DNA of 64,000 nt from assembly GCA_030390025.1 (NCBI GenBank), contig CM059431.1, forward strand, positions 122,266,001-122,330,000, read 5' to 3'. The position numbers were made by a program, and so were the translations under genes. The number at the start of each line of letters is the position of its first letter. Within the stretch, counting starts at the first letter, position 1. This document shows positions 1 to 64,000 of this stretch, piece by piece. The stretch is from Squalus acanthias (Eukaryota). The notes under the pieces are model-generated. The model searched no databases and had not been told where the DNA came from. It saw only the letters and a list, made by a program, of their open reading frames with translations.

Positions 1-73
1 CAGCAATTGATGCTAGGTCAATTGTTAATTTTAAATCTGAAATTGATAGATTTCTGTTTACTTATGGTATTAA
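1..73 (+). mobile_element. CR1 LINE ORF2 C-terminal fragment
   Basis: Encodes AIDARSIVNFKSEIDRFL; matches the minus-strand CR1 copy at about 14340-14405. Confidence 0.7.
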
Positions 74-830
74 CACATCCTGCCAATCAGCTGCTGTATT
101 GCTAATTTATTTGGATGGCCAGCGTGCTGTTTTTGAGCTTTTGAGGACTTGGCTGCTGGAACAACACTCTAACAACACTCAGGACGAAAAGCCCGCTTGA
201 TCAGCACCCCATACACCACCTTAAACATTCACTCCCTCCACCACCGGCGCATCGTGGCTCCAGTGTGTACCATCTACAAGATGCACTGCAGCAACTTGCC
301 AAGTCTTCTTCGAAAACACCTCCCACATCTACGACCTCTACCACCTAGGAGGCCAAGGGAAGCAGGCGCATGGGAACACCAGCACCTCCAAGTTCCCCTT
401 CAAGTCACACACCATTCTGACTTGGACATATAGTGCCGATCCTTCATCGTCGCTGGGTCAAAATCCTGGTACTCCCTAATTAACAACACTGTGGGAGTAC
501 CTTTACTGCACTGACTGCAGCAGTTCAAGGCAGATCACCACCACCTTCCCAACAACAACAAAAACAACATGTATTTATATAGCACCTTTAACATAGTAAA
601 ATGTCCCAAGGCGCTTCACAGGAGTGTTAGCAAACAAAATTTGACATCGAGCCACATAAGGAGCTATTAGGACAGATGACCAAATGCTTGGTCAAAGAGG
701 TAAGTTTTAAAGAGCATCTTAAAGGAGGAGAAAATGGTAGAGAGGCAGAGAAGTTTAGTGAGGGAATTACAGAGCTTAGGGCCTAGGCAGCTGAAGGCAC
801 GGCCACCAATGGCCAAGCAATTAAAATTGG

Positions 831-1323
831 AATTTGCGGAACACCTCCGTTCAGTCCGTAAGGGTGACCCCGAGCTTCCGGTCGCCTATCACTTTAATTC
901 GCTACTCCACACCCACTCTGACCTCTCTGTCCTTGGCCTCTTACACTGTTCCACATAAGCTCAAGGAACAGCACCTCATCTTTTGATTAGGCACTTTACA
1001 GCCTTCTGGACTCAACATTGAGTTCAACAACTTCAGACTATAAACCCTACCCCCATTTTTCAGGCGGCTGTTGATGATTCTGCCATCCCCATTTGCAACA
1101 TTTAATCTCTCTTGCCTCCCACTCTAGCACAGACTGTTCCTTCAATTCTTTCCTTCCCCTCCCCTCCCCCTTTCCCTGTCTCTGCACCTGCTTAAAATCT
1201 GTTACATCTCTAACCTTTTCCAATTCTGATGAAGGGTCACAGACCAGAAATGTTAACTCTGTTTCTCTCTCCACGGATGCTGCCTGGCCTGCTGAGTGCT
1301 TCCAGCATTTTCTGTTGTTATTT
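831..1323 (+). mobile_element. Penelope-like element 3' fragment (GIY-YIG endonuclease C-terminus plus 3' UTR)
   Basis: Translates as FAEHLRSVRKGDPELPVAYHFNS..HSDLSVLGLLHC..EQHLIF*LGTLQPSGLNIEFNNFR. Flanking duplication CAATTAAAAT at 818-827 and 1324-1333. Confidence 0.85.
1222..1258 (+). ncRNA. Minimal type-I hammerhead ribozyme motif, partly decayed
   Basis: aatt-CTGATGA-a-GGGTC aca GACCA-GAA-ATGT-T-AACT. Core intact; stems carry substitutions relative to the 3208-3244 copy. Confidence 0.65.
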
Positions 1324-1939
1324 CAATTAAAATCGGGGATGCGCAAGAGGGCAGAATTGGAGGAGCGCAGAGATCTCAGAGGGTTGTAGGGCTGGGGGTG
1401 GTTACAGAGATTGGGAGGGGCGAGGCAATAAAGGGATTTGAAAATAAGGATGATCATTTTAAAATTGAGGCATTGCTGGACTGAGAGCCAATGTAGGTCA
1501 GCGAGCGCAGGGGTAGATGGGTGAAAGGGAATTGGTGCGAGTTAGGACATGGGCAGCAGAGTTTTGTATGAGCTCAAGTTCATAGAGGGTGAAAGATAGT
1601 AAGCCGGCTAGGAGAGCATTGGAATAATCAAGTCTAGAGGTAACAAAGGCATGGATGAGATTTTCAGCAGCAGATGAGCTGAGACAGGGGCGGAGTCGGG
1701 CAATGTTACAGAGGTGGAGGTAGGTGGTCTTGATGATGGAGCAGATATGTGGCCGGAAGCTCATCTCGGGGTCAATTATGACACCAAGGTTGTGAATGGT
1801 CTGGTTCAGCCTCAAACAGTTTCCAGGGAGAATGATGGAGTCGGTGGCTGGGGAACTGAGTTTTGGGCAACTAGGGATGGGCAATAAATACTGGCCTTGC
1901 CAGTGATGTTCACATCCCATTAATGAATAAACAAAACTG

Positions 1940-3065
1940 ACAGTAATTGTTTCTGAAAACACTTTGGTGAGTCAGCAGAGGGGTTTTGATCAGGGCCTTC
2001 TGGCATACCTCTGTTTGGTTTCAATGGGTTTGGTGCTTGCACTGCCAATGTGACTGGAAGAGGATGAGGAGCAAGCAGAATCCGCAGAGCTGCAACTGCA
2101 GAGAGAAGAGATAGAAGGAAAACAGCTCTCAGGAGGCCTTGCCCCACATAAGTGTACAGAAAAGAACTTGTTACGTGCAGCTCACCAAGGAATAGCGTGT
2201 GAGGAGGCTCTGCTTTACCAGGGAGACTGTTACAAAGCTCTGTCACCCTCTAGGATCACTAACAGCAGCCTAGGACAAGGTCACGTACATCCTTGCCTTT
2301 GGTTGTCAAAGTCACTGTAGCCCTGACCTTTTATGTCTCGGGGTCATTCCAGGCTAAAGCAGGTGACATCTGCAACATCAGACAATCAGCTGTGCCAGAT
2401 GATGGATATGTTCTTCACCAAAGCCAATGACTTCATATACTTCCTCATGGACGTCACAAAGCAGGAAGATGGGGCTCTTTGTTTTGCCAGAAGTGCAGGG
2501 TGCAGGGCATCGTCTTTCTGATAGCTGTCATAATGCCTTCATCCTGCACCAATCCTCGATCCCCCATCTTTAAACCCAAGTGAGTTTCGGTGCATCTTCA
2601 GTTGCAGGTTCTTCCTCTTCCTCCTCCTCTACTTCCAATGGGCTTGGGACTTCTTCAGGACCTGGAAAGAGGAAATAGAGAAAATGGTTATTAGCTAGAG
2701 GCCATGGTATATCATTGCAAAAGGTTGTTTGCTCAATGAAGTACCAGGCTGTGATGTAGACTGAGTGGGGAATAATAAAGTGACAAGAGAAATGGATGGT
2801 TATAGGGCCAAGCACCCTGTGGCATCCTTCCACTTGCCTTGTCCTCTGCAACAGCTTTGGCACTCACTTGTACTTCTCTGAGTACTTCAGTAGCCGCTCT
2901 GTGCCCTCTTCACACCTGTTCCGGGGTGAGCAGTGTACTGGCGGCATTTAAATAAGGGCCGGTGGTTAAAATCAGCATGGCCTCCTGCTGCCTCTGCCAG
3001 GTGGAAATAAATGTGCTGGAGCAGTTTCCCACCAGAAACCCACTCATAGTTATAATCCACCCCCT
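1940..3065. mobile_element. Degraded, internally deleted Harbinger transposon
   Basis: Plus strand 2020-2570 gives VRRLCFTRETVTKLC..SLPLVVKVTVALTFYVSGSFQAKAGDICNI (HARBI1-like). Minus strand 2575-2690 has an acceptor plus acidic exon like the Myb partner gene. TIR-like end aatccaccccc. Confidence 0.75.
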
Positions 3066-3146
3066 TCTCTTTAGCCTTTAACAATATCTTTTTGGTTGTT
3101 TTCCAAATTATTTGAAGAAAATAATTTCAAATGTGTTATTCAGACA

Positions 3147-3283
3147 CAACAACAGAAAATGCTGGAAACACTTAGCAGGTCAGGCAGCATCGTGGAAAGA
3201 GAAACAGAGTTAACGTTTCAGGTCAATGACCCTTCGTCAGAACTGGACAAAGTTGGAGAAATAACAGATTTTTAAGCAAGTGC
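3147..3283 (-). mobile_element. Short Penelope-like 3' end insertion
   Basis: Reverse complement of about 1185-1320; flanked by TATTCAGACA at 3137-3146 and 3284-3293. Confidence 0.8.
3208..3244 (-). ncRNA. Minimal type-I hammerhead ribozyme motif
   Basis: AGTT-CTGACGA-A-GGGTC att GACCT-GAA-ACGT-T-AACT: stem I AGUU/AACU, stem II GGGUC/GACCU, palindromic stem III ACGU. Confidence 0.8.
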
Positions 3284-3327
3284 TATTCAGACAGTTGCGT
3301 TTGTCTCAAAAAACAGATACAAACTGT

Positions 3328-5092
3328 GGGCTGGGTTTTGCCAGCGCTCAGAGGTTGGGTTTGGAGGCGGGTCCGCTGTCAAAATAGCAAAGATTGACAT
3401 CGGGTAGGAAATCCACTGTCAACCCGCCTCCACGCGAGTCTCCCAGGTGTCGAGTCTGTCAGCAGAGAACTGACCTGACACCAAACGGCAGGGGAGACAA
3501 TTGAGCTCATTAAATGGCTTGTTAAGAGTCAATTTAATGTTTTTTTGAGGCTTCCTTCCAATTTTACGTGCTCCCCCACGGGTTACCCGCTGCTCGGGGA
3601 ACACGCCAGCTCACCCTGGCGTGAGTTGAGTCTGCTCTGATGTTTCTGATAAGCTGACAGCTGCAGAAGTGGTGTAAAGGATGCCATGTTGCAGATGGTC
3701 AGTTTCATAGCGCAGAAAATGTTGTTTACTGCATTTGTAATACATATAGAGATTTCTTTAGCTTGCAAGTGTTTAGAGCCAACTGTATGTCCAGTGCCAC
3801 ATCATTGGAACAACCTCTCTCACCATTGACAGATCGCTTCTGTCATCTCAACTGCAGCTGACATCTATGGCAGCAACATCGGTGCCCTAGAAACGAATCT
3901 CACCTTGCTCCTCTGATTCCTTCCACACTCAGCCCCAACACCAACATCACCAGGCACACCAGCAGCACCAACAACAACACCAACCTTCTCCGCCATCACC
4001 TGATGCTGCACTGGGCACAGGGCATCAGCCTCTGACAACATTGCTGCCCAGGAGTCCAGCGATGACATCACCATGGCCAGATTTACTTCACTTGACGCTG
4101 TTAACCCTGGCTGCCACATGATGCGCCAGGTTGACACCATCCCACACCAGCAGCGTGAAGCATCCCTTTAATGTCCAAGCCATTCCATGCACACTCATCG
4201 CTATAGCAGGAGTATGGGGAAGTTATGTCTCAACATTCACTGGAACTCAGTAAAACACTTCTTAAGGTGCGCACAGATCTGTCCAATAAGGGGCAGTGTT
4301 GAAAATATAGATTTCACTGTATGACAACACATTATCAGAAACTTCACATGGGCATTGGCTCAACCTCTCAAGTGCCTACCCTTGTGTGTTGTTAGTTGGT
4401 ATGCTTGCAGTAGGATGAGGGTGAGTGTGAGGGGTGGCTAGTGAGATGGGGAAGTGATAATGTAGAAAGAGAGGGATGGGTGGAGGTGCAAGGTAAGTTG
4501 GTGTGAGTAAGGATGTGCAGGAGAAGCGTATGGAAGGTAGAGTGATGGGGATGTGTTGAGTGGCACAGCAGGGTGAGTTTGAGTGTGGCTTTGCAGTAAC
4601 GTTTCGTGATCCACTGTGATCATTGAGAGGTTGGTGCCACTGCAGCCTGGTCCTCCTGACGACATCCCTGCTTTTTCCCTCCTGTTCAATGTGAAACCAG
4701 ACTGCGATGGTGTCCTGGGGAGTTCTCTTCCGCCCTTGGAAGGGAAGAGAACCTCCCTGCATGCTGTGACTCCCTCCATAAGCATAAGGAGGGAGTCATT
4801 GGAGAGCCTGGGTGCAACCGTCCACCTTTGTGCAGTGCTTGTCAGTGTTTGCAGCTCCTCAATGCTGTAGAACACTAACAGAACAACTGTGGTTGTGGTT
4901 CCTTTAAGGAAACCGGCTGATGACGCGTCATCAAATGACGTCATCAAACCCGCTACCTGCTAATTGGCCGGGAAGCCCGCAGGGCAGGCTTCAAAAGGCC
5001 AATCAAGAGAAAATCCCTTTGACAGAGTGGGACCGGAACCAGGCAACCAGCTATCACACCACCATCCCGACACCACTGAGAAAATCCAGCCC
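3328..5092 (-). mobile_element. Non-autonomous Harbinger element retaining the Myb/SANT gene 5' part
   Basis: TIRs GGGCTGGGTTTT and AAAATCCAGCCC; 3-bp TSD TGT. Minus strand reads APRLSNDSLLMLMEGVTACREVLFPS. Confidence 0.85.
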
Positions 5093-6589
5093 TGTGTTTC
5101 TGTGTGTGCTTACGGAAAAAAAGGAACATTTCCAACAGAACAGATGGCAAAGCTATACCAGGAGAACATTGCAGAAATTCAGGGTGTAAATGTTAAATTT
5201 GCTATATTGTATAGAGAACCAAGTCAATCCATTTTTAGTTTTTCACTACTCAATATCAAAAAGGTTTTTATTTTGATTTTGCTACATAAAACCTCCTTAA
5301 TCTATAAATATTTGAGAGGCCACTGTGCAGCACTGTCGAATGAGGCTCCTCCTAACAGCACAATTTCATAAAAACAGCCATTAATTTAATTTAGAACATC
5401 TAACATCTGTGTATAAATCTTCGCATCCATTATTCTTCATTTCAGGTACATTATTAAAATTAACAAGTGCTTTCATGTTTATTACAACTTTAAATAGGAA
5501 TGTAAAATAGGAAGCCAGAAAACAAAAGGCAAATTTAAATATCCACTGAATGTTCAGAAATGGCTATTAACACCAAATAACTAGTTTACAATTTCAACTA
5601 GTTTGAACATGGGACCTAAGGGCAAGATTCTTGGAAGGGAGCAATTTAAATGTATTTAGGAAATGCCACGGATCCTATAACTGGAAGCTATTTATATATC
5701 AAGTAAATTACAGGTTTCAATACATTGCTTCACAGAGGAGATGAATTTGCAACTCTGCAGGCTCCGAGTGTAAATTGCAAAATCATATCAAATAAAATAC
5801 AAGGCACAATCAATTTTAATTGTCACGATTATGAGACTATGAGCTGAATGGTTGTCTATATTCTGTTCAGGCAGACTTGTTCACTGCTGATATTCTGAGC
5901 AAGTTGAATCACAATTACTTCGAATTAGCTGCAAGACAGAAAAAAACAAATCTGTACCTACCAATGAACTAGAAGCATGCCTTCCAGAATTCTTTTGATT
6001 TAATTACTATAAGCTGATTAGCACTGAAGCAGAAGCTAAGAGTTTTAATTTAATGATTATAGAGTATCAGTCTGACGAGAGAGCAGCAAGCAATGGAAGT
6101 CCTCATGCTATCACCATAATAACATAGATCAATGCCGAATTGGCTGCATTTAATGGAGGATATTTTACCCAAGTTCAGAAATATAATCGGTTTCATGCAC
6201 CGATGTATTCCAATGTCGAAAATAATGTATTTATTGCCTTTTATTGAAATGTAAAATAAATGTGTTTTTTGGTGTGTACTAGAGTTTTGTATTGTCAGGA
6301 ATACCCTAACATACATTGCTTCACAGGTGACAATATTTTAAAATGTTTCATTTTTCTTGAAATGATGTTATGCAAATATTAGTGTATGAATGCTTAACAC
6401 ATTTGTATAAAATTCCTTAGACTGCTGTTTTAATGGTAGCATTAATTGTTCAACACTAATATTCACACAGCTTACTTTCAAGGCCAAAATGTTATTTGAA
6501 AATAAAGTTCCATGTTAGAGACTGTCTGGAAAGAGACAATTGTGTTCACTTCAACAATATATCGTGTTGATAGTGTATGAGGTGTCCAT

Positions 6590-7169
6590 AGGCTGAATTT
6601 TTCTCTGCTTTCCTTTCCAAAATTGGGCAGAAAAGTGGCAAAATGGCAGGAAAAAAAGCTGGTGAGGCCTACAGCTGCCTCCCAGCCTTGTCCTTAATTT
6701 CCCTCCTGCTCACTCCTGTTGCCACCATTCCCGAGGACCGTCTGGTGGAAGGTGGTGGTATGTCTGCTATAACAATTGGAATACCCCCAAAATGGAGCCA
6801 TGGAGAAAGAAGACCTAGTAGAAGCCTCTTCTCCCTGCAATTTTAAACCATTCACTTACCTTCGGAGGTCTCGGTCTCTGCTGCGGCCTATAAGGCTGCT
6901 GCTCTTTCTGTCTTCAGAGGCTTTCTGCCCTTTTACAGTCTGCCGTTGCCTCTTGTGGTGCTGCAACGGCATTCCCGCTGTAGTATTGGTGGAGGTTCCA
7001 TGGTGTCACTGGTGACCTCCCTATTGGCAGCAGGAATCCTGCTGGGAGCCTGTTGTACATGAGTGATGACGTCCAACCAGGAAGATGATTTTGGGTTGCG
7101 GTGGTATAGGTGAGGTAGGCAGAGATCTCGCTTCACCAGAGCACCATCGTAAAGAGGAAAATCCAACAC
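6590..7169. mobile_element. Harbinger-type MITE
   Basis: Imperfect TIRs AGGCTGAATTTTTC and GGAAAATCCAACAC; CAT on both flanks. Confidence 0.6.
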
Positions 7170-7554
7170 CATGGGCAGAATTTTCTGGAGGAAGGGGAGT
7201 TGGGACGGGCGGGCTCCGATGCAGTCAGGAAACCCGGGAGTCTGGATTTCCCGCAGGCTCTGCCGACTTTAACGGCAGGGCCTGATTTGCATGTGAGACC
7301 TCGGTTTCCTTCCCGCAGCCAGCCAGATTGAGCGGCTGGCTGACTGTGGGGGTAGGCCTGTGGCCGCATGGAGCAGGGGGGGTGGGGGGGTATGCCTGAG
7401 GACCGGGGGACCAGGCAATGGATTGGGGTGGGGGGGAAGAGAGGACTCGGGGCCGGGCAATGGATCGGTGGGGGGTGGGGGTAGAGGTCCGGGGATCGGG
7501 GCCAAGCAGACGATCGGGGGGAGGGAGAGAGGACTGGGGATCAGACCGGGGGAT

Positions 7555-8022
7555 AAAAAGAAAGACTTGCATTTATATAGCACCTTTCATGACCACCGGA
7601 TGTCTCAAAGTGCTCTACAGCCAATGAAGTACTTTTGGAATGTAGTCACTGTTGTAATGTGGGAAACGTGGCAGCCAATTCTCACACAGCAAGATCTCAC
7701 AAACAGCAATGTGATAATGACCAGTTAAACTGATTTTGTTATGTTGATTGAGGGATAAATAGTGACCAGGACACCGGGGATAACTCCCCTGCTCTTCTTT
7801 GAAAAAGTGCCATGGGATCTTTTACGTCCACCTGCGAGAGCAGATGGGGCCTTGGTTTAACATCTCATCTGAAAGACAGCATCTCTGATAGTGCAGCACT
7901 CCCTCAGCATTGTACTGGAGTGTCAGCCTAGCTTTTTGTGCTCAAGTCCCTGGAGCGGGACTTGAACCCACAACCTTCGAACTCAGAGGTGAGTGTGCTA
8001 CCAACTGAGCCACAGCTCACAC
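7555..8022 (-). mobile_element. Full-length SacSINE1/DeuSINE-type SINE
   Basis: tRNA-like A and B boxes (GGCTCAGTTGGTAG, GGGTTCAAGTCC), central Deu-like domain and L2-type tail ATATAAATGCAAGTCTTTCTTT. Confidence 0.85.
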
Positions 8023-8034
8023 TGAAGCTTCGGA

Positions 8035-8465
8035 GGGGAGAGAGGACCGGGGATCGGGCCGGGGGAAGCATTGGTCGGGGGAGAGAGGACCGGGGATCGG
8101 GCCGGGGGAAGCATTGGTCGGGGGAGAGAGGACCGGGGATCGGGCCGGGGGAAGCATTGGTCGGGGGAGAGAGGACCGGGGATCGGGCCGGGGGAAGCAT
8201 TGGTCGGGGGAGAGAGGACCGGAGATCGGGCCGGGGGAAGCATTGGTCGGGGGAGAGAGGACCGGAGATCGGGCCGGGGGAAGCACTGGTCGGGGGAGAG
8301 AGGACCAGGGATCGGGCCGGGGGAAGCACTGGTCAGGGGAGAGAGGACGGGGGATCGGGCCGGGGGAAGCATCGTGGGGGAGAGAGGACCGGGGATCGGG
8401 CCGGGGGAAGCATTGGTCAGGGGAGAGAGGACCGGGGATCGGGCCGGGGGAAGCATCGTGGGGGA
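8035..8465 (+). repeat. 43-bp G-rich minisatellite, about 10 copies
   Basis: Unit GGGGAGAGAGGACCGGGGATCGGGCCGGGGGAAGCATTGGTCG. Confidence 0.95.
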
Positions 8466-9928
8466 GTTTGGGCAGAGATGGGAGGGGGAGAGAGATGAAC
8501 AGGGCCAGCCGCTGGGGGATTGCGGCTGGCCTCAGAACCATTGTGGAGTGGGGAGGCCTGGGGGCGGTGTGGAGGCCTGGGGAGGTGGTTGGAGACCTGG
8601 TGGGAGATCTCCGATCACGGGAGGTGGGTTAGGCAGGGTCCCTGGATCCAGGAGGTAGATATAAAGCCATTTACCTCCTGGGTCCAGGATTCCCCATCTT
8701 GCTTTAACTGCTGGGTTTCACGCCCTTGTCCCGCCTCTGTTAAAACCGGTGTGGGCGGGTTGGAGAAGGATCAGGTCGGGATTCCCATTTTTAACAATTT
8801 AACTACCCCCACGCTCTAAACCCACCCCTTTTTTAGGTTAAACCCACCCCCCCCATGCGTCTATAAAGAGCACAGTAGCATCTGGTGATGGTGATTGATT
8901 TTGCCAGTAATCCAAATGATCCATTGATCATTATAGATGATTCTTTATATATACTGCTGCGTAGAGCTGATGGGCACTTTAAACTGCTCGTGATCAGCTG
9001 CTCACTCCCTCATCCCAGCCTTTCCGCTTAACATAAGTGTGTTCCATACCAACCATTAATACGAGCTGATTTAAGTGCCCTTGTTTTTTTTTTGGTATAT
9101 TGATTTGGTCCCAAACTGGCACTGAGAGTGGAGCACAGGTCAGCACTTTATGGTCAAACAATTACTTGTTGAACGATGATTATGGAATTTCTTATAAAAT
9201 CTTCAAATGAATTTCAAAGAACATCATGAACATAGACCACTATGGGAGGTCTTCCCTTAATAGACTGAACGTGTATATTGGAAAGAAAATGCCATCAACC
9301 ATAATTATTATTTCACTTGTCCCATTAATATCATTATCAATACCCCTCTGAACAATTTAAGAAAAATGATAATCCCTATCTAGAATCCTCTGCAGTAATA
9401 TTGCACTTGACTAACACTCAGATACCAGATTTCAGACATTAACCCTACTTTGGGAGTAATTGCTGAATTTCTTTCAGTGAATGAATGAATTACCACATAT
9501 TGAGTAAAATAATCATTACTGAGGGGTGAACCTGAATAAATTAAGTCAACCAGCAATTTGTGTCACTTTTTAATTCACTACATATGTATTTTGAAAACAT
9601 TTGAATAGGGTTTTGGTATCTTACACTCGGTTAGAGAAATGGTCAGTCACAAATCTGCTACATGGCTACATTGGTGTCAGCTGTGGCTCAGCCTATGAGT
9701 TCAAAGGTTATGGGTTCAAGTCCCACTCCAGGGTCTTGAGCACAAAATCTATGCTGACACTACAGTGCAGTGATGAGGGGGTGCTGCACTGTCGTAGGTG
9801 CTGTCTTTCGGATGAGACGTTAACGCGAGGCCTCGTCTGACCTCTCAGGTGGACGTAAAAGATCCCATGGCACTATTTTAATGAAGAGCAGGGAGTTCTC
9901 CCTGCTGTCCTGGCCAATATTTATCCCT

Positions 9929-11560
9929 TGTAGAATTCGCAATATATCGCGATTTTATTAATAAGGAGAAAACACAGAGTTTCGTTCAAACAGCTTTTAT
10001 TTCAGCAGAATGCTGACAGGTTTAAAGTGGACACAAGCAGCCTGTAAAATGGCCGCCGCACCTCGTGACAGAACATTCTAGACTTTTCAACAGGCAGACA
10101 AGATGGCGTTCCAATAAACATTTGTGCAAGATCGATTAAGAGTCAGCACAGTGAAGATAATACACGAGACATTATGGGTTTACAGTATACACATAGATAC
10201 TGAAATCGGTCTCCCAGGTACAAAGGAAAGCCATTGTACCGAGTAATCAAGGGCCCATCCAAAAGACATTAATATGTAAAATCCCAACGACTCTACGATG
10301 AGAGAGCCGTTAGCAGGTAGTTATACAGGACACTTGGAAGCCCCAAAACCCCTCCAGGGAGAACACCGACCGATTTAACAATGGGAGAAATATTAACAGG
10401 TACTCAGACATTTACGAGTAGCCCCGAAACCCATTAAGAACGGAGATCACCCATACAAGACATTTGAGCGCCAGACCTTAAACAAAAGAATGGACATTAT
10501 AGTTGGGCGGGAAACGGAAGATTTTGCACTATAATTGCAGGCTCCAAACCGTCCATCTCTCTCTTGCTGCTCTTATCATCGTGGCTGCTCCTGTGTACTC
10601 GTAGTTGGGCTTCTGCTTGCCTGTTGCCTCTTTTGAAAAGGACTGTTGAACTTTCTGATCCGTTCGGATCTACCTCGTGTCGCGTAACGAAGACCTATGT
10701 TGGTAACTGGCAGCGGAACCAAAGGCCCGAGATGAGATGAGATGAGATGAGATGAGATGAGATGAGAAGAGAGGAAGACCATATCCATCGCCACGGTCAG
10801 TAAATCCCGACCGCGCCTGTAGGTCGATTAGCCAAGTTTTCCTTGCCAGGAAGACTTCTTCGAACTTGCAAAGAAACATATCGTATCGATGATATCGACA
10901 ACTGTGCTCGAAGAGTACCTGTTAAACCAACCAACACAGGTCTTCATCACAGCAGACGTTCCAGCCTGCTAGCCGGAGCAGCAGAAGCAAGTAAACAAGT
11001 GGGACCAGGAGATCTCCTGACTGACACGTGGGTGCTGCGGTGAAAAACATCCGATCAGCTATTCGGAATTTTCTCCGAGTTATCACGAGTGGTGAGCATG
11101 AGTCTCGAGATCCTACGAATCTAGTTTAGGATAGATATTGATAGGGGAGGGTTTAAGGATTAAGGATATTTGTAATGTGTGCCCCTATTTACTTTGTGCC
11201 GTTCGTTCCTCGTTTCCCTAAGATCGACTATATAACTGTTTGTAAGATTGTACTGTCATTAATCTGTGCTTATGACATGTATTTCATAATCTCAAGTATC
11301 ATGCAATAAAGATTTTCCACTTCGTACCATTCAAACCAAGTCTACATGAGTTTCATCTCCATTACTGCTCTCGCATCTAAGTCCAGTGTCTAGAACCGTA
11401 AGGGAGAGTGATTCGAACCACTCACAGGTGTGTCTAGTGTTCCCAGACTGGCTGGAGACCAGAACAGGCAACGAGGCCTAGACCCGCACTGACATACAGG
11501 CTGCACAGAGCCGCGTGAATCTCACAGGCTGCGAGACACGCACGGTCAGAATCCCTTACA
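9929..11560 (+). mobile_element. Solo LTR, 1632 bp
   Basis: TGTA..TACA termini; 4-bp TSD CCCT (9925-9928, 11561-11564); TATA-like CTATAA at about 10529; AATAAA at about 11305; no coding region. Confidence 0.85.
10729..10766 (+). repeat. (GAGAT)n microsatellite inside the LTR
   Basis: About 7 tandem GAGAT units. Confidence 0.95.
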
Positions 11561-12217
11561 CCCTCAACCAACACCTAAAAAGAGATTAAGTGGTCATTAT
11601 CATGTTGCTGTTTGTGGGATCTTGTTGTGCGCAAATTGGTTGCCGCGTTTCCCACATTACACCACTTCAAAAAGTACTTAGTTGGCTGTAAAGGACTTTG
11701 GGAGATCTTGAGGGATGAAAGGCACCAGATAAATGTCGGTCTTTCTTTCCTTTAAATGTAAAACTGCTGTAATTTATAGAACTATTTGGATTCAATATTA
11801 TTCACTGATGTAATCACCACAGGATTTTAGGAGCATCTACAATAATTATGTCCTTTCAATAAATAGTGCCTAATATCACATTGAATATTATAACAACACT
11901 GAAAATTGAAGGCAGGATCCTTACAAAGCAAAGTGGATGTGTGCATAACTATTTTATGAAGATCCTAAACAACAATCAGAATCTAAAGTCCTTTAGCTGT
12001 TCTAGTCAAAATTTGAAATCCTTTGAAATCAAATGTTGCCAGCTCCTCCTAATAAGGTCAACACAAAGAGTATTAAAAATAAACTAGATAATATTACATA
12101 AAATGAGACTACCAACTTATAACAGCAAAAACAATCTTCCCTCTCAGCCATCGGAATATTAGTCTTGTACTTCTGTTTGTAATTCATTCAGTATTATTTA
12201 TGATAATGTGACATTGA

Positions 12218-12821
12218 GGGCCCGATTTTAAATGAGACCACTCACTTACCACCTCTGATCCCGTTACCTTCCCATCGTGTCCTGATGTTTACCTGCTCAT
12301 TTGAGCAGGTGAGCGGAACACCCACAGGAAAGCAGCAGGGTCCTCTTTAAAATGCAGATCTGGACCAGATCTGCAATTTTCGTTGGAGGCCTGAGTGGGG
12401 GGAGCAGTGACGTCTTTCCCGTCAGTCCAGACTTGCCAGGAGGCAGATCGTTGGCCAGCAGAGGTCCAGGCAGGTAACTAATTAAATTAAATTAAATTTG
12501 AGGTTCCATTGTGGGCCGGGAGGAGGAGGAGGAGTACTCCTCCAGGCCTCACAAGGAAGCCTTGGGCCTCCTTTGGCCTGGGCTCCCCCCCGCAGTCACA
12601 TCCAGAGCCCCCATCACAACATACTTGGGACCCTGGCTGAGGCTTCCTGCTGCCGAATACCCGCTCCCGCCCACCGGCCAAGTAGTACAACCGGCCGGGT
12701 TTGGGCAGGTCAGCGAGAAAATTCATGGTTATACGGCTGGGCGTCCGCGTCCCTGCGTTTGCCACATGCATTGCTCATGCTCATGCGCACCATACCCGCC
12801 CCTCACATTAAAATCGGGGCC
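12218..12821. mobile_element. Harbinger-type MITE
   Basis: TIRs GGGCCCGATTTTAA and TTAAAATCGGGGCC; TSD TGA. Confidence 0.85.
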
Positions 12822-13016
12822 TGAGTGTGGCATTTCTAAGTTACTGTCCTCACTGCTTGTTACACAATTTTCATGATTTGTTTTAGCTAACATGTGGATT
12901 ATGTGTGCTGGCTGGAGCCTTGTAGTTCTTATGGCCATTGACAGGAAACAGAGTTGTGATGGAAACTGGAAACGGCCATGTACGCTGTTGAAGTGAGTAA
13001 AGTCGTATGGGGTGGA

Positions 13017-13160
13017 GGGCGTAATTTTGACTTTGGGGAACTGTATAAAACAAGCGATATCGAGTCAGCCACCCGATCTTCAGTTCGATTGAGTGCATGT
13101 ATAACGGGCGACTGCATCGATATGGTCCGTTTTACACTTTTATCCAAATTCAAAATTACC
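13017..13160. mobile_element. Short palindromic MITE
   Basis: GTAATTTTGACTTTGG..CCAAATTCAAAATTAC inverted arms; related to 45389-46336. Confidence 0.7.
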
Positions 13161-14221
13161 AAACCCCCCCCACCATGCATTTGTGCTGGCAGTTGCTTTA
13201 ATTTTATTGAAAGCCTCTCTAGCCACAACATTAGTTAAGAGGTACTATTTATTGGCTTGAGACATTGTGAAAAGACATTACGTAATGAAATAAATGACTT
13301 TACTACCGTGATTTAGTTCTACTTTAAGAATTACTGGGAAGCCAAGGGTAAACCTTAGACAGGGAACTGCATTAGAACAGAACCTGTCACAGAATCTGCT
13401 CAACTGCACCCTGCTCAACCAATGAGATGAAAATCCCTTTAGTCCCTTTGGGATGTACAAACCTGATCTGCCTGAATACAGAAGAGTTTTGGACAACCGT
13501 ACTACTGTAATGAATAACATTACATGTCATAATCGGAAAACAATGTACTGAATTATTCCTCACAAATCATTTTGTTTTATCCGTGCATGAGGATTAATTC
13601 GTAATCCCCTGAATTGTCTAATCCTTATTTTGCATAGATCAGTGAGCAACATAAAACATAATCAAACCACTGTCCTTAAAGCAATGACATAACCAGTGGA
13701 AACTAATCTTACAAAATGTGTTGCAAATTGCATTTTACTTACTGGGCACATTGCAATATCTCAATGAAGTTGTGGAAAAGTTATTAGAAAATTGAAATAT
13801 TTCAATTTATTGTTACATTTAGATATTATGGTGTTTCTTATATTTTGTAGCTATGTACTTTATGTTAATACACTTACTAATGAGAAAATAGCATGTAAAC
13901 AGGATGATGTTGTAAAAATAAGCTTTTCACTATTAAACATATCCAGACATAAACATTGCCAGACATGTTACTTAACAAAATACTGCTTGACGATGGAGGG
14001 AGAAGGGGGGGTGGGGTTAACCCATTTTGCATCAGGTCGAATTTTTTACCGAGTAATGACATTTAGCTGCCTGGAATCAGGAAATTCATGAGAAGCAAAT
14101 CATATGTAGGCAAAATAGTGGAAAGAATTTCATGTCCCGCGTTAATTTTCTCTCTTCCTTTAACCCTCCCCGCCTCTCCTGAAGGTGTTGAATTTTTGCT
14201 AGGGTATTTTTTCACAGGGGA

Positions 14222-14707
14222 TAGGACATAGGAACAGGAGTAAACCATTTATCCCCTTGAGCCTGTTCTGCCATTCAATGAGATCATGGCTTGTCTGTGA
14301 GCTAACTCCATATACCTTTGCCCCATATCCCTTAATACCTTTGGTTAACTGAAATCTATAAATCTCAGATTTAAAATAGACAATTGACCTAGCATCAACA
14401 GCCGTTTGCAGAAGAGAGTTCCAAAATTCTACCACCCATTGTGTGTAGAAGTGTTTCCTAACTTCACTCCTGACAGGTCTGGCTCTAATTTTAAGGCTAT
14501 GTTCCCTAGTCCTAGATTCCCCCACCAGTGGAAATAGTTTCTCTCCTATTTACCCTATCAGTTCCCCTTAATATCTTGAAAACTTCGATCAAATCACCGT
14601 TTAATCTTCTAAATTCTAGGGAATACAACCCTAGTTTGTGTAATCTCTCCTCGTGATTTAACCCTTGAAGTCCAGGTATCATTCTAGTAAATCTACACTG
14701 CACTCCC
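14222..14707 (-). mobile_element. CR1 LINE 3' fragment, probably inside a MITE (about 14034-14753)
   Basis: RFTRMIPGLQGLNHEERLHKLGLYSLEFRRL..TREHSLKIR plus a CR1 tail. Confidence 0.9.
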
Positions 14708-14829
14708 GCGATCCTTACCCCCGTGGCAAGCCTCCGAGTCAAATTTCTGGCCCAATATCTCTTTATAATTTTATGAGTCCATCTACAATTCTTACAATGC
14801 CGCCTAAGGGGCCATTCTTCATTAGTGAG

Positions 14830-15115
14830 TCTTGATGGTGAATGTTGGCAAACTATTTGGCAGGGGCTGGGGGTGGGGGTGGGGAAGGAAAAGCCAGACC
14901 TCAACTAATATTTGCACAAACACACACTTCCAGCAGGCGTTGTTGGATAGTGCTCAAGATTGGGTGCCCTGGATGATTTTCTCCTCCTTAATGCAGGGAA
15001 CTGAAGCCAATTGTACTGTCGCCCCATTTAAGATTAGTCAAGTCATACAGACCAGGGATCTTCCTTGTTTGTATGACTCAGCTACTCACTGACTTAACCA
15101 GCAAGCCACTGGAGA
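14830..15115 (-). mobile_element. Old SINE-like repeat
   Basis: Degenerate tRNA-like head at the right end (ccagtggcttgctggttaagtcagtgag on the minus strand); family not identified. Confidence 0.35.
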
Positions 15116-17379
15116 TGCTCTTTCCATTATTCTCTATGTAGCATATTTAGTAATGTTACTTACTGGTAAAATGGAGTATATTATTCTCTGTAAATCCTTC
15201 TCTTTCCATCAGTTGATTACATTATAATCTAATCCAGTATCAGAAAATCATCACGTTCGAAAGCTCTCTATTATAACAAAACAGATGTTTAGAGATACCT
15301 CATTATTCCCGCTTTTGTCTGGCAGCTTTTTATGTGTGCAAGGGGACAGTAACATTCCCAAAGCCCACAACCAGCACAAGTCTTCCCAAGTCCTGTACTC
15401 TTGTGTCTACATTAGCAGTTTGGGGCTGCCAGTTTCTTTCTCAAAAGCCTTTGGATTTTAGCCTCTTCTTTCCCAACCTTTTGCCATACCTCTCTGCTCT
15501 AAATCCGGCTGTCTATTATCTCCCTCCTTCATTGCCAAGCTTCCCCATCCTTCCAGACTCTCCTCCACTCCCTCAATCCAAATTCAGGTCTGCTCCATTC
15601 TTTTGTCAATCTACTTTGTTTAGTGTTTCAAGACAATTAATAATATTGAAATAAATGTATCATTATATTAATAAAAAGATTGTCTCCATAGTTGTCCTGT
15701 AGATTGTTTAATCATCAGAATTGACACATTAGGATCATATGTGGAGTGAGCAAACTTGAATTGTGATGGAGAGAACAAACCACGGAAAGTCCAGTTTTAG
15801 TGATGAAGCCCGACAGATTGTAACTGATCGTGTGTGGGAGAAAAATAATCAAAAAAGCAAGTAACATGGGATCAATCACCACCAAAGTTCAATGGGGTGC
15901 TTCACACCTACCATATTTGGGAAGGTCTCAAGATGTTGTCTGATTTTATTAAGTGAGATTTTAACTTCGGCCGGCCAGCAGTAACCGGGTGGAATGGAAG
16001 TTCAAATTGTGAGGTACTTTTTGCCACTAGGATACCGCCCTGCAACTGTTTTGTCACTGGACGATTGGATGTCCATCTCATAAGTATCAGGCTTCTATTG
16101 CTCAGATAGGACCCAAAGGCAATTTTAATGACCTATTGGCCAAAGTGCCCACTGTGGACACTCCAACTGGTAAAACCTGCCAGAGCAAAAGCGCAGGCCC
16201 CAAAAGCTAATGATAGGACTTATCTTTGTGAGGCCAAAAGGAGCAAGAGTACGAATTCAGAGCCCACAAGGAAAGTATGGACCTCTGTCTCAGTAGAGGT
16301 CAAGTGGAACACCTTTAAAAATATAATGCTGAGCATGTAGAATAAAAACATTCTGTAAAAACCAAGAAGTTCAGACTAAACAAGCATGACCCTAAATGGA
16401 TCAACAAACAAGTTAAAAGTGATATAAAGAGGAAGAATTACCTCTACAATTCTGCATGAAGAAAGCAGAAGAGGTTCATTGGGATGCAAATAAGAAAATG
16501 CAGAAACACATTAAAAGGGTGAGAGCAAATGGTAGGACAAGCAATACACTGCTCTCGAGAATGGTCTGGGAAAGTGCATAGTTGCAATATAATTTGTATC
16601 ACACCGATCATTTGTAAAGCAATGGAACAAATGAACATGAGGATGACCTATATGCAAATAACCCAGTAAGTAGCAGCCAGCATGATTTCAGAAAAGGGAA
16701 ATCCTGGCTGCCTAACCTACTTGAACATTTCTGACCGAGTGACAACCCAACTGGACATTGGGAAGCCAAATGATGTATTGGAGCTGGATTTCCAGAAAGC
16801 TTTCAGTAAAGTTCTGCATGAAGTGCTGGCTTTCTAGCTTAAGGCAGTACAAAGCCGAGATAGAACTTGGAGTTAGATGAGGAATTAGTTGAACGTGAGG
16901 AAGCAACAGGTTCTGGCTAGACAGTAATGTCAGGCTGAGGGGATGTACAGAGAGGAATTGGACATTGAAGCGCCAAATATTTAGGCGCTAACCGGCCTCC
17001 TAAAGGTTGAAAATCCAAGATGCGCGTGCACACTTTCGACGGGAAGTGTGCTGGAGGCATCTTGGTACAGTAGTTTGCACGTGCGCACTGAGCGACTGAT
17101 GGAGCACACAGAGCAGGTAGCTTATGATGTCAGTTAGTGTGCAATGGTGATTTGGCACCATGCTGCCATTTTCGAGTGCCACGTTCCAGCCAACGCCCTC
17201 TCTTAAATTCGCACAGCTGAACACGCGTTCAGTGGCGTGAAGGATCCTCCACCAGCGCTATTTAAAGGAATCATGAACTACTTGCAGGTTAGTTGCTGGA
17301 TTATTTCTTCTGGCTGCTGGTGCAATTCTACGCATTTTTGGAGCTTTCCTATATGTGTCTAAAGTTTCAATAGTCTACA

Positions 17380-18490
17380 GGGAGTGGTTTGACTGGTGCT
17401 GAACAAAGGCAACGCAGAACAGGACAAGTTGCTGAAGAGGGAAGAGGAGGAGGGGGAGAAGAGCTCTCAGCGGGAGGACATATCCGCCCAGGGTCTTTAG
17501 GGAGCAATTCTCTTCCCAGAACTTCAGCAAGAACCAATGTATGAGACATCTTTGCTTCACTAAAGAGGTTTTGACTGAAATCTGTCAACTGCTACAGCCA
17601 CAACTGCAGCCTCAAAGCAGGGCAAGGACAGCATTGCCTGTGGCTGTCAAGGTGACCGTGGCTCTTAACTTTTGTGCTTCTGGCTCCTTCCAGGCTGCTG
17701 CTGGAGATATAAGCAACATCTCATAGTTTGTAGTACACTGCTGGATAAGGGAGGCCACTAAGGCTCTTTGTACAAAGAGAGACAGCTTCATCTCACTCCC
17801 TCTTACCAGAGACAAGCAGGCGGAGTGAGCACTAGGATTTGCTCGGATTGCAGGCATCCGCATGGTGAAGGGCGCCATTGACAGCAAGAATATTGCATTG
17901 CATGCACCTCATGTGAACTCTGCCATTTTCCTCAACCAAAAGGGATTCCACTCCCTCAATGTACAACTGGTATACAACCACAGGCTGGGCATCATGCAGG
18001 TGAATGTTGGTTTTCCTGGCAGTAGTCCTGATTCCTTCATTCTGTAGCAGTCCTCTGTGCCTGCTGCATTTGACCCACCACGGCATGTCAAAGGCTGGCT
18101 ACTGGGCAACAGGGGTCACCCACTGATGACATGGCTCATGACTCTGGTCCAGAACCCATGCACATGTGCACAGCAGGCATACAGTTAGAGCCATGCTGCC
18201 ACAAGAAACATATACAGCTCACCATCGGCATCCTCAAACAACGCTTGTGCTCCCTGCACTGCTCTGGAGGAGCCCTGCAGTACTCAGCTGAGCGTGTATC
18301 AAGATTTGTGGTGCTATGCTGCATGCTAAACAAACTGGCCATGATGATGGAACAGTCCCTGCCACCACGAATCCGGTGACAAGCTAAGGAGCAGGAAGAT
18401 GAGGAAGAGGAGGAGGAAGTGGAAGAGAAGGAAGTGCAACGGAAAGTGGAGGAACAGGAAGAGGTAGGGAGGATCATATAATTCATGAGC
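17380..18490 (+). pseudogene. Harbinger DDE transposase (HARBI1-like) with stops and frameshifts
   Basis: ALPVAVKVTVALNFCASGSFQ; VKGAIDSKNIAL; NQKGFHSLNVQLV; FPGSSPDSFIL; WLLGNRGHPLMTWLMT; TIGILKQRLCSL; acidic tail. Confidence 0.9.
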
Positions 18491-18670
18491 GATACCAGTA
18501 ACCTCAACCACAACACGCCACTCACCAACAGTCCCACACTCCTTACCTTCCTCTGTCACTGACCATCACATCGTCCTCTTTCCAACAACACAAAATAACA
18601 GGCACCAGAAAATGCACATTCCAATTCGAATTTATAAATTAAGTCATGCCATAGTGCATACAAAAATTAA

Positions 18671-21018
18671 CTAATCACCATTATGCATTTCCTTAATGCC
18701 TTTGCCTGTCCTAGTGCTCCTACGAGGTGCTGCCCAGTGGCTGCAGCATAGGTGGTGGAAGCTGATGACCTTCAATTGAGGAGACTGCAGATGGCCTTGG
18801 AGGGCAACCACGAGCAGCTCTGGGCCTAGAAGCCCCAGCTTCAGACTGCACTGTCGTGGCCTAGGCTGCCGCAGTCTGGGCTGGCTGGCTGACAGGCAAC
18901 AGCAAGGGCAATGGCAGAGTGGCGGTGGTTGGAGGATGAATGTTGTCATCCTGATAGAGGACAGCAGGTTCGTAGTCCATGAAGCCACTGCCACTCTCCC
19001 GGAGTGGAGCCTCAGCAATCCTAGTAATCTGTTGGAGAACAGATGGATGGACTGCTGTGATGCTCTGGAAGTCCCTTTGAACACTGGTATCCTGAGCCAT
19101 AATGGCAGCAGTCTGAGCTTCCTAGACAGCAGTCTGACCTTCCATTGCAGCACTCAAGACCTTTTGTGGACTCTACTCATTGGAGTTCAGAAGAATGAGA
19201 GGCGATCTTATTGAAACATATAAGATTGTGAAGGGGCTTGATCAGGTGGATGCGGTAAGGATGTTCCCAAGGATGGGTGAAACTAGAACTAGGGGGCATA
19301 ATCTTAGAATAAGGGGCTGCTCTTTCAAAACTGAGATGAGGAGAAACTTCTTCACTCAGAGGGTAGTAGGTCTGTGGAATTTGCTGCCCCAGGAAGCTGT
19401 GGAAGCTAAATCATTAACTAAATTTAAAACAGAAAGAGACAGTTTCCTAGAAGTAAAGGGAATTAGGGGTTACGGGGAGCGGGCAGGAAATTGGACATGA
19501 GGCTGAGTTCGGATCAGTCAAGGCCCTGTGGGTGATGGAGCGGGCCCAGGGGCTGAGTGGCCGGGTCCTGCTCCTACTTCTTGTGTTCTTTAGATTTGAG
19601 GTTAGGATCAGATCAGCCATGATCTTATTGAATGGCGGAGCAGGCTCGAGGGCCGATTGGCCTACTCCTGCTCCTATTTCTTATGTTCTTATGTTCTTAT
19701 GAATCTGCTTGTGCTGCAATGGAAGCTGAGACATCGGCCATCAGAAGCTGCATCATGCTGGGTTCCACAGGTGTGCTGATAGAGATGTTGGAAAGTATGG
19801 GCTCCAAGCTCTGTGCAGAGCCTTGTGCCAAGTTGGTGCTAGACGTCTCCACGCTCCTTGACATTGAGCGCAGGCTTTCTGGCAGGTTTTCCGGTGCACC
19901 AAACATATGGGCGTGCACACTCATCAGCCTTCTTCTGTAGGCTAGCCCATTGAAGTTGTCATCTGAGTCCTGTGCAGAAGACCTAGTGTGCGACTTGTCC
20001 TCCATCGAGCTGGCATTGGTGCTATCCTTTCCCCCCGCCCTGGCTCCTGCGCTCTTCTGCCCGTTGTCTCACCACTTGCAGATCCCTCCTCTATTTTAGC
20101 CTCGAAAATACATGCAGTGTCAATATCTGAGCTGCTAGCTGTGAGTGTAAGATCGAGTAATGGTGTCTCTTCATCTTCAGTGTCTTCCCCTTCTTTCTCC
20201 ACTGCCTGGGCAGGTTGTAGTTCTTGGTTATCTAAAATGAAAAAGGGGCATGGGTTGGGTTGTGATGAGGGTAGAGGAGAAAGTAAGAAGAGATTGAGGG
20301 ATGAAGGAGAAGTGGGATGAGGGAAGGAGGAATAGGAATGTGGATACCCTCATCATCAATCGCTTCAGCGCCGCCAGTGGCCACGGCCTCAGTGATGGCC
20401 CTTCCTATGATGGCCAACACTGTCTCCTCCATGGTAGAACATACAGGCGCACTTGTCCTCCTCCAGTTCTTTGCTGCCTGCTGTTATGCGCCACCTTCTC
20501 CTGAAAGATGGAGGGAAGTGTGTCAGTGAGAGTCCTGCAATATGTTTGGGTGATGCGGCTGTCATGGTAGAATAGCTGCCAATGGATGCAAGCTGTGAGT
20601 TGTGGGTGCAAGGCTTGCAACAGTGCTAAGTCTGTGAGGGTGAGGTAAAGCATATCATTGTTAGGGTTGAGTCCTGATTGATCGAGATTGTTGGCAGGCG
20701 AGTGATGGGGTTGTGGTGAATTGAGCAGTGGATGAGGCATTTGGTAGGATATGCCATGTGAAGAAGAAGTCACTCACCTAGCAACTCATGTGAGATCATT
20801 AAACTTCTTCCTGCACAACATCCACTTTTGACGAACAACCCTCCTGGCATTGACGTCCGCCGCTATTGCTTCCCACTACCTCCTGAGCATGTCTCGGGAG
20901 GGCCTCCTGCACCACCCTGTGGGTACAGGAGATCTCTCCTCCATTCTACCTCTTCCACCAAGGTCTCCAGTGTATTGTCTGAAAACCTTGGTGCTCACTC
21001 TCTCGCATGTTCAGCCAT
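18671..21018 (-). pseudogene. Three-exon Harbinger Myb/SANT-like gene (21018-20778, 20500-20348, 20231-about 18671)
   Basis: MAEHARE*APRFSDNTLETLVEEV..CRKKFNDLT then GTGAG donor; EKVAHNSRQQRTGGG; canonical AG/GT boundaries; exon 3 disrupted by a CR1. Confidence 0.8.
19168..19701 (+). mobile_element. Young CR1 LINE 3' fragment
   Basis: EFRRMRGDLIETYKIVKGLD..GYGERAGNWT, nearly identical to the 61751-63877 C-terminus; (TTCTTATG)n tail. Confidence 0.95.
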
Positions 21019-21664
21019 TGCTCAAAGTACCACAGCACTGATTCAGTTTTGATAAAACTCCCACCACTTCTTGCAGCCATAAAGCACCTTCCCTTTAAGA
21101 GGTGTAGGCTGCCTTTAAGTAGCGCTAGACACTCATGATATTGGGCCCCCTGCTGGTGCATGCAGCGGGAAGCGCTGGCTGCACACATAAATCATTTCAA
21201 AGAGCAAGCAGCATGAATTTACCATGTTGCCATCAACCCAGTGAACTGCGATCCCCACGCCCATTTTCAGTTCTTATCCAAGTTCTCCCCCATAGTGTCT
21301 GGCGTGTTGTATGGATCTGCTGGGATCCCTCGTGGTTCCAAACTAAATAAGCAATTTGGAAACACATTCTAGTTGGTAAAATTCACAGACAATACTAAAC
21401 TGCACAGGGGTTGGGGATATCGAGTTTGACGAATAGCCAAGGACAGAAAAACCTGGAGAAAATATGCAATACAAAAGCTTAGGAAATATTCAAGCAACAA
21501 TTAGATGCTGTAATACCAGGGACTGTAGTTTTCTATTCGACAAATGAGCTCGGTGGGCCAAAGGGTCTGCCTCATCTGTGCTTATCTTTGTAATCTTTGT
21601 ATTTTCCTGTGATAGTCCCTCTGTTTTCCTGGGGGAAAAGTACCTCCCCAAAACTTGAAACCTC

Positions 21665-24336
21665 AGACAGAATTTTCCGGGGTGGTAGCGGGCATGATCA
21701 GAGGTGGGTCGGGTGGTAAAGTTGTTATTTTTGGGAGCGGGTCAGGAACCCGCTGTCATCTCGCTCCCACGCGCCTTTCCTCCAGGTGCGTCTACCAGCA
21801 AAGACCCCACCCGACCGGCAGAGGCGGGCGAACCAATTTAAAGTATTAGTAGCCTGTTGTCAGACCCTTAAGAGTGGTTTTAAACTTACCTTTTAAATTT
21901 AACTGGATGGCCACGGCAAACATGCTGCTTCAGAACCACATCTGTCAACCTGAGGCAGGAGTTCAGTGGCCATTGCTCCAGCTGATTAGTTGACAGCATC
22001 AAATGTACTATAAAGGCTCCCACCTGACAGATCATCACTTTCCTCAGTAGAAGCTGTTTCTCACTGCATTTCCAGCACAGGTTCTGCAGGCTGCAGTCTT
22101 TCCAGCAAAGTCTCCATCCAGTGTCACCACATTGGAAGAACTCTCTCACCATTGACAGATTGCTTCTGTCATCTCTACTTCACCTGCCATCTATTCCATC
22201 AGCATGGATGCCATTTATACTGTCTCACCTTGGTCCTCAGACTCTGAACACAATGAGCCCCAACACCAACAGCACCAGGCAGCCCAGCAGCACCAACAAC
22301 AACACCACCAAACTTCTCCACAATCACCTGATGCTGCACAGGAAATAGGGCATCAGCACCCAAGCACATTGCTGTCCGGGAGGCCAGGGATGGTCTCATC
22401 ATGGCCAGATTTACTTCACTTGATGCTGTGCACCCATATGGCTGCCACATGATGCGGCAGATTGGCACCACCCCACAGCAACATCATAAAGCATCCCTAC
22501 ATTGCCCAAGTCATTCCTTTCACACTCACCACCATTGTGTGCAGGGAGGGCGGGGAGGGTACCGTTATGTCTCACCATTCACTGCAACTCACAAAGCCAC
22601 TTCCAAAGATGCACACAAATCTGTCCAAAGTGTTGAAAATAAAGATTTTTATGTTTGACAGCACATTAACGGAAACTTTACATAAACTTTGGATAAAACA
22701 CCAAGTGGCTACACTTGTGAATCTGCTTGTGTGTCATCTTTCTCTTCCGTGTGCTTCTACGAGGTGCTAGCCCTGTGGCTTCAGCAGAGGTAGAGGCAGC
22801 CTGCTCACTTCCCTGCTGCCAAGGAGCTGCAGAGCACCTTGCTGCACATCAATGTGGCCATGAGGACCCACGGCTATGCTGACATCCCTCCTAGAGAGGA
22901 GGTCTATGAGCCTCTGCCATCTATCCTCCATAGATAGCCATCTATTCTCCTTAGAGACCATGAGCTCCTGTGAGTGGCGCATTAGCTGCTCCATGTAGGT
23001 GGTCATCCTATCCATGGAGGAGCCTACAGTCGCCATCACCTGCGACACGGTGGTGTTTATGTTGGAGATGGACTCCTCCATTCTCAGCATTTGCAGACAT
23101 CGCGCTCGCAAAACCTATCCGAGCCCCCTGCACTTCTTGCTGCACTTCCAGGATTACTTTATTTCTGGATGGCCCCCGTCTTCCACCTCCAGCTGCTCAG
23201 CGACTCCTGATATTTCTAAAGCAGCCTCCTCTGCTGTTGTAAGGTTTGCAAATGATGGAGGCCCACTGCTGGTTTTCCCCCTCTCCCTCTTATTGTGGGT
23301 GCTCTTCTCCTGCAAGGAGGGAAAGAAGAGAAGGTTCAGTGAGAGTGATGGAATGAGTGTAAGGAATGGATGGGTTGGATCTGTCGACGGTGATTATGAT
23401 GGGTTAGACCTTTAGAGGGTGCAAAAGCCAAGTGGCCTCTTTGTGTGTCGTTAGTTGGTATGATGGCACTAGGATGAGGGTGGTGAGTGTGATTGGTGGC
23501 TAGTGAGATGGAGATGTGATAATGTAGATAGAGAGAGAGGGATGGGTGGCCATGCAAGGTATGTTGGTGTGAGTAAGGATGTGCAGGGGTAGGATTGGGA
23601 AGATAGCGTGATGGGGATGTGATGAGTGGCACAGCAGATATGTGGGGTTATGGGGATAGGATGGGATATGTTAGGGGGAATTAAATACGTGGGGTTACGG
23701 GGGTAGGGTGGGATGTGTGTACTGTGGGGATTGAAGCAGGGACAGGGTACTGGATTTGGATGATCAGCCATGATCGTATTGAATGGCGGAGCAGGCTCGA
23801 CGGGCCGAATGGCCTACTCCTGCTCCTAGATTCTATGTTTCTATGTTTCTATGAAGTTGAGTATGACTTTGTACTAACGTTTCTTGATCTAATGAGATTA
23901 TTGAAACGTTTGCGGCACTGCACCCAGGTCTTCCTGACCACATCCCTGCTGGTGACCTCCTCTGCAAACTCCAACCAGGCTGTTTTGGTGTAAGCATATG
24001 GAGGGAGTCATGGGAGAACCTGGGTGCAGCCCTCTGCCTCTGTGCAGTCATTGTCAGTGTTTGCACCACTCCAATACTGTAGTGCACTGACAGCACTATG
24101 TTACATTGACATTGAAATCCAATGTTGCCATGGCCCCTTTAAAGATCCCGTCTGAAAACGCATCATCGATGACGTCACCAGACCAGCACCATTTAATTGG
24201 GCCGGGTAATGCGCAGGATGGGCTTAATAGGCCCTATTAAGGGAAAGTCGTTTTCAGCATCAGGAAGGAGCCAGCAGCGGACCCGCCATGGCCACTGCCC
24301 GCACCAGACCCGCCCAGGTAGGCAAAATTCCAGTCC
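21665..24336 (-). mobile_element. Non-autonomous Harbinger element with Myb/SANT gene remnant
   Basis: Same family as 3328-5092; MTAQRQRAAPRFSHDSLHML..AWLEFAEEVTSRDVVRKTWVQCRKRFNNL; coiled-coil-like ORF at 22767-23111. Confidence 0.85.
23638..23852 (+). mobile_element. CR1-type 3' tail preceded by an HE1-SINE-like segment
   Basis: gatcagccatgat..gaatggcggagcaggctcga..(TTTCTATG)n; 23671-23720 resembles 34290-34340. Confidence 0.75.
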
Positions 24337-24794
24337 TCGTCTCTGCTCAATGCCTCGTCTCTGCTCAAGATTATTAATGACCATAATCTTTTTGTATGAG
24401 AAATCCCAAACACATGCCTTACCAATCTGCGGAACAGTGCATTAATACATTACATTACTTCACTACTGTGTTACTCAATGTAAGATTTGTCTGGAAATAT
24501 TGCTCACCTTAATGTTTCTCCAAAGGAGAGCTTCAGCCTACAGTATTCGCACTGAAACAGTAAATTTATAAAGATGAATTCAGAACAAAAAAAGACTTCA
24601 AAACAAATTGCATACGGTACAACATAAAACAAATAACAGTTGAGGTTACAAAAACTGCAAAAAGATCTTCAAGCAGTCTATGTTAGGAAATCTTAGGGAA
24701 TCGAACACTTTTGGTATTAGATATCAGAATTATATACTCAGAGAACAGGGATAGAAAGGGCTAGATGCAAAATAGGCCCTACTTTCTGAAATTT

Positions 24795-24985
24795 TTCCCT
24801 AAATCTCTGACTCTCCGCCTTCCTCTCCTTTTTAAAACCCATGTCAAAACCTATTTCTTTGACCAAGCTTTAAGTCACCCCTCCTAATATCTCCTTCTTT
24901 GGCTCGGTGTTGATTTTTGTCTGTTTATGCTTCTGTGAAGTGCCTTGGAAGATTTTTACATGTTAAGAAGAACATGCAATTATAT
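24795..24985 (+). mobile_element. L2 LINE 3' tail
   Basis: Matches the L2 3' ends at 551-790 (minus) and 47640-47838. Confidence 0.75.
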
Positions 24986-24990
24986 ATAGT

Positions 24991-25280
24991 GGGCCTGAAT
25001 TTGCAGTTGGTATGATGGCGTGCTCTCAGGGTACGCCGTCATACCACCTTTGAAATTGACCGCAAATTCGGGATTTCCGCATTCGCTTGCGCATGCGCTA
25101 AACTTGCAATCTGTCAATTTCCGACTGCGCATTGGCTTTGCTGCATGTTTCACCTCCTCATTCAAATCAACATGCTGGTGAAAGGTTGGGCTAATTGCCC
25201 ACCTACTGCGTATTAATTACACTGAAAACTTTTTATGTCTGGTGCAAACAGGCACAGGAGCCTGTTGCACAGCGTAAGGG
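24991..25280. mobile_element. Harbinger-type MITE end fragment
   Basis: Starts GGGCCTGAATTTGC; CpG-rich with GCGCATGCGC; right end not found. Confidence 0.5.
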
Positions 25281-25740
25281 GTGGAGCGATGAGAAAATTG
25301 TATTAGTTTATGTTACAGCCCATAACAATGAGACACTGGTTCGTGTCTGAGTGGATACAAACTTTGAAAGAAACTTACATTTGTTCGAGTTTGAAAACAG
25401 GGCCTTTTTGTGTCACTGTCTTTGCTGGCCAAAAGCCTTTTGTAGTTTCAGTTTAATTATTTCTCAACTTCTGTTTAGATAGGATTTAATTCACTTTCAT
25501 GATTTCCTCATGTTATCAGATTTTAAACTCTTGATTTTAGATTGTTTAAGTTAATCAAAAGCTAGTTAGTCTAACAGAGGAGAAATAATTTCGATAGGAC
25601 TGTAAGACTGTAATTTTAGGTTTATGTTGTTATGGCCCAGAATTATAGGGCCGATGTTAATTCAGTTGCAAGCTTTGTATAAAAAGCATCCTAATCGAGT
25701 TTTTTGGTTTTAAGGATACCTTCAGTAAAAAGTATTTTAA

Positions 25741-26550
25741 GGCCTCGAAATTCGGTAGGTTAACGCCTCCTGTTAGTGCCTGGCGGGGGCGCTAACGGGG
25801 CGCTAAGGGGTTAGCGCCTGGCCGTGGCGAATCCAATGCCGCACACGACCTTCAGTGGTGAATTAGCGCTGGTGCTAACTGTTAGCGCCTAGGTCTCTAA
25901 CGCCTCTCACATGGTGGCATCAATGCGTATGCAACACCCCGTTAACAGCCCCGATGCAAAATTGGCTTCCGCCCAATGCTTTAGCGCCTCGTGCTGACAA
26001 CGCCAGTAAGAGGAGGCATTGTGCACTTGGAAGTGCGCTGCAGGAGTGGTAATTAAAGAGAATGCTTCCGTGTCGCTTGACATCAAGTAAAAGGCGCTTT
26101 CAGTGATCGCACCGGTTATTATTTGCACCCGTCAGCTATCTGCGCAAAACTTTTTACACCTTTTCCTAAATCATCTCCAAATGATGCACTTTCCGAAAGT
26201 GATGGGGGCTGCAATAGTAGTCGCCCAGGTCGCGCTGAAAAACACCACTGATGACTATGAGGTTATACAGTGTGATTGGCCCTTCCCTTTAAGAGATGGA
26301 AGCAGCCTGTGTGATTAAAGAGTGCCGTATGGACTGTGCATGACCTTCTTTATCACTCTGCCAGTAGCACCCCGCTCTCAGAGGTTAGCGCCCTAAGTTA
26401 GGAGGGTAGCGCTTGATTTAGCGCTCCACTTCCTTCTTAGAGCGCTAACAATGAATTTCGCGGGAGTCGACAATGATTAGCGCCTCGCGCTAATTCTTCA
26501 ACTTTTAAAGTTTTAGCTCCCCACACAGGTCTATACCGAATTTCTCCTCC
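25741..26550. mobile_element. Harbinger-type MITE with TTAGCGC subterminal repeats
   Basis: TIRs GGCCTCGAAATTCGG and CCGAATTTCTCCTCC; left flank TAA. Confidence 0.75.
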
Positions 26551-26555
26551 AAAAT

Positions 26556-27316
26556 GGGGCAGAAATTTGGGTCTCCACGGGTGAGTACGCGCTGTGTACT
26601 CACCCGTAGGGCCACCGGAAGTGCCGGTTTCGCGCATGCACTGCGCATGCACGGGAAACCGGAACTTCCGGTCTCGTGAAAGATGGGGTTCGAGGGTCAA
26701 CCGCGTGCCGGAGAGGCAGCGCGCACGCAGCGAACTTCGTTTTTTTTTCAGGTTTCTCCGTGAGGGTAAGTATGGAGAAGCTGCGCAGGAAAAAAGGAGG
26801 CGCAAGGCCTGCTTTTAATAAGGTAAGTGGTGAATTAAGTACAATTTAAACATTTTTTCAACAGGTTTATCTTTTTTACATACTTCAAAGAAAGGTAAGT
26901 TTATTTTTAGCACCATTAAAAAGTGTAATTAATTTTTTCAAAAATTTAAATTTTTGTTTAAAGTAGTTAATTTATGTAATTTATAGTTATTTTAAAAATG
27001 TGATTTAAAAAAAAATTATTTGAAGTTATAGTTAGGTTTTGGGGGGTGATCTCTATTCATAGATTTGACAGGTCTTCCTGTCAAAATCTATGAATGAAGA
27101 TTCCCTGCTCCGATTGGCTCTCCATGGCCCACGTGATCCCAGGGGACGCTTCAAACTAACTGTGCCCCTGGGATACGCAAGCACTGCGCGCCGGCAGCTG
27201 CAGGAGGCCCAGGACCGGAATCCCACGCGGGCCCACAGCACAACGGCAGGCGCAATAGGTAAGTACGCGCGCGATCCTTGCACCCGCGGGAAGCCGTAGA
27301 GCTGAATTTCTGGCCC
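26556..27316. mobile_element. Harbinger-type MITE with GC-rich ends and AT-rich core
   Basis: TIRs GGGGCAGAAATT and AATTTCTGGCCC. Confidence 0.75.
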
Positions 27317-27794
27317 ATTACTATGGTTTAGTTGTTATCCAGCTTATCCTGTCTGAGTGACAGATCCCTAGTTTACTCAAGCCAAAATACACTGATATTC
27401 TGAACTCATCTCTAGTCACTTCTAATTAATTAATAGTTGTCTCTTTTAATAACAGTTACCCAGATTTTTACAAGTGTTGTTTTTAGCTTTATCACAGCTT
27501 AACTTTGTTGCTGCTTGTGGTTCATTTTGGATCACAGGATGTAAATCCCATGAATACCTTTTGATTTCAATGCATAACTTTTATCCCTGACTTTAGATAG
27601 TGTTCTTGTTGCATTACTCAATTCACCGATTGATCAATGGCTTCCTTAACACAATGAATACTTAATTTGATGAGACTAATGCTTCCTGTCTTTATCATTT
27701 ACATCTCTGCTTCAGTTCACGTCAGCTCCCATAAAAGCAACTAGATGAGTTCTACGATAAGGTTCAATCTCTTTTTCTCTCATGGAATCAAGGA

Positions 27795-28295
27795 CAACAA
27801 TAACAACTTGCATTTATATTGTGCCTTTGATGTAGTAGAATGTCCCAAGGTGCTTCACAGGAACGTTATCAAACAAAATTTGACACAGGGCCACATAAGG
27901 AGCTATTAGGACAGGTGACCAAAAGCTTGGTCAAAGAGGTAGGATTTATGGAGCGTCTTAAAGAAGGAAAGAATGGTGGAAAGGTTTAGTGAGGGAATTC
28001 CAGAGTTTAGGGCCCAGGCAGCTGAAGGCACAGTCATCAATGGTGGAGTGATACAAATTGGGGATCCGCAAGAAGCCAGAATTGGAGAAGGACAGAAATC
28101 TCAAATGGTTGTAGGGCTGGCAGTGGTTACAGAGATAGGGAGGGGCAAGGCCATGGAGGGATTTGAACACAAGGATGGGAATTTTAAAATAGAAGTGTTG
28201 CCGGACCGGGAGCCAATGTAGGTCAGCGAGCACAGGGGTGATGGGTGAAGGGGACGTGGTGCGAATTAGGATATTGGCAGCAGAGTTTTGGATAA
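27795..28295 (-). mobile_element. L2 LINE 3' fragment
   Basis: IQNSAANILIRT..PITPVLADLHWLPVRQ..KSLHGLAPPYL. Confidence 0.9.
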
Positions 28296-28314
28296 ATACT
28301 TGATAAGAAGCAGT

Positions 28315-28447
28315 GGTGGCTATTTTCACTTTACTGCCTGAGTGGTAAACTGTTGAAGCAGATCACCCGCCCGTTATAGAACCAGTCCGATTTTCTTTTC
28401 CATTCCGTTAGTTTATTGCCCAAATGGCGAAGGTGAAAATGATCCCC
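28315..28447. mobile_element. Short palindromic MITE remnant
   Basis: ATTTTCACTTT..AAGGTGAAAATGATCCCC inverted ends. Confidence 0.5.
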
Positions 28448-28635
28448 AATATCTCAGTTTTATGAAGTACATAAATAAACAATGCCCTACATCTTATGGA
28501 TAGATATTATAATAACCGCAGCTGTGCATTATTTTGGCCTCCTTAACCAATATAAAACATTTGTTCAACAATTTGTATTTTGATGGAAATAACTGATGGG
28601 ATATAGATGTGTGTAGCATAATACAATGCTCAATT

Positions 28636-28810
28636 TTAGCACAAAATCTAGATTGACACTCTAGTGCAGTACTGAGGGACGGCTTTATTGTTGGATGTGT
28701 ACATTACAACAGTGACTACACTTCAAAAGTACTTCATTGATTGTAAAGCATCTTGGGACATCTTTAGATCGAGAAGGACACTATATAATTGCAAGTTCTT
28801 TCTTTCTTTC
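28636..28810 (+). mobile_element. Internally deleted SacSINE1-type SINE
   Basis: agcacaaaatctag..acattacaacagtgactacacttcaaaag..gcaagttctttc. Confidence 0.75.
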
Positions 28811-28970
28811 CTGCACACTTAAAAATTGACTTTTGATGGCAGCACAAGCTTTTCGTAGCTTGATTTTATAAAGTGTCAAAACCAATTGGTATAAATTTGA
28901 TTAGTGAAAGCAAAGAGCTGTCAAATTTTGTATAATTGACAGAGTGAGATGGGTTCACTACCGGTGGGGA

Positions 28971-29089
28971 GCCTTGCCTTCCAGCTGTGTGGTTCAGGAA
29001 ATTGCAGACACGCTCATGGGCAGAAAATCATGAGCTGCATGCCCACGAGTTTCCAATACGTGCGGCTGGCCGGCAAGGCTCCCCACCGG
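28971..29089. repeat. Inverted repeat, probable MITE relic
   Basis: CCGGTGGGGAGCCTTGCC..GGCAAGGCTCCCCACCGG, 18-bp perfect arms. Confidence 0.8.
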
Positions 29090-30856
29090 AAGCATGTGTT
29101 CATAAAATTGCCCCAAGACATCATAGAGGGTCAATACAAAATAAAATCGCATTATTTTTATGGTACATTATCCAGAAACAGAGAATGAGTGGGAGAGGGG
29201 AGGAAAGCATCTGCACATGCATAATGCCTGTATCTTCACTCTCTTCATGAGAAACAATATGCTCCACATCACTATTAATATCATTTAAATATACATTTGC
29301 AGTCCCATGACATGTACACTCAGGTTTGTAAAATAATTAAGTATGTTCTTATTTTATAAGTTAAATGGAGACGAAGCCAAATATAATGTGATTACCACAG
29401 CAACATCCAATCAGAAAAGTTGTCTGTCTTGCAGAAGACATTAAAGCATTCCCTCATCAGCCAATCTAATCACACTCATATTCCTCTTCAAAAATAATGG
29501 ACGGTAAATGGAAAAGTTAATGGCAGAGAATGTTAATTTATCAAAAGACTATTTTTAATAAGATCTTTAAATGGCGCTGTAGTGCAGCAGAGAGATAATT
29601 GTGCAAGGTTGGGCATGAGCAAAATATAGGGGAAGATCCCCTCTGCTCAATGTGTAACAAAGTCATTAGCACATTTATGAGGAATCAGTTTATAATCATG
29701 TTACACATAACCCACAGAGAAAATCTCCCCCCCTCCCACCATGTTACAGGCTATACCGATTTCTTCTTCAAATCTACTCCAAGTAGCTTTTACTGCATCA
29801 AGATGAGCTATAATGATTTCTAATTAAAATTCAAAATTCAAAGGCCAGGAATTGTCACTCAATCACTCCTTGGATCACTGTCCAAGATGGATTTTTAAAA
29901 CTTGCTATTTTTAAAGCTATTGTACATAAATTAACTATTCTATGGAAAAGCAAGCTTGGTTCTATTATGACCATTAAAAAATAAATCATTTGGTTTAATT
30001 CCGCCTTTCTTTTAGATAGCACTTGGATAATAATTACATATTTTGAAAAATCTATATCAATCAGGTCTATTCACTTCAACCTCAAGACTCACTTCCTTAA
30101 AAAAAATTAAGTGCATTATAATTACATAATAAATTCCTTGCATCATTCTAAACCTCTCACTGATGAAAAGAACTGCAGTTTAAGCCGGATAAGTATGGGA
30201 ACTGAAAATATTTCAGATATCTGTCCAGTTTCTTATAGTTTTATAGTCAGAATGATTCTGAAATCTTTGGAAGGTAATAAAACAAATCACATGTAAATAG
30301 CGTGCCAGAGTCACGAGGTGATGCGTTGTTCCTAACTATAGACTGTCAATTGCCTATACTATGCTGCTCAAAAAACAAAGCTACATATTTGGAATTGCTG
30401 ACTCATCAGAGTTCTTAATTAACTGAATAATCAGATACAGCATTATAATCAGATATACTATCAGGCAATGGGGAAAGAATTGTCACTGTGAATTATTGCA
30501 AATTCTCTCTAATTTCACCAGAGCAATTCTACTTCTATGAGGAGAACATTTTAAATTGCACGCATGCAGCCATCAGCCAGTAAATCGATCTCAGTATTGC
30601 TTTTGCACAGACACATTGTACGATATTACTTTTAGATTAATTACATAGTACACAGGTGCAGTCACATGCCTGCTGAGGCCTGGCATGATGCTTCAAGCAG
30701 CAACAACACAAGAACAGAAAATAGCCAACTGAACTTGGAAGAGGAGGGTTCATTTATCAAATGGCAACCTCTAGGTAACATGCTTAATATGCGTGTACAA
30801 CATATCACTGCATGCATGTTTTAGGCAGACAATAACCCATTTCAAATAAACACATT

Positions 30857-31196
30857 GGCCGTGATTTCACCTACCGAGGCGGGTCCGGGGCGGCCGGGGT
30901 CGGTGGCGGGGTCCCGACCCCGCTGCTGGCTCCATCCCGCTCTGTGAAAAGAATTGTACATTGATTGGGCTTGTTAAGCCCGCTCAGCGCGTTTCCCGGC
31001 CCATTGAAGGAAGCGGGTCTGATGACGTCATTTTGATGACGCGGCATCAGCCGGTTTCCTTAAAGGGACCATGCCCAAATTTAGATCGACAGTTGTGCTG
31101 CCAGTGTTCTACAGCATTGAGGTGCTGCAAACACTGACAAGCACTGCACAGAGGTGCACGGCTGCACCCAGGCTCTCCCATGACTCCCTCCATATT
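30857..31196 (+). mobile_element. Harbinger terminal fragment (Myb-gene promoter end)
   Basis: GGCCGTGATTTC start; homologous to 4790-5092 (minus) and 52881-53220. Confidence 0.85.
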
Positions 31197-31504
31197 GAAA
31201 GTTACCCAAAATTGACATTGGCATGGAGATTTTTTAATGCTGTAATAAGTTTGTTTCAGTTCAACCACATTGCAAAAATATTTATTAAAAATACCAAATC
31301 ATTACTATAGGAAATCTTTGTTGCAAATTCTAAGAGGAGTGAGTTATTTTTTGTAAAGTTGTATTTCTTGGTTTCTTAACTTGTTTGAAATAATAAGAGA
31401 TCACAGCTTGCTGTCTCATTATGAGAAATCTCAATTAAATGACCACATGTGACAGATTTTTTCTTTTGTAGTCAAAGTCCTTTGAATGAAATGTGCTAAC
31501 TGCC

Positions 31505-31770
31505 TGTTCCGGTGGTTCAGTTGGATGTTAGAGATCCCATGGCACAATTAGAAGGACATAAGTGAATTTTCTCAGTTCCCTGGCCAAATCTGTTTCCTCA
31601 ACAATTACCAACAAAAACAGATAAACAGGTGATCCTTGTCATGGGAGTTATTGGCATAGAATGGCTTCTACATTTGCCTACATAACAACAGTCACTGTAC
31701 TTCATTGTGTGGAATGCTTTCAGACATTTTAATGGGATGTGGCACTGTATAAGTGCAAAACATGTCTCAT
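31505..31770 (+). mobile_element. Degenerate SacSINE1-type SINE, 3' half
   Basis: gatcccatggcac..acataacaacagtcactgtac..ggcactgtataagtgc. Confidence 0.65.
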
Positions 31771-33344
31771 TTATTTTACTGTTCTGTATGTAGTACTGTA
31801 CAAAACTTACTAATATAAGAATCAACCTTGCCTGTTAAAAAAATACACTATAATATGTCAGCTGATTAATATGGAAGGGTAAATATTGAAGAGAATAATT
31901 CTGTAGAATTCTGCGCTAATTATGGGCACTCCATTACTATCGTCCGGTGGTCATGAAAGGCGCTATATAAATGCAAGTCTTTCATTCTTCTTTCTTTCTA
32001 TGGCACCAATTCAAAGGTATTTCTGTCTATGACAATAGTTGCCATTCTTGGTGAAGCTTTCAGTTTTTATTTCCCCTCCAGAAAATCTTGCCTTGCCTCC
32101 CTCAGGTCTCTGAAGGAAAACTAGATATTCGAACATTTACAGTTTCTGGTGGAAATTTGATTGTACTTGAGCTGTCTTCAAGATATTATTTCAGAAGGGA
32201 TGTCAGACAGTGTCTCTGAGAGGTTTTCACTGATTTTGGTGAAAAAGTAGCTACGAGTAAAAAGTGGTGGGATGTTGGTAGACCACGCTAATGGACTATT
32301 CATCTGTATATAATGCTGCTCTGTTGATTCTGACTCCTGCAAAATGGATTAACAGTGAGACCTAAGCAAAAAGTCTGATAATACCTTGATAAAATCATTA
32401 ATGACAATGATTTGCAGCATTCTGCAGCTGCATAGTGAAACCAAAAGGTATTTTACTCCAGATCAGACCTGGAATCTGTGGCCTTAACAAATGGGAAGAC
32501 TTCACATGAAATACCTTGTTAATGAGGCGTGCATATGTGAGTAGAACGGGTCTCCTGTGAAATCAATGGAGCCCTTCCACAAAAAAAACACAGGCAGTGC
32601 AATTGAAATATGCAGTACAGCTGGCACAAGCCATTGGAAACTCCTCACTACAGAGATAACTCTAGTCAATTAATTATTGTATCATCATCGCCTTGATTTC
32701 TGATTAAGTGTATGTTATTGACAGTCACAAATTAAGATTTCCAATGGCCAATCATTATCCAATTAGTGTCAGTGTGATTAAAGACATAAACAATTCAATA
32801 GTGTTTATAAATCTGTAAGTAGCATTGGCATATGTCCGAAATTGAACTTAAATTAATTGTTCAAAATCAGCAAAAACATTTGGAATACCTATAACACTGA
32901 CATACTAATGGCAGTACAAATCAGAAAGTGTATAAGTATTTGCAAAATGGTCATACATTCAGAACAGTCAATTAGGTATACTTAAAGGTAATGTTCAGTC
33001 ATAATACACATGAACAAGTCACTGAGTACATGACAGGCCAATTGGATATAATGCAAGATTATACTGCAATAAGACATACTAACATGAAACAGCAGAATCT
33101 ACTCATAAAATCCAATGGATGAGTTTTTTCATCTGAGCCTGTTCTTAAGCTTCAACAAGTTTGCGCAGGTACCAGGAACTCGTTTCTATTTGACACGAAA
33201 AATCCAACAAAACTTGGCAGAGTTATATATATTTTCCAGTGTTTTCCCAACCAATTTGCAGGACAAAACTGCCTTTGGAGCTTGTATTTGGACAATCGAA
33301 AGGACCATAAATCAAAGCAAGTTAATGACCTTAGTTCTAAAAAA

Positions 33345-33890
33345 AATTCGTAAAAGCCTTGTTTACAATGAGATCTTTTCCATTGTAGTGGATACTTGAT
33401 CAAAATAGTTGAAGGTTGTTTGTATGTCTGTGCTTGTTGCACTCTAACATTTTTGAAATTGTTGTTTGCCTGTCATGGATTACGCAAAGAATTACTCACA
33501 GTTAACGGACCCTACTTTACACTGTAGGAGATTTCATGAAGGCAAGATGTGTTTGATGCCATTTATCATCCCAATTCAAATGGTGAAGTGGAGTGAGTTT
33601 TTAGAATTCTAAATCAAACAATGAAAACCATGGGGAAATGAGAAGTTGGCAAAAATTTACAAATGTATCGAACTAAGTGGAGCCAATAGTATCCCAGCAG
33701 TATTGTTAATGAAAAGATATTTAGATACCAGGTTTGGTCTGATGAAACAGCTATTCCACTCGGAAAATGATGAAGCACTCATTCAAAAGGGTGTCAGGTA
33801 TTTTGAGCCTCAATCTTACCTTGGTTTGTAACTACCAGAACCAGAAACAAAATGGATATTGGGAATTGTAGTGAAGGTGTTTGAACTGAT
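33345..33890 (+). pseudogene. Old Gypsy-type LTR retrotransposon integrase relic
   Basis: IVVDT*SK*LKV; LFACHGLRKELLTVNGPYFT; YHPNSNGEVE*; PAVLLMKRYLDTRFGLMK; KWILGIVV, in the order expected for a Gypsy rve core. Confidence 0.8.
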
Positions 33891-34009
33891 AAAGTGTTCA
33901 GTGGGAGATTACTTGGGAGAAAGGCATGTTAACTAAATATTACATTGTTTTGTAACCTTGTTAAGTAACCAATCCAGTGATGGTAATTAATTATTTTGCT
34001 GGAATCAAG

Positions 34010-34650
34010 AAAGGATGGAAGAATTTGCCTTTGTATTGTGCTTTTCACGTCCTCAGGATGTCTCAAATTGCTTGACAGCCAATAGATTGCTTTTGCTATG
34101 TAGGGCAGCACGGTGGCATAGTGGTTAGCACTGTTGCCTTACAGCACCAAGGACCCGGGTTCGAATCCGGCCTCAGGTGACTGTCTGTGTGGAGTTTGCA
34201 CATTCTCCCTGTGTCTGCGTGGGTTTCCTCCCACGGTCCAAAGATGTGCGGGTTAGGTTGATTTGGCTATGATAAATTGACCCTTAGTGTTAGGGGGGAT
34301 TGAATACGTGGGGTTACGGGGATAGAGTGGGATATGTGTCAGTGCAGGCTCGATGGGCCGAAATGGCCTCTATCTGCACTGTGGGGATTCTGTGAAATAG
34401 TGCAGCTAATTTGTGCACAGAAAGGGCCCACAAACAGCAATGAGATAAATAATCATTGAATGTGTTTTTGTTGGTGTTAGTTGAGGAATGCATTGGGCAG
34501 GACACTGGGAGAACTCCCCTGCTCTTCTTCAAATTTTGCCCTGGGATCTTTTAAATCTACCTGAACAGGCAGAAAGGCCTTCATTTCACATCACATCCAA
34601 TGTACAGCATATCTGACCCTACAGCACTCCCTCAGGACTGCACTGAAGTC
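34010..34650 (-). mobile_element. SacSINE1-type SINE split by an HE1 SINE
   Basis: Tail at 34010-34102; body resumes at about 34396. Confidence 0.75.
34103..34395 (+). mobile_element. HE1-type V-SINE
   Basis: A box TGGCATAGTGG, B box GGTTCGAATCC, V-domain TGTGTGGAGTTTGCACATTCTCCCTGTGTCTGCGTGGGTTTCCTCC and CR1-like tail. Confidence 0.9.
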
Positions 34651-35227
34651 CTCGTTACTGATTCTTCACTAGTTCGTCAGGTCTACTGGCAGTTATATTT
34701 ACAGGACAGTATGATGTAAATTCAGACTTAACTCCAAAGCCCCATTGACTAACACTGAACCAGTCCCACTTTAAAGGGCAAAGTTGTATGATAATTTTGC
34801 CGTGCAACCTCAGTTCTGTCCACATATATGGTTGCACTCTGCAGTTATTTTTTTCTGACAGATAATGTTAGCAGTCAGTGGAATGCATAAGCTAAAATAT
34901 TTAGTAATAAATCTCAGCATCCCCTACTTCAAAAAATATATATTTTTGAGGAATATTAGTTGTAATGTTAAAAAAAATTGATAAAGTTGCTTTAATGTAT
35001 TGGATTTATTACATCCTTCCAGCTGCTATACATGATTGCTAAAATGCATAACCAGAGAGAACAGGTTGAAACTAGTTCCACAATGAATATAGAAAAACAC
35101 AAAGTAAAAGCTCCAGGGGGCAATTTTTCCCAGATATTATCAGTGCTAAAGAGCGTCCAAAGTGTCCAAGATGGGGTCTTAAGCTGAAACACTAGGTTAG
35201 CTCTCGTTTAGCGCAAGACGCCATCTT

Positions 35228-36813
35228 ACATAAGAACATAATAAGAACATAAGAAATAGGAGCAGGAGTAGGCCAATCGGCCCCTCGAGCCTGCTCCGCC
35301 ATTCAATAAGATCATGGCTGATCTGATCCTAACCGCCAATCTACTATCTATCACAGAACCATCTCCTGCATCTAACAGAATTGCACACACGAAATAGGAG
35401 CAGAATCAGGCTACACAGTCCCTGGGCCCGCTCCACTACCCACAGGGCCATGACCGATCCGAACCTAGACTCATGTCCAAATTCCTGCCCACTCCCCGTA
35501 ACCCTTAATGCCCTTTACTTCTAGGAAACTGTCTATTTCTGTTTTAAATTTAATTAATGTTGTAGCTTCTACAGCTTTTTGTGGCAGCATATTCCATGGA
35601 CCTACCACCCTCTGAGTGAAGTAGTTCCTCCTCATCTCAGTTTTGAAAGAGCAGCCCCTTATTCTAAGACTATGTCCCCTAGTTCTCGTCTCACCCGTCA
35701 TCGGGAACATCCTCCCCGCATCCACCCGATCCAACCCCTTCACAATCTTATATGTTTCAATAAGATCGCCTCTCATTCTTCTGAACTCCAATGAGTAGAG
35801 TCCCAATCTACCCAACCTCTCCTCATATGACCACCCCCTCATCCCCGGGATTAACCGAGTGAACCTTTTTTGCACTGCCTCGAGAGCAAGGATGTCTTTC
35901 CTTAAGTAAGGACACCAAAACTGTATGCAGTATTCCAGGTGCGGTCTCACCAATACCTTGTACAACTGAAGCAATACCTCCCTATTTTTATATTCTATCC
36001 CCCTAGCAATGAAAGCCAACATTCCATTTGCCTTCTTAATCACTTGCTGCACCTGCATACTAACCTTTTGAGTTTCGTGCACCAGGACCCCCAGATCCCT
36101 TTGCACTTCAGTACTCTCCAGTTTCTTGCCATTAAGATAATAAATTGCTCTAGGATTTTTCCTGCCAAAGTGCATCACCTCACACTTTCCAGTGTTGTAT
36201 TCCATCTGCCAAATCTCTGCCCACTTACTTAGCCTGTCTATGTCCCCTTGCAGGTTTTTTATGTCCTCCTCACTCACTACTTTCCCTCCCATCTTTGTAT
36301 CATCTGCAAATTTTGATATGTTACACTTGGTCCCTTCCTCCAAATCGTTAATATAGATTGTGAAGAGTTGGGGACCCAGCACTGACCCCTGTGGAACACC
36401 ACTAGTTACTGATTGCCAGTCTGAGAATGAACCATTTATCCCAACTCTAAGCTTTCTGTTAGATAGCCAATCCTCTATCCATGCCAGAATATTACCCCCA
36501 ATCCCGTGATTTTTTACCTTAAGCAATAATCTTTTGTGTGGCACCTTGTCAAATGCCTTTTGGAAGTCTAAATACACTACGTCCACTGGTTCCCCTTTAT
36601 CCACTCTATATGTTACTTCCTCAAAGAACTCCAGCAAATTTGTCAAACATGACTTCCCCTTCGTAAAACCATGCTGACTTTGTCCTATTAAATTATGATT
36701 ATCCAAATGTCCTGTTACTGTTTCCTTAATAATGGACTCCAAAATTTTACCTACCACAGATGTTAGGCTAACCGGTCTATAGTTACCAGCCTTCTGTCTA
36801 CTGCCCTTTTTAA
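35228..36813 (-). mobile_element. CR1 LINE, 5'-truncated
   Basis: (ACATAAGA)n tail; ATCTT on both flanks. Confidence 0.95.
35471..36757 (-). CDS. CR1 ORF2 reverse transcriptase fragment, 428 aa, uninterrupted
   Basis: QHGFTKGKSCLTNL, YLDFQKAFDKV, GVPQGSVLGP, FADD, RDLGV. Confidence 0.9.
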   Translation of the reverse strand: MVGKILESIIKETVTGHLDNHNLIGQSQHGFTKGKSCLTNLLEFFEEVTYRVDKGEPVDVVYLDFQKAFDKVPHKRLLLKVKNHGIGGNILAWIEDWLSNRKLRVGINGSFSDWQSVTSGVPQGSVLGPQLFTIYINDLEEGTKCNISKFADDTKMGGKVVSEEDIKNLQGDIDRLSKWAEIWQMEYNTGKCEVMHFGRKNPRAIYYLNGKKLESTEVQRDLGVLVHETQKVSMQVQQVIKKANGMLAFIARGIEYKNREVLLQLYKVLVRPHLEYCIQFWCPYLRKDILALEAVQKRFTRLIPGMRGWSYEERLGRLGLYSLEFRRMRGDLIETYKIVKGLDRVDAGRMFPMTGETRTRGHSLRIRGCSFKTEMRRNYFTQRVVGPWNMLPQKAVEATTLIKFKTEIDSFLEVKGIKGYGEWAGIWT

Positions 36814-38004
36814 ATCTTGGTAAAGGGGTTGAAGCTTGCGCTAGGAATGGCCGCCTGGAGGATCGTTAAGCAGCTGATTGCCACTTATATTGCCTGCTAG
36901 CACTCATTAAAGAGGCTAGCAATTCAACTATCACCCTCTCCTAACAGCGATCAGCTGATTGGGAGTAAACTAGTCGTTGCTGAGAATTTCGAGTGCTACT
37001 TAAAGGTATATCACATTTCACTGTTCACTTGCCACTGGAGCTTTGAAGAGGACTTCTGAAAACACATCGGGAGACTTTCTGGGACACTTTGTCAAGACAT
37101 CACTAACACTCTATCAATGTTTATTCTGGAAATTCTCTGAGGAGAATAGAGTAAGGCCGCGCAATTCGGCACCTTAGCACCAGTAGTTCTTGACAGTTTT
37201 TGAAAAAAAGCATCGGCCGTCTTGCTTCCGCCCACTTTTGGTGCAGCCCGCGCTGCTCACCATCTTGGTGAAGACGATAGCGCAGGTGGTACATGTGTGC
37301 ACCGACAGTATGCAGAGTAGGCAAATCGTGATGTCAGTCAGCGTGCAAAGCTGAGTTGATGCAAGACCTGCCATTTTGGATGTCGCCACTCCAATCAACG
37401 CCCTCTCCTAAATACGTGCAGCTGAATGCATGGGAACCCCCACATGTGCTATTTAAAGAGATACATGCAACTTGCAGAGTTTATATGAGTACTGGTTGCT
37501 GGAAAACATTAAAAAGTTGTTAAAGTGTGCAGGGAGTGCTGCTCGACATTGGGAAAGTGTTGGCTGCTACTGGAAGGCCTCTGACTACACCACTTGCTCC
37601 CAGTCATGGGGGCTCTAATAGCAGTGCCCCTCGCACTGCAGCATGACAGGGAGATAGAGCAGAGGCAGCAAAGAAGACAAGCTGCTTGCAGAGGGAGGAG
37701 GGGGAGGGGAATGAGGGCTCTCAGCAGGAGGCCTTACCCACCCAGGACCTTCAGGGAGCACTTTGCCTACCTGCACCTAAACCAGGAGCAGTGTGTTCGG
37801 CGGCTCCGCTTCCCCAAGGAGGTGGTCACAGAACACTGCCACCTCTTGCAACCAGACCTGTAGCCTCAGAGCAGGGTGATGATGGCACTGCCAATGGCCC
37901 TCAAGGTAACTGTGGCCATGAACCTTTTCACCAGCGGGTCCTACCAGGCTGGAACATGCAACATAGCAAACATTTGCTTTTCGCCGTCCAAACCTAAAAA
38001 GCAG

Positions 38005-39165
38005 CTTGATACAACTGAGTGACTTGCTCGGCCATTTCAGAGGGCAGTGAAGTATCAACCACATTGCTCTGGGTCTGGAGTCACATATAGGTCATGTGGG
38101 TAAGGACGGCAGAATCCTCCCTCAAAGGACATTAATAAACCAGATGCACTTTTATGATAATCCGGTAGTGTCATGGTCACCATTACTGATAAAAGCTTCT
38201 TATTCCAGATTTATTTAATTGACTGAATTGAAATTTCCCAGCTGTCGTGGTGGGATTTGAACTGCATGGGCTGGTATTTACCTGCCGAGACGAGTTAGGG
38301 GCGAGACTGCTGCCTTCTGGGTTCCAGTCCCACCCCCAGCGACGTCCAATGCACAGACGCTATTTTCCCCTGATTGGCCTTGTTAAGCCGCCCTGCGGGC
38401 TTGCTGGCCAATTAAGGGAAAGCCGGTGACAGATGACGTCAGTTGATGATGCTTCATCTGCCGGTTTTCTGAAAGGGGCATGAACCATTTATTTTTGACA
38501 GATGATTTGACAGTGTTTGACAGCATTGAGGTGCTGTCAAACACTGACAATCACTGTACAAAGGTGAGCCCTTTTACCCAGGCTTTCCAATGGCTCTCTC
38601 CTTAGGATAAAACAGATAGCAGCTGCAGGTGAGGGTACAGAAGCGATCTGTCACTTCTCCCAATGAGGTGAGGCCACACAAACACTTCAAAGCTTGCCAC
38701 CTACAGAAAAATCTAAACACATTAAAAATGACTTTCTCAATACTTCCTTACCTCTGATAGATACCCACCAGTGTCCCATTGCATCCTTCACACCACTTTT
38801 GCAGCTGTCATCTATACACAAACATTACAATAGACCCACAGCATGCCACACTTACCCTGGCGGGGTTCCCCGCCGTCGGGAAGCCCGCAGCAGAAGTCTC
38901 AAAATGGGAAAAAGCCTCTTAACTGCCTGTTAACTACCTGTTAACAGGCAGTTAAGTGGCTATAATCCTCTTCCCGCTGCTAGGAGTTGGGTCCTTGTGC
39001 AAATCGGGGACCCGACTCCTGGGAAGATTGGTTGGAGGCAGGTTGGGAGTGGGTTCGGGACCCACTCCCATTCTTTTTGATTTTCCCAGCAGTCCCGCCT
39101 CCAAACCCACCTCCTCAGGGCTGGTAAAATCCAGTCCCATGTCTCTGGATTATTAGTCCAGTCCT
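38005..39165 (-). mobile_element. tRNA-derived SINE split by a Harbinger derivative
   Basis: Minus strand tggactaataatccagagacatg|cagttcaaatcccacc (B-box-like) joins across the insertion. Confidence 0.6.
38268..39137. mobile_element. Non-autonomous Harbinger derivative
   Basis: TIRs GGGCTGGTATTTACC and GGTAAAATCCAGTCC; TSD CAT; same family as 3328-5092. Confidence 0.85.
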
Positions 39166-40271
39166 TTGGATTAACTAATTACAATGAGGTCTTTATTTCA
39201 GAAAGCACCTCCCCTTTAAGAAGTGCAGACAGCATTTCAAACTGCAGCATCGCTTTAAATAGAGATCACTTCCTATGAACTTTGGCCCCCTGCTGAGTGC
39301 TCAGCCAGTCAGCAGCTCACTCAGCGCACCAATCATGTTAATTAGCAGGCAGCACAAATGCCGCATGCTGCCTGCATTACTTTCACCGGGCACAGGCAGG
39401 TCGCGCATCGCGATCCCGCACCCGTTTTCAGGCCTTATCTAATTTTAAGCCCTAAGTGTTGTGCTACTCTACCTTAATGAACAACTTATAGGAGTCACGA
39501 GGAGAAAGAGACCGCTTGGTCATCAACATCTTGCTGGGGGTTCCCCTTGGTCTGAACAAGGAATGTGAGGAAGACATGAGGCCAGGCAGAGCAGCACCAG
39601 CTGCTGGAGGAGAGAATGACAGGAGGGACCGGAGAGCAAAGTGCACTCCTTCCTCCCTGCAGGTACAGGACATCCCTCCTCCAGGACCTCTTCCTAGAAC
39701 CTGCGCGCCCTGTCCGTCAGTCCCTGAGCCATCCTGAAACCTGCTGCTATGTGTCAGCCAGCCCACTCCACACCTTCAGTGGAAGTGGGTGCGTGGAGCC
39801 CACATTTACTGCTCCACGAAAATTGCTTCTAATCAGCGTTTGAGTGCTAAACCTGCAGGTGTCTCTATTTTAGCACTTCCAGGAAAGTTTAAATTATGGT
39901 AATCAGCAGTTAGGACCAAAATTGCGTGCTGAAACCAACCTTCAAACAGGTGTGCCTTATTAGCAGGGCAATTATTTAGCGACTGTTTTTACCCTTTCAC
40001 CAAAATAACCCCCACAATCTCCACATCCGGCCTGTCTGCCCCACCCAACTAGGCATCTGACCAACCGACCCGGAATGTAAACTCCCCCACCACTCAACAT
40101 CAAGTGACACGCTGTTACTGCCTGAATGACTGCCTCCAGGTTGATGTCTTTTTCTTGTCACCTGTTCCTATACTTCCTGCCACAGGAGGTCAGGTGGTTG
40201 GGAAGCAGTAGAGACAAGGACAAGCACCAGCGCATTCAGTGTCAGATGAATAAACTTATACTTATACTTAT

Positions 40272-40336
40272 ACAAAAGCAAAATACTGCAGATGCTGCAA
40301 ATCTGAAATTTGAAAGGTCATCGACCGGAAACGTTG
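40272..40336. mobile_element. Penelope-like remnant with partial hammerhead
   Basis: tgaaaggtcatcgaccggaaacgtt matches the 3' part of the 3208-3244 motif; the CTGA part of the core is lost. Confidence 0.55.
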
Positions 40337-40345
40337 AAACTGAAA

Positions 40346-40712
40346 TACTTGTTTATTTTGAAAAGACAAGGTGAAGGTGAGGTGGGAACCATTCATGTGG
40401 TGTAATACTGCTACAAAGACAAAAGGCTGGGCAGTTGGAAACAATATATTGAACATATGAGTAATTTGAGACATGGCATGTGGTAAATGGAGCATGCTTG
40501 GGAGGAACAATTGATTTAGGCCTATGGTTCCCAAAGCTCTCCACCACTGGGGTTTTCCTCGCATCATGTCTGGGTCTGTTGTAGCCTCATTTATAGAGAT
40601 CGATTTGATTAGTCAACAACTCATTTATTGTTGCATCTTGCGAATGTCAGGATGGTAGAAGACGGACTAGATGGACTTTGATCTTTTGTTGTCTAGCAAT
40701 TTCTATGTTCCT
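40346..40712 (+). mobile_element. Old CR1 3' fragment
   Basis: gaagacggactagatggac..tttctatgttcc tail; degenerate ORF2 end. Confidence 0.55.
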
Positions 40713-41687
40713 TGGCATTATTTTTGAAAGTCTATTATTTTGAGGTACTCTCCATGTGCGTTAAAAATTAATTGGCAAAAAAATTAAGACGATTAATTGA
40801 CAGGCATATTATGTACCTAACAGTGGTACAACATGTATCAATACTTGAATACAAGGCACATGGGGTATCATTTCACTTTCATCTCCAACATGAATGTAAA
40901 AATTTACTATAGCCATTAAATGTAACAATAAGCTGCATTCCAGCAATACTCTTATATAGTGCCTTGTTTATCCATGCTTATGTTTTCCTTAAGGCTTTTT
41001 ACCTGCATACTGTAAGGGTAGAAGAGATAAAACTGCAGACTTTTTCACGACCACCAACATCAATGTCACCTTGGGTTAGCCTAACAAGAATGATGTGTGC
41101 TGCTAAATGAGGAAATGTCAGTTTTTCCTCCCCTGAGGTAAGACAAGTCACTTCGATCGGAGATCCTGGAAAATTGGATAGACCCGAACATTTCAATCAG
41201 CTAATTGCTGGTCTCTCTTCCATATCTTTCAAAATGAAATACAGTGGCACTTCTTGAAAACCCAAGTGAAATATCACATCACACAGCCAGATTGTTTCAT
41301 AAGTCCTGCCCAAAGTAGAATTCCAACAAAACACTCCTTGCTATAATTCAATGTTGTATCATTCCCAAAGACAATATTTTAAAGAAGCTTTATCAGTTCT
41401 TCAAATAAAACAGATTAGTGTGTTCACAAATTTATTTAAAACTTTCATAACATTGAGTTCACAACCAAACTGAAATCTTAAAATTCCCTCACCTTTGAAG
41501 TATATGTTTCTGCAGTTGAAGCCTAATGCAAAAATATTAAGATACCTAAACTGGACTACAAGCTTACAAATCATGCTTTCTTTGATCAATGTTTCTTTCC
41601 CATGTTGCTTGTGAGCTTTCCTCCTTACTTAGGAATCTTTACTTTATGATAACATTAAGCTAGTCTAAAGCACCATTGTACCTTTTC

Positions 41688-42275
41688 TCTGTCAGCTTAA
41701 TTTAGTTGGTAGCACCTGACTTCTGTGTCAAAATATTTCAGTTAAAGCTTCACTCCAGGACTTGAGTCCATAGTCCCAATTTTAACCTAACTGCCCTTTG
41801 AGAATGGGATGGGTTCGGGTTAGGTATCCGATTTACACCCCGTCCAATTTCACGCTCCATCGGGTGCATCCAACTCGAACACGCCCCGTTCTCGCTGGGC
41901 GGGATAGGTTAAAATCATGGCTTATAATCTAGACTGACACTCCTATACAGTGTTGATGGAGTACTGCATTTTTGGACATGCTGTCATTTGGATGAAACAT
42001 TTGCCTACTCCAATGGTTCAGATTGATGTTTACAATGGTATTATTCAAAGAAAGGAAAGCAGTCCCATTTATGTCCAGACCAATATCCCTCCCTTAACAA
42101 CACCACCATAAACGGATTATCTGGTTATGCATCTCATTGCTATTTGTGAGATCTTGCTATGTGCAAATCATTTATTGCATATGCCTATATAATGCTCCAC
42201 TTCTAAGTAATTCATTGCATTTGAAGTGTTTTTAAGGTTACTGAGAGATGTGATCAGGTACAATATTAATGTTTT
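41688..42275 (+). mobile_element. Degenerate SacSINE1-type SINE with a palindromic MITE inserted at about 41773-41921
   Basis: SINE head, body and tail recognisable; the insert has arms AATTTTAACCTA and TAGGTTAAAAT. Confidence 0.7.
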
Positions 42276-43291
42276 CCTTATCATTGCAAGAAACTCTTTA
42301 AGGTCCATTTCTTTGCGCATGCATAGATATTCTGACATTACCAGTAAATTGTCCATGGCATTGTTCACAGTTAGTTGATGAATATAAAGTTTCCTATATA
42401 GGCGAAATGGCAACAATGTGGAGAGAAAGGCTTCAGAAACTCACTCTACAATGCTACCTAGTCACCACAGCATATAATTGCATTATGACAGTTGACATAG
42501 CAATTTACAGTGTTAAATGTTGATCCTAAGATGTGAGCAAAAATCGTGGCAACAGGAAGTAAGGACTGGAAGTGTGCCCCCTATGCAAGAATTTTAATAA
42601 TACATAGATATCCGTTAGCCTTTATTTGTTCTTTTAAAAAAAGCTTGTGCCTTCTTGTAACCTATTCACCTTGGAGAATCATGGAGCACTAAGTCTAATT
42701 GTTAATCTGCTTTAAAAAAAAAAGAAGGCCATTGTGTAACATGACAAGATTAGCATTAACCAAGGTTATATTATCGACAAAATTGTGTTGATATACTTCC
42801 ATTGTAAGCTAGATATATCTTAATATTAATGTTCAATGGAAGGTAGTATTTGAAACAGTACTAGTTGTTAAAGGGTTAAGGCAAGCACTATCCACAAAAT
42901 CATTCCAACTTTAAGGGATTCTAATCTATATGATCAATGGAGGTTATGTAACTGAAACAGGATAGACAAGGTGTGATAAGGTGTGAGTTACCTCGGGTCA
43001 AAAGAACTGTACCTGAAAATGTAATTAAGGATTCATGTTTGCTCCGACAATTAACGTTCAATTCTGTTCGTAGCTGTTCTCAGCAATCATCAGCAGTGAC
43101 ACAAAAGAGATTTATTTCTCCTTATGCAAGAAAGAAAAGTTTTCATAAGAGAAAAAATTGCAAATAAAACAAAAGACAATTATCTCAGATTCTTTGCAGC
43201 AAAAGCAGAAGACTCAATGTTCAGAGCTGAAATAATTATTTTTTCTGTTATTTACTTGAAATACAAACTATTGACTCAATGTAACACACAC

Positions 43292-44090
43292 TGGGATAGA
43301 TTGTGACTTTGTGCGATCGTGTAAAATGAGTGGTAGTGAATTGGCTGCTTATTTTACATCTTTCCTGAGTTTTTTGAAGTCAATGGAAAGAAAAATCAGG
43401 AGAAATGTAAAACGGGCTGCTGACTCAGCATCACCAGATTTAATTTGATTGAGTAGAATGGGCCTATATTCTCTGGTGTTTAGAAGATGGGAGGTGATCT
43501 CATTGAAACGTATAAAATTCTTAGAGGGCTTGATAGAGTAGATGCTAAGAGGCTGTTTACCCTGACTGGAGAGTCTAGAAGTAGGGATGATAGTCTCAGA
43601 ATAAGACGTCAGCCATTTAGCACTTCATTGCAGCTCACCCGCTGTGGGAGGGCAGAAGATTGGTAGGCTCCCATGGTGAGCTGACCAGCAGGTCAGGCTT
43701 GGGTGGGAGAAGCCGATCTTGGAGAGGAGGGTACGAGCATGGGCCAGCATGGGCCACAATATTTCTTCAGGGCCAGAAAAAAGCATTCCTGGTCCTCCTG
43801 ACCCCACAGAGGTTCTACCCAAACCAATTCTGGGTCTTTTGTGGAATGGCCACCAGCAGTCCCTTTAAGGACCTTTGAGTAGGCCACTCACTGGCTGGTA
43901 AAAAAGGGTGGAGCATGCATGGCACGCTGTCAATTTGTACCCAAACTGGGATCGTACAACTGGCAAAGGATCTCAATTTGCATATGGAAACAGCCTCCAG
44001 GCATATAGCTAACTCAATTATTGGCCCCCCTGAAAATTGCAACAGGCAGACCTTGGGCATCCATGGGGCAGCTAAAGTGCCCAATTTTAA
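43292..44090. mobile_element. Cluster: palindromic MITE (43292-43443), CR1 fragment (43444-43620, plus), GC-rich MITE fragment
   Basis: First part resembles 45389-45550; the CR1 part encodes LSRMGLYSL..GDLIETYKILRGLDRVD. Confidence 0.7.
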
Positions 44091-45388
44091 ACAGCAGCTA
44101 CTCGTTTTTCAGGTCAGAAGAGGGTAGTCGACAGTTGAAAATTGTCCCAAATCTCTCCTCTCACCAACTCGCGGAAGAAAGTGAGATAAAGCAAGGTTTT
44201 TTAAAAACATAAAAAGAAAGACTTGCAGCTGCACCAGGAATATCAGCTATATAGACTGCATCATGAGCCGACAGGAAAACCTGTGCATCGTATTAGAACC
44301 AGAGGGTAAATCGATTACTCTGTCACTGGAAGAGGCCGAAACTCCACGAAGTCATCCTATGTAACATTTACCTTGTTACCAGATTAAAGAAATTGTATGC
44401 TTCTTGTTATACTGTTTTGCTATACTATTTTGATGACAGAAATTAAAATCTGCCATACTCTGTTGGGTTGATCGCAATGAGAGCTGTGCTCCTGTCATTT
44501 TGAAAGTTGGCTTTTTATTATGCTTGTGGTGTTCACATTGATACTTACATTTTCATAGATGCAGCAGAAAAGTTAGGTGGTTAGAAATACAAAGTGTAGT
44601 ATTTCACATTGCTAATATTAACAATTAACCTTGAGCTCACCATATCTGTGCAGTCAGAGTCATAGCAAGAGCTGTTGGCTGTGCGAGCTTTAGTTTTTAT
44701 GTTGAGATGCCTCAGGGGGTCAAGAATTACAATCTCAACAAAACTAGCTCACTCCTGGCACAATTTCTAAACCACCTTTTCCTAAGTGCTGTCATCATTA
44801 CGTATTGCACAAAATTCAGTGTTACGGCAGAATGCTTACATTATACTTTAGGACACAAACTAGAAAGTCAACTTTTAAGACTGGTAAAAGGGGATTATTC
44901 TCCACTGAATTTGAACTATATTTTGCAATGTTTGGAAGACAGCTTCCAACACACACTTATCCTTCTCTTTCCATCGCCAATTATTATCCTGTTTCTTTTG
45001 CTTTTAAGTTATTGGTTAGAGACAGCCTGAAAGCGAACATTTTGTGGCTGAATTCAAGCAGTGTGATATTAGGGGTGTTCTCATGAAATTGCACTGCTTG
45101 TTATTTTAAACATAGGTTAACCCCTTTATTAAAAAAGCAGGCATAGGCACATTGTGAAAAGGCTTTAAAGTGTTTGAATCACACTGCAATTTCAAGTCAT
45201 TTGTACAGAGCTCTTCCTCTGCTCTGAATAATAATTGATGATGGAAAGAGATGCGTAAGCGCGTTATTACTGGAGCAGAACTTCATTATCATATTACATG
45301 AAGGGAAATTACAATATAAAATGTGTGCTCCCACACTTTCTTGAATCAGCAACTCTAAAGTGGCAATAAAAGGCGTTTTAGACACACG

Positions 45389-46336
45389 GAGGGTAATTTT
45401 GACATAGTGCGATAATGTAAAAAGGGCGATAGCGAGTTGGCAACCCTTTTTATATCGCTCCCGATTTCTATTTCTATAGACTTCAATGGAAATAAAAATT
45501 GGGAGAGATGTAAAACGGCCTGCCAATTAGCTATCACCCATTTTACACTTTGGGGGCGATTTTGCCAGCCCTGGGGAGACGGGTTTGGAGGAGGGAAAAT
45601 GGCAGAATCTGGGGCCGGGTACCCATCCCGCCCCAACCCGCCTCCGTGCCATCTTCCCAGGAGGCGGGTACCCGACCCGCGCCAGGTCCCGTCTCCTGGA
45701 GGCGGTAGTTAACAGGCAGTTAAGAGGATTATCCCCATTTTACCCACACAAGTGCGGGCTTCCCGAAGGCTGGGAATCCCGGCAGGGTCAGCGAGGCGAG
45801 CAGTGGGTCTGCGGGGGTCGGAGGGGTCCAAAAGTGCACTGTGGAGGTGAGTGATGGGTGCAAGTGTGGAGAGGTAAGTATGAGAGGTGAGTGAAAAGTG
45901 TTAGAAAAAGTTTCCTTACCTTTGTTTCTTCCTGCAGGCTTCAATCGTTGGGGATCCGGAGGCTCCAGCATCTCAATGGCAGAGATGACAGAATGGCTGC
46001 TACATTCTCCTATGCAACAGCCACCTGCTTTCTGCTCAGAAAATAGGTTTTGTGAGTCTTGAGTACAAGAACTCACCAAACAACAGAGAATGTCAGTGTT
46101 TGACAGCTTCTCAAAGCTATCAAATAATTCATCTGTCAAAAGTTCTCTGTAACCGGCTTCCCCTTAATTGGCCTGCTAAGCCCGCTGGGCGGGCTTAACA
46201 AGGTCAATCAAGGGAAAATAGCATGGGTTGGCCACAAGTTGATGGAGGCGGGACTAAAACTCGACAAGCAGCATTCCCGCCTCCAACGCGCTCCCATTGG
46301 CAAAATCACCCCCTATGGTACAAAGTCAAAATCTAC
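45389..46336. mobile_element. Palindromic MITE split by a Harbinger derivative (45552-46313)
   Basis: Outer arms GGGTAATTTTGAC and GTCAAAATCTACC; inner TIRs GGGGGCGATTTTGCCA and TGGCAAAATCACCCCC. Confidence 0.8.
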
Positions 46337-46708
46337 CACGCTGATAAGAAAGTATTTTATGATAATTTAGTGGGCTACATTTCCCCTTTCTGGTCAGTCA
46401 CGATGTTAAGGCCAGGTTTATCATCTTTGGGGCGGGGCTTCCACTCAGCCCTCCAGTTCCGCCTCAATCCAAACCCATTTCACAGAGACAGATTTCAAGA
46501 AAGACGTGCGGTGGGCTCCAGGTGAGATTTACGCTGCGAAGGGGCTGCTCGCCGTCCGAAGAGAGAAATGATGCTGGTGCTGCAGCGGGATAGCCGCTGT
46601 AGCCCCAGGAAAGGCCAAAATGGAGCAGAATCCGAGGAAGACCGATGGAGCTGCAGCTTTGTGAGCCTTGACGGAGATTGAGGCCTACATAGATAAGTAA
46701 TTGGAGGG

Positions 46709-46860
46709 ACATAAGAAGATAACAACATAGGAAATAGGAGCACAAGTAGGTAATTCGGCCCTTCGAGCCTGCTCTGCCATTCAATAAGATCATGGCTGAT
46801 CGTCCACCTCAACTCTATATTCCTATACTATCTCAATATCCCTTGAGTCCCTTAGCATCC
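46709..46860 (-). mobile_element. CR1 3' tail
   Basis: cccttcgagcctgctctgccattcaataagatcatggctgatc. Confidence 0.85.
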
Positions 46861-46897
46861 ATTTTCCATGGTACTATATTTAATATATGTTATATTT

Positions 46898-47838
46898 GTC
46901 CTGGCCAGCCTCCCATCTTCCACCCTCCATAAACTTGAACTCATCCAAAACTGTGCTGCCCATATCCTAACTCACACCAAGTCCTATTCACCCATCACAA
47001 CTATGCTTGCTGACCTACATTGGATCCTGGTCTGGCAATGTAATAAGACATAAGAACATAAGACGTAGGAGTAGGTCATTTGGCCCCTCGAGCCTGCGCC
47101 GCCATTCAATAAGATTATGGCTGATCTGATCTTGGCCTCAACTCCACTTCCCTGTCTGCTCCCCATAACCCGTGACTCTCTTACCTTTCAAAAATCTGTC
47201 TATCTCCACCTTAAATATATTCAATGACCCAGCCTCCACAGCTCTCTGGGGAAGAGAATTTTAAAGATTCACAACCCTCTGAGAGAAGAAATTCCTCCTC
47301 ATCTCCGTTATGCCCCCTAGTTCTAGATTCCCCCACAAGGGGAAACATCCCTGTCAAGCCCCTTCAGCATCTTATATGTTTCAATAAGATCACCTCTCAT
47401 TCTTCTAAACTCCGATGAGTATACGCCCAACCTGCTCAACCTTTCTTCATAAGGCAACCCCTTATCAATGTCTCAATTTTAAAATTCCCATCTCTGTTTT
47501 AAAATCCCTCCATGGCCTTGTCCCTCCCCTATCTCTGTAACCTCCTCCAGCCCTACAACCCTCCAAGATCTCTGCACTCCTCCAATTCTGGTCTCTTGCA
47601 CATCACCAAGTTTAATCGCTCCACTATTGGGTGCCCTAAGCTCTGGAATTTCCTCCCTAAACCTCTCCGCCTCGCTACCTCTCTCTCCTCCTTTAAAACG
47701 CTCCTTAAAACCTGCCTCACCTGTCCTAATATCTCCTTATGTGGCTCAGTGTCAAATTTTGTTTGATAGCACTCTTGTGAAGTGCCTTAGGACGTTTTAC
47801 TATGTTAAAGGCACTATATAAATGCAAGTTGTTGTTGT
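46898..47838 (+). mobile_element. L2 3' fragment split by a minus-strand CR1 fragment (47046-47466)
   Basis: LHKLELIQNCAAHILT..PITTMLADLHW; (TTG)n tail. Confidence 0.85.
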
Positions 47839-49092
47839 AATTTCCGATCACACAAAGATCAATGAACACTTCACTCCTATTAAACTGCAGTTTTTACACT
47901 GCAATGAAGAAACAAATTGAAACTTATTGTGAGGGAATCCCTCGTTTCTGAAGATAGTTAGTTAGAGGCTGCCAAGGGATTCATTGTGGTTGGATAATTT
48001 CTTATATTGCTTTAAATATTTAATTATTTGTCAGAAAAAGTATGATTAGAAAATAAGGTTAGAGAATTGGAACAGCAGTGTCAAATTAAAAAAAAAACCC
48101 TTGAGAGATTTGGAAAAAACTCCATTTAGTAAGAATTAAGTTAAATCTGATACTTGCATGGAAAACTGAAAGAAATATTAGAAATGGAAATGTTATATCG
48201 TGTTGTATGAGGAGAGAACAAGCCAGTGGGATAGCTTTGGACTGGCTGTAAGCAAAGAGCTGGCACAGACACGATGGGCCAAATGGCCTCCTTCTGTACT
48301 GTAAACTTCTATGGAGTGGTATTAAATGGCTCAGAGCACAGACCAACAATGTCCTTAAGTCAAACAGGATAAATACTTAAAGTTAATGGGGGTAGAAATT
48401 GCTTCACGTCCCACCAATTTTTAGAGCACAAATTCAGTGTTGGACCTACAAATTTTGCCGTCGGACATCTCACATCGAAGTGTGTACAAAGTGTGGCCGC
48501 CGCCATCTTGGTAAAGGTGGACATTAGGTGTCCCTGCCAACAGCCTGCAAGGAACTCTGGTGGCATTAAAATATGTTAATAGGGCTCCTGTACTTGAATT
48601 AGGACCCCATTTTTACGGAATTAGTGCTTGCGAGCCTTTCATTCATACTTTTTTATACCCAGCCAGAAAAACAGGGTGCCAATACTCAGGAAGCTGGCTG
48701 AAGCAGCACTATTTAAAGGGGTCCTCACCTCTATTCAGGTAAGTCATTGGAAAGTCGTTTTTGGCTACTGGGGATTTTTGAAGCTATTTTTGTGGCTATT
48801 TGGCTGAGTTTTGGCAATAGTTCAGAATACACAGCAGTTGGACTGCTGCCTTTTGGCTGCAGCTGCTCTTTATGACTCCATTAGCTGCAGGAGGCCCAGA
48901 AAAGGTGAGAATGTTACTGGGAATACCATTGAGGCTCTCAAAGCAGTGACAGCAACAACAGCAACAGCAACAACAGCAACAACAGCAGCTGCACAGACTT
49001 GTGAAGGCTCCAGGAAGACGACAAAGGAGGCACGGGTCAAGGAAGCGTCAAAACGTGCGGGTCTTCCGGAACAGGATGTCTTACCTCAACAT

Positions 49093-49305
49093 GTGAGAAG
49101 TCGCACAACACCAGGTTATAGTCCAACAGCTTTATTTGAAATCACAAGCTTTCGGAGCGCTGCTCCTTCGTCAGGTGACTTCACCTGACGAAGGAGCAGC
49201 GCTCCGAAAGCTTGTGATTTCAAATAAAGCTGTTGGACTATAACCTGGTGTTGTGCGACTTCTCACTTTTGTCCACTCCAGTCCAACACCGGCATCTCCG
49301 CATCA
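49093..49305 (+). mobile_element. Penelope-like inverted insertion with two hammerhead motifs
   Basis: Perfect 86-bp inverted repeat (49093-49178 and 49181-49266); 12-bp TSD TTACCTCAACAT. Confidence 0.85.
49181..49217 (+). ncRNA. Minimal type-I hammerhead ribozyme motif (identical copy on the minus strand at 49142-49178)
   Basis: TCAC-CTGACGA-A-GGAGC agc GCTCC-GAA-AGCT-T-GTGA. Confidence 0.8.
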
Positions 49306-50713
49306 TTACCTCAACATAACAGAGGAGCAGTGTGTGAGGAGGCTGTGCTTTAGCAGGCAGGCAGTCACTGTCCTATGTCACCTGTTGCAGTAGGAATTGG
49401 AGCCAAACACCAGGGCACACATGGCACAGGCTGTGGCTAGTGGTTCTCAAATTCTATGCAACAGGCTTATTCGAGGCTGCAACAGGTGACATCAGCAACA
49501 TTAGTCAGTTTGTTGTTCATACGGCCGTTAAGCAGGTGATAGATGCCATCTTTGCAAGGAAACAGCATTGCATCACCTTCCCTATGCAACCTTCTGGTCA
49601 GGTGGAGTGAGTTCTCGGATTTGCCCGCATTGCTGAATTTCCCCAGCTGCAAGGTGCAATTGTCTGCACATATGTTGCCATGCATTCTCCCCATCACAAA
49701 CCAGCCATGTGTTGTAACAGGAAGGATCGCCACGCCTTGAATGTTCAGTTGGTTTGTGACCACAGGGAGCGAATAATACAGGTCTGTGCCAGGTACCGTA
49801 GCAGTAGTGATGACGCCTTCATATTGGGCCAGTGTTCAATCCCCCCTGTCTTCGATCCAGACCAGCAGGTGTCAGGCTGTATCCTTGGAGACAGGGGGTA
49901 TCCCATCTGTACCTGGCTCGTAACCACTTTTCACGATTCTCGGCACAGACGCAGAGAACCAATATAATGAGAGCCACACTCAAACCAGAGCTCTCACTGA
50001 GCATATCATAGGCAGCCTCAATCAAAGGTTCCAGTGCCTGGACTGCTCCAGAAGAGCCTGACAATATAGCCTCGACCAAGTCTCCAGATGTATCGTGGCT
50101 TGGTTCATCTTACACAACTATGGTATTTGGAGAGGCCATGCCTTGCAGCTGCCAGAGGAGGAAGCAGTGCAGGAGCAAGATTGAGAAGGGGATGAGGAAG
50201 AAGAGGATGATGAGGAAGACCAAGGCCGAGCAGTGCTGTAAGGCAACAAATTATTGAGAAGAGATTTTCCTAAGCAAACCTTCCCCCAGCACACCAGCAG
50301 TTCCACCATTTGACCCACTCCTTCCACCAACCTTCTGAACGTTCTCCAACACTACTACCTCATTGGTCTTCCTCCAATGAATATGAAGATCAATAGCAAA
50401 GCGAAGCAAATAAAAACTGTTTACTTCACATCATGCACATTGTTTGTTTCACAACCTTTTCCTCCTCTCCATATTGAAATTGGCCCTCGGTACTTGTTGA
50501 CCTATTCTAGTGCCTATACCAAGTACTTTCCTGTCGCAGGAGCCTGGGAGGTAGAAAGGTGTTGATCAGCCACTGAGGGCACTTGAAATGGCCATGGTGG
50601 GCGACATCAAGCAGCTCTGGGCCTAGAAGGCCCTAGCTACAGATTACTGAGTCGAGGCGTCTGATGGAGCAGTTTGGGCAAGCTTGTTGTGAGGGACAAA
50701 TAAAGGCACTGGG

Positions 50714-51622
50714 TCAGAGTTTGGCAGGGGAGTAGTCATGCTGAGAAAGGACAGTATGAGCCTCTCCCATGGAACCAACACCACTGTCATGGGGCTGCCT
50801 CTCTACACTTCCTCTGCTTTGCTTGAGAACAGAGTCAAAGAGTGTAGTGATACACTGGAAACCCCTATCCATATTCTCCACACTTCTATCCATGCTCTCC
50901 TTCATGGATTGAAAGGCTGAGGAGATGCTAGATCCCAGAGTCATGATGACAGCAGTCTGATATCCCAGCAAAACTGTTACAAGAGGCTCCATCATCGTGG
51001 GACCCACTGCAGTGTTGATAGAGCTGACCACCTGCTCCATGGTTGACTGCATGGTCTCAATGCCTTGCTGGATGACCCCACACAATCTGGAGCTGGACTC
51101 CCCCATGCTCTGTGCCATTGTGTGCAAGCTGATCAGTGCACTTAAGAGGTCCAGGTGTTTAGGGATTAGTCTTTGAATGTAGACTGCTCCTTTGTGATTG
51201 TCATCTCTGTCATCTACAGCAGAGCTAATATGCAAGCTCTCCCTCTGGCTAGCTGCTTCCTGGATCATCCCATCCCTCTGCCAATACTTATGTGCATTTG
51301 TGATCAACGAGTCTCCCAATGCAGATGCCTCTAGCCTATCCCCACAATCTCCATGATGGACCTGAATGGATGGTCTGCCTCCTCCTATCCTTGTCTTCCC
51401 TACTATTATTTGCCAACTTTTTCTTTCAAGAAAGAAGGGAGAATGTTTGTGTTGAGCAGCTTGGCAGAATAACTTCCTGCTACTTGGTGGGAAGAGGAGG
51501 TCCCTCCTCCTACCAACCTCCTCCATGATGACCTCCATTCCAATGTTGGCAAAGCGAGGGGTCCTTGAAGTACTAACTTCTCCCGCAATGTCTTTAGCTG
51601 CCATCAGATTGCCTGTAGCCAT
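50714..51622 (-). pseudogene. Harbinger Myb/SANT-like gene remnant (302-aa open frame)
   Basis: RTPRFANIGMEVIMEEVGRRRDLLFP, RIGGG and an S/M/Q-rich helical C-terminus as in 18671-21018. Confidence 0.75.
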
Positions 51623-52880
51623 TCAACCCCTCCAGCCTGTTCTGCCATTAAATTAGATCATGGCTAATCTTAATCTTAACTCCATCTACCAAAGTGCACC
51701 TCCTCTTTAAGAAGTGCAGGCTGCCTTTAAATAACAGCAGAAATGCCAGAAATTGAAGGCCCTGATTATGCGGGCTGCCAATCAACAGTGGGACTAATGG
51801 TAGCAGCCTACCTATTTAATTATCATGAGGGCCAATTAAACCATCTTGTTGTACCCATATGATTAAGCGCACACTGCTGGCATCAAGCCGATTTTCAGGC
51901 CGTAAGTGGGCCTATATGACTGTCAACTCATAGCAACAGTAGGATTAGATAAGTGTCATCTGCAAGACAATCTAACTTTAAAAGGATTCTTATCTAAGGG
52001 GTAAAAGAGGTCTTAAATCAAATCAGGATAGACAAGGTGCCAATTGCTTCTGGTATAACATCTCTTGGCAATCAAAAACAAACGCTTAAATCATAGAAAG
52101 ATGAAAAAGATAGTTAAAGATTCAAGTTTGTTTTCATCTCAATATAACAACTCTTGTAGATGATCTGACATGTCAGCCTCCATCAACAATATGGAGATGA
52201 CACAACGGCTGAATTACTTCTTGAAAGTAACACCTCTTGGGAAGTGGATGTTTTTGAAGGAACTGCAAGCCATCAAAAAATATTACTAACGAAACAGACA
52301 CTGAATTGAAACAAACCACGAATAAACTAAGGGGGAAGGTTTGCTCTTTTTTTTTCACCACATAAAGGATTAATTGTTCTTGTTTTATAGAACATAAGAA
52401 CATAATGAACCTAAATCAAGGTGAAAGGATACAGGAACGTGAGGAGCTGTAGAAAGAAGTTGGTAGCAGCGAGCAGGAAAGAGGTTTATGGTGACGAATG
52501 GTGGTAAAGCGGGAGGTTTGGTTGAGTGGCAGGAAGCAGTAAAAAATTTAAAGGAGCAACCAAAATGCCATGTGTTGCAAGGCGTCTAGTTGCAGCAAGC
52601 AAGAAACAGGAAGGTAGTAAAATTTAAAATAATTAGTTATGATTTATGATGATTGAATAAATCAAATTGATTTTTTTACAGTGCGCTAGTAATATCTTTA
52701 AGCTCGGGTTCAATGATAATATCCATATTTGCATAGAAACTACAAAGGGTTGGCATGATTATGATTAAATCTTTGTTTAACTCTACGTTTTATCTCTCAC
52801 ATTTTTAAAATCTGGGATACAGAACAATATAGTAGGAAAAATGTTGCCGGTAGGTATGAGATAGGCTGTAGAAACTATAT

Positions 52881-53840
52881 GGCCGCGATTTCGCCAGCGG
52901 AGGCGGGATCACAGCGGGAGAGGTGGTTGGTGGGTTCAGGTCCCGTTCCCAGCTGCAGCCGTTCCGTAAAAACGATTTTCCGCTAATAGGGCTTGTTAAG
53001 CCCGCCCTACGGGGTTCCCGGCCAATTAACAGGAAGCGGGTCTGATGACATAATTTGATGACGTGTCATCAGCTGGTTTCCTTAAAGGGACCATGGCTGC
53101 ATTCATTTTGACAGTTCTACTGTCAGTGTTCTACAGCATTGAGGTGCTGCAAACACTGACAAGCACTGCACAAAGGTGCATGGCTGCACCCAGGTTCTCG
53201 CATGACTCCCTCCATATGCTTATCGAGGGAGTCACAGCACACAGGGAGGTTCTCTTCCCTTCCAAGGGTGGAATAGACCTCCCCAGGACAGCAACACAGC
53301 CTGGTTGCACATTGCACAGGAAGGAAAAAGCAGGGAAGTCGTCGGGAGGACCAGGCTGCATTGGCGCAAACCTTTCAATGATCTCAGTAGATCATAAAAC
53401 GTTACTGCAAAGCCACACTCAACCTCATCCTGCTATGTCACTCATCACATCCCCATCACTCTGCCTTCCCTACCCTACTCCTGCACATCCTTACTCACAC
53501 CAACTTACCTTGCACTTCCACCCATCCCTCTCTATCTACATTATCACTTCCCCATCTCACTAGCCACCCCTCACACTCACCCTCATCCAAGTCCAATCAT
53601 ACCAACTAACGACACGCAAGGGTAGGCACTTGGGTATTTTATGCAATGTTCATGTAAATTTTCTGTTAATGTGTTGTCAAACATTGAAATCTTTATTCTC
53701 AAAACATTGCCTTATTGTACAGATCTGTGGTCAGCAGCTGCAGCTGACTGGTTCTGACCAAACTTGAACTGAGCACTGGTGAACAAGGTGTTCCTTAATG
53801 GCATTATAAATGATTCCTTCCCTCACTTTTCCATCACAAT
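52881..53840 (+). mobile_element. Harbinger derivative, Myb-gene end
   Basis: AAPRFSHDSLHMLIEGVTAHREVLFPS; colinear with 4200-5092 reversed. Confidence 0.85.
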
Positions 53841-53850
53841 TGAGTAATTG

Positions 53851-55325
53851 TGTGTCAGCTGTGACTCAGTGTGCAGTATGCAGACGACGCTTGCGTCTGC
53901 GCTCACTTGGAGGTCGAACTCCAAACCATCGTCAACACCTTCACCGAAGCGTACGAGAGCATGGGCCTTACACTAAACATCCGTAAGACAAAGGTCCTCT
54001 ACCAACCTGCCCCATCACACAGTACTGCCCCCCGATTATCAAAATCCACGACAAGGCCTTGGACAACGTGGACCACTTTCCATACCTCGGGAACCTACTG
54101 TCAACAAGGGCAGATGTCGACGACGAAGTCCAACACCGCCTTCAGTGTGCCAGTGCAGCCTTCGGTCACCTGAGGAAGAGAGTGTTTGAAGACCAGGACC
54201 TCAAACCCGGCACTAAGCTCATGGTCTACAGAGCAGCAGTGATACCCGCCCTGCTGTATGCCTCAGAGACATGGACCATGTACAGCAGACACCTCAAAGC
54301 ACTGGAGAGGTACCACCAATGCTGCCTCCGCAAGATCCTGCAAATCCATTGGCAGGATAGGTGCACCAACGTCAGTGTTCTTGCTCAGGCCAACATCCCC
54401 AGCATCGAAGCTTTGACCACGCTCGATCAGCTCCGATGGACGGGTCACATTGTCCGCATGCCTGATACGAGACACCCAAAACAAGCGCTCTACTCGGAGC
54501 TCCGGCACGGCAAGAGAGCCCCAGGTGGGCAGAAGAAACGCTTCAAAGACACCCTCAAAGCCTCCTTGAAAAGGTGTAACATCCCCACCGACACCTGGGA
54601 ATCCCTGGCCCAATACCGCACAAAGTGGAGGTGAAGCATCCGGGAAGGCGCCAAACACCTCGAGTCTCTTCGCCGGGAGCAAGCGGAAGCCAAGCGCAGG
54701 CAGCGCAAGGAGCGCACGTCAACCCAAGCACCCCACCCACCTGCCCCTTCAACCACCGTCTGCCCCACCTGTGACAGAGACTGTAGGTCCCGCATTGGAC
54801 TCATCAGTCACCTGCGAACTCATTTTTAATGTGAAAGCAAGTCATCCCCGGTTCCGAGGGACTGTCTAAGAAGAAGAAGAAGAAGTGGGTAGCACTCGCC
54901 TCTAAGTCAGAAGGTTGTGGGTTCACAGTCCCATTCCAGACACTTGAGCACAAAACTAGGCTGACACTCCAGTGCAGTACTGAGGGAGCTCTGCACTGTC
55001 AGAGGTGTCATCTTTCAGATGAGACATTAAAACCGAGGCCCTGTTTGCTCTCTCAGGTGGACATAAAAGATCCCATGGCACTATTTCGAAGAAGGGCAGG
55101 GGAGTTGTCCCTGGTGTCCTGGTCAATATTTATCCCTCAATCAATATCACTAAAACAGGTTATCACATTGCTGTTTGTGGGAGCTTGCTGTGCGCAAATT
55201 GGCTGCCACGTTTCCTACATTACAACAGTGACTACACTCTAAAAATACTTCATTGGCTGTAAAGTGCTTTGGATGTCCAGTGGTTGTGAGAGGCGCTATA
55301 TAAATGCAAATCTTTCTTTTTTTTT
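53851..55325 (+). mobile_element. SacSINE1-type SINE split in its A box by an RTE
   Basis: gtgtcagctgtgactcagtg|..|agtgggtagcactcgcc; rest intact through the tail. Confidence 0.85.
53872..54883 (+). mobile_element. RTE-clade LINE 3' fragment
   Basis: QYADD, GLTLNIRKTKVL, VDHFPYLG, PALLYASETWT, QLRWTGHIVRMPDTR.PKQ.LYSEL, C-terminal CPTC..H.RTH finger and (AAG)n tail. Confidence 0.92.
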
Positions 55326-55761
55326 AACTTTACTGATGATTGGAGGAAGGATGATAGAGTGGTAATTCACCAGGTTAAAATAAGACTGCTTTCTCGGAAT
55401 GGAACATACCTGAGCAATTGTCGTTATTGTCAGATAGATGCCAGTGTCATTGCTGTGCTGCAACATCTTGTTATGAAATCTACTCCACTGCTGCGACTTC
55501 CTCCACCACGACCAGTCTTTGAGCTCTAACCTTGAGAGCCCTTGCAATCGCCAAAGCCAGGAATGTGTGTGCGGGTCTCAGGACTCAAATCCCTCAGGTT
55601 CAAATCAGTCACAGTAGTGTGGTATCCAATCCATGTGTGGGAATGGCAGGTATCATTAGGAAATGTGCGAGGGTCAGTGTCCAGAAAGAATTTTTTGAAT
55701 GATTTGATTGATCTGCTTTGGTGACCCCTCTCCAGTTATTTATTTGTACAATAAATTAATC

Positions 55762-55885
55762 TGGGCGAGGTAATTTTAACTCTTATCGCCGGGTGAAAAG
55801 CTGGTGTTTGTGACCAGATTTTCTTTTCCAATGCCAGTTCACTATCACCCATTTCTCGCCTGCCGATAAAAGTTAATATTGTCCC
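55762..55885. mobile_element. Short palindromic MITE
   Basis: AATTTTAACTCTTATCG..CGATAAAAGTTAATATT arms. Confidence 0.65.
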
Positions 55886-56209
55886 GAGAATGAATATATT
55901 TGCATAGCAGCAACTCAAATGGATGAAATTTGGTTGAGGAAGAAAAAAATGTGTTCAATTCAATGAGGTGAAGGGAAAATATTACACAGGTAATCAGAGC
56001 AGGTGATGTTAACCCCTTAAATTCTGGTAGCATGCAAAATATAAAGAGGCAAGGGAGATATTTTTTCATCTTGTCCAGTCTGTTGAATGCAGTACAACAC
56101 CATGCCCAATAATTCAACAGTTCACTGAGACAATGGTATCAGTTTTCCAGAAAAACCGAGGAGAGCATGATACAACTCGACCAAGAAATGAAGATAGCAT
56201 CCGACTTAC

Positions 56210-56284
56210 CCAAAAAAGAAAGTAGACGATGCCTGTCCAAAAGAATAGATGGTATCCAAGACCGTAAATATACCCACTGTCCAT
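56210..56284 (-). other. Candidate first coding exon of an unidentified host gene
   Basis: ATG..TGG then GTAAGT donor, 75 nt, hydrophobic MDSGYIYGLGYHLFFWTGIVYFLFW, in non-repeat sequence; no downstream exon recognised. Confidence 0.3.
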
Positions 56285-57639
56285 TCAAGGAACACAGCAT
56301 GAAATCTGTTACATTCCTCCAGGAAAAGATAATGGTCAGTAGGCAGTCACTGCTAGTGAGACTGATGTCTATTTTTTCAATTATTCATATGAGAGATCTC
56401 AAAAAGATCAGCACTGGGTGAATTGTGATTTATTTCAGATGATAGCCTGATCCTTGGTGCAATAAAAAAAATGATGATAAATCAATACAGGCAAGGATAT
56501 CTTGGTATCAAAATATCGCACTAGGTGCCTACCCAACTATCTTGTTGCACCCGTACCAAAATCTGAGTTAATATATATGATGAGGTCAGGAACATTCAAT
56601 GCTGACCCACTGTTCTGCTGGAGTAAAACATCCTTAAGCAGTAAGAATTCAAATGACTTTGCTAACAGATGAATAGGATCTAATGAATAATGTATAGAAT
56701 AAATTCAGTGAGCCCTTGCTCCCAGAGTTGAGTCTCACTTGAAGGGAGTGTGAGTCAGAGACAAAGCTATAACATTCTAGCTCCAATCCCCCGACTCGTA
56801 CTCATTCCATCGGAGGCTCCCAAGTGAGAACACAGTATTGCTGAATCTACCTTTAATATATATTTTGAAATAAAACTGGCCCATCAGGTTTTTTTTTAAA
56901 TGGCCTCAGATAACTTCATCAATAATAAAAGCTTTGGATATTGACAATGTAACAATGAAGAATTGACTATTACAAAACAATAATACAACAAATATGCTGA
57001 ATTTGAAAAAAATTGAATTATACATAGTGGCCTTACAAGAGTTAATATTTATGTAAGACATCTAGAACCAACCAGAAGATTTTATATAAATATGCATACT
57101 GAAGAGGTTGTTACTTGCAAAGCTTTGATTGATGATACTATTAGTGATGCAACATCCAGGAAAGGGGGTTCATACTTTATGAATTTAATGGACATTTGTA
57201 ATGGACTTAATTGACTACAAAAAAATGATTTTATATATATACATAGTTGAAATACTGACAGATCACTAAATATCTACCTAATATGAGAACAGTCTATAAT
57301 ATGGTTCAAGATATTTTAGAAGTGCTTACGGAACAACATCCAAAGCTATTACTTTTGAATAAGTAGTTGAATTGCTAATTTAAGATCGATACCAAGAAGT
57401 AAATAATGGAATCAGGAATTTAATTAGAGGATGGATTCCCAATTATTAGGTCCCACAAGCCATAATGCACAAAATATTGAGGAGATGTTACAGAAACATT
57501 TAGCTCAGTGGCACTATGTGTAATTTAATTTAAAAAAAACTTACTGGCAAGAGAGGAATAAGTTTTTCTGACATTCCTTAACCTGAGCAAAGACTTCAGG
57601 AAATTGCCATGTGCGAATTAAGCATATGAATTATATTCA

Positions 57640-58010
57640 TCAACCTGCAGCACCCCATTGGCTTCCGCTGGCTTAAACAGTCACTCCCTCCACCATTGGC
57701 GTCCTGTGGCAGTAGTGTGTACTATCTGCAGGATGCACTGCTGCAACTCGCCAAGGCTTCTTCAACAGCACCTCCCAAACCGGCGATCTCCACCATCTAG
57801 AAGGACAAGGGCAGCAGATGCATGGGAAGACCATTATCTCCAAGTTCCCCTCCAAGTAACATACCATACTGAATTGGACGTATATCGCTGTTCATTCTTT
57901 GTCGCAAGGTCAAAATCCTGGAACTCCCTATCTAATGGGCTGCAGCAACCCCACCACCTTCTCAAGGGCAACGCCGGCCAGCATTCCCACATCCCGAGAA
58001 TGAATAAAAA
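57640..58010 (+). mobile_element. LINE 3' end, same family as 170-550
   Basis: LNSHSLHHWR..VCTICRMHCCNSPRLLQQHLPN. Confidence 0.75.
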
Positions 58011-58384
58011 TGCCAGTAAGTTCAATGAAACTCCAGTCTCCCTAGGCCAATTAGTTTTACTCATGAGCTGTTATGCTGAAAAATAATGAGATTGCCTCTG
58101 TGCATTATATGCAGTCAAATTCAAAATGTATTCTTTATAACCATGCTTATGACTCCACTATACAGAGTGCACAGAGCAAATCTTCCACCATACTATTCTC
58201 TCTTTAACAATTATATTATATACGGTTTTCAAGTGGAAAAGTGTTCTGAAGGTATCTTGCTCAAGAAGTTCAGAAGAAACTGTCTGAAATTCGGAAGAAA
58301 TCATTTTTCATTGTGATGTGTAAATTAAATATCAATACTTTTATTTATAGTACCATAACTGCACACAGTTGTTACAGTACTAAC

Positions 58385-58730
58385 AAGAACTTGCAGTTCG
58401 ATAGCACTTTGATTGGAAAACATCTTAAAAGCACTTCACAGATCGGCGACGCTGAACGAAGAAGGGAGAGATTAGGAGGGATGACCAAAAGCTAGGAAGA
58501 AGGGATGGATTTTGAGAAGGTTTTTAAAGGAGGTGAGGGAAATGGAGAGACAGAAAGGTTTAGGGAGGCAAATCCAGAGATAAGGACCCAGGCGGCTGAA
58601 TGCTCTGCCAATAATGATGGGACCGGAATGGGGGTGGGTGGGTGGGGGTGGTTAGTGGTGGATGGGGGGTTGGTGGATGTGTAGAGTGAGGCCAATGGAT
58701 GAATTTAAAAATGAGGAGCAGGATTTGAAA
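58385..58730 (-). mobile_element. Old L2 3' fragment
   Basis: Similar to 27800-28190. Confidence 0.65.
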
Positions 58731-61548
58731 TATAAAGTAAGATCATTCTGCCAAACTATTTCTCTACATTGAAAATGAATGGACACAAAAAGTCAGCATT
58801 GTTTTAATAATCCTAGCAGACCCAGGGTGAGATTAAATGCTATGAATATATCAAGTGATGGAAAATACAGTACTCAATTTGTGTTTGATCATGTGAATAT
58901 ATCATTTTATTACCAGCTTCTATCAAGTCATCCTACCAATTTCATGCTATATGCTTTATTACCAAATGTGTTATTCCAAACATCACACAGAGCATAGTGA
59001 GCCTGATAACAAAGTCAGCATTTCTGGAGGCATGTGTATGGCAGATATCTAATCATTGATAGTTCTGAGCTTGGGTTAAACAATTTGTGAAAAGCTGCAG
59101 TAAGAAATTTGTTTTTGTATGCACATTTAATTCAATGAAAGCCTTTCAATTATGGATTGACATTGAACAAATATATCTATACCTGGAAAGTATATGGGGG
59201 TTATCCGCAGGAGACCAGCGGAATCCCTGGAGAAATGTTGTAAATGCCTGAAGATGGCTGTTTACCCTCTTTCTCTGGGGTTTTAGCTGGAGCAGATAAA
59301 AATTTCTGGCCTTCGTCTCAAACCAGTTTGAGAATTTCTGCTATTGTACTGAGCTGAACATGCGATTACCGAAGGGTTTCAAAGAGCCAATAGTGCATAT
59401 ATTTTTCTGAACGCTGCCACTTTGTGAGCGGATGAACATCAAACAAAAGGTGGGAGGAACAAGGCACTGGACCTGTAGTCCTTATTATGCTTTAACTTTC
59501 TAGTCATTCATCTGAGTCAGACCCACTTTACCTGTGTTATCCTCCAGCAGAGGGATAGGTGGGATGGATGTTCACTGAAGCGAACAAGTGGGGTAATTCC
59601 ATGATTCCCCGCTCCCAGCGGTAAACCATGCCCATGCGAGTTGGCCAATCGGGATTACAGTTTAGGCCCTGAAGTTGAGTGGGATTAGTTTTGTGTGAAA
59701 TTTGATTTGATTTTAATCAGTCCAATAGGAGGATCTGTATCCAAAACGATTCCTTGCCCCTCCTTACCTTCAATGCCACCCTCTCTTATGCAACCTTGTT
59801 TATATTACAGGGCCTTCAAAGATGGGGCTGCCATCAATGGCAGCTGTTATGTTTTGGGATTTTCCACAATTGAAGGATTCAGTTATGATTCATGTTGAAA
59901 TTTTACATTTAACGTAATGAAGCCACAAAGGTTTAAAATCCAGCTTTCAGCCTGAGGTGAAAGAGGAGGATTACAGTGCCCAGTCCATGTAGCAGCAGAA
60001 TCTCCTTGTTACACTTCTGGGGGCACACCATTGTATGTCTAGATATTGGATAGCAAAAATGAACTTTTGATCGTTAGGAATGTGACTCTACGTCTGGGAG
60101 AGAACAGGTGAGCATGCGAAGATAACCTCTTGTCTTACCTTTTGAGGGGGAAAACAAGAGATACTACATGGGATACTGGGGGAAGAGCAAGCTGTTCATT
60201 GGGCATGTCTGCTTTGGCTACTTGGCAGATGGCCTGGCAGGAACAGCCCAGGCTGAACCGGGAGGCAACACCCAGCTACATCTCATGACAAAGGCAGGGG
60301 TGCATGGTGGTATGGCCATAGCGCCAGTCTTTGAAGGTGTGGAGTCAGACTTCATAGGGACATGTTTAATTTTAGAAATTTACCTGTGCAGGTATATTTA
60401 ACATGCAAGAATGCCTATTATTTGTGCTACTTGCCTTCTGATTTAATTGGACAGTTTTTAAAAAACACTTCTTTGTCCATTGTATTCTGTTCTCCACTAT
60501 ATCCATCTTTCATTTCCATATACAGTTTGGATATTTGCTGGCATGGCCACGGGTGGCCCTGTGCCCACCCAATTAGCACCCAGGCCCACCCGAATCTGCT
60601 CTTGCCCATGTTACTGATACATTCTGAAGTATCTAGTTGCATCTCCCAGATAACTTAAAGGAAGGTCCTTGTCTCCGCCAACCACCACCCGCACCGGGAT
60701 TCTAACTGCCACCATGAAAGAGGAAATCTTGTGCGGCGAAGTGCTTGTGTCTGACAACTGCAAAGTGGCGTGGAATTGATAGATTTAATTAACCATGTCG
60801 GAGATAATTGCTCTCCATATAGATATTAATTTGCTATGATTGACCAACTTCATATTAAACAGGTCAGGGGTCACTTCATTTAATTGCACGATTGTTCATA
60901 ACACGTGTTAATACGAGAAGGAGAAAAAGAAAAATGTCAAATATTTCTGATGGATGCAAATTATTACAATGCATTGTACAAAAATAGAAGGGTGTATATC
61001 AAATACCTGTTGTGCAATTTACTTGTAAATCAAATTTCCAGTGCTGGCATTGTCTTAATGAAAATGTAGCTATAAAATTTGTATTAACCAGCAGGTACAA
61101 GACATATACTTGGAGTTTATTCTCAAGCCACAGGATACAGTACAGTTTCTGAAGAGAATACTTTACAATTAAATAAAAATTACATCTTATAAAATTATGA
61201 GGAATTTAGCTACTAATAAAGCAACATCGGGATATTTGAATCCGAATAAAATCTGTTAAAATTTTGCACAAGTAGAAATAATTACCCTTTTTTATGGAAC
61301 TGGTATATAATATTACTTCTGAAATTAAATGGTGACATTATTTTGTTTCTTCCTTTTGCCCTTCAAAATATTTTGTCCGACTAGAATTATTTTTTTCAAA
61401 TACTGACAAGATATTCAAGAGACCTATTTGGATTCCAGTCTCCTCGAACATAATTAATTTCAAAGATGTCCCTTGACGGAGGGGAGCAAAGTGCAGGAAA
61501 TAAATTGCTGACTAGAATAAAGTGCCAGTGTGAAAAGTTGTTGGTGTT

Positions 61549-63877
61549 ACATAAGAACATAAGAACATAAGAAATAGGAGCAGGAGTAGACCAATCGGCC
61601 CCTCGAGCCTGCTCCGCCATTCAATGAGATCATGGCTGATCTGATCCAACCTCAACTCTAAAGAACACAAGAAGTAGGAGCAGGACCAGGCGACTCGGCC
61701 CCTGGGCCCACTCCGCCACCCACAGGGCCTTGACCGATCCGAACATAAACTCATGTCCAATTTCCTGCCCGCTCCCCATAACCCCTAATTCCCTTTACTT
61801 CTAGGAAACGGTCTATTTCTGTTTTAAATTTATTTAATGAAGTAGCTTCCACAGCTTCCTGGGGTAGCAAATTCCACAGACCCACTACCCTCTGAGTGAA
61901 AAAGTTTCTCCTCATCTCAGTTTTGAAAGAGCAGCCCCTTATTCTAAGATTATGTCCCCTAGTTCTAGTTTCACCCATCATTGGGAACATCCTCACCGCG
62001 TCCACCCGATCAAGCCCCTTCACAATCTTATATGTTTCAATAAGATCGCCTCTCATTCTTCTGAACTCCAATGAGTAGAGCCCCAATCTACTCAACCTTT
62101 CCTCGTATGTCCACCCCCTCATCCCCGGAATTAACCGAGTGAACCTTCTTTGTACTGCCTCGAGAGCAAGTATGTCTTTTCTTAAGTATGGACACCAAAA
62201 CTGTATGCAGTACTCCAGGTGCGGTCTCACCAATACCCTATACAACTGCAGCAATACCTTCCTGTTTTTATATTCTATCCCCCTAGCAATAAAAGCCAAC
62301 ATTCCATTGGCTTTCTTGATCACCTGCTGCACCTGCATACTAACTTTTTGATTTTCTTGCACCAAGACCCCCAGATCCCTTTTTACTGCAGTACTTTCCA
62401 GTTTCTCGCCATTAAGATAATAACTTGCTCTCTTATTTTTCCTGCCAAAGTGCATAACCTCACATTTTCCAATATTGTATTGCATCTGCCAAATCTCTGC
62501 CCACTCACCCAGCCTGTCTATATCCCCTTGTAGGTTTTTTATGTCCTCCTCACTCTCTACTTTCCCTCCCATCTTTGTATCATCTGCAAACTTTGATATG
62601 TTACACTCGGTCCCCTCCTCCAAATCGTTAATATAGATTGTAAAGAGTTGGGGACCCAGCACTGACCCCTGCGGAACACCACTGGCTACTGGTTGCCAGT
62701 CCGAGAATGAACCATTTATCCCAACTCTCTGCTTCCTGTTAGATAACCAATCCTCCACCCATGCCAGAATATTCCCCCCAATCCAATGATTTTTTATCTT
62801 GAGTAATAATCTTTTATGTGGCACCTTGTTAAATGCCTTCTGGAAGTCTAAATACACTACATCCACTGGTTCCCCTTTATCCACCCTGTACGTTATGTCC
62901 TCAAAGAACTCGAGCAAATTTGTCAGACATGACTTCCCCTTCATAAAGCCATGCTGACTTTGTCCTATTAAATTATGTTTATCTAAATGTTCCGTTACTG
63001 TCTCCTTAATAATAGACTCCAAAATTTTACCCACCACAGATGTTAGGCTAACTGGTCTATAATTTCCAGCCTTCTGCCTACAACCCTTTTTAAATAAGGG
63101 TGTTACATTAGCAGTTTTCCAATCTGCCGGGACCTTTGCTGAGTTCAGGGAGTTTTGGAAAATTATTACCAAAGCATCCACAATCCCTATTGCCACTTCC
63201 CTCAAGACCCTAGGATGTAAGCCATCAGGTCCAGGGGATTTATCCGCCTTGAGTCCCATTATTTTACTGAGTACCAATTCCCTAGTGATTTTAATCGTAT
63301 TTAGCTCCTCCCCCACTAGAGCCCCCTGTTTGTCCAGTGTTGGGATATTCTTAGTGTCCTCTACCGTAAAGACTGGAACAAAATATTTGTTCAGCATTTT
63401 TGCCATCTCCATGTTTCCCACCATTAATTTCCCGGTCTCATCCTCTAAGGGACCTACGTTTGTCTTAACCACCCTTTTTCTTTTTATATAACTATAGAAA
63501 CTCTTGCTATCTGTTTTTATATTTTTTGCTAATTTATTTTCATAGTCTATCTTCCCTTTCTTAATCAATCCTTTAGTTACTTTTTGTTGTCTTTTGAAGA
63601 CTTCCCAATCTTCTATCCTCCCACTAACTTTGGCTACCTTATATGTCCTTGTTTTTAGTTGGATACTTTCTTTAATTTCTTTACTTAGCCATGGATGGCT
63701 GTCATTTCTTTTACACCCTTTTTTCCTCAGTGGAATATATTTATTTTGAAAGTTGTAAAATAACTCCTTGAATGAACACCACTGCTCATGTACCGTCTTA
63801 CCCTTTAATCTATTTTCGCAGTCCACTTTAATCAATACTGCTCTCATACCATCATAGTCTCCTTTATTCAAGCTCAA
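61549..63877 (-). mobile_element. Young CR1 LINE, 5'-truncated
   Basis: (ACATAAGA)n tail; GTGTT on both flanks (61544-61548, 63878-63882). Confidence 0.97.
61751..63877 (-). CDS. CR1 ORF2 fragment, 708 aa, complete RT domain, no endonuclease domain
   Basis: KSPGPDGLHPRVL, PLFKKG..GNYRPVSLTS, YLDFQKAF, GVPQGSVLGP, FADD; no stops. Confidence 0.92.
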   Translation of the reverse strand: MSLNKGDYDGMRAVLIKVDCENRLKGKTVHEQWCSFKELFYNFQNKYIPLRKKGCKRNDSHPWLSKEIKESIQLKTRTYKVAKVSGRIEDWEVFKRQQKVTKGLIKKGKIDYENKLAKNIKTDSKSFYSYIKRKRVVKTNVGPLEDETGKLMVGNMEMAKMLNKYFVPVFTVEDTKNIPTLDKQGALVGEELNTIKITRELVLSKIMGLKADKSPGPDGLHPRVLREVAIGIVDALVIIFQNSLNSAKVPADWKTANVTPLFKKGCRQKAGNYRPVSLTSVVGKILESIIKETVTEHLDKHNLIGQSQHGFMKGKSCLTNLLEFFEDITYRVDKGEPVDVVYLDFQKAFNKVPHKRLLLKIKNHWIGGNILAWVEDWLSNRKQRVGINGSFSDWQPVASGVPQGSVLGPQLFTIYINDLEEGTECNISKFADDTKMGGKVESEEDIKNLQGDIDRLGEWAEIWQMQYNIGKCEVMHFGRKNKRASYYLNGEKLESTAVKRDLGVLVQENQKVSMQVQQVIKKANGMLAFIARGIEYKNRKVLLQLYRVLVRPHLEYCIQFWCPYLRKDILALEAVQRRFTRLIPGMRGWTYEERLSRLGLYSLEFRRMRGDLIETYKIVKGLDRVDAVRMFPMMGETRTRGHNLRIRGCSFKTEMRRNFFTQRVVGLWNLLPQEAVEATSLNKFKTEIDRFLEVKGIRGYGERAGNWT

Positions 63878-64000
63878 GTGTTGTTATGGGCCGTGTGTTA
63901 TGTAGTGACAGATTAGAAATCCAGGTATATAAAAGTGCCTGAATATCAGATTAAACTGCAGTTGTGCAGAGGGGTTAAAGGCATCATTTATCTTTTATCC

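What the first reader, a model, noticed from the sequence alone, without database searches (positions are those of the whole stretch)
49093..49305. Back-to-back twin hammerhead ribozymes in a perfect 86-bp palindrome
Seen: a 213-bp insert with a 12-bp TSD and two perfectly complementary 86-bp arms 2 nt apart. Each arm carries CUGACGA-stem II-GAA-AGCU-U closed by UCAC/GUGA, followed by AATAAA. Established: Penelope-like elements carry minimal hammerheads with palindromic stem III and often insert with inverted terminal copies. Inference: this is a recent non-coding insertion that offers a ribozyme and a polyA signal on either strand, while read-through RNA would fold into an 86-bp duplex that masks the ribozyme and could be an ADAR or Dicer substrate.
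Basis: partly seen in the sequence, partly recalled or inferred. Interest (0 to 1): 0.72.

Follow-up and report, generated by a model that had tools for sequence, protein, structure and literature searches.

The report
Stump of a Penelope-like jumping gene
The palindrome is real, but it is a short leftover of a very abundant Penelope-like jumping gene that landed as a mirror-image double copy, an arrangement already described, and its two ribozyme motifs are most likely passengers that cannot fold in RNA read through the site.

Summary
Observation confirmed: 86-bp perfect arms 2 nt apart, a 39-nt one-sided tail and a 12-bp direct repeat (true TSD 11-13 bp), inserted in frame into a dead Harbinger transposase. 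Related Harbinger copies lack the insert. Each arm matches the published minimal-hammerhead consensus; Rfam has no hammerhead hit. The arm belongs to a young, very high-copy family with two classes of 3' end and other head-to-head joins at variable points. This is the published Penelope-like pattern: pLTR, inverted 5'-truncated copy, 30-40-nt tail, TSD. The two ribozymes lie on opposite strands and never share an RNA. In read-through RNA both ribozyme stems and AAUAAA are predicted fully paired, so the 'ribozyme plus polyA on either strand' reading is weak; editing or Dicer cutting is untested. No RT+GIY-YIG parent could be tested. The scan noted the same kind before in this genome and another (e1-7790103, e1-7858806). 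One useful lead: the tail-bearing arm starts at an initiator-like base and ends where PAc starts reverse transcription, which suggests two target-primed run-off cDNAs joined head to head.

The parts
49081..49092 (+). Left target-site duplication (12-nt repeat; true length 11-13)
   Evidence: D8; single copy in related Harbinger copies, tables 5c, 7, 8
49093..49178 (-). Inverted, 5'-truncated pLTR copy without tail (86 nt)
   Evidence: I1; its outer end (49266 in right-arm terms) lies 2-9 nt from the family's short 3'-end class at 49268-49275, table 7
49131..49136 (-). AATAAA of the inverted arm
49142..49178 (-). Minimal type I hammerhead motif, minus strand; predicted cut 3' of 49146
   Evidence: mirror of the plus-strand motif
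49178..49180 (.). Head-to-head junction; A49178 is shared by both arms and is the +1 of an initiator-like YYANWYY in the family consensus
   Evidence: table 7 (loose ends before 49178); initiator consensus from my own knowledge
49178..49266 (+). Direct pLTR copy, 5'-truncated at or near the inferred transcript start
49181..49217 (+). Minimal type I hammerhead motif: helix I 49181-84/49214-17, core 49185-91, extra A 49192, helix II 49193-97/49201-05, GAAA 49206-09, AGCU palindrome 49209-12, predicted cut 3' of U49213
   Evidence: consensus of PMC4209133 Fig. S3
49223..49228 (+). AATAAA of the direct arm (AU-rich stretch after helix I)
   Evidence: similar stretches in published rows
49267..49305 (+). 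39-nt C/A-rich PLE 'tail' (40 nt if T49306 is counted), on one end only; carries one apparently private change at 49277
   Evidence: family ends behind 49306 in 83 (X1), 62 (X5) and 11 (X21) contigs, and the other base at 49277 has 97-100% of the depth in all 4 runs, tables 7 and 3
49306..49317 (+). Right target-site duplication
   Evidence: D8
49040..49967 (+). Host: decayed Harbinger/HARBI1-type transposase gene interrupted in frame (225 bp added); further stops and frame changes lie outside the insert
   Evidence: DDE_Tnp_4, E 1.3e-9, in 49611-49964; 'YLN' read on both sides of the insert in one frame; stops

Best explanation
This is a stump-sized insertion of an endonuclease-positive Penelope-like retroelement (PLE): one short pLTR with its tail, plus an inverted, tail-less copy of the same pLTR joined head to head, between target-site duplications, inside an already dead Harbinger transposase gene. 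Shown here: the anatomy, the empty site in related Harbinger copies, the high-copy family, its two classes of 3' end and other head-to-head joins. Inferred mechanism (my odds 0.5 within this explanation, against 0.35 for self-priming fold-back): the PLE protein nicked both strands 11-13 bp apart. Each nick primed reverse transcription inside uncleaved element RNA, one at the outer start site (tail end, 49306) and one at the inner site about 40 nt further 5' (49266). Both cDNAs ran to or near the RNA 5' end just upstream of the hammerhead (49178-49181) and were joined through 1-2 nt of homology; repair filled the gaps. The hammerhead and AAUAAA serve the parent element (processing of its own RNA, probably as a protein-assisted or dimeric ribozyme). 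In this copy they are passengers: any read-through RNA folds into an 86-bp hairpin that hides both.
For: Anatomy. Published PLE pattern: an inverted 5'-truncated copy and a 30-40-bp tail at one end (PMC8557442); head-to-head palindromic junctions, a 31-bp tail and 8-10-bp TSDs (PMC3846280); opposite-strand dual min-HHRs 100-700 bp apart in Schistosoma (PMC4209133). Motif fits the min-HHR consensus, and the Chrysemys and Philodina rows have the same GAAA-GC-U-U. Family: summed depth over 49107-49301 is 1.4-3.3 million in X1 against 15.5 for a 381-nt zero-difference flank contig; 12,538 of 16,766 contigs laid in X1 are >=95% alike; loose ends with unlike flanks lie behind 49270-49275, before 49091 and behind 49306. 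Empty site: in X6, 21 contigs join 49307 to a consensus matching the left flank 49052-49081 at 26 of 30 letters (compared by eye); an X5 joint runs 49093->49339 with letters matching 49319-49333 at 14 of 15; 8 of 32 pieces shown begin at 49306-49309. Geometry: the tail end is +116 from A9. [quoted passage not shown] Family consensus before 49178 gives YYANWYY with +1 at 49178 in 4 of 4 runs and TATAAG at -28..-23 in 2 of 4 (table 7; YYANWYY occurs at 1.1% of window positions). 8 of the 15 joints shown have >=2 nt microhomology against 15% of random joints.
Against: No RT+GIY-YIG parent was seen: no genome is held, and 4 of 4 collection scans gave 0 matches. No Rfam hammerhead hit. The family continues upstream of 49178 in other copies, so 49178 is not its 5' limit; the start-site reading rests on 30-letter consensus ends (agreement 0.49-0.75) whose far part few contigs cover, and 2 of 4 runs lack the TATA-like word. 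Only 3 of the 15 joints shown land at 49178-49179. The 15 joints are the best-supported of 216, have sides of 18-29 letters, 11 have 'between: not known', and their direction cannot be read on a palindromic reference. The two-primer route is not separated from fold-back by anything I measured. Summed contig depth is not a copy number (tool's warning). No contig shown spans this locus's own centre or flanking junctions.
Confidence: 0.88

Rival explanations
1. Same identity, different route: one cDNA, primed at the tail end, ran to about 49178, folded back on itself and was copied into the inverted arm (self-priming hairpin); endonuclease resolution then left the tail on one side.
For: Self-priming is the published proposal for junction palindromes (PMC3846280), and EN-mediated resolution for the tail (PMC8557442). 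In this copy the tail-bearing arm reaches 2-3 nt further 5' than the inverted arm, as a loop would leave. One family joint (49158->49200, letters AGC between, depth 242 in X1 and 201 in X5) is centred on the hammerhead's own helix II hairpin. Arms are identical (0 of 86 differences).
Against: The family consensus offers only 1 nt of self-complementarity at this centre (2 nt if a cap-templated base is assumed), closing a 2-4-nt loop. The inverted arm's outer end lies near the family's second 3'-end class, which in PAc is a second RT start site.
Confidence: 0.33
2. One reading: the palindrome acts as a two-way cassette (ribozyme plus polyA signal on each strand) or as a selected source of dsRNA for ADAR or Dicer.
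For: Both motifs are intact. An RNA starting at the centre can fold the helices (helix I 0.92-1.0 for RNAs starting at 49175-49181 and ending at 49230). D. virilis Penelope has an internal promoter, so a promoter could survive in the arms (PMC2377424). One 3,967-nt contig of run X21 (RNA by guess) crosses the centre of a related palindrome (49138-49263, 16 differences, 4 gaps; table 8).
Against: Read-through RNA hides both helices and AAUAAA. With the tail included, helix I falls to 0.16-0.65. Helix III needs a partner in trans, and the free-fold dimer is not the hammerhead dimer. A tested Schistosoma min-HHR showed no activity as a monomer and low activity as a dimer; PAc's needs protein. The site is a dead transposase gene. 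None of the 15 joints shown keeps both cores (skip-type joints are biased to lose sequence). No TATA-like word in 49001-49400.
Confidence: 0.07
3. A non-autonomous palindromic unit that amplifies as such (MITE-like or retrozyme-like), so that the mirror structure is inherited rather than rebuilt at each insertion.
For: Several family joints have depths of 100-600, against about 15-50 for single-copy flank, and 12 of the 15 shown occur in both X1 and X5, so some centres recur (table 5).
Against: The 15 joints shown all differ. The tail lies outside the inverted repeat on one side only, and the TSD is 11-13 bp. There is no head-to-tail tandem, which non-LTR retrozymes need (bioRxiv 10.64898/2026.07.22.740005). 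An 86-bp hairpin would hide the RT start region.
Confidence: 0.06
4. Assembly or library fold-back artefact.
For: No piece shown spans this locus's centre or junctions; perfect palindromes can be made by fold-back reads (my own knowledge).
Against: TSD on both sides, an in-frame host gene, an empty site in related copies, a one-sided tail ending at the family's end, and other head-to-head joints in two samples of two studies.
Confidence: 0.02

Closest known systems
EN+ Penelope-like element insertion unit with inverted 5'-truncated pLTR and tail (Arkhipova et al. 2013, PMC3846280; Craig et al. 2021, PMC8557442; Schostak et al. 2008, PMC2377424)
   Same: Head-to-head inverted pLTR, 30-40-nt tail at one end, short TSD, palindrome at the junction, initiator-like word at the pLTR start.
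   Different: No ORF or body at all: the unit is only 213 bp and almost wholly one perfect palindrome, against 18-38-bp junction palindromes in the rotifer examples. Parent not identified.
[quoted passage not shown]
   Same: CUGANGAH core with the extra base before G10.1, G10.1-C11.1, GAAA, palindromic 15.1-16.1, 4-bp helix I, AU-rich downstream; opposite-strand pairs were already noted.
   Different: Published opposite-strand pairs are 100-700 bp apart; here the two C3 bases are 11 bp apart. Helix II is 5 bp. No cartilaginous-fish row in the Fig. S3 text I read.
Poseidon element of Anolis carolinensis, PAc (Frangieh et al. 2024, PMC11167929)
   Same: Hammerhead about 115 nt upstream of the outer RT start; two classes of 3' end bounding a tail; uncleaved RNA copied (the stump keeps the 5' side of the cut site).
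   Different: PAc's start codon lies in the hammerhead; here there is none at that place (AAG). No sequence comparison was run; clade unknown.
Non-LTR retrozymes (bioRxiv 10.64898/2026.07.22.740005)
   Same: Short, non-coding, pLTR-derived, type I hammerhead.
   Different: Retrozymes are head-to-tail tandems with two or more motifs on one strand; this is head to head with one motif per strand.

Membership tests
EN+ Penelope-like element | pLTR carrying a type I hammerhead motif | tested here: met
EN+ Penelope-like element | Adjacent inverted 5'-truncated copy, head to head | tested here: met
   other head-to-head joints
EN+ Penelope-like element | 30-40-bp tail at one end only; two classes of 3' end in the family | tested here: met
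   39-40 nt; loose ends at 49268-49275 and 49306
EN+ Penelope-like element | Short TSD with a single copy at the empty site | tested here: met
   11-13 bp; empty site seen in related Harbinger copies, not shown for the orthologous allele
EN+ Penelope-like element | Parent ORF with telomerase-like RT and GIY-YIG endonuclease flanked by this pLTR | not testable with these tools
Minimal hammerhead (min-HHR) | Core CUGANGA, extra base, G10.1-C11.1, GAAA, NUH, helices I and II | tested here: met
   against the PMC4209133 Fig. S3 consensus
Minimal hammerhead (min-HHR) | Palindromic helix III for dimer formation | tested here: met
   AGCU at 49209-49212; self-duplex only -2.5 kcal/mol
Minimal hammerhead (min-HHR) | Core conserved and helices covarying across copies | tested here: inconclusive
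   one search shows 40 of 370 substitution rows (none in the core) and 12 of 36 indel rows (the 2 in the element sit at the edge of loop II); one related subfamily end (10 contigs) keeps the core with a G-U in helix II; no alignment of copies could be made
Minimal hammerhead (min-HHR) | Self-cleavage | not testable with these tools
   needs an in vitro assay
Rfam hammerhead families | Match to a curated covariance model | tested here: not met
Non-LTR retrozyme | Head-to-tail tandem with at least two motifs on one strand | tested here: not met
MITE / DNA transposon | Inverted repeats at both termini and a fixed internal sequence | tested here: not met
   39-nt tail outside the repeat; variable centres
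microRNA precursor | Match at a family's gathering score | tested here: not met
   best 52.7 bits against a cut-off of 135

The most novel reading that the evidence does not exclude
These stumps are a natural read-out of the unsolved second half of PLE retrotransposition. The transcript starts at 49178, seven bases before the hammerhead core. A dimeric RT primes from both target nicks at two internal start sites (+89 and +129) on uncleaved RNA, runs off the 5' end and joins the two cDNAs head to head. That one route would explain the tail, the inverted pLTR, the near-zero spacer and the flood of ORF-less stumps, and the family, apparently present in very many young copies, would let it be tested by computation alone. 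A by-product would be a large load of perfect 60-90-bp hairpins in the host's transcripts.
Probability: 0.35. Interest if true: 0.55.

Novelty: new member of a known kind. Interest (0 to 1): 0.25.

Why it matters
As a single locus it matters little: it is a dead piece of one mobile element inside another. As a family it could matter, because how PLEs make inverted pLTRs and tails is still described as undefined (PMC8557442; 'additional steps yet to be validated', PMC11167929). A young family with many independent head-to-head joins could separate two-primer synthesis from fold-back, and would show whether a vertebrate tolerates many perfect hairpins in its RNA.

Tried and rejected
Rfam at gathering score (whole window) and at E<=10 (48900-49500): no hammerhead model; hairpin-type hits rejected as generic. 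No whole genome is held. Exact-pattern scans for family copies: 0 in metagenome contigs, viral contigs and prokaryote genomes. No second copy of the family in the window. Run search: no RNA holder listed. Pfam on 24 of the 82 stop-to-stop frames of >=100 aa: 3 hits (2 RVT_1, 1 DDE_Tnp_4), none GIY-YIG; 0 of 4 short Harbinger-region frames hit; the other frames were not scanned. The host-frame line printed was in the wrong frame and is not used; one search replaces it. The sign of the junction offsets was rejected, because a palindromic reference cannot tell which arm bears the tail. Depth ratios of arm to tail (about 2 in X1, about 5.5 in X5 and X6, 1.6 in X21) disagree between runs and are not used. 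Change counts in X21 (T>C 26 of 109 places, against 38 of 251 in X1) are not read as editing: the RNA label is a guess and no DNA of the same individual was laid. The shared start GACTA behind 49306 in 3 of the 3 runs that show that end could be an ATG of the parent ORF or a neighbouring element; agreement is 0.38-0.46, so it is left open. The host lineage was not tested; 'shark-like' comes from earlier notes and my recall. Paper searches (listings only, except for the papers read) found no paper describing such near-zero-spacer hammerhead palindromes in cartilaginous fish, or twin priming in PLEs; subscription papers, Repbase and Dfam are not covered.

Full report
1. Observation. The structure is as described. 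Two 86-nt arms (49093-49178, 49181-49266) are 100% complementary and 2 nt apart, and a 12-nt direct repeat flanks the 213-bp insert. The next best perfect inverted repeat with a gap of 11 nt or less in the window has 17-nt arms. Exact 12-mers repeat within 300 nt at 332 of about 64,000 positions, so the repeat counts because it sits at both edges. A 39-nt C/A-rich stretch (49267-49305) lies outside the palindrome on the right only. Each arm reads helix I (4 bp), CUGACGA, an extra A, helix II (5 bp, loop AGC), GAAA, GC, U, U, helix I, then AATAAA 9 nt later. Rfam finds no hammerhead: 0 hits at gathering score in 64 kb, and none among 13 matches at E<=10 in 48900-49500. The loose core pattern is not above chance (7 against 4.85; 26 of 100 shuffles reach 7). 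A descriptor that also asks for helices I and II finds only the two arms, and nothing in 60 of 60 Markov controls (written after seeing the motif).

2. Surroundings. The insert sits in a decayed Harbinger-type transposase gene: DDE_Tnp_4 at E 1.3e-9 downstream, and one frame reads ...RNRMSYLN on the left and YLNITEEQCVRRLCF on the right. Stops and frame changes outside the insert show that the gene is dead regardless. The rest of the window is repeat-rich, with two LINE-type RT frames.

3. The family. No genome is held, and 4 of 4 collection scans were blank. The run search listed 23 runs, 5 holding half the words or more, all of organism A, in two studies. I laid 4 of them on 48990-50150 at 80% likeness: X1 and X5 (organism A, two samples), X6 (organism B) and X21 (organism A, RNA by guess). 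Only part of each table is shown: 40 of 370 substitutions, 12 of 36 indels, 15 of 216 joints, 24 of 1,352 loose ends and 32 of 35,613 pieces.

(a) Abundance. Summed depth over the element is 1.4-3.3 million in X1, against 15.5 for a zero-difference flank contig. The tool warns that this is no copy number; I take it only as 'very high copy'. 12,538 of 16,766 contigs laid in X1 are at least 95% alike.

(b) Ends. Loose ends with unlike flanks (agreement 0.37-0.51) fall in two classes: behind 49270-49275 or before 49091 (mirror 49268), and behind 49304-49306. These match the tail-less and tail-bearing ends of this insert.

(c) Empty site. In X6, 21 contigs join 49307 to a consensus that matches the left flank at 26 of 30 letters (by eye). 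An X5 joint goes from 49093 to 49339 with letters that match 49319-49333 at 14 of 15. These are related Harbinger copies with one copy of the target word, not proven alleles. They also show that the TSD edges are uncertain (11-13 bp).

(d) Age. The alternative bases at 49256 and 49267 have 97-98% of the depth in X6, but 4-6% and 20-22% in X1 and X5; this copy has the organism-A type. That suggests amplification after the A-B split (inference). One apparently private change lies in the tail (49277). The arms differ at 0 of 86 places (upper 95% bound 3.4%).

(e) Other joins. All 15 joints shown link the left arm to the right arm, so they are other head-to-head junctions, each at a different point. 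Their offsets are 0-66 nt (median 16), and 8 of 15 have at least 2 nt of microhomology against 15% of random joints. None keeps both cores, but skip-type joints are biased to lose sequence, their sides are only 18-29 letters, and their direction is unreadable on a palindromic reference. One is centred on helix II itself.

(f) The 5' side. The family continues upstream of 49178. Its consensus there makes A49178 the +1 of an initiator-like YYANWYY in 4 of 4 runs (the word occurs at 1.1% of window positions; consensus from my own knowledge), with TATAAG at -28..-23 in 2 of 4 runs. Few contigs reach that far, so this is a hint.

4. Folding. Read-through RNA of either strand forms one long hairpin (-195 and -198 kcal/mol) with helix I and II probabilities of 0.0. 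Helix I is lost when the RNA starts at 49170 or earlier, and AAUAAA is paired when it starts at 49120 or earlier. Only RNAs starting at the centre fold the motif: helix I 0.92-1.0 if short, 0.16-0.65 with the tail. Helix III needs a partner; the AGCU self-duplex is -2.5 kcal/mol, and the free-fold dimer is a different structure. The two motifs are on opposite strands, so no single RNA holds both.

5. How it most likely arose. Shown: the parts, the family ends and the empty site. Known: PAc protein nicks and extends both strands, starts reverse transcription at two internal sites that bound the tail (+111-118 from an ORF start at stem II), is predicted to be a dimer, and copies uncleaved RNA; its hammerhead cuts only with protein (PMC11167929). 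Here the tail ends at +116 from A9 and the short ends at +76-85, and the insert keeps the 5' side of the cut site. Inferred: two nicks, two primers, two cDNAs ending within 3 nt of each other near the RNA start, joined head to head (odds 0.5). The rival is fold-back self-priming of one cDNA (0.35), the published proposal (PMC3846280). It fits the helix-II-centred joint but has only 1-2 nt to prime from at this centre. Nothing measured here separates the two.

6. Comparison with what is known. PMC8557442 (passages) describes an adjacent inverted 5'-truncated copy and a 30-40-bp tail as typical of PLEs. PMC3846280 (passages) shows inverted pLTRs, a 31-bp tail, 8-10-bp TSDs, junction palindromes and a TATA/initiator pair in a pLTR. 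PMC4209133 (main text parts 1-2 of 4, supplement parts 1-2 of 3) defines the min-HHR consensus that this motif fits, notes opposite-strand pairs 100-700 bp apart, and reports no monomer and low dimer activity. Its rows show U at the cut site and AAUAAA after helix I in several species. PMC2377424 (passages) reports an internal promoter in D. virilis Penelope, so a promoter inside the arms is not excluded. The retrozyme preprint (parts 1-2 of 5 and passages) requires head-to-tail tandems, which are absent here. PMC11167929 was read in parts 1-3 of 4; its Fig. S2 file held no text. It works like a PLE stump, and 4 of 5 listed PLE features are met; the parent ORF could not be tested.

7. Novelty. 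The architecture and the motif are published. The near-zero spacer is one end of a range of joins in the family. Seven paper searches found no description of this exact form in cartilaginous fish; that host label is from earlier notes and recall, not tested. The scan has noted the same kind in this genome (e1-7790103) and another (e1-7858806); these are unchecked notes and not support. Look-ups by sequence and by nearness were blank.

8. Verdict. A real feature and a correct catch, but a new member of a known kind; interest 0.25. One contig of X21 crosses a related palindrome's centre, a weak hint that such hairpins occur in RNA. The most novel open reading, run-off double priming from a start just before the hammerhead, has probability 0.35 and would deserve 0.55.

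Noticed in passing
window 1184-1325 (+) and 3142-3283 (-): Two copies (87% alike) of a second, otherwise unalignable repeat with a min-HHR-type core: 1226-1255 is decayed, 3211-3240 keeps helix II and a palindromic CG after GAAA. Probably pLTR fragments of another PLE family, facing each other about 1.8 kb apart.
   Followed up: partly
window 49225-49306: The tail can pair back with the arm in two ways: 9 bp with 49231-49239 (minimum-energy fold) or 8-10 bp with about 49246-49256. This may be the counterpart of the stem-loop in which PAc starts reverse transcription.
   Followed up: partly
loose ends behind 49306: The consensus begins with the same five letters in X1, X5 and X21, giving an ATG at the tail end; it may be the parent ORF start or a neighbouring element (earlier notes report a Tx1 LINE that targets PLE tails in this genome).
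   Followed up: no
loose end before 49201 (X1, 10 contigs) and table 5c (X5, 49123->49201): Related subfamilies with a different helix II 5' strand and loop but an intact CUGANGA core.
   Followed up: no
window 35471-36865 and 61751-63883 (both -): Two LINE-type RT frames (RVT_1), 88.6% alike over 1,590 nt; the second is open for 710 aa. A third piece at 19168-19701 is 94% alike to the second.
   Followed up: no
window 49731-49769: A local depth spike (21,251 in X1, 39,730 in X5) with loose ends before 49730-49738 inside the Harbinger remnant; a short word shared with another abundant repeat.
   Followed up: no
window 8035-8456 and 7398-7495: G-rich 43-bp tandem arrays (9.9 copies at 95% match; 2.3 copies at 75%).
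   Followed up: no
window 38918-38956, 38511-38546, 49375-49492: Smaller perfect inverted repeats: 17-nt arms with a 5-nt gap, 15-nt arms with a 6-nt gap, and 16-nt arms 86 nt apart within the Harbinger remnant.
   Followed up: no
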